Below, in pieces: positions 1 through 64,000 of a stretch of 64,000 bases of DNA. The notes below the pieces were generated by a model, which was given only the letters and a program-made list of their open reading frames with translations, made no database searches and was not told where the DNA came from. Positions within the stretch are counted from its first letter, which is position 1; each line of letters opens with the position of its first letter. Position numbers and translations under genes: made by a program. Source of the stretch: Hypanus sabinus (taxonomy: Eukaryota); the NCBI RefSeq assembly GCF_030144855.1, contig NC_082727.1, forward strand, positions 36,952,001-37,016,000, written 5' to 3'.

Positions 1-257
1 ACGACGTCTCATAACCACTTTACGGACAATAGTTTTTCCCAGACTTAAACACACAACCCACCGGATCAATGCTCCGGGCAATTACAAAGCATTCAACTAT
101 TTCGATCCTGGATGCGTCCCCACAATGATTCACCCTGGTTTACTTGGCTGCGTAAGTCTAGGGAAGACATTCTCAAGTCCCACCAAACCCGTGAGATTGA
201 TGTGGTTCATTCCAGCCGAAACCACGGTTTGTGTGGATGCTGTGTAATTTGCAAACC
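1..257 (-). mobile_element. 5' internal region of Gypsy family 2 (truncated by the window edge)
   Basis: Matches 24543-24656 on the same strand and 35476-35710 in reverse complement; abuts the LTR end tgttaca at 258. Confidence 0.65.
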
Positions 258-2380
258 TGTTACAAATTAGTGCCACAAAATAACAGAAAGTACACTGCAT
301 ACAATTAAAGGAATTATACTTATGAATCTTAACTTAATTCAACCGATTGTAGGGATGACTTACAGCGGATTGAAAAGATTAAGCATATAGACATTAAGAA
401 AGAGAATGTGCTGGAGCTTTTGGAATGTATAAAGTTGGATAAGTCCCCGAGACCGGACAAGATGTACCCCAGGGTAAGATGGGACGCGAGGGAGGAGATT
501 GCTGACCCTCTGCAGATTATCTTTGCATTATCAATGGGGACGGGAGAGGTTCTGGACAATTGGAGGTTTGCAGATGTTGTTACATTATTCAAGAAAGGGA
601 GTAGAGATAGCCCAGTAAACTATAGAACAGTGAGACTTAATTCAGTGATCAGTAAGTTGTTGGAAAAGGTCCTGGGAGGTTCAGTTTTTGAACATTTGGA
701 GAGGCATAATGTGATGAGGAATAGTCAGTATGGCTGAGTCAAAGGCAGTTCATGCCTTACATGCCTGACTGAATATTTTGAGGATTAACCTAAACACATT
801 GACGGAGGTAACACAGTAGATACAGTGTATATGGATTTCAGCAAGGCATTTGATGAGGTATTCCATGGAAGGCTTATTGAGTAAGTAAGGAGGCGTGGGA
901 TCTAAAGGGACCTTTCTTTCTGGATCCAGAATTGGCATGCTCACAGAGGGCAAAGTGTGGTCGTAGATGGGTCATATTCTGCATGGATGTCAGTCTCCAT
1001 GTGGAGTGCCTCAGGGATCTGATCTGGGACTCCTCTTAGTCATTTTCATAAATGACCTGGATGAGGAAGTGGAAGTTGTGTTAGTAAATTTAAGATGACA
1101 CAAAGGTTGGAGGTGTTGTGGATATTGTGGAGGAGTGTCAGAAGTTACAGCAGGACATCGATAGGATGCAAAACTGGGCTGAAAAGTGACAGATTGCGTT
1201 CAACCCAGATACGTTTGGTGTGGTTCATTTTGGTAGTTCAAATATGATGGCAGAATATACTATTAAAGGTAAGACTCTTGGCAGTGTGGAGGATCAGAGG
1301 GATCTTGATGTTTGAGTCCATAGGGCACTCAAAGCTACTGCACAGGTTGACTGTGTGGTTAAGAAAGCATATGGTTTATTGGCCTTCATCAACCGTGGGA
1401 TTGAGTTTAGGAGCCGAGAGGTGATTTTACAGCTTTACAGGACACTGGTCAGACCCAGTTGGAGTACTGTGCTCAGTTCTGGTCACTTCACTGAAAGGAA
1501 GGACGTGGAAACTATAGAAAAGATGCTGCGGAGATTTGGCTGGACTGGGAAGAAAGCCTTATTAGAATATTTTGAGTGAACTCTGCCTTTTCTTCTTGGA
1601 GAGGTGTAGGTTGAGTGGTGACCTAATAGAGGGGTATAAGATGAAGTCAGGCATTGATCATGTGAATAGTCAGAGGGTTTTTCCTAGAACAGAAATGGCT
1701 AACGTGAGAGGGCACAGTTTTTAGGAGTTGAGAGTAGGTACAGAGGAGATGTCAAGGGTAAATTTTTTACACAGAGTGGTAAGTGTGTACACCAGGCTGC
1801 TGGCAATGGTGATGGAGGCAGATACAACAGGGTCTTTTAAGAGGCTCCTGGATAGGTACATTGAGCTCAGCAAAATAAGGGGCTATGGGTAACCCTAGGT
1901 AGTTTTCAGCTCAGGACATGTTCAGCACAGCATTGTGGGCTGAAGGGCCTGTATTGTGCTTTAAGTTTTCTATGTCTCTATGTTTAAGGGTTAGTAAGAA
2001 TAACAGAAAGAACAGGGCCCATTCTAATTAAACAGGCAAATGTGCACAAGGTGCAGCTCATCCTGAACTTCTCTGTCACTCACACGCTGGGCCTTCAGTC
2101 AGCGTGAAATCACATAGCACCTTCCGAGCATCACTCACAATCCATCTCGAACGAAAGGGTCTACCACTGGATCGTATGCTATGACTGGTTCTCCCCAGTG
2201 TCTTCTCTCTCCATCTCCCACCGAACAGCAGCCCAAGACCTACCTGATTGTCCTTCACCAATAAAACCTCCCACTAATTGGATGGCACACATTCCACACA
2301 ACATCACTTATCTTCATCAATAACCCAAACAGACTGAAAGCAGAACAAACTGCTCTTACAGAACTGATAAATGAAATACC
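258..2380 (-). mobile_element. Gypsy family 2 LTR, split by a CR1 insertion (LTR pieces ~258-337 and ~1986-2380)
   Basis: Joined together, the two pieces align with the contiguous copy at 21126-21592; the right piece also aligns with 26547-26945. Confidence 0.65.
340..1985 (+). mobile_element. CR1 LINE, degraded 3' part of ORF2 (reverse transcriptase) plus tail
   Basis: Peptides KSPRPDKMYPR, LFKKGSRDSPVNYR, VYMDFSKAFD, GVPQGS; ends in a (tctatgtt)-type CR1 tail; many stops and frameshifts. Confidence 0.9.
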
Positions 2381-2443
2381 GACTGTAAAGATGTCAAGCA
2401 GGGCACTACAAAGGTGACCAGAATTGCAGATTGCTGATAATTA

Positions 2444-2648
2444 GAAAAAGGGAAAATTATAATTATTTGAAAACAAATGCTCAGAACAACCAATTACACT
2501 GGCATTTTGCTGACACATGGATTATTTCTATGGCTAAGCAATGTTGCAGCAGAAAATGCTTCCAAATGATTTTTCATTGCCTCAGTGTTATCAATAGACT
2601 TTGAATTTGAGTTTCTGGTGATAATCAGGAAGTAATGGATAGTATAAA
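2444..2648 (+). promoter_or_regulatory. IFIT-A promoter: IRF-like site GAAAAAGGGAAAA (2444-2456), ETS core CAGGAAGT (2626-2633), TATAAA (2643-2648)
   Basis: Motifs read directly; TATA is ~100 nt before ATGAG|GTAAAG; same arrangement at 27004-27208. Confidence 0.6.
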
Positions 2649-2750
2649 GGGTTGTCAGGTCGAACATCAGACGCAACAACGGAGACTCAGCAGAAGAAGA
2701 ACCGCACAAACTGAGAAAGAGCACAAATTGCTTTCCATCCAACGAACATC

Positions 2751-5700
2751 ATGAGGTAAAGGATGTTTCCTTGCAGTTTATCTTTATGTACAGATTATTA
2801 TAGAGGAGGTGGTTTACAAAAATTAGTGGATCAAAGTGCAATAACTTTGAAAAACTGAGAGAGGACACATTGGCTAACATGATGGTTGAATGACGAGACT
2901 CGGGTGATCCCTACGTTACTCTGCTGGGGTGGAAACAGTGCAGGGAACTGCAGTGCTTTACTGTTATTTTTGTGATTACCATGAATTAAAAACGCAGTAA
3001 ACACAAGAGTTGCAGCTGATTCCTGACTTCTGAAGAGCCTTCTGTTATGTCTGATCTCCAGATCCAACAGCAAGTTCAAGTGATCATAAATAATCCTCAC
3101 TCACGGCAGGAGAGGCAAGAGGAGTAGGAGAGTAGGAGTCTGATCAAGTCGGTTTACCTGCACTTGTCTTCCTCAAACAGGGGTCTTCGGTGGAATACGA
3201 CTGAGAACAATGACATCATTTGAAAAGATTAGCAGTCAGCGTAATCACTTTACCGCGGATTGATTTCCACGGTAATTTGTAAGGAATGTGGACATTCTCT
3301 CTGTGACGGTGTGCATTTCCTCTGGGAACTCGACTGTCATCCTATATTACAAAGATGTACTGGTTAGGTTTAGTGAGTATTTGGTGTCAGAAACGTGCTG
3401 ACACACTTTCCGACTGTCCGGCACAATTCTTTTTGATCTGATATGATGCCAAACGATGCATTTCATTATATGTTTTGATGTACATGTGACAAAGAAAGTT
3501 CATCTTTAACCTTCAAAGTTTTTAGAAACAGGAGTTGACTCAACTTTGCCATACACTACAGCCATGTAGATTTGAGCACGTTGGAGCCTACGGGCTGCAT
3601 TCAGTACTGAGGTAAGACACCAGAGGAACATGCTACTCTAAACTGTCATAATTTCCAGCCCCTAGCGGCTTTCAGGACAGAATGGAGGAGCTGCATCCAC
3701 GGTGCGGCAAATTCATCTCCTTTGGGAGGAAGCAGGAAGCAGAGTTGATCTCAGACTAGGGTTAAAGGTCGGCACAACATGTTCTATGTTCTGTGCTGGT
3801 CTATTTTCTTCAGAAATGTGCAGCATAATCGGGGACGTTGTTCATGCAATTGTTCTGTGAACTGGTCTGGTAACTCGTAATTTGCCAGACTTCAGTGGGC
3901 TTCACTAAACAGCTTTATCTCACTAATGTTATTGAAGTTCTCAATCTTCTGGACATTGAGTCTGAGGACTGGTGGCTGTCTGGGGAAAAGCACCAATTCT
4001 CTGTACTGAGATCTGGAGTTATGCTCAGGCTGCTGGCAAAAAAACAAAGTCTGCAATAGTGGGAGAGCTCAACGTCTGGTAATAAAACCAAGTCCACCAT
4101 CAGTGTAACAAAGCAACAGATCAGCTGCCTTGGCAGTTCAGGAGACACATTTCCATCTTCATCACATGAATCAATTCTTCATATTGGGTTACTGACCTGA
4201 AACATTCTCCTTCCTCAGATGCAGACTGAAGGCTGAGCATTTCCAGGTTTTCAATGCCATAATTATAAAATAAATTCTTAAAAGGCAGCTTTGATACAAT
4301 TAGTAAATCTGCGTTTTATGGGATTGCAGGTCAGACCTGCATCAAGTGATCTCAGATGGAATTCATGATTATGTTTTTTCTTTCTTGCAGCAACACATCG
4401 AGAGATTTATTGAAAGAGAAGCTCGATCAGCTGCAGTGTCACTTCACATGGAGGCCACAGAAAGAAACTATTGACTTGGACAATCTGATGCTCAGATTGC
4501 AAGATTCTCTGACATTGGGTGTAAAATATCAAGCCGCCTCGTATAACCATCTGGCTTTTGTAAACTGTAGGCAGGGTAATTTTGAAGAAGCCATTGAAAA
4601 TTTAAAGGAAGCTGAAAAGATTCTGAGGGAGAAATACAAAGATGAATTTGAAAGAAGAAGCATCATCACCTATGGAAACTTTGCCTGGGTGCATTACCAC
4701 ATGGGACAACTGACCGAGGCCCAGTCCTATCTCGACAAGCTGGAGATGATCTGTAAACCGCTCAGTGGTGGCCCTCGCTATACAGCAATGATACCCGAGG
4801 TGTACGGGGAGAAGGGACTGTCATTGTTGGGTTCTGCTGCTGAATACTATGAGGAGGCAAAGGAATGCTTTGCAAAGGCTCTGGAGCAAGATCCTGACAA
4901 CACTGAGTGGATAATGGGATATGCGACTGCACTGCTTCGGCTGGAAATATTTTCTGGAAACCCAGAGAGTCGTGATCAGAGTCAGTCAGTGAAGTATTTC
5001 CGACGAGTACTGGAGCTTGATCCAGATGATACTTTGGCCATGGTGCTGTTGGCTCTAAAACTGCAGAGGTTAGGGCAAAATGTGGAAGCAAATGAATTAG
5101 TTGAACAAGCATTGAAGAAAAGGTCTGATCTTCCATATGTGCTTTGCTATGCTGCAATATATTATAGACGAAGAGGTTCTGTGGAGAAAGCAATCGAGCT
5201 AATGAAAAAGGCATTAGAATTAACTCCATACTGTTCCTTCTTACACCACCAACTTGGATTGTGCTACAGAAGTAAGCTGGAATACTGTTGCAGCAGATAT
5301 TGTCGCAATCCTGAATTTCAGCAGAAAGCTGAGTTGATCAATCTGTGCAAGTATCATTTTGAAAAGTCTTTTGAGCACCATCGAAGGTCAGCTATTCAAC
5401 CACAGCTGGACTTTGCACAGATCTGCATAACAAATGGGGAATATTCCAGAGCAGAAGAGACTTACTGTAGATTGGTGGAGTTAGTGGACATTCGTCCAGA
5501 GAATATGCAGCGTATATGTCTGGAAGCTGGATTATTTGAACTGCACCAGAAGAAATTTGAAACAAATGCTGTTCGTCTCTTACTAAAAGGAGCGAAAATT
5601 GAATATAACTCAAGAGAACGAGAAAAATGTCGCAAGAATTTGGAGAAGTGGGCAGATAGGAAACTTAGAATAAATGCACATGACAGCAAGGCTCTTGGTA

Positions 5701-5825
5701 TTAAAGCAATTCTGTATCAGCTGAATGGAATCAAGGATAAAGCGACTGAATACTTTGAGAAAGCCTTGAAGTTTGATCCTGGCAATGAGGAATATGTGAG
5801 TGCTCTTTCTCAATTGCACATCTGA
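2751..5825 (+). CDS. IFIT: IFIT family protein (IFIT5-like), IFIT-A; coding exons 2751-2755 (ATGAG) and 4391-5825, 479 aa
   Basis: IFIT signatures LxQLQCHFTW, TYGNFAWVHYHMG, EKGxSLL, FLHHQLGLCY and TPR repeats. Acceptor tttcttgcag|C at 4390/4391 is in phase with donor ATGAG|GTAAAG at 2755/2756. The ORF-track start MEFMIMFFLSC is intronic. Confidence 0.93.
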
Positions 5826-6519
5826 GCAACACTGAGATGTTTAAAAGATGCATTTCCATCTGATCTGAGGATCGGTTTGATGGGGTGTTGCTTTACTAAT
5901 TATATCTTCCTAGCACCTTCTCTTACTCATTAGTGTTCAATTTGCAAAATCGGCCCCTTTGTAACTGGATCAAACTATTCTGTTTCTTTTAAATATATGA
6001 ATTCCCCAAGTACCCTGAACAAACTGAATTTAACTGTGCCTCTTTGGACACTGGAAAAATGGGAATTGGGATACTGCAGCAAGTGGAGTTAACCGAGAAA
6101 TCAAAAATTTTTCAAATTTTCAAATGGTTGTTTCAAATTTTAACCTTCGAATGTATTTTAGTTTTTCAAATATATGGAGTTTGATTTTATCTTAAAGATC
6201 TTTGTAAAATATTCTGTAAGGATTTGTTTGGTAATTAAAGCTTCAAAGCAGAAGTTGGTCTTGTCTTGACAAAATCAAACAAAAATGTGCAACAAATCCT
6301 TCACAGTATGATTCCAACCTGCTGAGTGTGGTGTTGGAGTGGCTTGGAAGGGGAATGACGGGGAAGTGAAAGTGGAGGGACTTTGGGGATCACTAATGAA
6401 ATTTCAAAAAGATAATGTTTTTAACAACAAAATATGATCAGAGATCTCATTCATAATAATTACCAACCTAGACAATGTATCAGCAAAATTCCAAACAACC
6501 TTGTGTGTGCATGTCAAAA

Positions 6520-6650
6520 GCAAACATGAGGAAATCTGCAGATGCTGGAAATTCAAACAACACGCACAAAATGCTGGTGGAACACAGCAGGCCAGGCAGC
6601 ATCTATAAGGACAAGCACTGTCAACTTTTCGGGCGAAGACTTTTTGTGAT
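6520..6650 (+). repeat. Short interspersed repeat (Penelope-associated terminal motif aaacaYgaggaaatctgcagatgctgga...)
   Basis: Similar copies at 31365-31490, 36400-36495 (reverse), 37740-37830 and 42840-42960 (reverse), often next to GIY-YIG fragments. Confidence 0.55.
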
Positions 6651-7674
6651 GGCTGCAGGAAAGGAAGAAGTCAATGAGGGATTGTCTACTGAGTCTCTGT
6701 TGGTGGCAGTTAGAATCAGGAAGGGGTCAATTGTTCTTCTGTGTGTTTTTTATAGACCACCCAAGAGTTATTGGGACATCGAGGAGCAGATATAGAGACA
6801 GGTTCTGGAATGGTGCAGTAATAGTGGGGTTGTTATGATGGGAGAGTTTAATTCCCCAATATTGATTGGCATCTCCCTGGAGTAAGGAGGTTAGCTCTGT
6901 GTTTGTTAGGTGTGTTCAGGAAGGTTCCTTGACACAATATGTAGATAAGCCTACAAGAGGAAGGCTGTACTTGATCTGGTATTGGGAACTGAATCTGGTC
7001 AGGTGTCAGGTCTCCCGGTGGGAGAGCATTTTGGAGATAGTGATCACAATTCTATCTTCTTTACCATAGTATTGGAGAGGGATAGGAGCGGAAAAGTTAG
7101 GAAAGCGCTTAATTGGAGTAAGGGAAAATATGAAGCTGTCAATCAGGAACTTGGAAGCATTAAATTGGAAACAGATGATCTCAGAGAAATGTACAGGGGA
7201 TATTTGTGTGGAGTTCTGCAGTGGTACATCCCACTGAGACAGGGAACGGATGGTAGGGTGCAGGAAGCATGGTGTACAAAGGCTGTTGAAAATCTCATCA
7301 AGAAGAAAAGAAAAGCAAGATTAAGGAAAACCCCAAGGCATTCTACAAGTATGTGAAGAGCAAGAGGATAAGATGGGAGAGAATAAGACGAATCAAGTCT
7401 GACAGTGGAAAAGTGTCTGGAACAGGAGGAGGAAGCTAAGTTAATTAATGAATACTTTGCTTGAGTATTCACTATGGAAAAGGACCTTGGCGATTGTAGG
7501 GATGACTTACAGTGGACTAAAAACATGAGCATATAATCATTAAGAAAGTGTATGTGCTGGAGCTATTGGAAAGCATCAAGTTGGGTAAGTCACCGGGACC
7601 AGATGAGATATACCTCAGGCCACTGTGGGAGGCGAGGGAGGTATTTGTTGAGCCTGTGGCAATGATGTTTGCAT

Positions 7675-10600
7675 TGTTATGAAACCCCATAACTGGGTCA
7701 CTTCCCAGCATAGGTAGAGAGGTTCGTTGAAGTCTGGTGGTACTATTTTTAACAGTATTTATTGATAAAGGGGCACAAAAGTAAGATTAATGCAAACATA
7801 CAGACAATATACGTCGTCAATACTTAATCTAAAAGTGCGGGTATAATAATAATCAATAAGAAATAGCTCTGTCATTGTCTAGGGGATAATGTATTGTCCG
7901 ATGGAAATATAAAAGTCACTGTTAGTTCGTTCAAGCTGCAGCGTTTTTGGGTTTTAGAGAGAGACGGGTTAAACTTGCCCAGTTCTTTTATGATGCCAAT
8001 CCTTCGAGTCGTGGGGAGTTGGTTTCCCCGTTGTTAGCTAAAAGCAGTTTTCCCATGGTAAAAGCCACCAGTTCTGGGCAAATGGAACCGAATGCACATG
8101 GCCTCCTCCCAATGCCTTTCGCTATTACGGGATCGCTAGCGTTTCTTCTGGTGCGTCTGAGGGGCTGTTCCCACAGACCCTCTTTTATCCTGACTCACAG
8201 GGTCGCAGATGTCAATCAGGTTGCGGGTGATGCAATCCCTCCCTCAACCAGCCCACTTTGCCTGAGGGCTTCCAAGTAGCACAGTATTTCAATCCACAAG
8301 TTCGTCTTCAAGAGACAATGGCCATGTCCCATAGCTTTATATCGCCGGGGGAACGAGACATCCCGCACGTCTCTCTCTCATTTCCTGGGTCTCATGACCC
8401 AACCCAATAGTGATCTTGCGATTCTCACAAAGGAGGGGGCTGCAGGCGTAACACCCCCTTTCTTCAACGCGTTTTCACCAGCAGTTAAAATGAAGTAGTA
8501 CAGAGTCCGACAGGATTATAGAATCTAACACAATACAAAAGCTTTTTCTTTTCACTACAGAGTAATACAGTCATACATTCAATTCAGCATCCAAACAGTT
8601 AACGATTACAGTGTCACTTCCTTTAATATCTTAACATCCTGTACCTTACTAAAGTCTTGTAGCATCAGACTTCAATTTAATAACCACCTATTTTTATTTC
8701 TTTCCTTCAGCAAACAAAACTAAGGAGTTGTGATCTTAGCTTACATGTATCTACAAAAGTTCATGCAAATACTAATCTTTCTGTTGTTTTCAAACTTAAC
8801 AGGCAGGCTTCCATGGGGTTGTCTTTATTATTCACATGCTTTGTCGAAATCCCGTACAACCGGCTTTTGCTATTTAAAACTGGCGTCCCCATTAACCGTC
8901 GCCTCTTTTCTGGTTAGTTTCCACGGGGGGAGCTTGGGTACCTTGGCGAGATAAACTCTTACCCGCCTCTTTCATAGGGGTTATTTTATCAACACCGTGT
9001 CCCAAACTTAGATCATCTTCTGAATTTCCACCCAATTCTTTAATTTTACACAGGTTGCTAGCCCTCTCTTCAGGACCCTTCAGGCTATTCGTTTTCAGTT
9101 CGAACTCGTTGTTCAAGCAGCATTTCAAATTCTGCCTTTTCACACCACGCTCTGGAATAACAATAGCACGGGGGCACCATCATCTCCCGCCTTAATCTGT
9201 AAGCAATCCGTAGGTTTTTAAATTTCTTCATTCGATTTGGGAACTACATATTTCCCGTTTCCTTCAATAATAATATTTATCTCCCCATTTTTGAGCTCCA
9301 CATTAACTTTTAACACACCTTCGAGCACAAACACCTGGGAACTCTCAGTTCCCACTATTACCAAGGTTAACCCTTTCTTCACTGAACCAAGTCTATCTGA
9401 CCCACAAGGACGGCCATTTTGTTCAACTGAATCAAATACCCCATACTTTTTCTGAGCTCCGTTACTAGGTTCAGTACCACGTGCATCCCCATCTTGGACA
9501 CACTCAAGCAGGACATTGGCCTCTTTCAGACTTCCAATACTCGTACCCGGTCCAAATTCTAAGTTCCCCCATTTCTCCCAGGTACTCTCTGGGCAACTCC
9601 CTTCCGGAGTAAACTCAACCCCGGGGGCTGAAACAACCTCATCTACCAACCCAGCAGACTTCTTCAAGGCAAGGGCACCCTTTTCATCTAGGACTGCCCT
9701 CATTTCATTATCAGGAACACCTCTAGCATTTTCAACTTCTTCAAACAGTTCTGCCAACCCAGACAGATCATCCAGATCCAATCCTGGACCTTTTAACAGC
9801 TCTAGCTGTTTCTCATCTTTATATTCTGCCTCTAAAACTTTTCTCCTTGCTAAGGGCGGGTCTACCTCCTCTCCCTTACCCTCTTTCATTTTACTACTCT
9901 TCGCTTTACCACCCTCTGAACCCTCGTGGTACAGGGTCGGTAAAAACGTCTCGGCCAAATCGAAACTGGCCGGATTTAAACTGCTCCCTTTCACAGCTGC
10001 CTTTCTCGACATGCTGTGAGTGATCACGCATGCGGGATAGATCTTGGAATCTAGGGGCGGGGCCGCAACACTCACCGGCTGGCTTGTCATCGTCATTGCT
10101 GCCCAAACCTTACTAACTGCTAAATCGTTACCGAAAAGGACGTCCGCGTCAGTTCTCGGAAATTCTGATCGCACCCCTATTTCAACTGGTCCAGACACCA
10201 GCTCACAATCTAGAATGACCTTATGTAAGGGCACCATTTCTGTCCCTTTACTTATTCCTTTCACAGCTACCATTCTCATCTTGTGACCAAACTCTAGTAC
10301 CTTACTGCTGATCAACGACAGCTCAGCCCCCGTGTCTCTCCAGATCCGTATGGGAACTGGTGTGTCTCCCTCCCTCACAGACATGGTTCCATGTGACAGA
10401 CAAGTCTCAGACCCTTCTTGTACTCTGTCTACCCGGGGCTCTCTTGTTGATTTACAGATTACCACGGCATATCTGATAGGGACTACTGCTTTCCCTTTTC
10501 CTGTATCTTTCCTCGGAGCAAAGCACCAAGATGCAATATGCACCCTCTTTCCACAATTAAAACAGGTCAAGCCCGGAAATCTCTGGCCGTCTTGCCTTTC

Positions 10601-12666
10601 CCCCTCAACCGTACCACTAGCTCCCGGCGGGACCTCTACCTCAGCTGGCAGGCTTTCTCGATCGTTCCCACGGTCTCTCTGGGAACTTTAATTTGAGGAA
10701 AACTTTGTCTTGTGGGTTAGGGCATATTCCTCTGTGAACCTAGCAAATTCTGAGATGGACTTATTTGGCTTCTCATTCAAATATATCCAGATATCCTCCG
10801 AAAAACAACCTTTAAATTCCTCAATCAGAATTAACTCCCTGAGACGCCAATAATCCTCCCCCACTATCTCTGCGGTGCACCAACGGTCCAAGAGCACACA
10901 CTTCTCATAGGCAAACTCGGTATACGTCTGATTCCACCCTTTCTTTAAAGTTCTGAACTTTTGTCTATCCGCTTCCGGTACTAGCACATGACTCCGAAGA
11001 ATGGCTGCCTTTACTTTGTCATAACTCTCCTCTTCTTCCTCCTCCATGGCCAACACCGTATATGCCCGCTGTGCCTTCCCTATTAACACACTTTGTAACA
11101 GCACTACCCACTGATCTCTGGGCCACTTCTGATTCACTGCTACTTTTTCAAAAAACAAGAAATAATTATCAACATCCGTCTCCTCGAACGGAGGTACTAA
11201 CCTCAACTCTCGACTAACATTGAACCGCTCCTCTCAGTCTGACCCCTGAACTCATGGATCTTGCCGTAACTTCTCCATCTTCAAGTCATGTTTCCTCTGT
11301 TTCTCTGCCTCCCCATACTCCCTCTCCTTCTCAGCTCTTTCTTTCTCTTTCTGAGCTGCTTCCAGCTGTTTTAACCGAAGTTCATGCTCTCTTTGTTTCT
11401 CAGCTCTTTCCTGCTCCTGTTTCACCTCTAACTCCTTTAACTGGAGCGCACGCTCCCTCTCTTTCTCTCTCTTGGCCCTTTCCCTCTCCTTCTCAGCTGC
11501 CTCCAGCTGCTTTAACTTAATTGCATGTTCCAACTTTAATTTCTCCAACTCTAACTGAGCCGTCCCACCAGCTGGTGCCTCTTCAGGGATATTTTCCAAT
11601 ACTTCAGCTGCAAACACATTCTTCCCAATATAATACTGAGTTATTGCCCTTCGCACCTCCCGCTTTTTCATTGACAACCTCACCTCTACGAGGTTTAACC
11701 CCTTTGCCAAACTTATCAAGTCTGATTTAGTGGCCGCCTCCAGCACCTCCAGAGTCGGGTTTTCTATAAATTCACCCACATCCATCTTTGCTGGTTTCCC
11801 GTCTGGCTACCCGCATAACCAGATGCAAGTTTTGGACTTACAAACCCGATTCACTGGCCTCCCAATTTGGTGTCAAATCCCGAGATGAGAACTCCACTTT
11901 TGTTACAAAACCCCCTAACTGGGTCACTTACCAGCAAAGATAGAGAGGATTGTTGAAGTCTGATGGTACTATTTTTAACAGTATTTATTGATAAAGGGGC
12001 ACAAATGCAAACATACAGATAATATACGTCGTCAATACTAAATCTAAAAGCGCGGGTATAATAATAATCAATAAGAAATAGCTCTGTCGTTGTCTAGGGG
12101 ATAATGTGTTGTCCAATGGAAATATAAAAGTCACTGTAGTTCGTTCAAGCTGCAGCGTTTTTGGGTTTTAGAGAGAGACGGGTTAAACTTGCCCACATCA
12201 TTTATGATGCCAATCCTTTGAGTCGTGGGGAGTTGGTTTCCCCGTTGTTAGCAAAAATCTGTTTTCTGTGGTACAAGCCACCAGTTCCGAGGCAAATGGA
12301 ACCAAATGCACGTGGCCTCCTTCCAATGGCTTCCGCTATTACGGGATCAATAGCGTTTCTTCTGGTGCGTATGAGGGGCTGTTCCCACAGACCCTCTTTT
12401 ATCCTGACTCACAGGGTCTCAGATGTCAATCAGGTTGGGGGTGATGCAATCCCTCCCTCAACCAGCCCACTTTGCCTGAGGGCATCCACAGAGCACGGTA
12501 TTTCAATCCACAAGTTTGTCTTCAAGAGACAATGGCCGTGTCCCATAGCTTTATATCGCCGGGGAGCGAGACATTCCGCACGTCTCTCTCTCATTTCCTG
12601 GGTCTCCTGACCCAACCCAATAGTGATCTTGTGATTCTCACAAAGGAGAGGGCTGCAGGCATAACT
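7675..12666 (-). mobile_element. Gypsy LTR retroelement family 1 (Gmr1-like), gag plus protease only, non-autonomous
   Basis: LTRs at 7675-8453 and 11901-12666 (TGTTA...AACA/AACT); GCAT flanks both ends (TSD); PPT just inside the 3' LTR; degenerate tRNA-Pro-like PBS TGGAGTTCTCATCTCGGGAT; empty site in the other duplicon at 32150-32153. Confidence 0.92.
9218..11785 (-). pseudogene. Gag (coiled coil, SCAN-like capsid, CCHC knuckle) plus aspartic protease of Gypsy family 1, broken by stops
   Basis: ORFs 11252-11785, 10688-11206 (LVPPFEE..FEKVA..WP..LRELILIEEFK) and 9218-10570 (CFNCGKRVHIASWC, RDTGAELSLI) are collinear; no RT, RNase H or integrase motifs. Confidence 0.8.
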
Positions 12667-14074
12667 GCATCAACAATGGGGATGGGAGATGTTCCCGGGG
12701 AGTAAAGGGTTACAGATTTTGTTCCCTTACTCAAGAGAGGGAGTAGAGATAGCCCAGGAAATTATAGACCAGTGAGACTTACTTCTGTGGTTAGTAAGTT
12801 GATGGAGAAGATCCTGAGAGTCAGGATTTATATAAAGTCTGATTAGGAATAGTCAGCATGGCTTTGGCAAGAGCAGGTTGTGCTTTACAAGCCTGAATGA
12901 ATATTTTGAGGAAGTGACTATATACATTGATGATGGTAGAGCAGTGGATGTAGTATATGGATACTATATAGAATATATAGTATAGTATATGGATTTCAGC
13001 AAGGAATTTGACATTTGAGAAAGTAAGGAGGCATGGGATCCAAGGGGACATTGCTTTGTGGATCCATAACTGGCTTGCCCACAGAAGGCAAAGAGTGGTT
13101 GTAGATGGGTCATATTCTGCATGGAGGTCAGTCGCCAGTGGTGTATCTCAGGGCTCTGTTCTCGGACCCTTCGTGATTTTTATAAATGAGATGGATGACG
13201 AAGTGCAGGGATGTGTTAGTAAGTTTGCTGATGACACTAATGTTGGAGGTGTTGTGGATAGTGTGAAGGATGTGGAATCTATAGAAGAGGTGCAGAGGAG
13301 ATTTACAGGGATGTTACCTAGATTGGGGAGCACGGCTTATGAGAATAGGTTGAGTGAACTCAGTCTTTTCACCTTGGAGTGACAGAGGAGAGCTGACCTG
13401 ATAGAGGATTATATGATGATGAGAGGCATTGATCATTTGGATAGTCAGAGGCTTTTCCCCAGAGCTGAAATGGCTGACGTGAGAGGGCACAGTTGTAAGG
13501 TGTTTGGAAGTAGGTACAGAGGAGATGTCAGGGTTAAGTTCTTTATACAGAGAGTGGTTAGTGTGTGGAATGGTCTGTGGGAAAAAAATGGTGGAGGCAG
13601 AGATTCCTGGACAGGTACATGGAGCTTAGAAAAATAGAGAGCTATGGGTACCCCGAAGTGATTTTTAAAGTAAGTAAATGTATGGCACAGCAATGTGGGC
13701 CGAAGGGCCTGTATTTTGCTGTAAGCTTTCTATGTTTCTGTGCCAATGAACTCATAACAGAACAAGAAGATGGAAGGGTATAGTGCAAGGATCATGCCTT
13801 TGACCTGACCTGGTGCTATACTGATAGCCAAAAGGCAACCATGAGCTCGGCTGCTGATAGGTAATAATCCTGTAAGTAAGAGATGGAAATCAGATATGGT
13901 TATAGATTAAGTGAGCTATTGTCCCATAAAATTTTCAGGGGTGGGGAAGAATGAGAAGGAAGATGCAGAAAAGAGAAAAGAGAGCATATGACCACCAGCT
14001 CAGGATCAATCATCTGAAATTCCAAAGGGAGAACGTGTCGTCGCCAATTAACTGGACACTTGTTTCTCAGTCAC

Positions 14075-14350
14075 CACGGTTGCACAGTGGTTAGCACAGC
14101 TGGGGCATCGGAGTTCAGAGTTTCATTCTGATTCCGTGTATAAGCAGTTTTTCCATTCCTCCTCGTGAATACACGAGTTTCCTCCGGATGCTCCGATTTT
14201 ACTCCCTCATTACAAAGTCAAACCTGTCAGCAGGCTGATTTGTCATTGTAAACTGTCCTGATATTACACTAGGGTTATATAGGTGTGTTGTTGGGTGGTG
14301 AGTCTCATTGTCCCTGTAGGGGCTGTTCCATGCTGTATGTCTAAATAAAA
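14075..14350 (+). repeat. tRNA-derived SINE-like element
   Basis: Head with A-box-like gcacagtggttagc and an A-rich tail taaataaaa; paralogue at ~33585-33862, relative at ~47555-47790. Confidence 0.5.
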
Positions 14351-14479
14351 TATAATTAAACTTCATTTACTTGTGCACAAGGAGAAGAGCGTGTCTCCTG
14401 TCACCACACTGTTCTGAAGTCTGAACAGAGGAATATCTTTTTTTAGACAGAATTGACTAGCAGGTACAGATGTTGACCC

Positions 14480-14905
14480 TGGTGGCAAAACGTTTTAATC
14501 CCACTCTCATTCTGACATCTCAGTCCATGTTCTCCTCTTGAGGTCACCCTCAGGATGGAGGAGCAACACCTTACATTCCGTCTGGGCAGCCTCCAATCTG
14601 ATTACATGCCTATCAATTTCTCCTACTGGGGTGAAAAAATTCCCACCCCTTTCCCTCTTCTACTCTTACCCACTCTGGCCTCTTACCTCTTCTCACCTCT
14701 CCATCAATTCCCTCTGGGTCCCTTCCTCCTCCCTTTTCTCCTCTGGTCCTCTCTCCTATCTGATCGGGTTCCTTCCTCTCTAGCCCTTTATCTTTCCGAC
14801 CCTCCTGGATTCACTGACCACCTTCTAACTGTTCCCCTTCCACATCCCCACCTTTTTTTTAATCTGGCGTCTTCCCCCTTTCCTCATCAGACATGAAGAA
14901 GGGTG
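14480..14905 (+). mobile_element. Penelope-like element 3' fragment
   Basis: EEQHLTFRLGSLQ motif (end of the GIY-YIG ORF) followed by a C/T-rich tail; paralogue at 33990-34412. Confidence 0.65.
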
Positions 14906-15278
14906 CATCACCCGTGTATCACTGGTCTTCTCATGGGTGACTAGTCGCCACACTCTTTGAGAAAATCAAATTACTCTCGGTGCCACTGAGCTGTCAGAGG
15001 AATCCAGGTGTCCAAAGGAGGCAGTGAATAGAAGCCACACACGTTTGGAAATAAGGTTTTGTTTCTAAGACAAAAACTATTTGTACAAAATATTTGCACG
15101 AGCAAGAACAATTCAAAATTTCAATATTTTGTTTACGTTGCAAATCTTAGATGCCAAATAGATCGAATTCCTTTTTAATTAAAATCAGTGAGATTCCTTT
15201 ATTACTCCAATCTCTCTCTCTCATTAGATCAACTGTTATTCCCTATTTACAAGCTTACAGACTAAACTTTCCTTTTTA

Positions 15279-16186
15279 AACCTCGGATCAACTACAACGC
15301 AGAGTCTTGTCATCTTCAGAAGTTTTCTGATGACTCTGCCATAGTTGGATTCATCAGCAAGGGAGATGAGGTTGAGTACAGGGCTACGGTGGGAAACTTT
15401 GTCACATGGTGCGAGCAGAATCATCTGCAGCTTAATGTGAAAAAGACTAAGGAGCTGGTGGTGGACCTGAGGAGGGCTAAGGCACCGGTGACCCCTGTTT
15501 CCATCCAAGGGGTCAGTGTGGACATGGTGGAGGTTTACAGATACCTGGGGATACGAGTGGACAATAAACTGGACTGGTCAAAGAACACTGAAGCTGTCTA
15601 CAAGAATGGTCAGAGCCATCGTTATTTCCTGAGGAGACTGAGGTTGTTTAACATCTGCCGGAGAATGCTGAAGATGTTCTACGAGGCTGTGGTGGCCAGT
15701 GCTATCATGTTTGCTGTTGTGTGCTGTGGCAGCAGGCTGAGGGTAGCAGACAGCAACAGAATCAACAAACTCATTCATAAGGCCAGTGATGTTGTGGGGG
15801 TGGAACTGGACGCTCAGATGGTGGTGTCTGAAAAGAGGATGCTGTCCAAGTTGAATGCCATCTTGGACAACGACTCCCATCCACTTCATAATCTACTGGT
15901 TAGGCACAGGAGTACATTCGGCCAGAGTCTCATTCCACTGAGATGTAACATTGAGCGTCATAGGAAGTCATTCCTACCTGTGGCCATCAAACTTTACAAC
16001 TCCTCCCTCGGAGTGTCAGACACCCTGAGCCAATAGGCTGGTCCTGGACTTATTTTTTCCACTTGGCATGATTAACTTATTATTATTTATGGTTTTATAT
16101 CGCAATATTTCTTCACTATTCATGGTGGTACGGCTGTAACGAAACCCAATTTCCTTCAGGATCAATAAAGTATGTCTGTCTGTCTG
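15279..16186 (+). mobile_element. 5'-truncated Rex1/Babar-type LINE (RT C-terminus), present only in duplicon A
   Basis: LQKFSDDSAIVG..WCEQNHLQLNVKKTKELVVD..YLG..LDWSKNT; AATAAA plus (TCTG)n tail; empty site ctttttacttatcc at ~34778-34791 in duplicon B. Confidence 0.85.
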
Positions 16187-17204
16187 TTACCTATCCCTAG
16201 TTAACTAGAATACCAAATTTAATTCCTTTTCTCAAGTATTATAGTGAACTCCAGTTTCAGTTCCAGGCAGTATATCTACAAGTTTAAATTCAAATTCAAA
16301 AATTACATATACACAGTTTAACTCCTTTCATGACATCATAGCTTTCAAACAAAGTAAATCTCATTCTGTAACTCATCATAGTCTTTGCAATAATAATCAG
16401 TTCTTGCAGTTAATCAAGTGCGGATTCTTCAAATGAGAATAAACTTATACATCCAACCCTTCTCCCTAAGATGTTCATTCATCTCATTCTGATTCAATTT
16501 CCAAAAGTTATGCAGAACGCGATCTCTGTGGAAAGCATAAAGTGGAGGTGAGGGAAAAATTTGCTATTGGGATCGCACAGGAGATGGCAGAAGTTCCATA
16601 GAATTATGTACCGGATGTGGAGGCTGGTCAGATGGTAGGTGAGGACAAGAGGAACCCTATCTCTGGTAGGGTGGCAAGAGGGCAGAAGGACATCTCCTTC
16701 ATTCCTTCATTCTACAACGAAATGCCTCAGCCTGAGAGCAGAATCGGTGGAGACGGAGGAACTGAGAGAAGGAGAGGCATTTTTACAAGTAATACAATCA
16801 AATGAGTTATAATCCAGGTAGCTGTGAGAGTCTGAAGGTTTATTATAGACTTCAGTAGATAAACTGTCTCCAGAGACAGAGACCGTGAGATTGAGAAAGA
16901 CAAAGGAGATATCCGATTTATTTTAGATATCAGTAGATTATCTATCTCAAATTTGGATGGTTTGACCCTACATTGTGGACTGCATGATCCATTTCCTAAG
17001 TAAACTAGAAAAAATTTTTGCAATCCAAGTAGAAGACATAGGAGCCTGCATATTGAGCCTGCATCACTATCCAATCATGGCCAATTCATTGTCCCACTCA
17101 ACCCCATTCTCCGACCTTCTGCCCATAACATTTGACATCTTCATAATGAAGTGCCTATCATCCTCAGCTTTATATATACACAGTGACTTGGCCCCCATGG
17201 CCAT

Positions 17205-17765
17205 CTGTGATGCAGCCTGTCAGAATGCTCCTATGGTACATCTATAACAGTTTTGAGTGTATTTATTGACATGCCGAATCTCTCAAACTCTTAATGAAGT
17301 ATAGTTGCTGTCTTGCCTTCTTTATATGTTGGGACCAGGTTAGGTCCTCAGAGATATTTGACACCCAGGAACTTGAACCTGCTCACTCTCTCCACTTCTG
17401 ATCCCTCTATGAGGATTGGCATGTGTTCCTTTATCTCATTCTTCCTGAAGTCTATAATCAGCTCTTTCAGCTTACTAACGTTGAGGCAAAGTTGTTACTG
17501 TGACACCACTCCCTAGTTGGCATATCTCCTCCATCTGAGATTCTACCAACAATGGTTTAATCAACAGCAAATTTATTGATGGTGTTTGAGCAATGCTTAG
17601 CCCTACAGTCATGGGTATAGAGAGAATAGAGCAGTGGGTTAAGCACACATGCCTGAGGTGCCCCAGTGTTGATCATTAGTGAGGAGGAGATATTATCACC
17701 AATCTATGCAGATTGTGGTCTTCCGGATAAGAAGTTGTGGATCCATTTGCAGAATGAAGTAAGAG
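17205..17765 (-). mobile_element. Degraded Rex1-like LINE RT fragment
   Basis: Paralogue of 39390-39950, which reads TGAPQVCVLNPLLY, KFADDTTIVG, FKFLGVKISEDLTW. Confidence 0.7.
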
Positions 17766-17819
17766 AGGGAAAAGGGAATGGGAAATGGAGAAAGAGGTGG
17801 TGGGGGAGTGATGTGGGGC

Positions 17820-18445
17820 ATTACCAGATATCAGAAATATGAAAAGTTGATTTTCACATCATCAGGTTGGAGGTTACCCAAACGGAATATAGGGTGACTT
17901 TATGACGACAGTGGAGAAGGCCATGGATGAACATATGGGAAGTGGAACGGAAGGGGCTGGCCACTGGGAGATCCCACATGTTTGGTCAGACAGAGTGTAG
18001 GTGCTCGGTGAAACAGTCTCCCGATCTATGTCTGGACTCACCGATGTACAGGAGGCCGCACTGGGAGCACCGAACACAGTAAACAACTTCAGCAGACTCT
18101 CAGGTGAAGTGTCGGCTCACTTGGAAGGACTGTTTAGGGTCTTGAATGTCAGTGAGTGAGGAGGTGTAGGGGCAGGGGTAACACTTGTTCAGCTTATAAG
18201 GATGAATTCCAGAAGGCAGATCAGTGGGGAGGGACGAATAGACAAGGGAGTAGCGTCGGGAAAATCCCTGTGGAAAACAGAAGGTGTGGGCAGGGAAATA
18301 TCTGCTAGGTGGTGGGAACCGTTGGAGGTGGCGAAAGTTTTGAAGAATTATGTGCTGGACATGAAGGCTGGTTGGCTGGTAGGTGAGGACAAGAGGAACC
18401 CTATCTCTGGTGGGGTGATGGAACGACGGGGTAAGAGTAGATGTG
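17820..18445 (-). mobile_element. Penelope-like element fragment
   Basis: RDRVPLVLTY..HIILQNFRHLQ and CYPCPYTSS..SFQVSRHFT motifs; paralogue at 40010-40640. Confidence 0.75.
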
Positions 18446-19694
18446 CTGCTTGACCTCACAAACAAGTCTCCGGATCCAGAAGGTTCTGCATCAGCACACA
18501 CTGTAGTCCCTGGTCCCCAAAGGCAACAAAACTAAGCAGTACTGTGCCATTGTGCATGCATGCAGTGGAATGTTATGTGTAGAGTTATTTGAGGACAAGT
18601 ATAATTTATTCCAGGGTAAATATATTTAATTTCATAACTTTGACAAATATTGTGCTATGCAATGGAATTTCTAGGCTCATGAACGATAGAGACAAGCCAT
18701 TTTTTTTCAGAACTGCTCATTGTCGCACATTAGTTACACTCATGAGGTCACTGTAGGCCTTACTGCACTGTGTTGAGGTACTATGGACTGACTCTGTCAC
18801 TTCACTACACCGTCCTCTAGGGGTCGCTACACTACCCTCTGGGGTGATGGGGTGTGTGGGGTTTAGTGTAGAACAACCTTGTTCATCCAGTCCAGATTTT
18901 AAAGTAGAGATTTCCAAGAAACCAGGGGCTTTTGCTGACTGAGAACATCACTGCTACCAATGTCTCTGTCTTCCTTCCACAGAACTCCGGGAAGGGGAAA
19001 AGCAGGGAAACACAAATAGTTAAAAGACAATCTGAGATGCTGCCAGGTATGAAGAGTGGACAGATAGAAGATCAGCCAATCAGGTTGGGTCTGATGGGCC
19101 AAGTTATTTATTACTGTTGCAATCACAGCATGCTTTTGTACGGTAATGGGATACTGGGAGCTCTGTATCAGCCTGCATTGAAAGTAAAGCAGAGTTATTA
19201 TTTCAGGCCAATAAGCTTTCAGTGCAAACAATTATCTCCCAGTTAAACAGATTACAGCCCAGTCACTTAGTTCAACAACTTCAGACAAAAATGCATATCC
19301 AGTACTGTCTGTTGTTATTGAGACATCGAGTGTCTGCAACACTTTCTGGACCATTTTGGATGCTCAGCAGTTTCACGATTGGTGAGAGGGAGATGTCAGA
19401 CAATCTCAGTGTCACACAGTCAAAAGTAGGCATTTGGTCCATCATTGCTGCCACGTGATTGGCTGATCGGATATTGACATCAACGAGCAGGTGTTCAGGT
19501 GTACAACTGGACACAGAGGTAATAATTCAAATATGAAATAAAAGTAACTTCCATTTCGGGTCAATATATGTACACATTAAAATTTATTCATGTGTTTAAA
19601 GTTTGGTGGACTCCTAGCTCTGTTACAGGTAATGACGTGAAGAAAAATGATCATGTATGAAGTGACCAATTTCATGAACTTTCTTCACTTGCAG

Positions 19695-20122
19695 AGACAC
19701 ACAAAGAGATTTGTTGAAAGAGAAGCTCGATCAGCTTCACTGTCACTTCACGTGGGGCCCTCAGAAGGGAACCATTGACTTGGAAGATGTGATGTACATA
19801 TTGCAAGATGCTAGAAATCTCAGTGTGAAACATCAAGCCATGTGTCACAACCCAACTCACTTTAGTAAATTGACTGCCGGGAAACAATAAACAAGCCATT
19901 CAGAACTTCAATGAAACTCTCACTATCCTGCATTTTGCCAGAAAGCAAAGTTGTTTAATCAATGAAAATATCGCTTTGGAAAGGCATTTGAGCAATGTCC
20001 AATATCAGGTATTGAACGCAACTGGATTTAGCAGTTATAAGTGTAAGAAATGGAGAGTATTCCAAAGTGAAAGAGATGTACGGTAATTTTTTGAAATTAG
20101 ATGATATTCATCCAGTAAATCT
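19695..20122 (+). pseudogene. IFIT: IFIT pseudogene (duplicon-A paralogue of IFIT-C)
   Basis: Acceptor cacttgcag then RDLLKEKLDQLHCHFTWGPQKGTIDLED; frameshifts and stops; ~700-bp internal deletion near 19910; truncated at ~20122; core promoter motifs and exon 1 deleted. Confidence 0.9.
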
Positions 20123-20617
20123 TTCCTAAATGTTCAATAAAGCTGAAATTTGTAAATATACTTTCTTTACAATATACACAGTGTACGATCTGTTATTTCT
20201 TGCCGAAGGCTATGTGCATGGGGACAGTATTTACACAGTATTCACTCAGATTGGGGTCCGGGTGGTCGATACATCCTGGCTCATTTTCCACATGGAAATG
20301 CAGAATGAAGGCCTGAGCTCAACCCACCAGGAAGTTTTAGTTTTAGGGACTATTCCACCAGATGAACTATAGGGATCGAACTCTTCCACCAGAGATAAAT
20401 CAGAGGAGGAGGAAGAGAGGCCATTAAGTGGCTGTAGTGGATGTAGCTGCTATGAAGACACAGTGGACATGCTTTCTGTGCCAGCAAATAGGGCACCTGG
20501 CAAGGGAGTGCCAATTAGACATAGATTGGTAAAGGTGATGTCACAGTATGTTACAGCTATGGCCTACCAGGGCACTGTTAGATAATGTGTCCGACCAAAC
20601 AGAGAAAAGTGTGAAAA

Positions 20618-20983
20618 TCACCCACCAAAACAGGTAGGAATGACAACAGAGCTTGCTCTGTCTGACCAGATTATTAAGTTGGGGAAGTCAGCATCCAGGT
20701 CAGACAAACAGCTGGTGGCTTGCTTGGCAGATTTGAGCATTTTGCCAGAAATCTCAACATCATAGCAGTCTATGTGAATGAATATGTTAATATTGCAAGA
20801 TATCAGATTGACAAGTGTTTTGTGAGACAGCTGACTTCTGAATTCTTTCTTAATGTGACGCACCATGCTGAATTCCCTTTCTACATCACAATTAGAATTT
20901 GGCAGCACCAAAAACAGCTTCATCAACTGGCAGGGCTCTTTGAATCCCAACTGCCCTGTGCTCACAGATTTTACTCTGGACAA
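20618..20983 (-). mobile_element. hAT transposase C-terminal dimerisation-domain fragment
   Basis: LFLVLPNSNCDVEREFSMV..IK..FRSQL matches the hAT motif P.S...ER.FS.....K...R..L. Confidence 0.7.
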
Positions 20984-21595
20984 TGAAAAAGAGAGAGAAG
21001 TCGATTGTTAAGCCCACCCACATAAATAAATTTCTGGGATATTGTATATGATTTGCAGGGATCAGGGAACGGCTATCAATATGCAGGAGACTCTCGGTAC
21101 TTCTGGCAGAGGTGGAATATCTGACTGTATATGATTAAAGGAATTATATTTATGAATTTTAACTGAAGACTTAGGAAAGAAGAAACAAAAGTAAGAACAA
21201 GAATAACAAAAAGAAAAGAGCCCATTCTAATGAAAGTCAAATGTGCACAAGTTGGAGCTCATCTTGAACTTCTCTGCTGAGAACACGCGCTGGGCTTCGA
21301 TCAGCGTAAAAGCCCACACCACCCTTCAAACGTCGGTCACGATCTATCTCGAGCAAACGAGTCTACCACTGGATCGTATGCTGTGCCCAGATCTCCTCAG
21401 CATCTTCTCTCTCCATCTCCCACCGAACACAAGCCCAAAACCAACCTTATTGTCCCTCACCAAGAAAACCTCCCACTAATTGGATGGCACACATTCCACA
21501 ACATCACTTATCTTCATCAATAACCCAAACAGACTGAAAGCAGAACAAACTGCTCTTACAGAACTGATAAATGAAATACCTACAGCATAACAGTA

Positions 21596-21790
21596 TACAA
21601 GGGATGATGATAAGTTTGTGTCCTAAGTAAGAAGGAATCAATTTTAGAAAACCTAGCACATTCATTTTTCACCATAGGCCCCTCCTACATTTACACACTT
21701 AGTCCAACGGTTGTGGAATATAAGTATCCCTTCTTTGTAGAGTTCCTAAAAGCTGTGAGTCCCAGTCCCGTCAATGCTGATTAAAATTCA
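21596..21790. mobile_element. Mariner-like DNA transposon end fragment
   Basis: TA followed by caagggatgatgataagtttgtg, resembling a mariner TIR, then tacacacttagtccaacgg. Confidence 0.4.
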
Positions 21791-24656
21791 TTTCAGTCTC
21801 TCTGGTGTGGATGTGAATCAGAGGGTGTGAAGGTTGTATGTAGGTTCACAGAAAGAATTGTCCATACATTGAAATTATGGAGCTGTCTATTGATGTTTGA
21901 CACATAAAATGTCGAGCCCCACGTTGGGCCAGCAGACCTTTCCACCAAAGGCATCTCTACATGATGCCTGCTGTACCTTGTTTTGTCTAATAAAGAAACT
22001 ATTTTGTATCTACCAGTAATTTCCTCTGGTGATTTCATTCACGCAACCACACCCTGGTGCTACATAGACCAGCCTATCTGGGGGACTCCTGACTCTTTGA
22101 GGCCTCCTTATCTCATCATCTACACCTTCAGTCTCAGACACTCCTTGTGATACTTCTCAGGCAGAACCACCTGGGAACACTGAGGCCGGTCCGGAGGCGA
22201 TGTGACCCGGTGTAGAACCTGGTTCCTCAACTCCAGTCTGGGCCATTCTCTCAGTAGTAGAGACACCGCAGAGTGTTTCATCTTTTCTGTTTGGGTCCGG
22301 TCTCCTTTCGCAGTCGCTGAACAAACAGTACCAATACACGGGTCATCTCGCTGACCAGCTGCCACTTCCTTGGGCTCAATTCTGGCAACTGCTCTGTCTT
22401 CAGAGCAGTCAGGTTGCAGTAAGCTTGTGGAATGGCACCATCAGAACCTCCCAAATGATCTACATCTCGATTCTGTCCTTGCCTTTCCTGCACCTTCCCG
22501 TGATGGAAAACTGGCACATGGCTTTCACTCCAATGGCAGGAAAGCGCTCCCACTCTCCATCCCTGTTCAGCCCGTCATGCACACAATGGGACAATGCTTC
22601 GACATCAGTGTTTCTGCTACCCAGACGGTATTTCAAACTGAAATCATAGGCAGACAACGCCAACAACCACCAATGGCCTGTAGCATCCAATTTCGTCGAG
22701 GTCAGGATAATAGTTAACGTGTTGCTGTCCGTCCTTACCTCGAATTTGACACCATATAGATATTCACTTAACTTATGCACAACTGCCCATTTCAATGCCA
22801 GGAACTCCAACTTGTGTGTGGGATAGATTTTCTCTGAGGGAGACACACTCCAGCTGACGAATGCCACAGTTCTCATCCCTGTGCTCTGATCCTGATATAG
22901 AACACCGCCTAAGCTCTCTCTGCTGGCATCTGTGAGCACATACGGCATCCGGGGGTCTGTGAAAGCTCACACTGGCACTTTTGTCAGCAGATCCTTCAGC
23001 AACTGAAAGGACTCTTCATATTTCACATCCCATCTTACCACAAAAGGCTCTGAAGTGCTAAGATAATCTCTACCATCCACTCCTTTCTTCCTCCCTTCCT
23101 TCCCCAATGGAGGGTCAATGCACAGAAGCTGATTTGAAGGGTGATTCACTTTAGAGGAGTCTATCACGAACCTCTGATAGTACCCACAGAACCCAAGGAA
23201 TGAGCACATGGCACTCACAGTCTGTGGTCTTGGCCATGTGGTCACCGCCTCTATCTTTGACGGATCCGTAACTACTCCATCCCGTCCCCAACATAGAGTT
23301 GGCAGAGGTCTTGTAAAACTGGCACTTGTCCGGGGAAAGCTTAAACCCTTCAGCTTTCAGGCAGCCCAGCCCCATCAGTAGCCTCGCTTCATGTTCCTCC
23401 AAGGTGAACCCAAACACTATGAGGTCATCCAGATACACCAATACCTCAAGCAATTTCATATTCCCCACGGTTTTCTCCGTGACACACCGGATGGTGCCAG
23501 AGGCTCCAGCTATGTCCTGGGGCATCTTTCAAAATGGAAGAATCCCAGTGGACATATGCTGTCTTCTCTTTGTTAGGCTCACTCATGGGGATCTGGTAAT
23601 ACCCATCCCTCAAGTCCAGCACACTGAAACACTTCACACTATTCAGTCAGGCCTGCTCGTCCTTGATTCTCGGGTCTGTATGCTGGTTGTGGACTGTATG
23701 CCTGTTCAGAGTCCGATAGTCCACACACATTTGTACCTTCCCCTTCATTTTTCTGGCCACCACTATTGGAGACATGTAAGGGTTTCTGGTCACAGTGATG
23801 AGCCCAGCTTCCTTCAACTTCTGTGTATGCGGCCAAACGTCCTTCACCTCTGCAGGAGCCGGTCGCTGTGACCTTTCTCAGAACGGGGTGTCCTCTGTCA
23901 CCCGAATGATGTGGCGGGTGCCCTTGGAACAACCCACATCAAACTCGTTAGCAAAAAGACATCTTCCAGCTTCAACATTTTCCCTGTCAACCTCTCCTTC
24001 CAACCTCTAGGTACCAGGGAATCCCCAAAGTTGAATGACTCGGCAGTTAACTTTCCTCTTTCCGGAAAGAGTTTCTCCCCGGCTTGTCTCACAACCCCAA
24101 GCCTCACACTCCTCTTTCCCCTTGGGGTGGGCTTCACCCCTCAGAGCGTTCTCAGCTTTTGATAGCGAGGACCCTCAGTCTGTACACTGGGACATTTGTT
24201 CGCCAGAGAGGTAAGGGTGATATTAATTCTGAATTCTCACTCCTCGCTGGGGACTCATTAGACATTTCAAATCAGACCACTCCTTCCCCTCGCTCCTCAG
24301 GAAGGAGAGCAACCTGTCTTTGAAGTCCCCGGCCCCAGCTACAGGAGAGTCAGCTTGTGATTCGGCATGATCGCCTACATTCCCCTCATCCCAGAAAGAA
24401 TGGACAGCACACGACCCCCCCCCTCCCCTGGGACCCCAAAAGGACCAGACAGTTCAACTGCCATTATCTCAGTGCTACTATGAACTCAAATAAAATCCTT
24501 GCCTGCAATTTCATCAAACCTCCGATCAGTCCCTGTAGCATCCACAACCACTTTACGGACAATAGTTTTACCCAGATTTAAACACACAACCCACTGGATC
24601 AATGCTCAGGGCAATTACAAAGCATACAACGATCTCGATCCTGGACGCGTCCCCAC

Positions 24657-25185
24657 TTCTCGACAAAACTTTTCAATTTCAGGGCAAAACCAAAACATAT
24701 GAATTAAAGAGGCATCAGCAGAATTGCATTTATTACAAAGTGGAGAAACATTCAGATAAAAACTGGACAGCTTCTGTTTAGTAATGTAAGCTCTATGAAC
24801 CACTTTAAATTGTAGAAGAGAATGACGAGCACAGAAAGCTGATTTATTAACTCGTTTAAGAATTTTATTCCATCTGTCATCAGAAATCTGACAATTTAGG
24901 TCATCCTCTCGTTTTTTTTTATTTTATCTAAAAAGTCTTGACTAGAATCAATCGACAAGTTATAGATACTTGTAATAGAACCATTAACAAAAGGTTTTAA
25001 ATTTGAAAGATCATTCAATAAATTTTTATCAGGACCTATAGGAAAAGTAGTTAATTGGAAACGTAAGAAATCTCTATTTTGAAGGTATCTTTAAAAATGT
25101 GATTTTGGGAGTGCAAATTTAGTTGACAATTGGTCAAATGAAGCAAGAGATCCTGAGATAAATAGGTCCCAAAAACACTTAATAC
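24657..25185 (-). mobile_element. L1-clade LINE ORF2 C-terminal (CCHC) fragment
   Basis: VHRAYIT..CNKC..ASLIHMFWFCPEI; AT-rich; absent from duplicon A. Confidence 0.75.
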
Positions 25186-26546
25186 CAGTGAGACTTAATT
25201 CAGTGATCAGTAAGTTGTTGGAAAAGGTCTGGGGAGGTTCAATTTATGAACATTTGGAGAGGCATAACATGATGAGGAATAGTCAGCATGGCTGTGTCAA
25301 AGGCAGGTCGTGCCTTACATGCCTGACTGAATATTCTGAGGATGTGACTAAACACACTGACAGAGGTAACGCAGTAGATACAGTGTATATGGATTTCAGC
25401 AAGGCATTTGATGAGGTATTCCATGGGAGGCTTATTGAGTAAGTAAGGAGGCGTGGGATCTAAAGGGACCTTCCTTTCTGGATCCAGAATTGGCATGCTC
25501 ACAGAGGGCAAAGTGTGGTCGTAGATGGGTCATATTCTGCATGGATGTCAGTCTCCATGTGGAGTGCCTCAGGGATCTGATCTGGATCTCCTTCTCTTAG
25601 TCATTTTCATAAGTGACCTGGATGAGGAAGTGGAGGGTTGGGTTAGTAAATTTGCAGATGACACAAACTTTGGGGGTGTTGTGGATATTGTGGAGGAGTG
25701 TCAGAAGTTACAGTGGGATATCGATAGGATACAAAACTGGGAGGAGAAGGGACAGATTGAGTTCAACCCAGATAAGTTTGATGTGGGTCATTTTGGTAGA
25801 TCAAATACGATGGCAGAATATACTATTAAAGGTCAGACTCTTGGCAGTGTGGGGGATCAGAGGGATCTTGATGTCTGAGTCCATAGGGCACTCAAAGCTA
25901 CTGCGCAGGTTGACTGTGTGGTTAAGAAAGGATACGGTTTATTGGCCTTCATCAAACATGGGATTGAGATTAGGAGCCAAGAGGTGATGTTACTGTTGTA
26001 CAGGACACTGGTCAGACCCAGTTGGAGTACTGTGCTCAGTTCTGGTCACTTCACTGAAAGGAAGGAAGTGGAAACTATAGAAAAGGTGCAGAGAAGAATT
26101 GGCTGGACTGGGAAGAATACCTTATGAGAAATGATTGATTGAACTTTACTTTTTCTTCTTGGGGAGGTGTAGGTTGAGTGGTGACCTAATAGAGGGGTAT
26201 AAGATGATGTGAGGCATTGATCATGTGAATAGTCAGAGGGTTTTTCCTAGAACAGAAATGGCTAACATGAGAGGGCACAGTTTTTAGGAGTTGAGAGTAG
26301 GTACAGAGGAGATGTCAGGGGTAAATTTTTACACAGAGTGGTAAGTGTGTAGAACGGGCTGCTGACAACGGTGACAGAGGCAGATACAATAGGGTCTTTT
26401 AAGAGGCTCCTGGATAGGTACATTGAGCTCAGCAAAATAAGGGGCTATGGGTAACCCTAGGTAGTTTTCAGCTCAGGACATGTTCAGCACAGCATTGTGG
26501 GCTGAAGGGCCTGTATTATGCTGTAGGTTTTCTATGTTTCTATGTT
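25186..26546 (+). mobile_element. CR1 LINE fragment, paralogue of 628-1985
   Basis: Collinear with duplicon A; VYMDFSKAFD, GVPQGS, SKFADDT. Confidence 0.9.
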
Positions 26547-27003
26547 AAAGTGTTAGTAAGAATAACAGAAAGAAAAGGGCCCATTCTAATGAAACAGGCA
26601 AATGTGCACAAGGTGCAGCTCATCCTGAACTTCTCTGTTACTCACACGCTGGACCTTCAGTCAGCGAGAAATCACACACCATGTTCTGAGTGTCACTCAC
26701 AATCCATCTCGAATGAGCTGGTCTACCACTGGATCGTTTGCTATGACTGGTTCTCCCCAGCATCTTTTCTCTCCATCTCCCACCCAACACAAGCCCAAGA
26801 CCTACCTTATTGTCCTTCACCAAGAAAACCTCCCACTAATTGAATGGCACACATTCCACAACATCACTTATCTTCATCAATAACCCAAACAGACTGAAAG
26901 CAGAACAAACTGCTCTTACAGATCTGATAAATGAAATACCTACAGTAAAGATGTCAACCAGGGCAGTACTATTCTGACCATAATTGCAGATTGTTTATAA
27001 TTA

Positions 27004-27208
27004 GAAAAAGTGAAAATTATAATTAGTTGAAAACAAATGGTCAGAACAACCAATTACACTGGCATTTTGCTGACATGTAGTTTCTTTCTACAGCTAAGCA
27101 ATGCTGAAGCAGAAAATGCTTCCAAATTGTTTTTCATTGCCTCAGTGTTATCAATAGACTTTGAATTTGAGTTTCTGGTGATAATCAGGAAGTAATGGAT
27201 TGTATAAA
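27004..27208 (+). promoter_or_regulatory. IFIT-B promoter: IRF-E GAAAAAGTGAAAA (27004-27016), ETS CAGGAAGT, TATAAA (27203-27208)
   Basis: AAGTGAAA fits the IRF consensus AANNGAAA; lies upstream of ATGAG|GT at 27311. Confidence 0.65.
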
Positions 27209-27310
27209 GGGTTGTCAGGTCGAACATCAGACGCATCAACGGAGACTCAGCAGACGAAGAACCGCACAAACTGAGAAAGAGCACAAATTGCTTTCCATCC
27301 AACGAACATC

Positions 27311-30300
27311 ATGAGGTAAAGGACGTTTCCTTGCAGTTTATCTTTATGTACAGATTATAAAAAAAAAGATGGTTTACGAAAGTTAGTGGATCATCGTACA
27401 ATAACTTTGAAAAACTGAGAGTGGACACATTGGCTAACATGATGATTGAATGACGAGACTGTAGGGTGATCCCTACGTTACTCTGCTGGGGTGGAAACAG
27501 TGCAGGGAACTGCAGTGCTTTACTGTTATTTTTGTTATTAACATGAATTAAAACGGCTGTAAACACAAGATTTGCATCTGATTCCTGACTTCTTAAGAGC
27601 CTTCTGTACTGTATGATCGCTAGATCCAAGAGCAAGTTGAAGTGATCAAAAATAATCCTCACTCACGGCAGGAGAGGCAAGAGGAGTAGGAGAGTAGGAG
27701 TCTGATGAAGTCGGTTTATCTGCACTTGTCTTCCTCAAACAGGGGTCTTCGGTGGAATACAACTGAGAACACTGACACCATTTGAAAAACTTAGTAGTCA
27801 GTGTAATCACTTTACCACGGATTGATTTCCACGGTAATTTGTAAGGAATGTGGACATTCTCTCTGTGACTGTGTGTGTTTCCTCTGGGTACTCGACTGTC
27901 ATCCTATATTCCAATGATATACGGGTTAGGGTGAGTGAGTATTTGGTGTCAGAAATGTGCTGACACACTTGCCGACTGTCCTACACAATTCTTTTTGATC
28001 TGATATGATGCCAAATGATGCATTTCACTGTATGTTTTGATGTACATGTGACAAACAAAGTTCATCTTTAATCTTCAAAGTTTTAAGAAGTAGGAGTTGA
28101 CTCAACTCTGCCATGCACTACAACCGCGTAGATTTGAGCACGTTGGAGCCTACGGGCTGCATTCAGTACTGAGGTAATACACCAGAGGAACATGCTACTC
28201 TAAACTGTCATAATTTCCAGCCCCTAGCGGCTTTCAGGACAGAATGGAGGAGCTGCATCCACGGTGCGGCAAATTCATCTCCTTTGGGAGGAAGCAGTAA
28301 GCAGAGTTGATCTCAGACTAGGGTTAAAGGTCGGCACAACATGTTCTATGTTCGATGCTGGTCTATGTTCTTTCAGAAGTGTGCAGCAGGATCAGGGGAT
28401 GTTGCTCATGCAATTGTTCTGTGAACTGGTCTGGTAACTCGTAAATTGCCAGACTTCAGTGGACTTCACAATACAGCTTTATCTCACTAATGTTATTGAA
28501 GTTCTCAATCTTCTAGACATTGAGTCTGAGTACTGGTGGCTGTCTGGGGAAAAGCACCACTTCTCTGTACCGAGATCTGGGGCTACACTCAGTCTGCTGG
28601 CAAAAAAACGAAAGTCTGCAATAGTGGGAGAGCTCAACGTCTGGTAATAAAACCAAGTCCACCATCAGTGTAACAAAGCAACAGATCAGCTGCCTTGGCT
28701 GTTCAGGAGACACATTTCCATCTTCATCACATGAATCAATTCTTCATATTGGGTTACTGATCTGAAACATTCTCCTTCCTCAGATGCAGACTGAATGCTG
28801 AGCATTTGCAGGTTTTCAATGCCATAATTATAAAATAAATCTTTAAAAGGCAGCTTTGATACAGTTAGTAAATCTGCTTTTTATGGGATTGCAGGTCAGA
28901 CCTGCTCCAAGTGATGTGAGATGGAATTCATGATTATGTTTTTTCTCTCTTGCAGCAACACTCCGGGAGATTTATTGAAAGAGAAGCTCGATCAGCTGCA
29001 GTGTCACTTCACATGGAGGCCACAGAAGGAAACTATTGACTTGGACGATCTGATGTTCAAATTGCAATATTCTGTGACATTGGGTGTAAAATATCAGGCT
29101 GCATCATACAATCATCTTGCTTTTGTAAACTGTCTGCAGGGTAATTTTGAAGAAGCCATTGAAAACTTAAAGGAAGCTGAAAAGATTCTGATGGAGAACC
29201 ACAAAGATGAATATGAAAGAAGAAGCATCATCACCTATGGAAACTTTGCCTGGGTGCATTACCACATGGGACAGCTGACCGAGGCCCAGTCCTATCTCGA
29301 CAAGCTGGAGATGATCTGTAAACCGCTCAGTGATGGCCCTCGCTATACAGCAATGATACCCGAGGTGTACGGGGAGAAGGGATGGTCATTGTTGGGTTCT
29401 GCTGCTGAATACTATGAGGAGGCAAAGGAATGCTTTGCAAAGGCTCTGGAGCAAGATCCTGAAAACACTGAGTCGATAATGGGATATGCAACCGCACTTT
29501 CTCGTCTGGAATCAATGTCTGGAACCCCAGAGAGTCGTGATCAGAGTCAGTCAGTGAAGCATTTCCGAAGAGTACTGGAACTTGATCCAGATGATGCTGT
29601 GGCCATGGTGCTGTTGGCTCTAAAACTGCAGAGGTTAGGGCAAAATGAGGAAGCAAATGAATTAGTTGAACAAGCATTGCAGAAGACATCTGATTTTCCA
29701 TATGTGCTTCGCTATTCTGCAAAATATTATAGACAAAGGGGATTTGTGGAGAGGGCAATTGAGTTCCTGAAAAAAGCATTAGAATTAACTCCACATTCTG
29801 GTTTCTTACACTACCAACTTGGATTGTGCTACAGAAGTCAGCTGAAATACATTCACAGCAGATATCCTCGCAGTCCTGAATTTCAGCAGAAAGCTGAGTT
29901 GTTCAATCTATGCAAATATCACTTTAAAAAGTCTTTTGAGCACCGTCAAAGGTCAGCTATTAAACCACAACTGGTCTTTGCAGACATCTGCATAACAAGT
30001 GGGGATTATTCCAGAGCAGAGGAGACTTACCGTAGATTGGTGGAGTTAGTGGACATTCGTCCAGAGAATATGCAGAGCATTTGTCTGGAAGCTGGGTTAT
30101 TTGAACTGCACCAGAAAAAATCTGAAACAAATGCTGTTCGCCTCTTCCTGAAAGGAGTGAAAATTGAATATAACTCAGAAGAACGGGAAAAATGTCGCAC
30201 AAATTTGGAGAAGTGGGCAGATAGGAAACTTATAGTTAATGCAAATGACAGCAATGCTCTTGGTGTCAAAGCATTTCTGTATCAGCTGGATGGGATCAAG

Positions 30301-30390
30301 GATAAAGCGACTGAATACTTTGAGAAGGCCTTGGAGTTTGATCCTGCCAATGAGGAATATGTGAGTGCTCTTTCTCAATTACACATCTGA
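27311..30390 (+). CDS. IFIT: IFIT family protein IFIT-B; coding exons 27311-27315 and 28956-30390, 479 aa
   Basis: Intact ORF, ~85% amino-acid identity to IFIT-A by manual count; canonical splice sites; retains EKGW and PYVLRYSAK. Confidence 0.94.
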
Positions 30391-31487
30391 GCACCACTGG
30401 TTTGTTTAAAAGATATATTTCCATCTGATCTCAGGATAGGTTTAGTGGGCTGTTGCTTTAATATTATTGTGTTTCTTTTAAAAATATTATTTCCTCAAGT
30501 ACCCTGAGCAAACTGAATTCAATTGTGCTTCTCTGGACTCTGGAAAAATGGGATTTGGGATACTGCAGCAAGTGGTGTTAAATGAGAAATCAAACATTTT
30601 TCCACATTGGTTTGTTTGACCTATTAACCATTGAATGTATTTTACTTTTCACGTATTCTGATGCATAATTGTAATTAGGGAATGATTTTTAAAAGATGCA
30701 CTTCCATCTGATCTGAGGATAGGTTTGGTGTGGTTTTGCTTTTCCATTTATACCCTCTTAGCACCTTCTCTTACTAATTAGAGTTCGATTTGCAAAAATG
30801 GTCCCTTTTTAGCTGGATCAAACTTTTGTGTTTCTTTTAAATAAATGAATCCCCAAGTACCTTGAACAAATTGAATTTAATTGAGCTTCTCTGGACACTG
30901 GAAAAATGGGATTTGGAATACTGTATCAAAAGTGGAGTTAAATGAGAAATCAAAACATTTTCTACATCGGTTGTTTCAAATTTTAAACATTTGAATGTAT
31001 TTTATTTTTCAAATATATGGAGTTTGATTTTATCTTAAGGATCTTTTTAAATATCCTGTAAGGATGTGTTTTGTTAATTAAAGCTTCAAAGCAGAAGTTG
31101 GTCTTGTCTTGACAAAATCAAATGAAAATGAGCATCAAATCCTTCACAGTATGATTCCAACCTGCGGAGTGTGGTGTTGGAGTGGCTTGGAAGGGAATGA
31201 CCGGGAAGTGAAAATGGAGGGGCTTTGGGGATCACTAATGAAATTTCAAAAAGATAATGTTTTTAACAACAAAATATGATCAGAATTTTCATTCATAATA
31301 ATTAACAACCAAGACAATGTATCTGCAAAACTGCAAACAAGCTTGGGTGTGCACATCAAAAGCAAACACGAGGAAATCTGCAGATGCTGGAAATTCAAAC
31401 AACACACACAAAATGCTGGTGAAACACAGCAGGCCAGGCAGCATCTATAAGGACATGTACTGTTGACTTTTCGGGCCTAGACCCTTC

Positions 31488-33250
31488 GTGATGGCAGCAG
31501 AAAAGGAAGAAGTCAATGAGGGATTGTCTACTGAGTCTCTGTTGGTGGCAGTTAGAATCAGGAAGGGGTCAATGTTCATCTGTGTGTTTTTTATAGACCA
31601 CCCAAGAGTTATAGGGACATTGAGGAGCAGATATGGAGACAGTAATAGTGCAGTAATGGTGCAGTAATAGTGGGGTTGTTATGATGGGAGAGTTTAATTC
31701 CCCAATATTGATTGCCATCTCCCTGGAGTAAGGAGTTTAGCTCGGTGTCTGTTAGGTGCATTCAGGAAGGTTCCTTGACACAATATGTAGATAAGCCTAC
31801 AAGAGGAAGGCTGTACTTGATCTGGTATTGGGAACTGAATCTGGTCAGGTGTCAGGTCTCCCGGTGGGAGAGCATTTTGCAGATAGTGATCACAATTCTA
31901 TCTCCTTTACCATAGTATTGGAGAGGGATAAGAGCAGAAAAGTTAGTAAAGCATTTAATTGGAGTAAGTGGATTATAGGGATGACTTACAGCAGACTAAA
32001 AGGATGAGCATGTAAACATTAAGAAAGAGTATGTGCTGGAGCTTTTGGAAAACATCAAGTTGGGTAAGTCACCGGGACTGGATGAGATATACCCCAGGCC
32101 ACTGTGGGAGGCGAGGGAGGTGTTTGCTGAGCCTGTGGCAATGATCTTTGCATCAACAATGAGGACGGGAGAGGTTCCAGGGGAGTAAAGGGTTGCAGAT
32201 GTTGTTCCCTTATTCAAGAGAGGGAGTAGAGATAGCCCAGGAAATTATAGACCAGTGAGTCTTACTTCTGTGGTTAGTAAGTTGATGGAGAAGATAAATC
32301 CTGAGAGGCAGGATTTATATAAAGTATGATTAGGAATAGTCAGCATGGCTTTGGCAAGGGCAGGTTGTGCCTTCCATGCCTGACTGAATATTTTGAGGAT
32401 GTAACTGTATACATTGATGATGGTGGGGCAGTAGATATAGTATATGGATACTATATAGTAGATATAGTATATGGATACTATATAGTAGATATAGTATAGT
32501 ATATGGATTTCAGCAAGGCATTTGACATTTGAGAAAGTAAGGAGGCATGGGATCCAAGGGGACATTGCTTTGTGATCCATAACTGGCTTGCCCACAGAAG
32601 GCAAAGAGTGGTTGTAGATGGGTCATATTCTGCATGGAGGTCGGTCACCAGTGGAGTGTCTCAGGGCTCTGTTCTCGGACCCTTCGTGATTTTTATAAAT
32701 GAGATGGATGAGGAAGTGCAGGATTGTGTTAGTAAGTTTGCTGATGACACTAATGTTGGAGGTGTTGTGGATAGTGTGAAGGATGTGGAATCTATAGAAG
32801 GGGTGCAGAGGAGATTTACAGGGATGTTACCTAGATTGGGGAGCATGGCTTATGAGAATAGGTTGAGTGAACTCGGTCTTTTCACCTTGGAGCGACAGAG
32901 GAGAGCTGACCTGATAGAGGATTATATGTTGATGAGAGGCACTGATCATGTGGATAGTCAGAGGCTTTTTCCCAGAGCTGAAATGGCTAATGTGAGAGGG
33001 CACAGTTGTAAAGTGTTTGGAAGTAGATACAGAGGAGATGTCAGGGTTAAGTTCTTTACACAGAGAGTGGTTAGTGTGTGGAATGGTCTGTGGGCAACAA
33101 TGGTGGAGGCAGAGGCTCCTGGATAGGTTCATGGAGCTTAGAAAAATGGACAGCAAGAGTTACCCGGAAGTGAATTTTAAAACAAGTAAATGTATGGTAC
33201 AGCATTGTGGGCCAAAGGGCCTGTATTGCGCTGTAGTCTTTCTATGTTTC
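31488..33250 (+). mobile_element. Degraded CR1 LINE, paralogue of 6648-13740 without the Gypsy insertion
   Basis: Collinear sequence; ORF 32572-33126 carries RT motifs. Confidence 0.88.
32430..32506. repeat. Short tandem repeat (~27-bp unit agtagatatagtatatggatactatat) expanded inside CR1
   Basis: About three units here versus about two at 12942-12990. Confidence 0.7.
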
Positions 33251-35475
33251 TGTGCCAATGGATTAATAATGGAACAAGAAGATGGAAGGGTATAGTGCAA
33301 GGATCATGCCTTTGACCGGACCCAGTGCTATACTGATAGCCAAAAGACAACCATGAGCTTGGCTGCTGATAGGTAATAATCCTGTAAGTAAGAGATGGAA
33401 ATCAGATATGGTTATAGATTAAGTGAGCTATTGTCCCATAAAATTTTCAGTGGTGGGGAAGAATGAGAAGGAAGATGCAGAAAAGAGAAAAGAGAGCATA
33501 TGACCACCAGCTCGGGATCCATCCTCTGAAATTTCAAAGAGGGAAGGTGTCGTCACCAATTAACTGGACGCTTGTTCCTCAGTCACCACGGTAGCATAGT
33601 GGTTAGCACAGCTGGGGCATCGAAGTTCAGAGTTTCATTCTGATTCCGTGTATAAGCAGTTTTTCCATTCCTCCTCATGAATACGTGAGTTTCCTCCGGA
33701 TGCTCCGCTTTTCCTCCCTCATTCCAAAGTCAAACCTGTTAGCAGGCTGATTTGTCATTGTAAACTGTCCTGATATCACACTAGGGTTATATGGGTGTGC
33801 TGTTGGGTGGTGAGTCTCATTGGGCCATTTGGGGCTGTTCCATGCTGTATGTCTAAATAAAAGTAAACTTCATTTACTTGTGCACAAGGAGAAGAGTGTG
33901 TCTCCTGTCACCACACTGTTCTGATGTCTGAACAGAGGAATGTCATTTTTATACAGAATTGACCAGCAGGTACAGATGGTGACCATTCCTGGTGGTGAAA
34001 CATTTTAATCCCATTCTCATTCTGACATCTCAGTCCATGTTCTCCTCTTGAGGCCACCCTCAGGATGGAGGAGCAACACCTTACATTCCACCTGGGCAGC
34101 CTCCAATCTAATGGCATGAATATCAATTTCTCCATCTGGGGAGAAAAAATTCCCACCCCTTTCCCTCTTTTTCTATTACCCACTCTGGCCTCTTACCTCT
34201 TCTCACCTCTCCATCAATTCCCTCTGGGTCCCTTCCTCCTCCCTTTTCTCCTCTGGTCCTCTCTCCTATCTGATCGGGTTCCTTCCTCTCTAGCCCTTTA
34301 TCTTTCCGACCCTCCTGGATTCACTGACCACCTTCTAACTGTTCCCCTTCCACATCCCCACCTTTTTTTAAATCTGGCGTCTTCCCCCTTTCCTCACCAG
34401 ACATGAAGAAGGGTGCATCACCCGTGTATCACTGGTCTTCTCATGGGTGACTGGTCGCCACACTCTTTGAGAAAATCAAATTACTCTCGGTGCCACTGAG
34501 CAGTCAGAGGAATCCAGGTGTCCAAAGGAGGCAGTGAATAGAAGCCACACACGTTTGGAAATAAGGTTTTGTTTCTAAGACAAAAACAATACGTATGAAA
34601 TATTTGCCTGAGCAAGAACTATTCAAAATTCCAATGTTTTGTTTAGGTTGCAAATCTTAGATACCAAAACAAATTCCTTTTTAATTAAAATCAGTGAGGT
34701 TCCATTATTACTCCAATCTCTCTAACTCATTGGATCTAGTGTTATTCCCTCTTTACAAACTTACAGACTAAACTTTCCTTTTTACTTATCCCTGGTTAGT
34801 TAGAAAACCAAATACAATTCCTTTTCTCAAGTATTATAGTGAACTCTAGTTTCAGTTCCAGGCAGTATATCTACAAGTTTAAATTCAAATTCAAAAATTA
34901 TATATACACAGTTTAACTCCTTTCATGACATTATAGCTTTCAAACCAAGTAAATCTCATAAAGTAACTCAGCATAGTCTTTCCAAATATAATCAGTTCTT
35001 GCAGAAAATCAAATTCAGATTCTTCGATTGAAATTAAAATTATACATCCAACCCTTCTCCCTAATATGTTCATTCATCTCTCTTTGATTCACCTTCCAAA
35101 AGTTATGCTGGAGACAATTTATAACAAACAAATAAATGATCAGTTGAAGGAAACTGGAGCACACAACCACACTGCTGCAATGCCAGCCCTTAACACTCCT
35201 TGCAGGTAGGTAGGAGCTATGGGGATGTGGTAGATTGACACAGACCCAAGGGGACCAGGCTCGGTCAATGAGCTGAAGTGGTAGACTTGTCTGAAGAACC
35301 TCCCAACATCATGCCTACGGCACTAAAGTTGGCAAGGGTTATGTATTTTGTCCATATTGCAAGGATAAAGGCCAGAAGTGAGATCAGTGGGGAGGGATGA
35401 ATGAACAAGGAGTCGTATAGGGTCCAATCTGTGTGGAAAGCAGAAAATGGTGGTGAGGGAAAAATTTGCCTCCAT

Positions 35476-36198
35476 ACACAGCATCCACACAAATCGTGGT
35501 TTTGGGTGGAATGAGCCAACTCAATCTCACGAGTTTGGTGGGACTTGAGAGTGTCTTCCCTAGACTTACACAGCCAAGGAAACCAGGGTGTTTCATTGTG
35601 GGGACACGTCCAGGATCGAGATTGTTTGATGCTTTGTAATTGCCCTGAGCATTGATCCGGTGGGTTGTGTGTTTAAGTCTGGGTAAAACTATTATCCGTA
35701 AAGTGATTACGATATGTGGTTATGGATGATACAGGGACTGATCGGAGGTTTGATAAAATTGCAGGCAAGGATTTTGTTTGAGTTCAGAGTAGCACTGACA
35801 TAATGGCAGTTGAACTGTCTGGTCCTTTTGGGGTCCCAGGGGAGGGGGGTCGTGTGCTGTCCATACTTTTTGGGATGAGGGGAGTGTAGGTGAGCATGTC
35901 GAATCACAAGCTGAGTATCCCGTAGCTGGGGACAGAAGTTCAAAGACAGGCTGTAGTAGTTCAGGATCGGAAAACTCTCAAAGAGTGTCCCCCCCCCCCC
36001 CATGGGTAACTAAGAAGAGAGCCTGTGAGGGAGTGGCGTGGCGTTTCAGGGGGAACACATTCCCAGCAATACATCAAGAAACACCCTAAAGCAAAAGACC
36101 CTATTACTGAAGGCTTAGTGGGGCCTAGCTTCAGTTTATTGCTACAGATTGAGGGTATTTATGCTAGAGCCATACTTGACACCGGCTCTCAGGTTACT
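35476..36198 (+). mobile_element. Internally deleted Gypsy family 2 fragment (5' gag plus protease)
   Basis: Reverse complement of 1-245 and 24335-24656; protease motif ARAILDTGSQVT. Confidence 0.75.
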
Positions 36199-36647
36199 CT
36201 CCGTCTCCCTTTGGTGCTCCCCCCTCCCCCGAGGCCTCCCGTCCCATGATCCTTTCCCTTCTTCAGCTCTGTATCACTTTCGCCAATCACCTTTCCAGCT
36301 CTCAGCTTCATCCCACCCCCTCCAGTCTTCTCCTATCATTTCGCATTTCCCCCTCCCCCCACTAATTTCAAATCTCTTATTATCTTTCCTTTCAGTTCGT
36401 CCTGATGAAGACTCTCGGCCCGAAACGTCAACAGTGCTTCTTCTTATATAGATGCTGCCTGGCCTGCTGTTCCACCAGCATTTTGTGTGTGTTGTTTTAT
36501 GTTCATTCATCTCTTTGATTCACCTTCCAAAAGTTATGCTGGAGCCAATTTACAACAACCTTGCAGGTGTGTTAAGGTAGGAGCTGTGGGGATGTGGTAG
36601 ACTGACACAGACCCAAGGGGACCAGGCTCAGTCAATGAGCTGAAGTG

Positions 36648-37366
36648 CTACACCTGTATCCCTGCAAGCGCAAAAGCTACTCCTGTCCCCACACCTCCCC
36701 CGTCACCACTATTCCGGGCCCCAGACATTCCTTCCAGGTGAGTCAACACTTCACCTGCAAGTCTGCTGGAGTTATCTATTGCATCCAGTGCTCTCAGTGC
36801 GGCCTCCTCTTCATCGGCGAGACCCGACGCAGATTGGGGGACGGCTTCGTCGAGCACCTACACTCCGTCCGTCACAATAGACAGGACCTCCCTGTTGCCA
36901 CCCACTTCAACTCTGCCTCTCATTCCCATCTAGATATGTCCATAACTGGCCTCCTCTACTGCCATGATGAGGCCAAACTCAGGTTGGAGGAGCAAAACCT
37001 CATCTACCGTCTGGGTAGCCTCCAGCCTGGTGGCATGAACATTGAATTCCCCAATTTCCAGTAATTCCCTCCCCCTCCCCCTTCCCCTATCCCAGGTCCC
37101 TTTCTGCCTCTCTCCCCTTTCAACTTTCTACTTCTTTATCTCTACAGTTCTTTCATGCTTATCCCCTCCCCCTCCCCCTTTATCTTTCCCCTGATTGGTT
37201 TTCTACCTGGCGCTTCTAGGTCCTACCCCCTCCCCATCTCTATTACTGGGCTTCGGCCCTCTCTTCCCCACCATTCCTGATGAAGGGTCTCGGCCCGAAA
37301 CGTTGGCTACACTTTTCTCACGGATGCTGCTTGACCTGCTGAGTTCTTCCAGCATTGTCTACGTAT
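36648..37366 (+). mobile_element. 5'-truncated Penelope-like element (GIY-YIG endonuclease) with a 16-bp TSD
   Basis: GVIYCIQC..CGLLFIGETRRRL..EH..PVATHFN; flanked by tcaa(t/c)gagctgaagtg at 36632-36647 and 37367-37382. Confidence 0.88.
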
Positions 37367-37739
37367 TCAACGAGCTGAAGTGGTAGACTTGTCTGAAGAA
37401 CCACGAACACCATGTCTACAGCACTAAAGTTGGCAAGGGTTCTGTATTTTGTCCATCAGAGACTCAGGGGGCAGGGCCTCATATCATTGGACCAAACCAA
37501 TTTTTTAAAGAGACAGCCAGCAATTGAAAGCACTCAGTGTAACTGTGAGTCTCTCCATCCATAACACACCAGTCACTGCAGCTCTTCAGCAAACCTTCAG
37601 AATCCCTCATCGTAGGAGGCTGGAAATTTTGTGGGACAGTGTAATTTCCAAATCCTGGTGCCATCCCAGTCAGGGAAAATAAAAAGAAAGAAGTTCAAAG
37701 TGATGAAAAGAATAATGGAGAATTGCCTAAAATTTGAAT

Positions 37740-39100
37740 AACACAGAAAATGCTGCGGGAACTCAGCAGTCCAGGAAGCATCTATAGATAAAAGTACAGT
37801 CAACATTGTGGGCCGAGTCCATTCAGCTAGACTGCATAAAAAAATGAGGAGTAGATTTAAATGTGGGGGGAGGGAAAAGAGAAATACAGGGTGATAGGTG
37901 AAACCGGAATGCGATTAATGAAGTAAAGAGCTGGGAAGATGATTGGTGAAAGTGATACATGGCTAGAGATAGGGGAATCTGATATGTGGGGATAGGAGGC
38001 CATAGAAGAATGTAAAGGGGTGAGGAGTATCAGAGGGAGGTGACGGGCAGGCAAAGAGATACGATGAGAGAAGGAAAAAGAGATGTGACTGGTGATGGAG
38101 AGGCTGGTGGGGGTGGTGGGTAGGGAGGCATTACCAGACGTTTGAGAAATTGACGTTCATGCCATCAGGTTGGAGGCTATGCAGACGGAATAAAAGGTGT
38201 TGATCCTCCAACCTGAGTGTGGTCTCATTGCGACAGAAGGGGAAGCCATTGATTGACATATCGGAATGGGAATGGGAAGTGGAATTAAAATGGGTGGCTG
38301 CTGGGAGATTCTGCTTTTTCTGGCAGACGGAGCGTAGGTGCTTGGCAAAAAGGTCTCCCGATCTACGTTGTGCCTCACCGATACGCAGGACACCACAGTG
38401 CGAGCACTGAATACAGGACATGACCCCAATAGACTCACCGGTGAAGTGTCGCCTCACCTGGAAGGACTGTTTGGGGCCCTGAATGGTAGTGATGGAGGAA
38501 GTGCAGGGGCAGGGGAACAACCAGCACTTGTACGGCTTGCAAGGATAAAGACCAGAAGTGAGATCAGTAGGAAGGGATGAATGAACAAGGAGTTGTGTAG
38601 GGTGTGATCCCTGTGGAAAGCAGAAAGTGGGGGTGAGGGAAAAATTTGCTGGTGGGATCCCATAGGAGATGGCGGAAATTACGTAGACTTATGTGCCGGA
38701 TGAGGAGGCTGGTCAGATGGTAGGTGAGGACAAGAGGAACCATATCCCTGTTAGGGTGGCAGGAGGACGGGGTCAGAGTAGAGATGTGTGAAATGTAAGA
38801 GATGTGGTTGAGGGCAGCATTGATGGTGGAGGAAGGGAAGACCTTTTCGTTGAAAAAGGAGGACATCTCCTTCAATCCAGAATGAAAAGCCTCAACCTGA
38901 GAGCAGATGCAGCAGAGACTGAGGAATTGAGAGAAGGAATGGCATTTTTACAAGTAATGGGGGGGGGGGGGGAAGAGGTACAGTCCAGGTAGCTGTGAGA
39001 GTCCGTGGGTTTATCATAAACATCAGTAGATAAGCTGTCTCCAGAGACAGAGATGGTGAGATTGAGAAAGGCAATGGAGGTAGATTTATAATGGACATCG
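37740..39100 (-). mobile_element. Penelope-like element (RT C-terminus, GIY-YIG, tail)
   Basis: EMSSFF..FPSSTI, VPLVLTYH, CIQCSHCG..IGEAQR, ATHFNS motifs. Confidence 0.8.
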
Positions 39101-39389
39101 GCAGATTAACTGTCTCAGAATTCGATGTTTTGACCCTACTTTTGGACTGCATGATCCAGATTCTAAGTAAACTAGAAAAAAATGTTGCAATCAAAGGTTA
39201 AAACATAGGTGTAGAGTTCGACCATTTGGCCCATTGAGCCTGCATCACTATTCGATCATGGCTGATTCATTATCCCTCTCAACCCCATTTTCCTGTCTTC
39301 TGCCCATAACATTTGATAACTTTATAATTAAGTACATCTCAACCTCCGCTTTATATATACTCAGTGACTTGGCCCCCATGGCCATCTGT

Positions 39390-40640
39390 GATGCAGCCTG
39401 TCAGAATGCCCCTATGGTATACCTGTAGAGGTTTTGGGTGTATTTGTTGACATGTCGAATCTCTTAAATTCTTAATGAAGTATAGTTGCTGTCTTGCCTT
39501 CTTTATAACTGCATCGATATGTTGGGACCAGGTTAGGTCCTCAGAGATCTTGACACCCAGGAACTTGAAGCTGTTCACTCTCTCCACTTCTGGTCCCTCT
39601 ATGAGGATTGGCATGTGTTCTTTCATCTCATTCTTCCTGAGTCCATAATCAGCTCTTCCGTCTAACTGACGTTGAGTGCAAGGTTGTTGCTGCGACACCA
39701 CTGCCTAGTTGGCATATCTCCTCCATCTGATATTCTACCAACAATGGTTGTATCATCAGCAAATTTATAGATGGTATTTGAGCTATGTTTAGCCATACAT
39801 TCATGGGTATAGAGAGGATAGAGCAGTGGGTTAAGCACACACACCTGAGGTGCCCCAGTGTTGATCATTAGTCAGGAGGAGCTATTATCACCAATCCGTG
39901 CAGATTGTGGTCTTCCGGTTAGGAAGTTGAGAATGCATTTGCAGAAGGAAGTAAGAGAGGGAAAAGGGAATGGGAAACAGAGGAAGTGGGGAGGGTAGTG
40001 CTGGGGACATTAAAAAGAAATTTGAGAAATTGATGTTCACGTCATCAGATTGGAGGCTACCCAACCGGAATATAGGGTGACCTTATGACGACAGTGGAGA
40101 AGGCCATGGATGAACATATGGGAAGTGGAACGGAAGGGGCTGGCCGCTGGGAGATCCCACATGTTCGGTCAGACAGAGTGTAGGTGCTCGGTGAAACAGT
40201 CTCCCGATCTATGTTGGGACTCACCGATGTACAGCAGGCCGCACTGGGAGCACCGAACACAGTAAACAACTTCAACAGGCTCTCAGGTGAAGTGTCGGCT
40301 CACCTGGAAGAACCGTTTAGGGCCTTGAATGGTAGTGAGTGAGGAGGTGTAGGGGCAGGGGTAACACTTGTTCGGCTTGCAAGGATAAGTTCCAGAAGGG
40401 AGAGAAGGGAGATCAGTGGGGAGGGACAAATAGACAAGGGAGTAGCGTCGGGAAAATCCCTGCAGAAAACAGAAGGTGTGGGCAGGGAAAGATCTGCTAG
40501 GTGGTGGGAAACATTGGAGGTGACGAAAGTTTTGAAGAATTATGTGCTGGACATGAAGGCTGGTTGGCTGGTGGGTGAGGACAAGAGGAACCCTATCTCT
40601 GGTGGGGTGGTGGGACGATGGGGTAAGAGTAGATGTGCTA
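39390..40640 (-). mobile_element. Rex1-like RT fragment (39390-39950) plus Penelope fragment (40010-40640)
   Basis: KFADDTTIVG, LALNVS and RDRVPLVLT motifs; paralogous to 17205-18445. Confidence 0.75.
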
Positions 40641-41274
40641 CTTGACCTCACAAACAAGTATCCAGGTCCAGAAGGTTCTGCATCAGCACACACTGTAGTC
40701 CCTGGTCCTGAAAGGCAACAAAATTCAGCTGCACTGTGCCATTATACGTGCATGCAGTGGAATGTTATGAGCAGAGTTATTCGAGGACAAGTATGATTTA
40801 TTCCAGGTTAAAAATATTTCATTTCATAACCTTAAAAATATTGTGCTATGCAATGGAATTTCTAGGATATGAACAATAGAGGCAAGCCATTTTTTTCAGA
40901 ACTGCTATCTGTCACACATTAACTACACTCATGAGATCACTGTAGGCCTTACTGCACTGTGTTGAGGTACTATGGACTGCCTCTGTCACCGCGCTACACC
41001 GTCCTCTAGGGGTCGCTACACTACCCTCTGGGGTGATGGGGTGTGTGGGGTTCAGTGTAGAACAATCTTGTTTATCGAGTTCAGATTTCAGCTTGGAGAC
41101 CTGCAAGGCTGTATCCAAGAAGCCAGGGGCCCTTGCTGGCTCTGAGAACATCACTGCTACCAGTGTCTCTGTCTTCCTTCCACAGAACTCTGGGAAGGGG
41201 AAAAGCAGGGAAACACAAATAGTTAAAAGTCAGTCTGAGATGCTGCCAGTTATGAAGAGTGTGCAGATAAAAAT

Positions 41275-41445
41275 CAGCCAATCAGGTTGGGTCTGATGGG
41301 CCAAGTTAATTATTACTGTTGCTATCGAGCCTGCCTTTGTATAGTAATTGGATACTGAGAGCTCTGCATCAGCCTGCATTGTTGTTTCAGTGACATCATT
41401 TCTTGGAAAAAGCTGGTTTCAGTTTATAGGATAAATTTCGATTCA
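41275..41445 (+). promoter_or_regulatory. IFIT-C promoter: CCAAT, TGACATCA (41391-41398), GAS TTCTTGGAA (41400-41408), ISRE-like GGTTTCAGTTT (41415-41425)
   Basis: Dense motif cluster ~140-300 nt upstream of ATGAG|GTACAG; 5' part is homologous to the IFIT-D promoter. Confidence 0.7.
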
Positions 41446-41579
41446 GCTTCAGGAAATTGCTGTCAATCTGTTCAAGCAGGAAATCAGAACATAGGACACC
41501 CATTCTCGATCGACTCAACATTAACGGGCCATCTGAAGCTGTGAAAGAAATTCAAAGAACATTATTTCGGATTAACATA

Positions 41580-44500
41580 ATGAGGTACAGAACACTGTAA
41601 ATCTCCTGTATTTAAACTTTATTTTTTAACCATTGCATGGAAGTTTAATTACAAAAGTGTGCCGAATGTATTGCTGTAACTGTACCTGGAGCACAGTATT
41701 GGTGTTGTGCATTCATAGGAACATCATTAAAGGCAGATCAGGCTGCTTGTGTCGAAAGTAAAGCAGAGTTATTATTTCAGGCCAATAAGCTTTCATTCCA
41801 ATAAATTATCTCCCAGTTAAACAGATTACAGCCCAGTCACTTGTTTCAATCACTTCAAACAAATAAACATATCCAGTACTTTCTTTTCTTATTTAGACAT
41901 CTAGTATCTGCAACACTTTCTGTACCATTTTGGATGCTCAGCAGTACCAAGACTGGTGAGAGTCAGACATCAGACAATCTCAGCACCACACCGACAAAAG
42001 TAGGCCTTTGGCCCATCATATTCATGTTCACCATCAAGTATCCATTTATACTCATCCCATCTACCAACAACTTTTCTGCAGCTTTCTACGCCTCAATGAT
42101 TCTAATGTTAATTGTTGTGAAGTTACTGTCTTCCCCACTCATGTTCAGCAATGTGTTCAGCTTAGAAACACCATCTGTTGATGGACTTTCAAAGCTTTTT
42201 ATCCCTTGCTCTACATCTACACCAGATAGTTATACATGACTCTGACTTGGGATATATTTTCTATAATCTACTGTGTCTGTGTCCATCATGATTTTGTATT
42301 CTTCTTTTTTCTTCAAGGAAAACCAACCTAGCTTATCAAGTTTCTCCTCAGACATCTTCATGCATGGACATTATACACTATATAATTCAAGCATCTCCAC
42401 TTCACCTGGCACAAGCAGAACTACTTGGCAGCAAAACATTTTAACTCCGATTCCCATTCCAGGTTCCACTGTACCAATCCATGATCTCCTCTTGGGCCAA
42501 AACAAGGCCATCCTTAGAGTAGACGAGCAACATCATACATTCCATCTGGGTAGCCTCCAATCTGACGGCATGAATATTGATTTCTCCTTCTGGTAAACAA
42601 ATCCCCCCCAACCTCTAGTCCCCATCTTTTACGTCTTCTCATGTGCCTATTACTTCCCTCAGGGTTCCCTGCTCCTTTCCTTTCTCCTATGGCTTACACT
42701 CCTCTCAGATTTCCTCTTCTCTAGCCCTTTGCCTTTCCCACCCACCTAGCTTCACCTATCACCTTCCAGTTAGCCTCCTTCCTGCACCCCCCCCCCTAAC
42801 TTTTTATTCTGGTACCTTCTCTCTTATCAGTTCTGGAGAAGAGGTCCTCAGCCCGAAACGTTCACTATCTATTCATTTCTATAGATGCTGCTTGACCAGC
42901 TGAGTTCCTCCAGAATTTTGTGTGTGCTTATTTGAATTACCAGAATCTGCAGATTTTCTCATGTTTATTATGCACTCAGTGCCCATGTTGTTAGGTATCT
43001 CTTGTGGCAGCTGAGTAAATGTTCCTGCCTTTCAGCTGCTGCTGCCTATCGAACTCAAGCTTCCAGGTGTTGTGCTTATAGAGATGCTCTTCAGCAGACC
43101 ACTCTTATTTGATTCATGATTGTTTGAGTTACTGTTGCTTTCCTGTTAGCTTGAACTAGTCTGGTCATTCTTCTCTGACCATTCTGATAAACAAGAACAC
43201 CTGATTTTTGTTTTTGTGGGTTTTTTTTTTGCATTGAGACTTGCATGTGAATATCCCAGGAGATCAGCAGTTTCTGAGATACTCAAACCACGCCATCTGG
43301 CACCAACAATCATTCCACGCTCAAAGTCATTACCCATTCTATTGTTTGATTGGAACAACGACTGAACCTCTTGACCATGTCTGTATGCTTTTATACATTG
43401 AGTTGCTGACATATGAGTTGCTATTTAGATATTGGCATTAACAAGCAGGTGTACAGATGTACATAATAAAGTGTACAACTGCATTTATATGGTAATAATG
43501 CAAATATAAAATAAAAGTACCTTCCATTTGGGCTCAATATACTTACAACTTAAAATTCATTCATGTGTTGTTTAAAGTTTGGAGGACTCTCGGCTTTGTT
43601 ACAAGAAATGATGTGAAAAAATGATCATGTATGAAGTGATGAATTTCGTGAATTTTCTTCACTTGCAGCAACACTCAAAGAGATTTGTTGAAAGAGAATC
43701 TCGATCAGCTTCAGTGTCACTTCACGTGGGGCCCTCAGAAGGGAACCATTGACTTGGAAGATATGATGTACAGATTGCAAGATGCTATAAATCTTGGTGT
43801 GAAGTATCAAGCCACATGTCACAACCAACTCGCTTTCATAAATTGTCTGCAGGGTAAGAATAAAGAAGCCATTCAGAACTTAAATGCAGCTGAAGAAATT
43901 TTGAAGGATAACCACAATGATGAATTTGAAAGAAGCATCATCATCACCTATGGAAACTTTGCCTGGGTGCATTACCACATGGGACAACTGACCGAGGCCC
44001 AGTCCTATCTCGACAAGCTGGAGATGATCTGTAAACCGCTCAGTGATGGCCCTCGCTATACAGCAATGATACCCGAGGTGTACGGGGAGAAGGGATGGTC
44101 ATTAATAAGATCTGCAGCTCTATTTTATGAGGAGGCAAAGGAATGCTTTGAGAAGGCTCTGGAGGAAGATCCTGATAATACTGAGTGGATTATGGGGTAT
44201 GCAACTGCTCTGTATCGTCTGGAATTATTTTCTGGTACCCCAGAAAATCTGAAACAAAATCAGTCAGTGAAGCATCTGAGACGGGTGTTGGATCTTGATC
44301 CAAACGACTCCATGGCAATGGTGCTGTTGGCTCTAAAACTGAAACAGCTCAAGCAAAAAGAGACAGCAACTAAATTAGTTGAACAAGCATTGCAAAAAAC
44401 TCCTGATTTACCATATGTGCTTCGTTATGCAGCAAAATTTTATAGATTAGAAGAAGATGTGGAGAAAGCCATTAGGCTGTTGAAGAAAGCATTAGAAATA

Positions 44501-45139
44501 ACTCCACTCTCTGCATTTTTGCACGATCAAATTGCTATGTGCTATAGAATTAAATTAGATGAACTGATCAACAATCCTCGTAGCAGAAACCCTCGCAATC
44601 CTGCATTTCACCAGAAAGCAAAGTTGTTCGAACAATGCATGTATCACTTTGGAAAGGCATTTCAGCACCGTCCTAAATCTGCTATTAAACCACAACTGGA
44701 TTTTGCAGGTGTCTGTGTAAGAAATGGAGAGTATTCCAAAGCTAAGGAGATCTACAGTAATCTTTTGAAATTAGATGATATCCGTCCAGAAAATTTGCAG
44801 AGAATATGTCTACATGCTGGGAATTTTGAACTATACCAGAGAAGGTGTGAATCAAATGCCATCAGCCTATTCCTTAAAGGACTGAAAGTTCAATATGACT
44901 CAAATGAACGAAAAAAGTGTCACGATAAAGTGGAGAAGTGGACAGACAAAAAACTTTGCAAGGATCCACATGATAGCAAGGCTCTTGGTATGAAAGGGCT
45001 ACTGTATCAGCTGAATGGGAACAAGGCTAAAGCTATTGAATACTTTGAGAAGGCCTTGGAGTTTGACCATGAGAACGAGGAATATCTGAGTGCTCTTTAT
45101 GAATTACGTCTTTCCATTGAGGAACATAACAACCCTTGA
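41580..45139 (+). CDS. IFIT: IFIT family protein IFIT-C; coding exons 41580-41584 and 43669-45139, 491 aa
   Basis: Acceptor cacttgcag|C in phase with ATGAG|GT; LDQLQCHFTW, GNFAWVHYHMG, PYVLRYAAKFYR (as in mammalian IFIT5). Confidence 0.93.
42970..43475 (-). mobile_element. Tc1-like transposon remnant in the IFIT-C intron
   Basis: DFERGMIVGAR..GLSISETADLLG is a Tc1 N-terminal HTH region. Confidence 0.75.
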
Positions 45140-45759
45140 AAGATCTTTGCTTCTGCTTGATTTGAGAATAAGTTTGTCTCACTAGTCTCACGTAGTATAC
45201 TCTTGCAGCATGTTCTTCACTGAGATTTTTATTTACTTCTTAAATTACAGGGTTTCACTTATTTCAAGCTACAGTGCAGAACAGGTCCGTCCAGGAAATG
45301 AGCTACACTGCCCAGCAAACACTTATTTAACACAGGCCAAATCACAGGGCAATTTAAAATGACCGATTAACCCACGAACTGTGCGTCTTTGGACTGTGAG
45401 AGAAGACTGGAGCACCAGGAGGAAACTCGGAGAGAATATACAAACTCCTTATAGGTGCTGCCAGAATTGAACTCCGAACTCCGAACAGCCCGTAGTGACA
45501 CACAAACCACATTGCTACCATAGCAACCATTTATGAAAGTGTGATTTTCAAATAGTAACTTTGTTATTATGATTTCTGGTCCCTGTGCTTCATTGAAGAT
45601 TACTCACTTCAATATTCAGAAACAAAAGTGGGTTTGGGGAATTAAGTCTAAAGGAAGCAACTCTGAAAATCACGATGAGTCTTCATATGAGATTCCTTCA
45701 CTGCAGGTGACACGAAGGTCGGTGGTGTTATGGAGAGCGCAGAAGCTGCCATAGGTTAA

Positions 45760-48636
45760 AAGGGACCTCTTCAGGGTGCAGAGCTGGGCTGAGAAGTGGT
45801 AGGTGGAGTTCAATCTGGAAAAGTGTGAAGTGATTCACTTTGGAAGGTCAAATTTGAAAGCAGAGTAGAAGGTTAATAGCAGGATTCTTAGCAGTGTGCA
45901 AGAAGAGAGGGACCTTGTGGTCCATGCCCATAGAGCCCTCAAAGTTGCCACGCAGGTTGATGAGTTTGGTAAGGCGAATAGTGTGTTGGCCTCCATTAGT
46001 GGGGGGGATTGGATTCAAAAGTCATGTGGTAAATTTGCAGCTCCATAAAACCCTGGCTAGATCAAACCTGGAATATTGTGTTCAGTTCTGGTTGCCTCAT
46101 TAGACAATGCAGAGGAGATTGAGAAGTAACTTGATAGATGTGTATGAGACAATAAGGGCGATAGATTGAGCTGACAGCCAGAGACGTTTTTTTTCCCCAG
46201 GGAAAAAATGGCTAGTACAAGGGGGCATGTCAGAGGAAAATTTAAGGGGGTTAAGCGGATTGAAGGAAATATAGGGGACAGGTCAGAGGTAAATTTCTTA
46301 CACAGAGTTGTAGGTGCTGCCAGTGGTGGTGGTAGACACATGGACAATAGAAGAATGTAGGGCTATATAGGAGGGAAGAATAGATTGATCTTAGAATAGG
46401 TTCAAAGGTCGTCACAACATTGTGGGCTGAAGGACCTGTGCTGCATTTTAAAGTTCTATGTTCTATGTTTAAATGTTAATTGTATTTTAGTTTTCAATTT
46501 ATATCTTGTACCTTATCAATCAACTGGAATTTTTGAATAGTGATTTTTAGGATAAGCCTGCATTTCTAAAACACAGTCAAGATTCTATCCAAAGACATGC
46601 CTGAGAGCTAAAATCTTAAATGGCAAGTCTGTCATAAACAAGCTAAAGAAACGCCAGCAGAATATTCAGTTCAGCCTGTTGGTGACACTCAAGAATGTCA
46701 AATCAGTCGAATTTCTAAAGGTAATATAATAAAAGGGGTTAAAAATAGAGGGGTTGAAGGTTGTAGTCTCAGGTCAAGCAAGTCATGGCCAAGAACAATG
46801 TCTCAAGTCTGTCATCCAGGCTTGGAATGCAAACACTCTCATATTGGAACTAGAGGTGAAAAGCAGGGTATGTAAATCACCAGAGTGTAGGACACGCATG
46901 TTTCAGTAAAGACAAATGAGAACGATGGTAAGGTAAGGGATCTTTGGATGATGAGAGACATCGTAAATTTAGTTAAAAAAGGAGAAAGGAGGCATATGTA
47001 AGGTATAGGAAGATGAAATTGGACAGAGCCTTAAAAGAAAGCTGAAATGTAAAGGAACATAAAGAAAATGAAAAATTAAAAGTCCAAAATGGATATGGAA
47101 TTTTCTTGGAGAGTAGTATTAAAAAGCATTCCAAGGAATTTTAATGTATCTCAAAAACAAATGGATAACAATCAAGAGGGTAGGACTGCTCAAGGATAAG
47201 AAAGGTAATTTCTTATTCTAGATTCCTAGACTCAATAGAAATGGGTGAGGTATCAATCAAGTATTTTGCATTGGTATTCATAAAGAGAAGGAAATGGAGG
47301 ATAATGAGAATGATACCAGACATTCTAATACCTAGGGCATTTTGAGATCAAGAAGAAGATGGTGCTGGGGCTCTTGAAGCATATTAAGGTGGATAAATCA
47401 CAAGGGCCTGACCCGATCTATTACTGGCTATTCAAAGAATCAATAAAAAAGAGCGCTGGGACTTTGAAAACAACCTTTGTACTGTTAATGACCACAGGTG
47501 ATGTCCCGGATGACTGGACAATGATTAACTTAATTCCTAAAGGAAGTTTGGTATGGTAGGCACGTTAGCATAGCAGTCAGAGTAAAGCTACTACACCAGT
47601 GTTCTAAGTTCAGTTCTGCCAATGTCTGGAGGGAATGTAGGTTCTCACCGTTGACTGCTTGAATTTCTGCTGGATGCTCTGTTTTCCTCCCACATTCCAC
47701 ACTTGCACAGGTAGTGGTTACATGGGAATCATTTGTGGTGCAGGTTCCTTGGGCCAGAAGGATCTGCTACCATGATGCATCTCTAAATTAAACTAAAGAA
47801 AAGGAAATGGGGGAAAAACCAGGAACTTATAAATTGGTGAGACTCACATAAGGATAGGATTTACTCACATTTGAAAGAACATAAACTGATTAGGGACATT
47901 CAGCATGGCTTTGTGTGGAGTAGATCATGTCTTATAAACTTGATTAAGTTTTTTGAGGAGATGGCAAAGGTGATTGTTGAGGGCAGGACAAGAAATGTTG
48001 TCTACATGAACTACAATAAGGCATTTTTACGAGATCACTTATGGAAGGTTGATCAAGAAGAAGTAGACTAGTGGTGAATTAGTGGTTTGAATTCAGAATT
48101 GGTTTGCCTATTGAAGACAGAGTTTACTGACGGAAGAGTGTAATTCTGGACTAAAGTCTGTGGCTAGTAATGTTCCACAGGGAAACACATATAAAATGCT
48201 GGAGGAACTCAGCAGGCAGTGGAGGAGGTCATGGAATGTGACATCATTCACATCAGAATGTGAATGGGAAGTGGAATTAAAATGGATGGCCACTGGGTGA
48301 TCCCGTGCTTAGGTCGGAAGAACAACAATTTATATTCGTTTGGGTAGCCTCCAACCTGATGGCATGAACATCGATTTCTCAGACTTCCAGTAATGCCCCC
48401 CAACCCTACCCCTGCTTCACCATTTCCCATCCCCTTTTCCCTCTCTCATCTTATCTCCTTGCCCCTCCGTTGCCTCTCTCTGGTGCTCCTCCCCATCTGT
48501 TATTTGTGATATTCTCACCCTCTCCCTTTCCCTCACCATCTCACCCCTCTCTCTTCCACCACCCCCTCTCTCAACCCCCTCACCCTCCCTTCTCCCTCCT
48601 CCCCTCTTTACCCCCTCTACTACTTCCCATCTACTC

Positions 48637-48682
<46 letters not shown>

Positions 48683-49270
48683 AATCCAGTGAAGAAGACC
48701 ATCAAGGTATACAACAGAGGATGAGTTAATTACATTAATGTACAAAGAGATGGCAGATGGAGTTTAATCAGGGTAAGTGTGAGGCATTGCATTGTGGGAG
48801 ATCAAATACAAGGGAAAGTCGATAGTTCATGACTGAAATTTTAAGAACGGGATCTTGGTCTATTTCCATAACTTCCTGTAAGTGGCAAAGCAAGTGGTAA
48901 AGTGACATGATTGCTTTCATCACCAAGGGCATAGAGTCTGTCAGGAAGTCATATTGCAGTTGTATTAAACATTGGTTAGGCTGCATTTTGAGTATTGTAT
49001 GGGTTGTGGTTGCCCTTTTGCAGGAATGATGTGGAGCCCTTGGAGAGGGTGCAGAACAGGTTTACCAGGGGATATTAGCAATAAAGAGAGGTTACACAAG
49101 TGTGGGAGAATGGGAGGCTTAGGGGAGAGTTGATGGAAGTTAATTAAAATATGAAAGGGATAAGGTAGATAGAATCGCTTACCAAAGTCGAAATATCAAA
49201 TGCTATAGTGCATACCTCCCTAAAAGGGCATTGAGGAAGGCTAGAGAGGAGAGTGTAAAGAGGATATGCA
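45760..49270 (+). mobile_element. Cluster of old CR1 fragments with nested SINE and Penelope pieces
   Basis: LEYCVQFW, KSQGPDPIY, QHGFV.SRSCLINLI.FFE, VYMNYNKAF; CR1 tail at ~46455. Confidence 0.7.
48636..48682. repeat. (CTAT)n microsatellite
   Basis: About 11 perfect units. Confidence 0.95.
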
Positions 49271-51759
49271 AGACTTACTTAGATAATAAATTTACTTTAA
49301 CTTATTTTGACTTCTAAACCAATCAGCTGTCTCACATCGCACTCTCAGTGGTGCTGCCATGTCCTCAGATTTTTATATTTACCTCTTTTGGTTATTTAGT
49401 TATTGTTACTTTAGCAACTCTTTTTGCACTGTCTCATATTGCATTGCTACAGTACCCTTGTGCCATTTTGTTCTGCATTTGCCCTGGCATTTATTATTAC
49501 CAAGTATCCAGTTTGTTCTGTGAGCATTATACGAGCAAGGAATTTCATTGACAATAAACTAAACTGATCTAAAATTGGTTATCTTTATCAATATCATGCG
49601 TTGCTCTAGGAGCTCAATGCAGAGCATTGAAACAAAATTATATTGGAAGGGAACAGGAATGGTGTTATTACCCTGTAAGTGCACAGGACATTGGAGAGAC
49701 CCTGTTGGGAATTATGCGAGAGAGTGCAACAAAGGCTTACAGCACTAGTTCCTGGCTGGCAGAGCAGATGCATGAGGTGTAATAAACATTTATTCATATA
49801 TATGTAATTACTTAAAATATGAGCAGATAATTAATTGTTAAGCTGCAAAGTAAATTAAAGTTAAACAATCAGATCCAACAATCTCCCCTATATCTGAAAA
49901 TTCAGAGGCACGTATCTACACAAAGTTTAGAATAATCAAAAACTACTTAAGTTATGAAATACCGAATGGGATATATTTTTCAAAGTATTCATAGGATTAC
50001 GTCATGACAGATTAGTAGGCATACTAATGTAAGACTTAATAAAGTTTGAAATATTCCATGAATGATCCCATACAAATGAAAGAAAGATGTAAACTGTGAT
50101 AAATCAAATTAGTATGAATATTAGTAAGGGAATTAATAAGTAGAGAAAATTGGCAAATAGTAGATGGCAACTAATATTAGAATAAACCTCATCATGTCTT
50201 CTGGATGGTTAGGGATTTCCTCACTGTAGCCCAGCGGTGTAGGCACTCAGTCAAGAGTTTACTAGTACGTTAGCTACAGCAAGCAGCAAAAACTTGCCAC
50301 TGCAAGTGAGCTAAAGTGGTAAACAGGGCCCATTCACCAGGAATCAAAGTGCGTCCTCCTTGTGTTGGATCATTCTAAGAAGCAGAAGCCTGTTGAGAAG
50401 CAGACTGTACAGCCTGGGTTAATTTCACACAACAGTTAACTAAACTGACTGCCAGAAAGTATGTTACTGTATCAGACTCTGTGAAATTGAGGGCTCCCGG
50501 AAGTGACACTGCTTAGCACCTCAAATGGACTGTGTTTCCTTTTCTTGTTAGGGGTTGCTCTGATGCTACATAAGACCATAGGAAGAACTGTGTGTAGTTC
50601 ACAGTACTCCTTTCTCATGATAGTTAATCAGTTGTTGTTTGATCGTGCCATTCATTCATTTGTCTTGTCCTGATGACTCTGGGTGATGTGGACAATGAAA
50701 AGATCTTTCAAATTTCATCAGTCAACAAAAAAAGAGAGAGAGAGAGAGAATCTGAATGCTCGAGCAGAAAGCTCTATTACTACAAAGAAATGCCCTTGTC
50801 TCATTGTTACTGTGAGGAAGGAAGTAGAGAAGCCTGAAGGACACAACGATTCAGGAACAGCTTCTTCCTTACTGCCAATAAATTGCTAATTGAACATTGA
50901 CTCATTTGTTTTTCTGTCATTGCACTATTTTTAATTTAACTATTTAATGTACTTACTGTAATCAATTGATTTATTTATCTCTCTATATCTATCATGTATT
51001 GCATTGTACTGCTGCCGCTAAGTTAACAAATTTCATGACATATGCCGGTGATATTAAACCTGATTCTGATATTATTTTAAAAATCATTAGCTTCGATGAT
51101 TAAACTTAAACATGATATCAACATAGTCAGAAAGCTTCTGCACATAGCTAATCAATCCCTCTTCCACTTTTAGGCACCCTTTTTATTATTTTCTTGCCCT
51201 TTTTGCTCTTCTTATATTCTTTTCAACTCTTCACTACCGAACCCTACCTACATGCACCCCTCAAAATGATTCTACCACTCATCTCCACACTCAGAGCAAT
51301 CTACCAACCCACATAACTTTGAAAACCAGAGATCTTGAAGGAAGCCCATGTAGTCACAGGGAGAACATACTAACACTGTACGTTGAAGTTTCAGCCCAGT
51401 TCTCTGGCCTCATGAGGCAGTGGTTCTACTTGCTGTTCCACTGAGTCAAATTTATTTGCCTTAGTTGTCGACACCTGCACACTGAAGACAACTGTACACA
51501 TATTTCAACTAAAAGCCCTCCAAGAGTACATCCGAGTAACGAGCAATCATTTCAGACTTGAAGTCCATCAAACCTATTGATGCTTCCACCACCTTTCTAG
51601 AAAGCTTTTCAGATGCAGCCTTGCAACAAGAAAGGCAATTTGTTATCAGGGAGCTTTACAGCAACAATAAGTACAAGTAAATGTTTAAAAACCATAAGAA
51701 ATAAGTGCAGAATTAGGCAAATGACTCAACTGTGAGAAGTGGTAAGTAGGCAGAATTCA

Positions 51760-51885
51760 GATCAACCAATCAGATAAGGTCTTATGGCCATATGCTTTAA
51801 CTCTGTTAGTAAACCATACAGCATTTGTAATTGGCTCAGCGTTGGGAAAGAAAACTGCATTTTAGTTTCACTTCCTAGTTTTCAA
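51760..51885 (+). promoter_or_regulatory. IFIT-D promoter: CCAAT boxes, GGGAAAGAAAACT (51844-51856), ETS-IRF/ISRE AGTTTCACTTCC (51864-51875)
   Basis: The reverse strand reads GGAAGTGAAACT (EICE consensus GGAANNGAAA); the atcaRccaatcag..ggtct.atgg..gtaattgg scaffold is shared with the IFIT-C promoter. Confidence 0.7.
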
Positions 51886-53282
51886 CTCTCTTCACATTCA
51901 GAAATCAGAGCAGAAATTGCTGAGGTGGAAAAAAAATCATTGAATATCCTTTATGATCCTATCAAAATCAAAGTGCAACTGAGCTGTAAAGGAAATTTAA
52001 CGTGTTTATTCAATTCAGAAAATGAGGTAAAGAATATTGCAACCTATTTGGCATTTAAGTTTACTGTACAGGCAGAGCATGGTAAGGGAGTGTGCTTACA
52101 TAAACTATGGGGAATAAGTTATTCTTTTTTCCACAGTCATGAGAAATTGAGAAAGACTTGATTAACGTTGCTGTTATGTTTTTGAGGTGGTTGCTAAGAT
52201 CAGTGGGGTGAATCACACCCTGCCACAGATGAGGGAGAACTAACTTGACAGAGGAGGTAGACTCGGGGTAATTTGGGAGGTGCTGCACTCCTTCCGCCAC
52301 TGGCAAAGAGCTTCTGTGCACTCTGACTGCATGGACTCAATTTTCTCAGGGCCAATCAGAACAATCAGGGTCAGGGAGTTGTCAGCAACTTCCAGCATCT
52401 GGCATGAGGAACAAAGGGCCAGTGACCCATAGGTACACGAGCTGGCAAGTCCAGAGTGTCAGGCCTAGTGTTCGGATTCTCCTCGTTGGTGAGCCTGCCA
52501 TTTGAGGCCTGGACTTCGAATCCTCATTCATCATCATTAGTGAGTTCTTTTCAAAGATCAAAGCCCAAATGGCAATCAGAAGGCAGGGAAGATGACCAGA
52601 GCCCAGAGTCTGCGAATCTCAGCGAGTCCACTGGAGAAGTGAAAGACTGCGAGTCCTAGTGCACTGGAGACTGCCTGTCCCAGGGATGGAGGACTGTGTA
52701 TGGGTGTAGGTGGGGGCAGGGGAGGGAGAAACAGAGCTGATTTTACTGGCATTGTTTTGCCACTTGCTGCGTCCTGTGTTGCCCTGCTGAACATTGTGGG
52801 CATGCTATGCCAACACCCGAATGTGTGACAACACATGATGGATGCTATGAGCACATCCTTGGGTGTTTTGGTAATTAGTGTAAACAACAGATTTTAAAGC
52901 ATGTTCTGATGTACCTGCGATAAATAAATCTGAATCATATCCCAGTTGAAGGGGTGAAGAGACAAAGATGCCCAAAAGACAGTGGGGCAGTTGCAAATTT
53001 TCAAGGAGGCTTTCAGCATATTATTAAATATTTTCCATTGTCCCCTTCTTAATCTATCTGCTTTGACAGAGTTCAGGATATAATGTTCTTCAGGAACACG
53101 TTGCAGGGACGTGAGTAACATGCATCATATAGCTGATCATGTTAGGACTAAAGTTCGGGGGATTCTGACCTGGGAGAGGAGAGCAATGTTGATTTGTTTA
53201 TTCTTGCAGCGTATTTGGAGAATTTTGTGAAAACAGGTTTGGTGGCATTGCTAAGTGATTTGAAGTTGCTCAATGTACATAT

Positions 53283-56200
53283 TGATGCACCACCAAATAA
53301 CTCTCGGAGACGTGAGGTGAGATATAGGCTTTTATTGGCTGGAAGAAAGAACAAGCAGCAAGTGACCACCACACTGCATCCTGGAGACTGAGGCTGGGGC
53401 GGTGTCCCCAATCGCCTCTATACCGGGGTCCATGGGAGGAGCCACAGGAGCAGTCAGCGGGGGGGGGGGGGGGGGGGGGGGCGTGTCCAGGTATATGTAG
53501 TTCACCACATTCAACCCCCTGCCTTTGTATTTAAAAGAGAGAAGTTTCTTACAAGTATATTTACAGGTTAAGTCTATCAGGTGGTGGAATCTGTCGCTGC
53601 GATCTACGTAGCACCGGCTGTGATTGCACAGGTGCCGGTGGTGATTGCACCGGAGATGATGGTTGTGCTGGTTCCGGCCTAACTGAAGGTGTCAGCCCAC
53701 TAGGCATCAGTGATCCCTCATGGGTGTGTGAGGGACCTGGTATATGCGTGTGCGAGGCGCCCGGTATGGGAGTGTCGTGAGGAGTCTGTGTAGGGCTCGG
53801 TGTGCGCGGTGTCACCTCGGGTACAGGGTTCATAGTTACCGGAGAGCCTTCAGGGTAGTGGTCTGCTGCTCCTGCAGGCACCAGGTTGCGGATGGAGACC
53901 GTGTCCTCCCGCCCATCAGGTAAGACCACGTAGGCATACTGGGGGTTCACATGTAGTAGGTGAACCCTCTCGACCAGTGGGTAGTATTTATTGCTCCTCA
54001 CATGTTTCCGGAGCAGCACTGGCCCTGGGGACGTCAGCCAAGCTGGTAGGGTCGTCCCAGTGGCAGAATTCCTGGGAAAAAAGAATAGGCGCTCGTGAGG
54101 GGTGGCATTGGTGGATGTACATAACAGGGAATGGATGGAGTGGAGTGCCTCGGGGAGGACCTCTTGCCATCGAGAGACCGGCAACCGCTTTGACTTAAGG
54201 GCTAAAAGTGTGGCCTTCCACACTGTGGCATTCTCCCTCTCCACCTGTCCATTTCCCTGGGGATTATAGCTCGTGGTCCGACTAGTAGCAATGCCCCTAG
54301 CCAGCAGGTACTGGCGCAGCTCGTCACTCATAGCAGGGATATCCGAACAGAGTGAAGAGCTGGTGCAGGGCTTTTATGACGGACGTGGCAGTGGTGTTGG
54401 GGCAGGGGATGGCAAAGGGGAACCGCGAGTACTCGTCGATAATGTTGAGAAAGTAGACATTGCGGTCGGTGGAGGGAAGGGGGCCCTTAAAGTCAACACT
54501 CAGTCGCTCAAAGGGGCGGGTGGCCTTGATAAGTTGTGCCTTGTCAGGACAGTAGAAGTGCAGTTTGCACTCAGCGCAGACTTGGCAGTCCCTGGTCATC
54601 ATCCTGATGTCTTCAAAGGAGTAAGGCAGGTTCCGGGCTTTCATGAAATGGTAAAATCGGGTGAGCCCCGGGTGGAAAAGATCTGCCTGGAGGACATATA
54701 GCTGGTCGAGCTGTGCGCTGGCACACGCTCCCTGGGATAGGGGCATCAGGGGGCTCATTGAGCCTTCCAGGCCGGTACAGGATACCATAGTTGTAGGTGG
54801 AGAGTTCTGTTCTCCACTGCAAAATTTTATCATTTTTGATTTTGCCCCGCTGTTGGTTGCTGAACATGAACGCAACTGAGCGTTGGTCGGACAGCAAGGT
54901 GAACCTTTTGCCGGCAAGATAGTGCCTCCAGTGCCTAATGGCTTCCACTATGGCCTGGGCTTATTTCTCCACCGCGGAGTGCCGAATTTCAGGGCCTTGA
55001 AGGGTACAAGAGAAGAAGGCCTGCCTGCCTGATTGAGGGTAGCAACCAGTGCAAAGTCACTCTCTACTTGGAAGGGAGTGGTCTTGTCCATCGCATGCAT
55101 CGTTGCTTTGGCAATGTCCCCTTTAATGCAGCTGAAGGCTGCGCGGGCCTCGGCAGAGAGGGGAAATGTGGTGGACTTGACCAGGGGGCGGGCCTTGTCT
55201 GCGTAATGAGGGACCCATTGGGCGTAAGAGGAAAAGAAGCCCAGGCACCGTCTGAGGGCTCTGAGGGTTGTGGGAAAAGAGAGTTCTAACAGGGGGTGCA
55301 CATGGTCTGGATCAGGACCAATGACCCCGTTCTCCATGACATACCCAAGGATAGTGAGTCAGGTGGTTCCAAACACTCACGTCCCCGTTATAAGTAAGGT
55401 TCAGGACTTTGGCCACTTGGAAAAATCATTGGAGGTTGGTGTCGTGATCCGGCCAGTCGTGACCACAGCTGGTGATGTTATCCAGATAGGGAAATGTGGC
55501 CTTCAGTTGGCACTGGTCCACCATCCAGTCCATTTCCCTCTGGAAGACAGAGACACCATTCGTGACACCAAATGGGACGCGCAGGAAGTGATAGAGCCTG
55601 CCGCCCGCCTCGAAAGCGATGTAGGGTCGGTCCTCTGGGCGGATGGGGAGCTGGTGGTAGGCGGATTTCAGATCTATGGTCGAGTACACTTTGTACTGAG
55701 CTAACTGGTTGACCATATCCGCGATGCGGGGTAGGGGGTACGCGTCAAGCTGCGTGAACCTATTGATGGTCTGGCTATAGTCCACGACCATCCTATTTTT
55801 CTGCCTGGTCCGAACAACAACCACCTGGGCCCTCCAAGGACTTGTGCTTGGCTCAATGATCCCCTCCCTGAGCAGCCACTGCACCTCTGACTGAATGAAG
55901 GCCCTGTCCCCCGCGCTGTACCTCCTGCTTTTAGTTGCCACAGGTTTACAGTCAGGGGTCAGGTTGGTGAACAGCGGTGGGGGAGGGATCTTGAGGGTGG
56001 AGAGGCTGCAAGTGGTGTCAGTAGCTCAGCTGTTGGCATGGTGCTGGGTGGGATGTGTGGTTCAGTGTGTGTGTGTGTGTGGTCAGTAGCGGGGTATATA
56101 GCGGTCCCACAAAACTGAGGATTCCTGACAGTGAGTGGTGGGAGGGGCCCGTCATATGCCATAGTCACACTTTCAAGGTGGCTGTGGAAGTCCAGCCCCA

Positions 56201-57641
56201 ATAGCACAGGCATGCACAGTTGAGGCATGACCAGTAACGCAAAGTTCCGATATTCTGTGCCCTGCACCACCAAAGTTGCTACACAACCCACCCGGATGTC
56301 TGTGGAATACGACCCAGAAGCCATGGTGATCCTCTGGGTTACCGATCGTGTCACGAGTCCGCAGCGTTGCACTGTGTCCGGGTCAATAAAACTCTCAGTG
56401 CTGCCCATGTCAAACAGGCAGCTAGTCCTGTGCCCCTCCAGCAGGATGTCCATCATTGACCTTGCAAGCTGGTGTGGGGCGCTTTGGTCGAGGGTTACAG
56501 AGGCCAGAGATGCATTGCCGTCTTGGTGCCCGGTAAGCACCCGTGGGTCGGGGGCAGGGCGAGGTGGCGCTGACAAAGATGGCCACCCCCATGTCTCGCA
56601 CGCAGCGCAGTCCGACCCCACTTGTGGTTCAGACATACAGACCTTGGCGAAATGGCCCTTCTTTCCGCAGCTGGAGCAGGTAGCTTCTCATGCTGGGCAG
56701 TGTTTTCGGGGGTGCTTTTCGAGTCCGCAGAAGTAACACTACGCGGACTTGTGAATGGCAGCAGCTGTGGTCGGTTTCAGGGAGTTTGTGGATTCGTGAC
56801 TGGCAGCAGCTGAGGTCGATTCGCTCGCGGGTGGTGGGGTCTGCAGCATCCACAGAACCGGCGGGGGATCGCACTGCTGGACAGTATCAGCGTTGTGCAG
56901 AGCAGCCTCCAGCATGTTGGCCATCTCAATCGCCGAGCGTAAGGTAAGATCGGCATTTTCCAGCAGCCGCTGGCGCACGTACACTGACCTGATCCCCGTA
57001 ACAAAGGCGTCTCGTACCAGGAGCTCCGCATGCTGTTCTGCAGTCGCAGGCCCGCACAAGTGTCTGTAGGGCTCGGACAAACTTCCCGCTCGACTCACCA
57101 GGCTGCTGCCGCCGCGTCGCTAAGCGATGTCTTGCGTAGACGGTGTTCACCGGCCACAGGTACTGCCTTTTGAGGGCGTCCAGTGCCCCTTCGTAGGTCG
57201 GCAGCTTCCTGATAAGGGAGAATACTTTCGGGCTGACCCTGGAAAGGAGGATTTTGTGCATTGTGGCAGGCTCAGTCACAGGAATCACTTCCAGGTATGG
57301 TTGGAAGCATGCAAGCCAGAGTTCAAAGGCAACAGCTGCTTCGGGAGCTTGAGGGTCCAAGTCCAATTTTTCCAGATGTAAAATACTCTCCATGTTTTAA
57401 AACTTCCAGCCAATAAAATTGATGCACCATCAATAACTCTTGGAGACGCGAGGCGAGATATAGGCTTTTATTGGCTGGAAGAAAGCACAAGCAGCAAGTG
57501 ACCACCACACAACATCCTGGAGAATGAGGAAGGGTCTGTGCCTCCAATCACCTTTATACCGGGGTCCGTGAGAGGAACCACAGGAGCAGTCAGCAGGGGG
57601 GGCGGGGGGCGTATCCAGACAGGTATATGTAGCTCACCACA
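53283..57641 (-). mobile_element. Near full-length Gypsy family 3 element (gag-pro-RT-RH-IN), antisense in the IFIT-D intron
   Basis: LTRs of ~225 bp at 53283-53509 and 57420-57641 (TG..CA); gag ATG at 57393; knuckle CSSCGKKGHFAKVC; PR LFDMGS; RT VVDYS..IDLKSAYHQ..PFG..YLDN; IN SVDFKGP, IDEYSRF, NGQVER; PPT agggggttgaa; multiple frameshifts. Confidence 0.92.
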
Positions 57642-58084
57642 CCACCTCCAGGTCTCAGAAGAGAGCAACGATAACAGAGAGCTGAGAGTGCATGGAACAC
57701 CCTGCCAGGGGTGGTGGTAGAGGCAGATACATTAGGGGTATTTAAGAAACTCTTAGATAGGCAAATGGATAATAGAAAATGAACTACGTAGAACAGAAGG
57801 GTAAAATTAATCTCAGAGGAGGTTACGATGTTGGCACAATATTATCGCGGGCTGAGGGGCCCGTACTGTGCTGCAGTGCTCTATGTTCTATAATCACTGC
57901 TGCTAAACCACGGGTTTCATGCCAGGTCTACGAGTTTGAAGTTCAAGTACTCTTTTCCTCAAGTAACCTAAGACAAGAGTGGCTTGCCATTTGGCCACTG
58001 AGCATGTGCAAATGCAAGCCTTGTTGGCGTATTGCAGCTTGACCACTGAGATTCAGCTGATGTTGATGTGTACTTTGCTTTGAA

Positions 58085-58945
58085 TTTAGAACATCGAACA
58101 GTACAGTACTAGAACATGCCTTTCAGCCCATGCGGCTCTGTCACACTAACTAAACAAGTAACTAACTAAGCAAATCCCTTCAGTCTACATAATATCCATA
58201 CTCTGCACTCTCTGCACATTCATGTACCTTCGAAAGAGCCTTTTAAAAGCTTCAGTCTTAATTGTCTCTTCTGCTACCCAAGAGAATGCATTCTAGGCAC
58301 TCTCTATGCTGTACATCTGGAATGCACTGCTCGGAAAAGCAGTACATCTCCTTTGAAGTTACTGTCTCTCACCTTAAATGCATGCCCTGTAGTATTAAAC
58401 ATCTTTATCCTCAGGAAAAGATACAAGCTGTCTACTCAATCTATGCCTCTCATAATTTCTATAGATTTCAGCCAGGTCTTCCCGCAGCCTCTGCCACTGC
58501 AGAAAAAGTAACCCAAGTTTGTCCAGCCTCTCTATTTAGTACAAATATTCTAATCCAGACAGCAACCTAGCAAATCTCTTCTGCACCCTCCCCAAAACTC
58601 CCACACCCTCCCTATAATGGGCCAATGAGAACTCAATGCAATGTTGCAGATGCGGTTTAACCAGAGCTTTATAAGACTGCAACACAATTTCCTGACTATT
58701 GAACACAAGACTGTGAATAATGAAGGCAGAGATCCCATATGCCTTTTCTTTCCACACTGTGCAGCCACCTTCAAGCAGTTGTGGACTTGGACACCAAGAT
58801 CCTTCTGTACATTAACATCAGTCCTGCCTCTGTCCTGTTACATTTGACCTCAAAAAGTACAATGCCTCACAGTTGGCTGGATTGAACTCTGCCTGTCATT
58901 TCTCAACTCATATCTGCAACTACTCTATATCCTGCTGTGTCCTTT
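58085..58945 (-). mobile_element. CR1 LINE 3' fragment
   Basis: YKALVKPHLQHCIEF..LGRVQKRFARLL. Confidence 0.75.
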
Positions 58946-61900
58946 GATAATCTTCTATAGCTGAGCAGTTTCTAAATGTTGAACAGTTCCTATTAGTTCT
59001 GAAGATTAGCTCCATTCCACTGGGAATTTTGTTGGAGGCGACTTAGAACAAAGCTAGGACATAGATGGTGGCTTGTGAGCAATACTAGGATAAATAGACA
59101 CAACAGCCTCTTGGGGGCCAACCAAAGGTGTTTTTTTTTCTCTTTATTAAATGTGCTTTTTTATCATACATCCATACAGGACTCCAATAACAACCAGTAG
59201 AGCAGGTCTACTGCAACAGTGAGCTGTTTATTGTTTGGAGTAGCCATCCAGCAGTTTAGAGGAGGAGAGGCCAGTCACCAGGCCACGAGAGGAGAGTCAG
59301 CCCATCAGGCCTCAGGGGGAGGTGACCGGGGTGCAGGCTGTGTTGCTGCCTGCTACTCGAAGGCACCGGAGCTGGTGTGCGAATGCAACGTGTAGAGGAA
59401 CTGTGAGTGACTGTATTGGACGTTTCTTTTGCGATCCCGAGGCATGGCTGGCCATCGATTGCCGCGGGCTGTTTCCCTTGATTGGTGGTGAGACAGGAAG
59501 CTAGGCAGCAGTGTCAGCTCAGTTGCAACAATGACTAGAACTCAAGCAGCAGGCTTGCCTGCTGCACAGTCCAGGTGAGGAGCGGACATTGGAAGCGGTG
59601 TAATGTGGCGTCCATGCTCCGTTGGGCTGTGGCTTCTCCCGTCAGTGCTGCCCTCCATTGTTGGATCAGTAGAGTTACAAGCAGGATGCTGGGAATCATC
59701 AATTTGTGGGACTTATCGCTCGGGGTCTTGGACTAAAAATGTGTTTTCTTGCGTGACTATGTTCTTGTTTTTCTCTCTCATTATTTTGAATGCATGTGTA
59801 CTGTAGGTTTTTGCACCTTGGCCTCAGATGAATGCTGTCTCATTCAGCTGTATCCATGAATGGTTTGAATAATAATTCATTTTGATTTGTTTGATAGAAG
59901 TGCTGAGGCAATTACACAAAACCTGCTTAAAACAAGCTTTCACTGGAATTGTCAGTGACGCAGATGCTTTGGTTCAGATCATGGCCTGTAGACATCATGA
60001 TGCTTATCCAATTAACACACACACACATGCGCGCACACACACTTTTCCACACTGATCTCTTTTCTTATTCTCATTAACACATTGAGTTCAACAATATCAG
60101 AACAGAAACCCATGCAACACGCCTGATCTGTTTATGCTTTGTACATTTGGTATTGAATAGCCAACCTTCCTTACATGAACTAAGATGAATTTTCAAGAAT
60201 TTTGTCCTCTTTCAGCAACTCACAGAGAGAATTAATGAAAGAGAAGCTCGATCAGCTTCAGTGTCACTTCATGTGGAGCCCCCAGAAAGAAAATGTTGAC
60301 TTGGAAGATGTGATGTACAGATTGCAAGATTCTATCCAACTGAATTTGAAATATAAGGCAAGGTCCTACAACCAACTCGCTTTTGTAAACTGCCTGCAGG
60401 GCAACTATGAAGAAGCAATTCAAAATTTAAAGGAAGCTGAAAAGATTCTGAGGGAGGAGTACAAAGATGAATTTGAAAGAAGAAGTATCATCACCTATGG
60501 AAACTTTGCCTGGGTGCATTACCACATGGGACAACTGACCGAGGCCTAGTCCTATCTTGACAAGCTGGAGATGATCTGTAAACCGCTCAGTGATGGCCCT
60601 CGCTATACAGCAATGATACCCGAGGTGTACGGGGAGAAGGGATGGTCTTTGCTAAGGTCAGCTAGTCAATACTATGAGGAGGCAAAGGCATGTTTTGAGA
60701 AGGCACTGGAGGAAGATCCTGATAATACAGAATGGATGATGGGATGTGCTACTGTTTTGTTTCGCCTGGAATCATTTGCTGGTACACCAGAAAATCGTGA
60801 ACGGAGTCAGTCAATGAAACATCTGCATCGTGTACTGGAGCTTGATCCCGATGACTCATTGGCCATGGTTCTGTTGGCTCTAAAACTTCAGGAGCTGAAG
60901 AAAAAGAAAGAAGCAAATGAATTAGTTGAACAAGCATTGCAGAAAACCTCTGATTATCCAAAAGTGCTTCGCAACGCTGCAAAATTTTACCGAAAGGAAA
61001 AGGATGTGGAAAAAGCAATCATGTTGTTGAAGACAGCATTAGAAATTTCCCCACATTCTAGCGTCCTGCATGACCAATTGGGCATGTGTTACAGAATCAA
61101 ACTACTTGAATTAATTGCCAATCCTCTGAGCAAGGATCCTCAGAACCCAGAATTCCAACAAAAAGCAGATTTGTTCAATCAATGCAAATATCACTTTGGA
61201 AAGGCATTTGAGCATCGTCCAAAGACAGCTGTTAAATCACAACTGGATTTTGCTGACATCTGTCGAAGAAATGAAGAGTATTCCAAAGCAGAGGAGATCT
61301 ATAGTAATCTTTTGAAATTAGTTGATATTCGCCCAGAAAATATACAGAGAATATGCTTAGAGGCTGGTTTATTTCAACTGTACCAGAGGAAGTCAGAATT
61401 CAATGGCATCAAGTTGTTACAGAAAGCCCTGAAGATTGAAACTCAGTCAAAGCTCTGGAAAAAGGGTTGTGAGCATTTGGAGAAATGGGCAGACAGGAAA
61501 CTTTGTAGGAATCCACATGACAGCATGGCCCTTGGTGCCAAAGGGCTACTGCATCAACTGGGCCACAACAAGTCCAAAGCTATTGAATGTTATGAAAAGG
61601 CCTTGGAGTTTGATCCTGGCAATGAAGAATATCTCAGCGCTCTCTGTGAGCTACACCTTTCCTTAGAGGACCGTAATGATATTTGAAAGGTGAAATGATT
61701 TCACTGGATGTGAGGACAGACTTGTAGGATTTCTTTACTAAATATATATCATTTTTAAATGAGAGTTTTACTTGTGAATATGTTATTTTAAAAGACAACC
61801 TTACTGTAACTACACCTAACCCTTGTGTTATTTCAAAGATAGTGACACTAACTGGTCTTGTGAACAAACTGAGTTTAGTTGCATTTCTTTGGACATTCAA

Positions 61901-63009
61901 TTAAATCTGGGAAGAAGGAAAGCTGAAAGTATGGAATTACAACAAACTCATCCAAATGAAAAGTCCTGACAAGTTTTCACATCAGATTGTTTAATGCATT
62001 ATCCTATGAACATAATTGGGAATTAAAGTAGAGTCTGTGCCTGACTCGACCAAATGAAAGGATTGAGCAAATACACATTCTTTGCAGTGTGGGTTCAACC
62101 TGCTGGGACAGCTGGAAGATTGGAGGTATGTAGGATTGTAAGCAAGTTTGTGTGAAGAACACCAAAGTAGTGAAATTTCAGAGGGTGTCAAGAATAGAGA
62201 TGCAATTGAAGTTTACAATCACAGGCTGTGGATTTAATGTATTTCCAGGTTTTCATTTGGAATGACAAATAATGTCAGCAGAAGTAAAATATGGATAACA
62301 TAAGGGCAATGCATTTCTCTGACCTGACCAGGTTCAGATAATGATGTTCACCTATCATTCCCGTAACTGAACAGTGCAAATGTGACCATGTTTCCCCTTC
62401 AGCATTCTTTTGAAGACCCTGACCTGGAGCTACACGCTGACTTTGGTCCTTTGTGGGACTGGAACCCGCTCTCGGGATTTCATAGCTGTCTTGTTGTTCG
62501 GTATCAGAGGTTGTGTGCCCAGAGACCCGAGATCTTTGAGATCTTCTGGCACAGAGCTCAAAAAAAGCTACGAAACGGACTTTTGACGTTGTAAACCAGC
62601 GAGTTGTTTGTTATATCACCCTGCTCACTGAGAAAATGGAGACACCTCCTTCTCCATTAATAGGGAGAGAGAGAAAACCTGTGGTATGTCATACACCGGG
62701 TGAAACGCGAAGTCTATGGGATAACTCCAAGTCTGTGACTTTGCTATTACTTTGCTAACACTTGAGTGCTCGGCGAGTGCCGATGCTTTTATTTTGCTGG
62801 TGGGGGGGAGGGGTGACTGTTACTTGCTGCTGCTTATGTGCAGGAGGGAGGAGAGCTGGGGGGGTGGACTTAGGGGTTCTAACATTTAACTGTCGTCCAT
62901 CCTTTGGGGCACACCTCTGTTTTCGTGGATGGTTGCAAAGAATAAGTATTTCAGGATGTATATTGTATACATTTCTCTGACATTAAATTGGACCTTTGAA
63001 GATGTGAAC

Positions 63010-63660
63010 CTTTGAAATTCCTTGCAAGTGGTGCTACAGGCAGATAGAATTATAAGGAAAGCTTTTGGCACAATTACCTTCATAAGTCAATGTATTGAGT
63101 ACAGAAGCTGGGATGTTATTTGAGGGTGTGTGACATTTTGGTGAGGCCCAATTTGGAGTATTGGTGACCAACCTACAGGAAAGATGACAATAAAAATGAA
63201 AGAGAGCTGAGAAAGTTGACAAGGATGTTGCAGGACTCCTGGACCTGAGTTATGGGGAAAGGTTGAATAGCCTGGGACTTTATCTCCTACATCGTAAAAG
63301 ACTGAGGGGAATTTTGATAGAGGTATACAAAATTATGAGGGGTATAGATAGGGTAAATGCAAGCAGACATTTCCACTGAGGTTGGGTAAGTCTACAAATA
63401 GAAATCATGGGTTAAGGGTGAAAGGTGAAAGGGAACATGAGGGGGAATTTCTTCATTCAGATGTTGGAGAGAGTGTGGATTGAGCTACTGGTGTAATTGG
63501 TGGATGTGGGGTCAGTTTCAACACTTAAGAGAAATTTGGGAGGGGTCAGTCAGCTATAGTCCAGTTGCAGGTTGATGGGACTACGCAGATTAATGGTTCA
63601 GCATAGACTAGATGGGTCAAAGGACATGTTTCTGTGCTGTAGTGTTCTATGACTCTATCC
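63010..63660 (+). mobile_element. CR1 LINE 3' fragment
   Basis: Homologous to the other CR1 3' ends (tgatagaggtatacaaaattatgagggg); ttctatgactctat tail. Confidence 0.7.
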
Positions 63661-64000
63661 TTCAGTAACTGGTTCACACCAGATCAAACTCCTTGTGCCA
63701 TAAATTCATATAGATTGTTGTGAATTCTCTGAACTTTCAGAGACAGTACCTTTAGGTTTGTTACACTTTGTTCTGCTATAAACTCCTTTGCTGCTGGATG
63801 ATTTGTTCTTCACTCACCTGAAACAGAAGTCCTCTAGTTTTGACCACTTCCACCATGGCTGTCCACTCATTATCTACCTATCTATGCCTTTCATAATTTT
63901 ATGCACCTCTGTCAAGTTGCTTCTCGTCCTCCAGCACTCCAAAGAGAAAAGTCCTCATCTGTCTCAACTTTCCTTGTTCCCCACAGACCCAATGCACAGA

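Follow-up and report, generated by a model that had tools for sequence, protein, structure and literature searches.

The 64 kb analysed here (the window, a 64,000-nucleotide stretch of the Hypanus sabinus genome that is free of any N) holds four tandem IFIT copies whose second exons share a nearly uniform block of 156 nt, and concerted evolution by short-tract interlocus gene conversion very probably explains that block. The copies are old, the tree of the block conflicts with the tree of its flanks, and the copies share derived states inside the block, which together lead to concerted evolution by interlocus gene conversion. Conversion is inferred from this sequence pattern, and the events themselves were not directly observed. 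The features are these, all on the plus strand:

2751 to 2755, plus strand: candidate end of exon 1 of copy A (ATGAG/GTR), a weak candidate from a pattern search only; positions 2570-2950 align to the start of the sawfish orthologue
4391 to 5825, plus strand: exon 2 of IFIT copy A, with acceptor ..ttgcag/C, coding for all but the first 1-2 residues; it equals P0002 (479 aa)
4662 to 4817, plus strand: homogenised block of copy A, with one private non-synonymous change, GAT>GGT (G at column 107, Asp>Gly)
19681 to 20126, plus strand: IFIT pseudogene fragment matching copy A residues 8-74 and 319-385, with the block region absent
28956 to 30390, plus strand: exon 2 of IFIT copy B, equal to the C-terminal part of P0008
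29227 to 29382, plus strand: homogenised block of copy B, with one private silent change, CAA>CAG
43669 to 45139, plus strand: exon 2 of IFIT copy C, equal to P0040 (491 aa)
43940 to 44095, plus strand: homogenised block of copy C, with no private change; it equals the four-copy consensus
60216 to 61686, plus strand: exon 2 of IFIT copy D, broken by a single putative stop at 60547
60487 to 60642, plus strand: homogenised block of copy D, with two private changes, CAG>TAG and CTC>CTT
60547 to 60549, plus strand: putative premature TAG in the copy D block (CAG>TAG); the remaining D frame is intact

The splice acceptors (..ttgcag/C) lie directly before SNT codons, and the annotated proteins begin MSNT. 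Candidates for exon 1 analogous to that of copy A were found, by pattern search only, at 27311 (B), 41580 (C) and 52022 (D). The closest database proteins are Hypanus sabinus entries named IFIT1-like or IFIT5-like. Copy C was compared with solved structures, and human IFIT5 was the best match (E 1e-104, residues 1-485), with IFIT1 at 4e-101. The AlphaFold model of copy C has 26 helices and a mean pLDDT of 87.8, and the protein is of the all-helical TPR type, homologous to IFIT1 and IFIT5 across its full length. The earlier note had described the block as an N-terminal TPR cassette. It is not a whole cassette: it lies where subdomain I meets subdomain II, running from midway in helix 5 through helix 6 and the hinge loop to midway in helix 7. 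Scanning the block for ISRE-like patterns gave no match. An antisense ORF over the 3' part of the block (4762-5229) was judged to be chance, because it is confined to A and B and matches no family.

The 156 columns of the block align without gaps across A-D, and 152 of them are invariant, which bears out the earlier count of 1, 1, 0 and 2 differences from the consensus. In 60-nt windows, the identity of A/B versus C versus D is 95-100% over 4642-4817 and 62-88% in the remaining exon 2, with a low of 42-53% near an indel at 5242-5290. Overall, the flanks of the four copies are only about 65-85% identical. The tract corresponds to codons 93-144 of about 490, with background identity on either side. 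Nei-Gojobori dS among A/B, C and D is 0-0.065 in the block, far lower than the 0.51-1.14 of the flanks. Even the close pair A/B falls from a dS of about 0.2 in the flanks to 0.03 in the block, and the synonymous counts of block and flank differ with Fisher p values of 1e-8 to 3e-9. The elevated GC and CpG content holds as well: the block has a GC of 0.51-0.53 and 5-6 CpG in the four copies, with a GC3 of 0.65-0.69 versus 0.35-0.48 in the flanks. These DNA comparisons cover 4 of the roughly 18 stingray copies. A likeness among A-D at 4552-4661 was considered as a separate tract and rejected, since most species share its states and copy C is divergent there. At the stop site of copy D, public collapsed contigs carry the family-majority C and not T.

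The copies predate the split between stingray and sawfish. The flank DNA tree and the alignable non-coding DNA both establish separate orthologues in the sawfish Pristis for A/B, for C and for D. The flank tree joins A+B with sawfish P0030 (99/99), C with P0035 (99/99), and D with P0039 (98/97), the last pair within a clade that includes a skate copy (100/100). It rejects monophyly of the stingray copies (delta lnL 169, AU 8e-28). The non-coding DNA aligns with sawfish by orthologue in the same way (A/B with L001, C with L006, D with L008).

The block DNA tree instead unites stingray A-D at 99/98 and rejects the orthologue groupings (AU 0.0007, 0.0045, 0.018 and 0.00015), so comparison of block and flank trees reveals a significant conflict, with the block sorting by species and the flank by orthology. 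At block positions 69, 104, 135 and 138 there is a fixed difference between all four stingray copies and all four sawfish copies, and three of these differences are silent. The sawfish state at these positions is common to skates. At three of the four positions both sharks have it as well, and at the remaining one the stingray state occurs in one shark copy. Among the stingray and sawfish copies, no block site follows the orthologue pattern.

A GENECONV-like permutation test was run on 13 sequences from 5 species (859 variable sites, 2000 shuffles, 78 pairs). Of the seven top fragments at p <= 0.002, six joined copies of one species within the block, with p-values that sit at the floor of 2000 shuffles and become borderline once corrected for 78 pairs. 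The test, of a kind that the earlier note had asked for, thus picked out within-species block pairs; the cross-species pair of stingray A and sawfish P0073 also reached p <= 0.0005. Within the four stingray copies alone, or the four sawfish copies alone, the GENECONV-like test gave no block signal, because only sites variable within the set count and a fully homogenised tract has almost none. Where the earlier note left the choice between conversion and an overlapping element, the tree conflict, the shared silent derived states and the permutation test favour conversion, and constraint at the nucleotide level may be partly true too.

The proposed mechanism is short-tract, non-reciprocal copying among the tandem IFIT paralogues, which would repeatedly overwrite a stretch of about 156 nt in exon 2. 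Within a species the copies would thereby hold one version of the block, while the remainder of each gene would diverge along its orthologue lineage. The block is the most constrained peptide of the family, and purifying selection may keep it similar enough for homologous pairing; each conversion would then restore identity and enable the next. Divergence of 20-35% in the flanks should halt extension of the heteroduplex, and converted flanks may be counter-selected. Since there are only about two silent private changes among the four copies, the data suggest that the latest homogenisation dates back roughly 5-10% of the time since stingray and sawfish separated.

The pattern is not confined to the stingray. 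DNA shows it in stingray, sawfish and whale shark, and protein sequences show it in about 20 elasmobranch species (around 120 IFIT proteins), with Hemitrygon akajei and Mobula hypostoma compared at the protein level only. Sawfish paralogues have a block dS of 0-0.10 versus 0.43-0.57 in the flank. In the whale shark, P0071 and P0082 differ at 2/40 third positions in the block and 60/284 in the flank, and they share block states absent from the other shark. The skate Amblyraja is only weakly homogenised, with a block dS of 0.29 between P0037 and P0061. No other peptide of the elasmobranch IFITs is as conserved as the block: most of the 120 proteins have 40-52 of its 52 residues identical (34-38/52 in four orectolobiform sharks), where whole proteins are about 60% identical. 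In a 40-protein alignment, 18/52 block columns are invariant versus 39/439 elsewhere. Among the stingray proteins in the match list, 16 of 17 are identical to the consensus peptide at 50 or more of 52 residues. In 124 proteins the block residues sort by taxon, yet need 10-13 changes on the flank tree, and when flank identity is held equal, block identity tracks taxonomic relation. Block residue 35, for example, is Ser in all 59 non-Gly myliobatiform rows, Thr in sawfish, skates and squalomorph sharks, and Pro in galeomorph sharks. A Hemitrygon-specific change, Gln16His, is present in 7 copies from different clades, and such variants look like conversions that are still spreading.

The high conservation of this peptide raises the question of whether conversion is needed at all. 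Purifying selection on the peptide and a slow elasmobranch substitution rate might suffice, and the peptide identities and invariant columns given above fit that explanation. It is nonetheless very improbable: protein constraint does not act on silent sites; stingray and sawfish orthologues differ at 26-29% of 4-fold flank positions, paralogues have a dS of 0.5-1.1 in the flank and, within the genome, 0-0.06 in the block, and species-specific silent states shared by paralogues cannot come from selection on the peptide. Still less credible is an artefact, either a collapse in assembly or polishing or a set of very recent duplicates A-D with fast-diverging flanks. The block is too short for short reads inside it to be assigned to a locus, and the public collapsed contigs include a single high-depth block contig; those runs are fragmented contigs in which depth is no guide to copy number. 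Collapse, which the earlier note had named as a danger, is excluded because the block recurs with identical boundaries in other species whose genomes were assembled independently (sawfish, two skates and whale shark) and in a shark contig from a metagenome; copies A, B and D also retain private changes. Duplication after speciation with accelerated flanks is unlikely because the non-coding flanks align by orthologue, and the flanks and non-coding DNA have separate sawfish orthologues.

A more serious question is posed by divergence between species. Between stingray and sawfish, 4-fold divergence is 0.05-0.14 in the block (in the lowest contrast, 1/22 sites differ), 0.26-0.29 in the flanks and 0.23-0.29 in orthologous non-coding DNA; comparable third positions differ at 3-6/41 in the block versus 0.21-0.24, and skate and sawfish differ at 2/22-23 4-fold sites in the block versus 0.26-0.31. 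Pure conversion predicts equal orthologue divergence in tract and flanks, and silent divergence in the block is 2-4 times below that of neutral DNA, which suggests that conversion is not the whole story and that the block is under extra constraint. Under neutrality, copies from two species should be at least 2μT apart whatever conversion does, so selection or a lower mutation rate would be needed. One possible though rather unlikely explanation is that the block has a second, nucleotide-level function that freezes its silent sites (a cis-acting element in RNA or DNA, or selection on codons for translation or for hinge folding), either by itself or, as is more plausible, together with conversion. 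The low silent divergence speaks for it, and adjacent windows with equally low pN have a normal pS of 0.41-0.49, so the low pS does not simply follow from protein conservation. From sharks to rays, ten of about 17 A/T-ending block codons are unvarying, and stingray A shares a 94-nt identity with the deep sawfish paralogue P0073. As the sole explanation such a function fails, since it cannot account for four identical derived changes arising within one species in three separate orthologue lineages, and a nucleotide element alone cannot yield the conflict between block and flank trees. As an added layer it has modest statistical backing: each independent contrast gives about p 0.01-0.03, and there are effectively one to three of them; a close skate pair has no deficit (0.10 vs 0.08), and two sharks show little (7/34 vs 76/299). 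The search for an element, by RNA fold, covariation, Rfam and antisense ORF family, was negative. The conserved RNA structure suggested earlier did not appear: the block RNA folds more weakly than its shuffles (z +1.5, with 191/200 shuffles folding as well), 0/33 predicted pairs covary among 13 sequences, and Rfam gave no match at E <= 1. It is also conceivable, if doubtful, that the island is uniform for a functional reason. Paralogues might co-assemble via the hinge between subdomains I and II, with conversion keeping the shared interface matched across at least 20 members; in mammalian IFIT2-IFIT3 the domain-swapped segment consists of helices 7-9, which adjoin this hinge. Alternatively, the 156 nt might also serve as a nucleic-acid element, a form of the proposal that would explain the 2-4-fold silent deficit that conversion cannot produce.

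IFITs are front-line sensors of the 5' ends of viral RNA and evolve in an arms race. Concerted evolution by conversion, the reading preferred here, would make the shark and ray family a mosaic, in which correction from copy to copy keeps a short hinge module common to all copies while the RNA-contacting rest of each gene diversifies on its own. Mosaic concerted evolution is familiar from interferon-alpha, MHC, KIR, opsins and globins, where, as here, short non-allelic tracts are bounded by diverged or protected sequence and conserved segments lie beside diversifying ones. Synonymous constraint elements, in which coding exons carry overlapping RNA or DNA functions, are similar in that silent sites evolve more slowly in one part of an exon and this slowing is conserved over long times; they differ in that no overlapping function, structure or motif was identified in the block, where the deficit is statistically modest. 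We know of no described case in cartilaginous-fish IFITs, and a literature search on IFIT concerted evolution in sharks returned none. In mammals, IFIT1 and IFIT1B undergo recurrent gene conversion, their orthologues are reported to be evenly diverged along the gene, and the homogenised part has been proposed to serve oligomerisation or some shared function (Daugherty et al. 2016, eLife 5:e14228). The elasmobranch genes resemble these in that tandem paralogues of the same family have part of a coding exon homogenised and the rest diverging, with a recurrent shared boundary; converted sequence sorts by species and unconverted sequence sorts by orthology. The mammalian tract, however, is the 5' two-thirds (about 950 nt) of two paralogues, with its breakpoint at the pivot between subdomains II and III, whereas the elasmobranch tract is an internal island of about 156 nt in essentially the whole family and in several lineages, and is under-diverged at silent sites between species. 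The known mammalian IFIT1 process would thus also act on a far shorter tract and across an entire gene family. The block module would distort whole-gene IFIT trees in cartilaginous fishes, and orthology is therefore best called from the flanks. It also marks a part that apparently needs to be the same across paralogues, which hints at a partner common to them or at hetero-oligomerisation. Non-allelic conversion has hardly been studied in this vertebrate lineage, and the family, with its many copies and species and its slow clocks, is a natural system for measuring the tract length, rate and bias of such conversion; it also suits the question of why silent sites lag behind neutral ones.

On the earlier suggestion that conversion here may be GC-biased, the evidence is divided. 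GC3 is indeed raised in stingray and sawfish (0.65-0.79 in the block versus about 0.35-0.45 elsewhere), but the polarised stingray-specific changes comprise two W>S, one S>W and one S<>S, and the A/T-ending codons of the block are as conserved as the G/C-ending ones. A second GC3-rich island, at the N-terminus, is without homogenisation. GC-biased gene conversion was rejected as a cause of the slowness between species on the grounds of the conserved W-ending codons and a back-of-envelope estimate, by which a bias able to bring GC3 from 0.39 to 0.68 would alter the overall rate by only about 10%.

The 64-kb window of Hypanus sabinus (Atlantic stingray) contains 0 N and four full-length IFIT exon-2 reading frames, all on the plus strand. 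The features discussed here are listed by window position.

4391-5825, plus strand: exon 2 of IFIT copy A
19681-20126: decayed IFIT fragment
28956-30390, plus strand: exon 2 of IFIT copy B
43669-45139, plus strand: exon 2 of IFIT copy C
53561-57393, minus strand: run of ORFs with a retroviral-type aspartyl protease domain at 55959-56636 (Pfam gag-asp_proteas, E 2e-10)
60216-61686, plus strand: exon 2 of IFIT copy D, with one in-frame TAG

The closest relatives of the window's proteins are dozens of IFIT1-like and IFIT5-like proteins from stingrays, mantas, sawfish, skates and sharks, and copy C matched human IFIT5 structures at E 1e-104. By its sequence, the minus-strand ORF run, which lies between C and D, is the relic of a retroelement. 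The ORF at 15389-16036 has a short match to the ALKBH8 N-terminal motif (Pfam PF09004, E 4e-8); this motif is common in LINE-type reverse-transcriptase ORFs, so this ORF is probably another repeat fragment.

The four copies share a 156-nt block (4662-4817 in A, 29227-29382 in B, 43940-44095 in C, 60487-60642 in D). An earlier note had placed these intervals 1, 1, 0 and 2 nt from their consensus, in diverged surroundings and with raised GC and six CpGs. The ungapped 156-nt alignment reproduced those differences exactly, with 152 columns invariant; A/B, C and D are only ~65-85% identical outside the block; and block GC is 0.51-0.53 with 5-6 CpGs. GC3 is 0.65-0.69 in the block vs 0.35-0.48 in the flanks, meaning exon 2 outside the block. 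Identity is 95-100% across 4642-4817 and falls within a few codons on both sides. Synonymous divergence (dS) between A/B, C and D is 0-0.065 within the block vs 0.51-1.14 in the flanks, and in the young pair A/B it drops from ~0.2 to 0.03; Fisher tests on the synonymous counts, block against flank, gave 1e-8 to 3e-9. Copy C, and no other copy, shows a cluster of amino-acid changes over the 20 codons that precede the block (43880-43939, ..NAAEEILKDNHNDEFERSI). Every other gene and species examined has the conserved version of this region, so the conserved island reaches ~45-60 nt further 5' in most copies.

DNA was fetched for four sawfish (Pristis pectinata), two Amblyraja, one Leucoraja and two whale-shark genes, and for one shark contig from a metagenome. 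In the tree built from flank DNA only, A and B group with the sawfish gene P0030 (99/99), C with sawfish P0035 (99/99), and D with sawfish P0039 (98/97) within a clade holding a skate copy (100/100). Forcing stingray A-D to be monophyletic made this tree 169 log-likelihood units worse (AU 8e-28). Introns and 3' flanks align only locus by locus (A/B-P0030, C-P0035, D-P0039; mismatch 23-29%), which independently supports the flank orthology. On this sequence evidence the four stingray copies are old and have orthologues in sawfish. A 124-protein flank tree holds further deep stingray clades, one of them nested among shark genes. The sawfish orthologue of C forms a tandem array of five or more identical units, repeating every 4151 bp (fetched loci L006, 6695-20599, and L007; CM019866.1 ~33.17-33.20 Mb), which reflects either very recent amplification or an artefact of assembly. 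The metagenome contig (L004; JGI metagenome 3300026616, contig Ga0262470_10359, 3.4 kb) carries a complete, Mustelus-like IFIT gene, which is host DNA in a microbiome sample.

The block, in contrast to the flanks, sorts by species. In the block DNA tree A-D form one group (99/98), and every orthologue grouping is rejected (AU 0.0007, 0.0045, 0.018 and 0.00015). Four sites are fixed between stingray (4/4) and sawfish (4/4): TAT vs TAC, AGT vs ACT, CCC vs CCT and GAG vs GAA. The sawfish states are shared with skates and at least one shark, so the stingray states are derived, and a single species carries them in three distinct orthologue lineages; 0 orthologue-pattern sites were found in the block. 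A permutation test (859 variable sites among 13 sequences, 2000 shuffles, 78 pairs) returned mostly within-species block pairs as its top fragments, with 6/7 at p <= 0.002 being stingray or sawfish paralogue pairs. The cross-species pair of stingray A and sawfish P0073 has p <= 0.0005, the lowest value that 2000 shuffles can give, and borderline once the 78 pairs are corrected for.

The pattern also occurs outside the stingray. Sawfish paralogues have dS 0-0.10 in the block vs 0.43-0.57 in the flank. The whale-shark genes P0071 and P0082 differ at 2/40 third positions in the block vs 60/284 in the flanks, and they share silent block states absent from the other shark, though the flanks of P0071 are nearer that shark. 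Skates are less homogenised, with a block dS of 0.29 between Amblyraja P0037 and P0061. In the proteins, taxon predicts the diagnostic block residues almost perfectly, yet placing these residues on the flank tree takes 10-13 changes. Among pairs with equally similar flanks, block identity is 0.94 within a species, 0.88-0.91 between batoid orders and 0.77-0.81 between shark and batoid, so it depends on taxonomic relation. Seven of 18 Hemitrygon copies, from different clades, carry Gln16His where the Hypanus orthologues carry Gln, which looks like a variant part-way through spreading. Broken IFIT pseudogene pieces lie 9 kb upstream of P0071 (L003 918-1881, Rhincodon typus NW_025969406.1) and include a decayed block copy, 76-86% identical.

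The interlocus gene conversion that the earlier note proposed, with an overlapping DNA/RNA element as the alternative, was supported: the conflict between block and flank trees, the derived states common to non-orthologous copies and the recurrence across species together indicate concerted evolution by this process. At the level of sequence, the comparisons show that, since stingray and sawfish split, ~156 nt has been replaced recurrently from one tandem paralogue to another, and that this also happened independently in other lineages. Strong protein constraint would keep the island similar enough for homologous pairing, and every conversion would reset it to identity. The flanks, 20-35% diverged, would stop heteroduplex extension, and converted flanks may be counter-selected as well; both would lead to common tract boundaries. 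Two of the 4 x 33 silent sites carry private changes; with a per-lineage dS to sawfish of ~0.22, the last homogenisation would then fall, very roughly, at ~5-10% of the stingray-sawfish split time.

Recurrent conversion is well described for mammalian IFIT1/IFIT1B, where the tract is ~950 nt long and takes up the gene's 5' two-thirds, with a common breakpoint at the pivot, two paralogues involved and orthologues evenly diverged (PMC4887208). The gene family and the process are the same, but the elasmobranch tract is a short internal island at the subdomain I/II junction, involves essentially the whole family, is spread over stingray, sawfish and whale shark with a peptide-level signal across elasmobranchs, and has an added silent-site deficit. 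Our literature search found no description of IFIT conversion in cartilaginous fish.

Among 120 elasmobranch IFITs returned by search, the 52-residue block peptide is mostly identical to the stingray version at 40-52/52 positions (34-38/52 in four orectolobiform sharks), while the whole proteins share only ~60-70% identity. Invariant columns make up 18/52 of the block vs 39/439 elsewhere in a 40-protein alignment. In these alignments the block is the most conserved peptide of the elasmobranch IFIT family, and 16/17 stingray IFITs of the hit list carry the consensus at >=50/52. In P0113, another Hypanus sabinus IFIT (sawfish orthologue P0056), the second half of the block is clearly diverged (43/52). 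This lineage apparently escaped homogenisation and could act as an internal control for how the block behaves without conversion.

Copy C was modelled with AlphaFold (pLDDT 87.8), and its block, residues 93-144, runs from the middle of helix 5 through helix 6 and a loop of 13 residues to the middle of helix 7. It corresponds to IFIT5 residues 94-145. The first residue after it aligns with the Trp following '..EKG' in IFIT5 and IFIT1, which we take to be the cap-contacting Trp147 of IFIT1. At this position (4818-4820) copy A has Leu (CTG), vs Trp in B, C, D and all other examined species. Helices 7-9 clamp the RNA 5' end in IFIT1 and are domain-swapped in the IFIT2-IFIT3 heterodimer (PMC12570964); from its position, the block codes for the junction and hinge that precede this segment.

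Conversion leaves one feature unexplained. However much of it goes on inside each genome, copies from two species should be separated by no less than 2 x mutation rate x split time. Between the stingray and sawfish blocks, 1/22 four-fold sites (as many as 3/21 in D) and 3-6/41 comparable third positions are different, vs 26-29% of flank four-fold sites and 23-29% of non-coding DNA between orthologues. Skate and sawfish follow the same trend (2/22-23 vs 0.26-0.31); the deficit is weak between two sharks and absent in a close skate pair. In sliding windows, silent-site divergence dips and GC3 peaks over the block in all three series (cross-species, stingray-paralogue and sawfish-paralogue); pS is normal in adjoining windows whose pN is just as low. 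The deficit is ~2-4-fold, from few sites and one to three independent contrasts, each roughly p 0.01-0.03, and is suggestive of an extra between-species slowness at silent sites in the block.

The earlier note had suggested that the conversion may be GC-biased. The raised GC3 agrees with this, but from sharks to rays block codons ending in A/T are as invariant as those ending in G/C. The polarised stingray changes are two from A/T to G/C, one in reverse and one between G and C, and a bias large enough to account for the block's GC3 would shift the rate by only ~10%, so GC bias seems a poor explanation of the deficit. A search of the block for RNA structure (fold z +1.5), covariation and Rfam matches found none. 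At its 5' end exon 2 has a second GC3-rich (0.62), slow island (motif LLKEKLDQLQCHFTW; 4407-4470, with counterparts in B, C and D), which is conserved between species and not homogenised among the stingray copies. Splicing signals are plausible there because it lies 20-70 nt behind the splice acceptor; this explanation does not extend to the block.

Public runs were examined as fragmented contigs. In three organisms the block is a single contig with k-mer depth several-fold above D-specific flank contigs, which fits many copies with a common block, though depth is not copy number. Copy D has a single premature in-frame stop within the block (CAG>TAG, 60547-60549) and an otherwise intact frame. 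At both 60547 and 60558 the block contig has C, the letter of most family members; since rare variants are lost from contigs, this majority C neither confirms nor refutes the stop. The stop may mark a very recent pseudogene or null allele, or be an error, and conversion could in principle repair such a stop or spread it to other copies.
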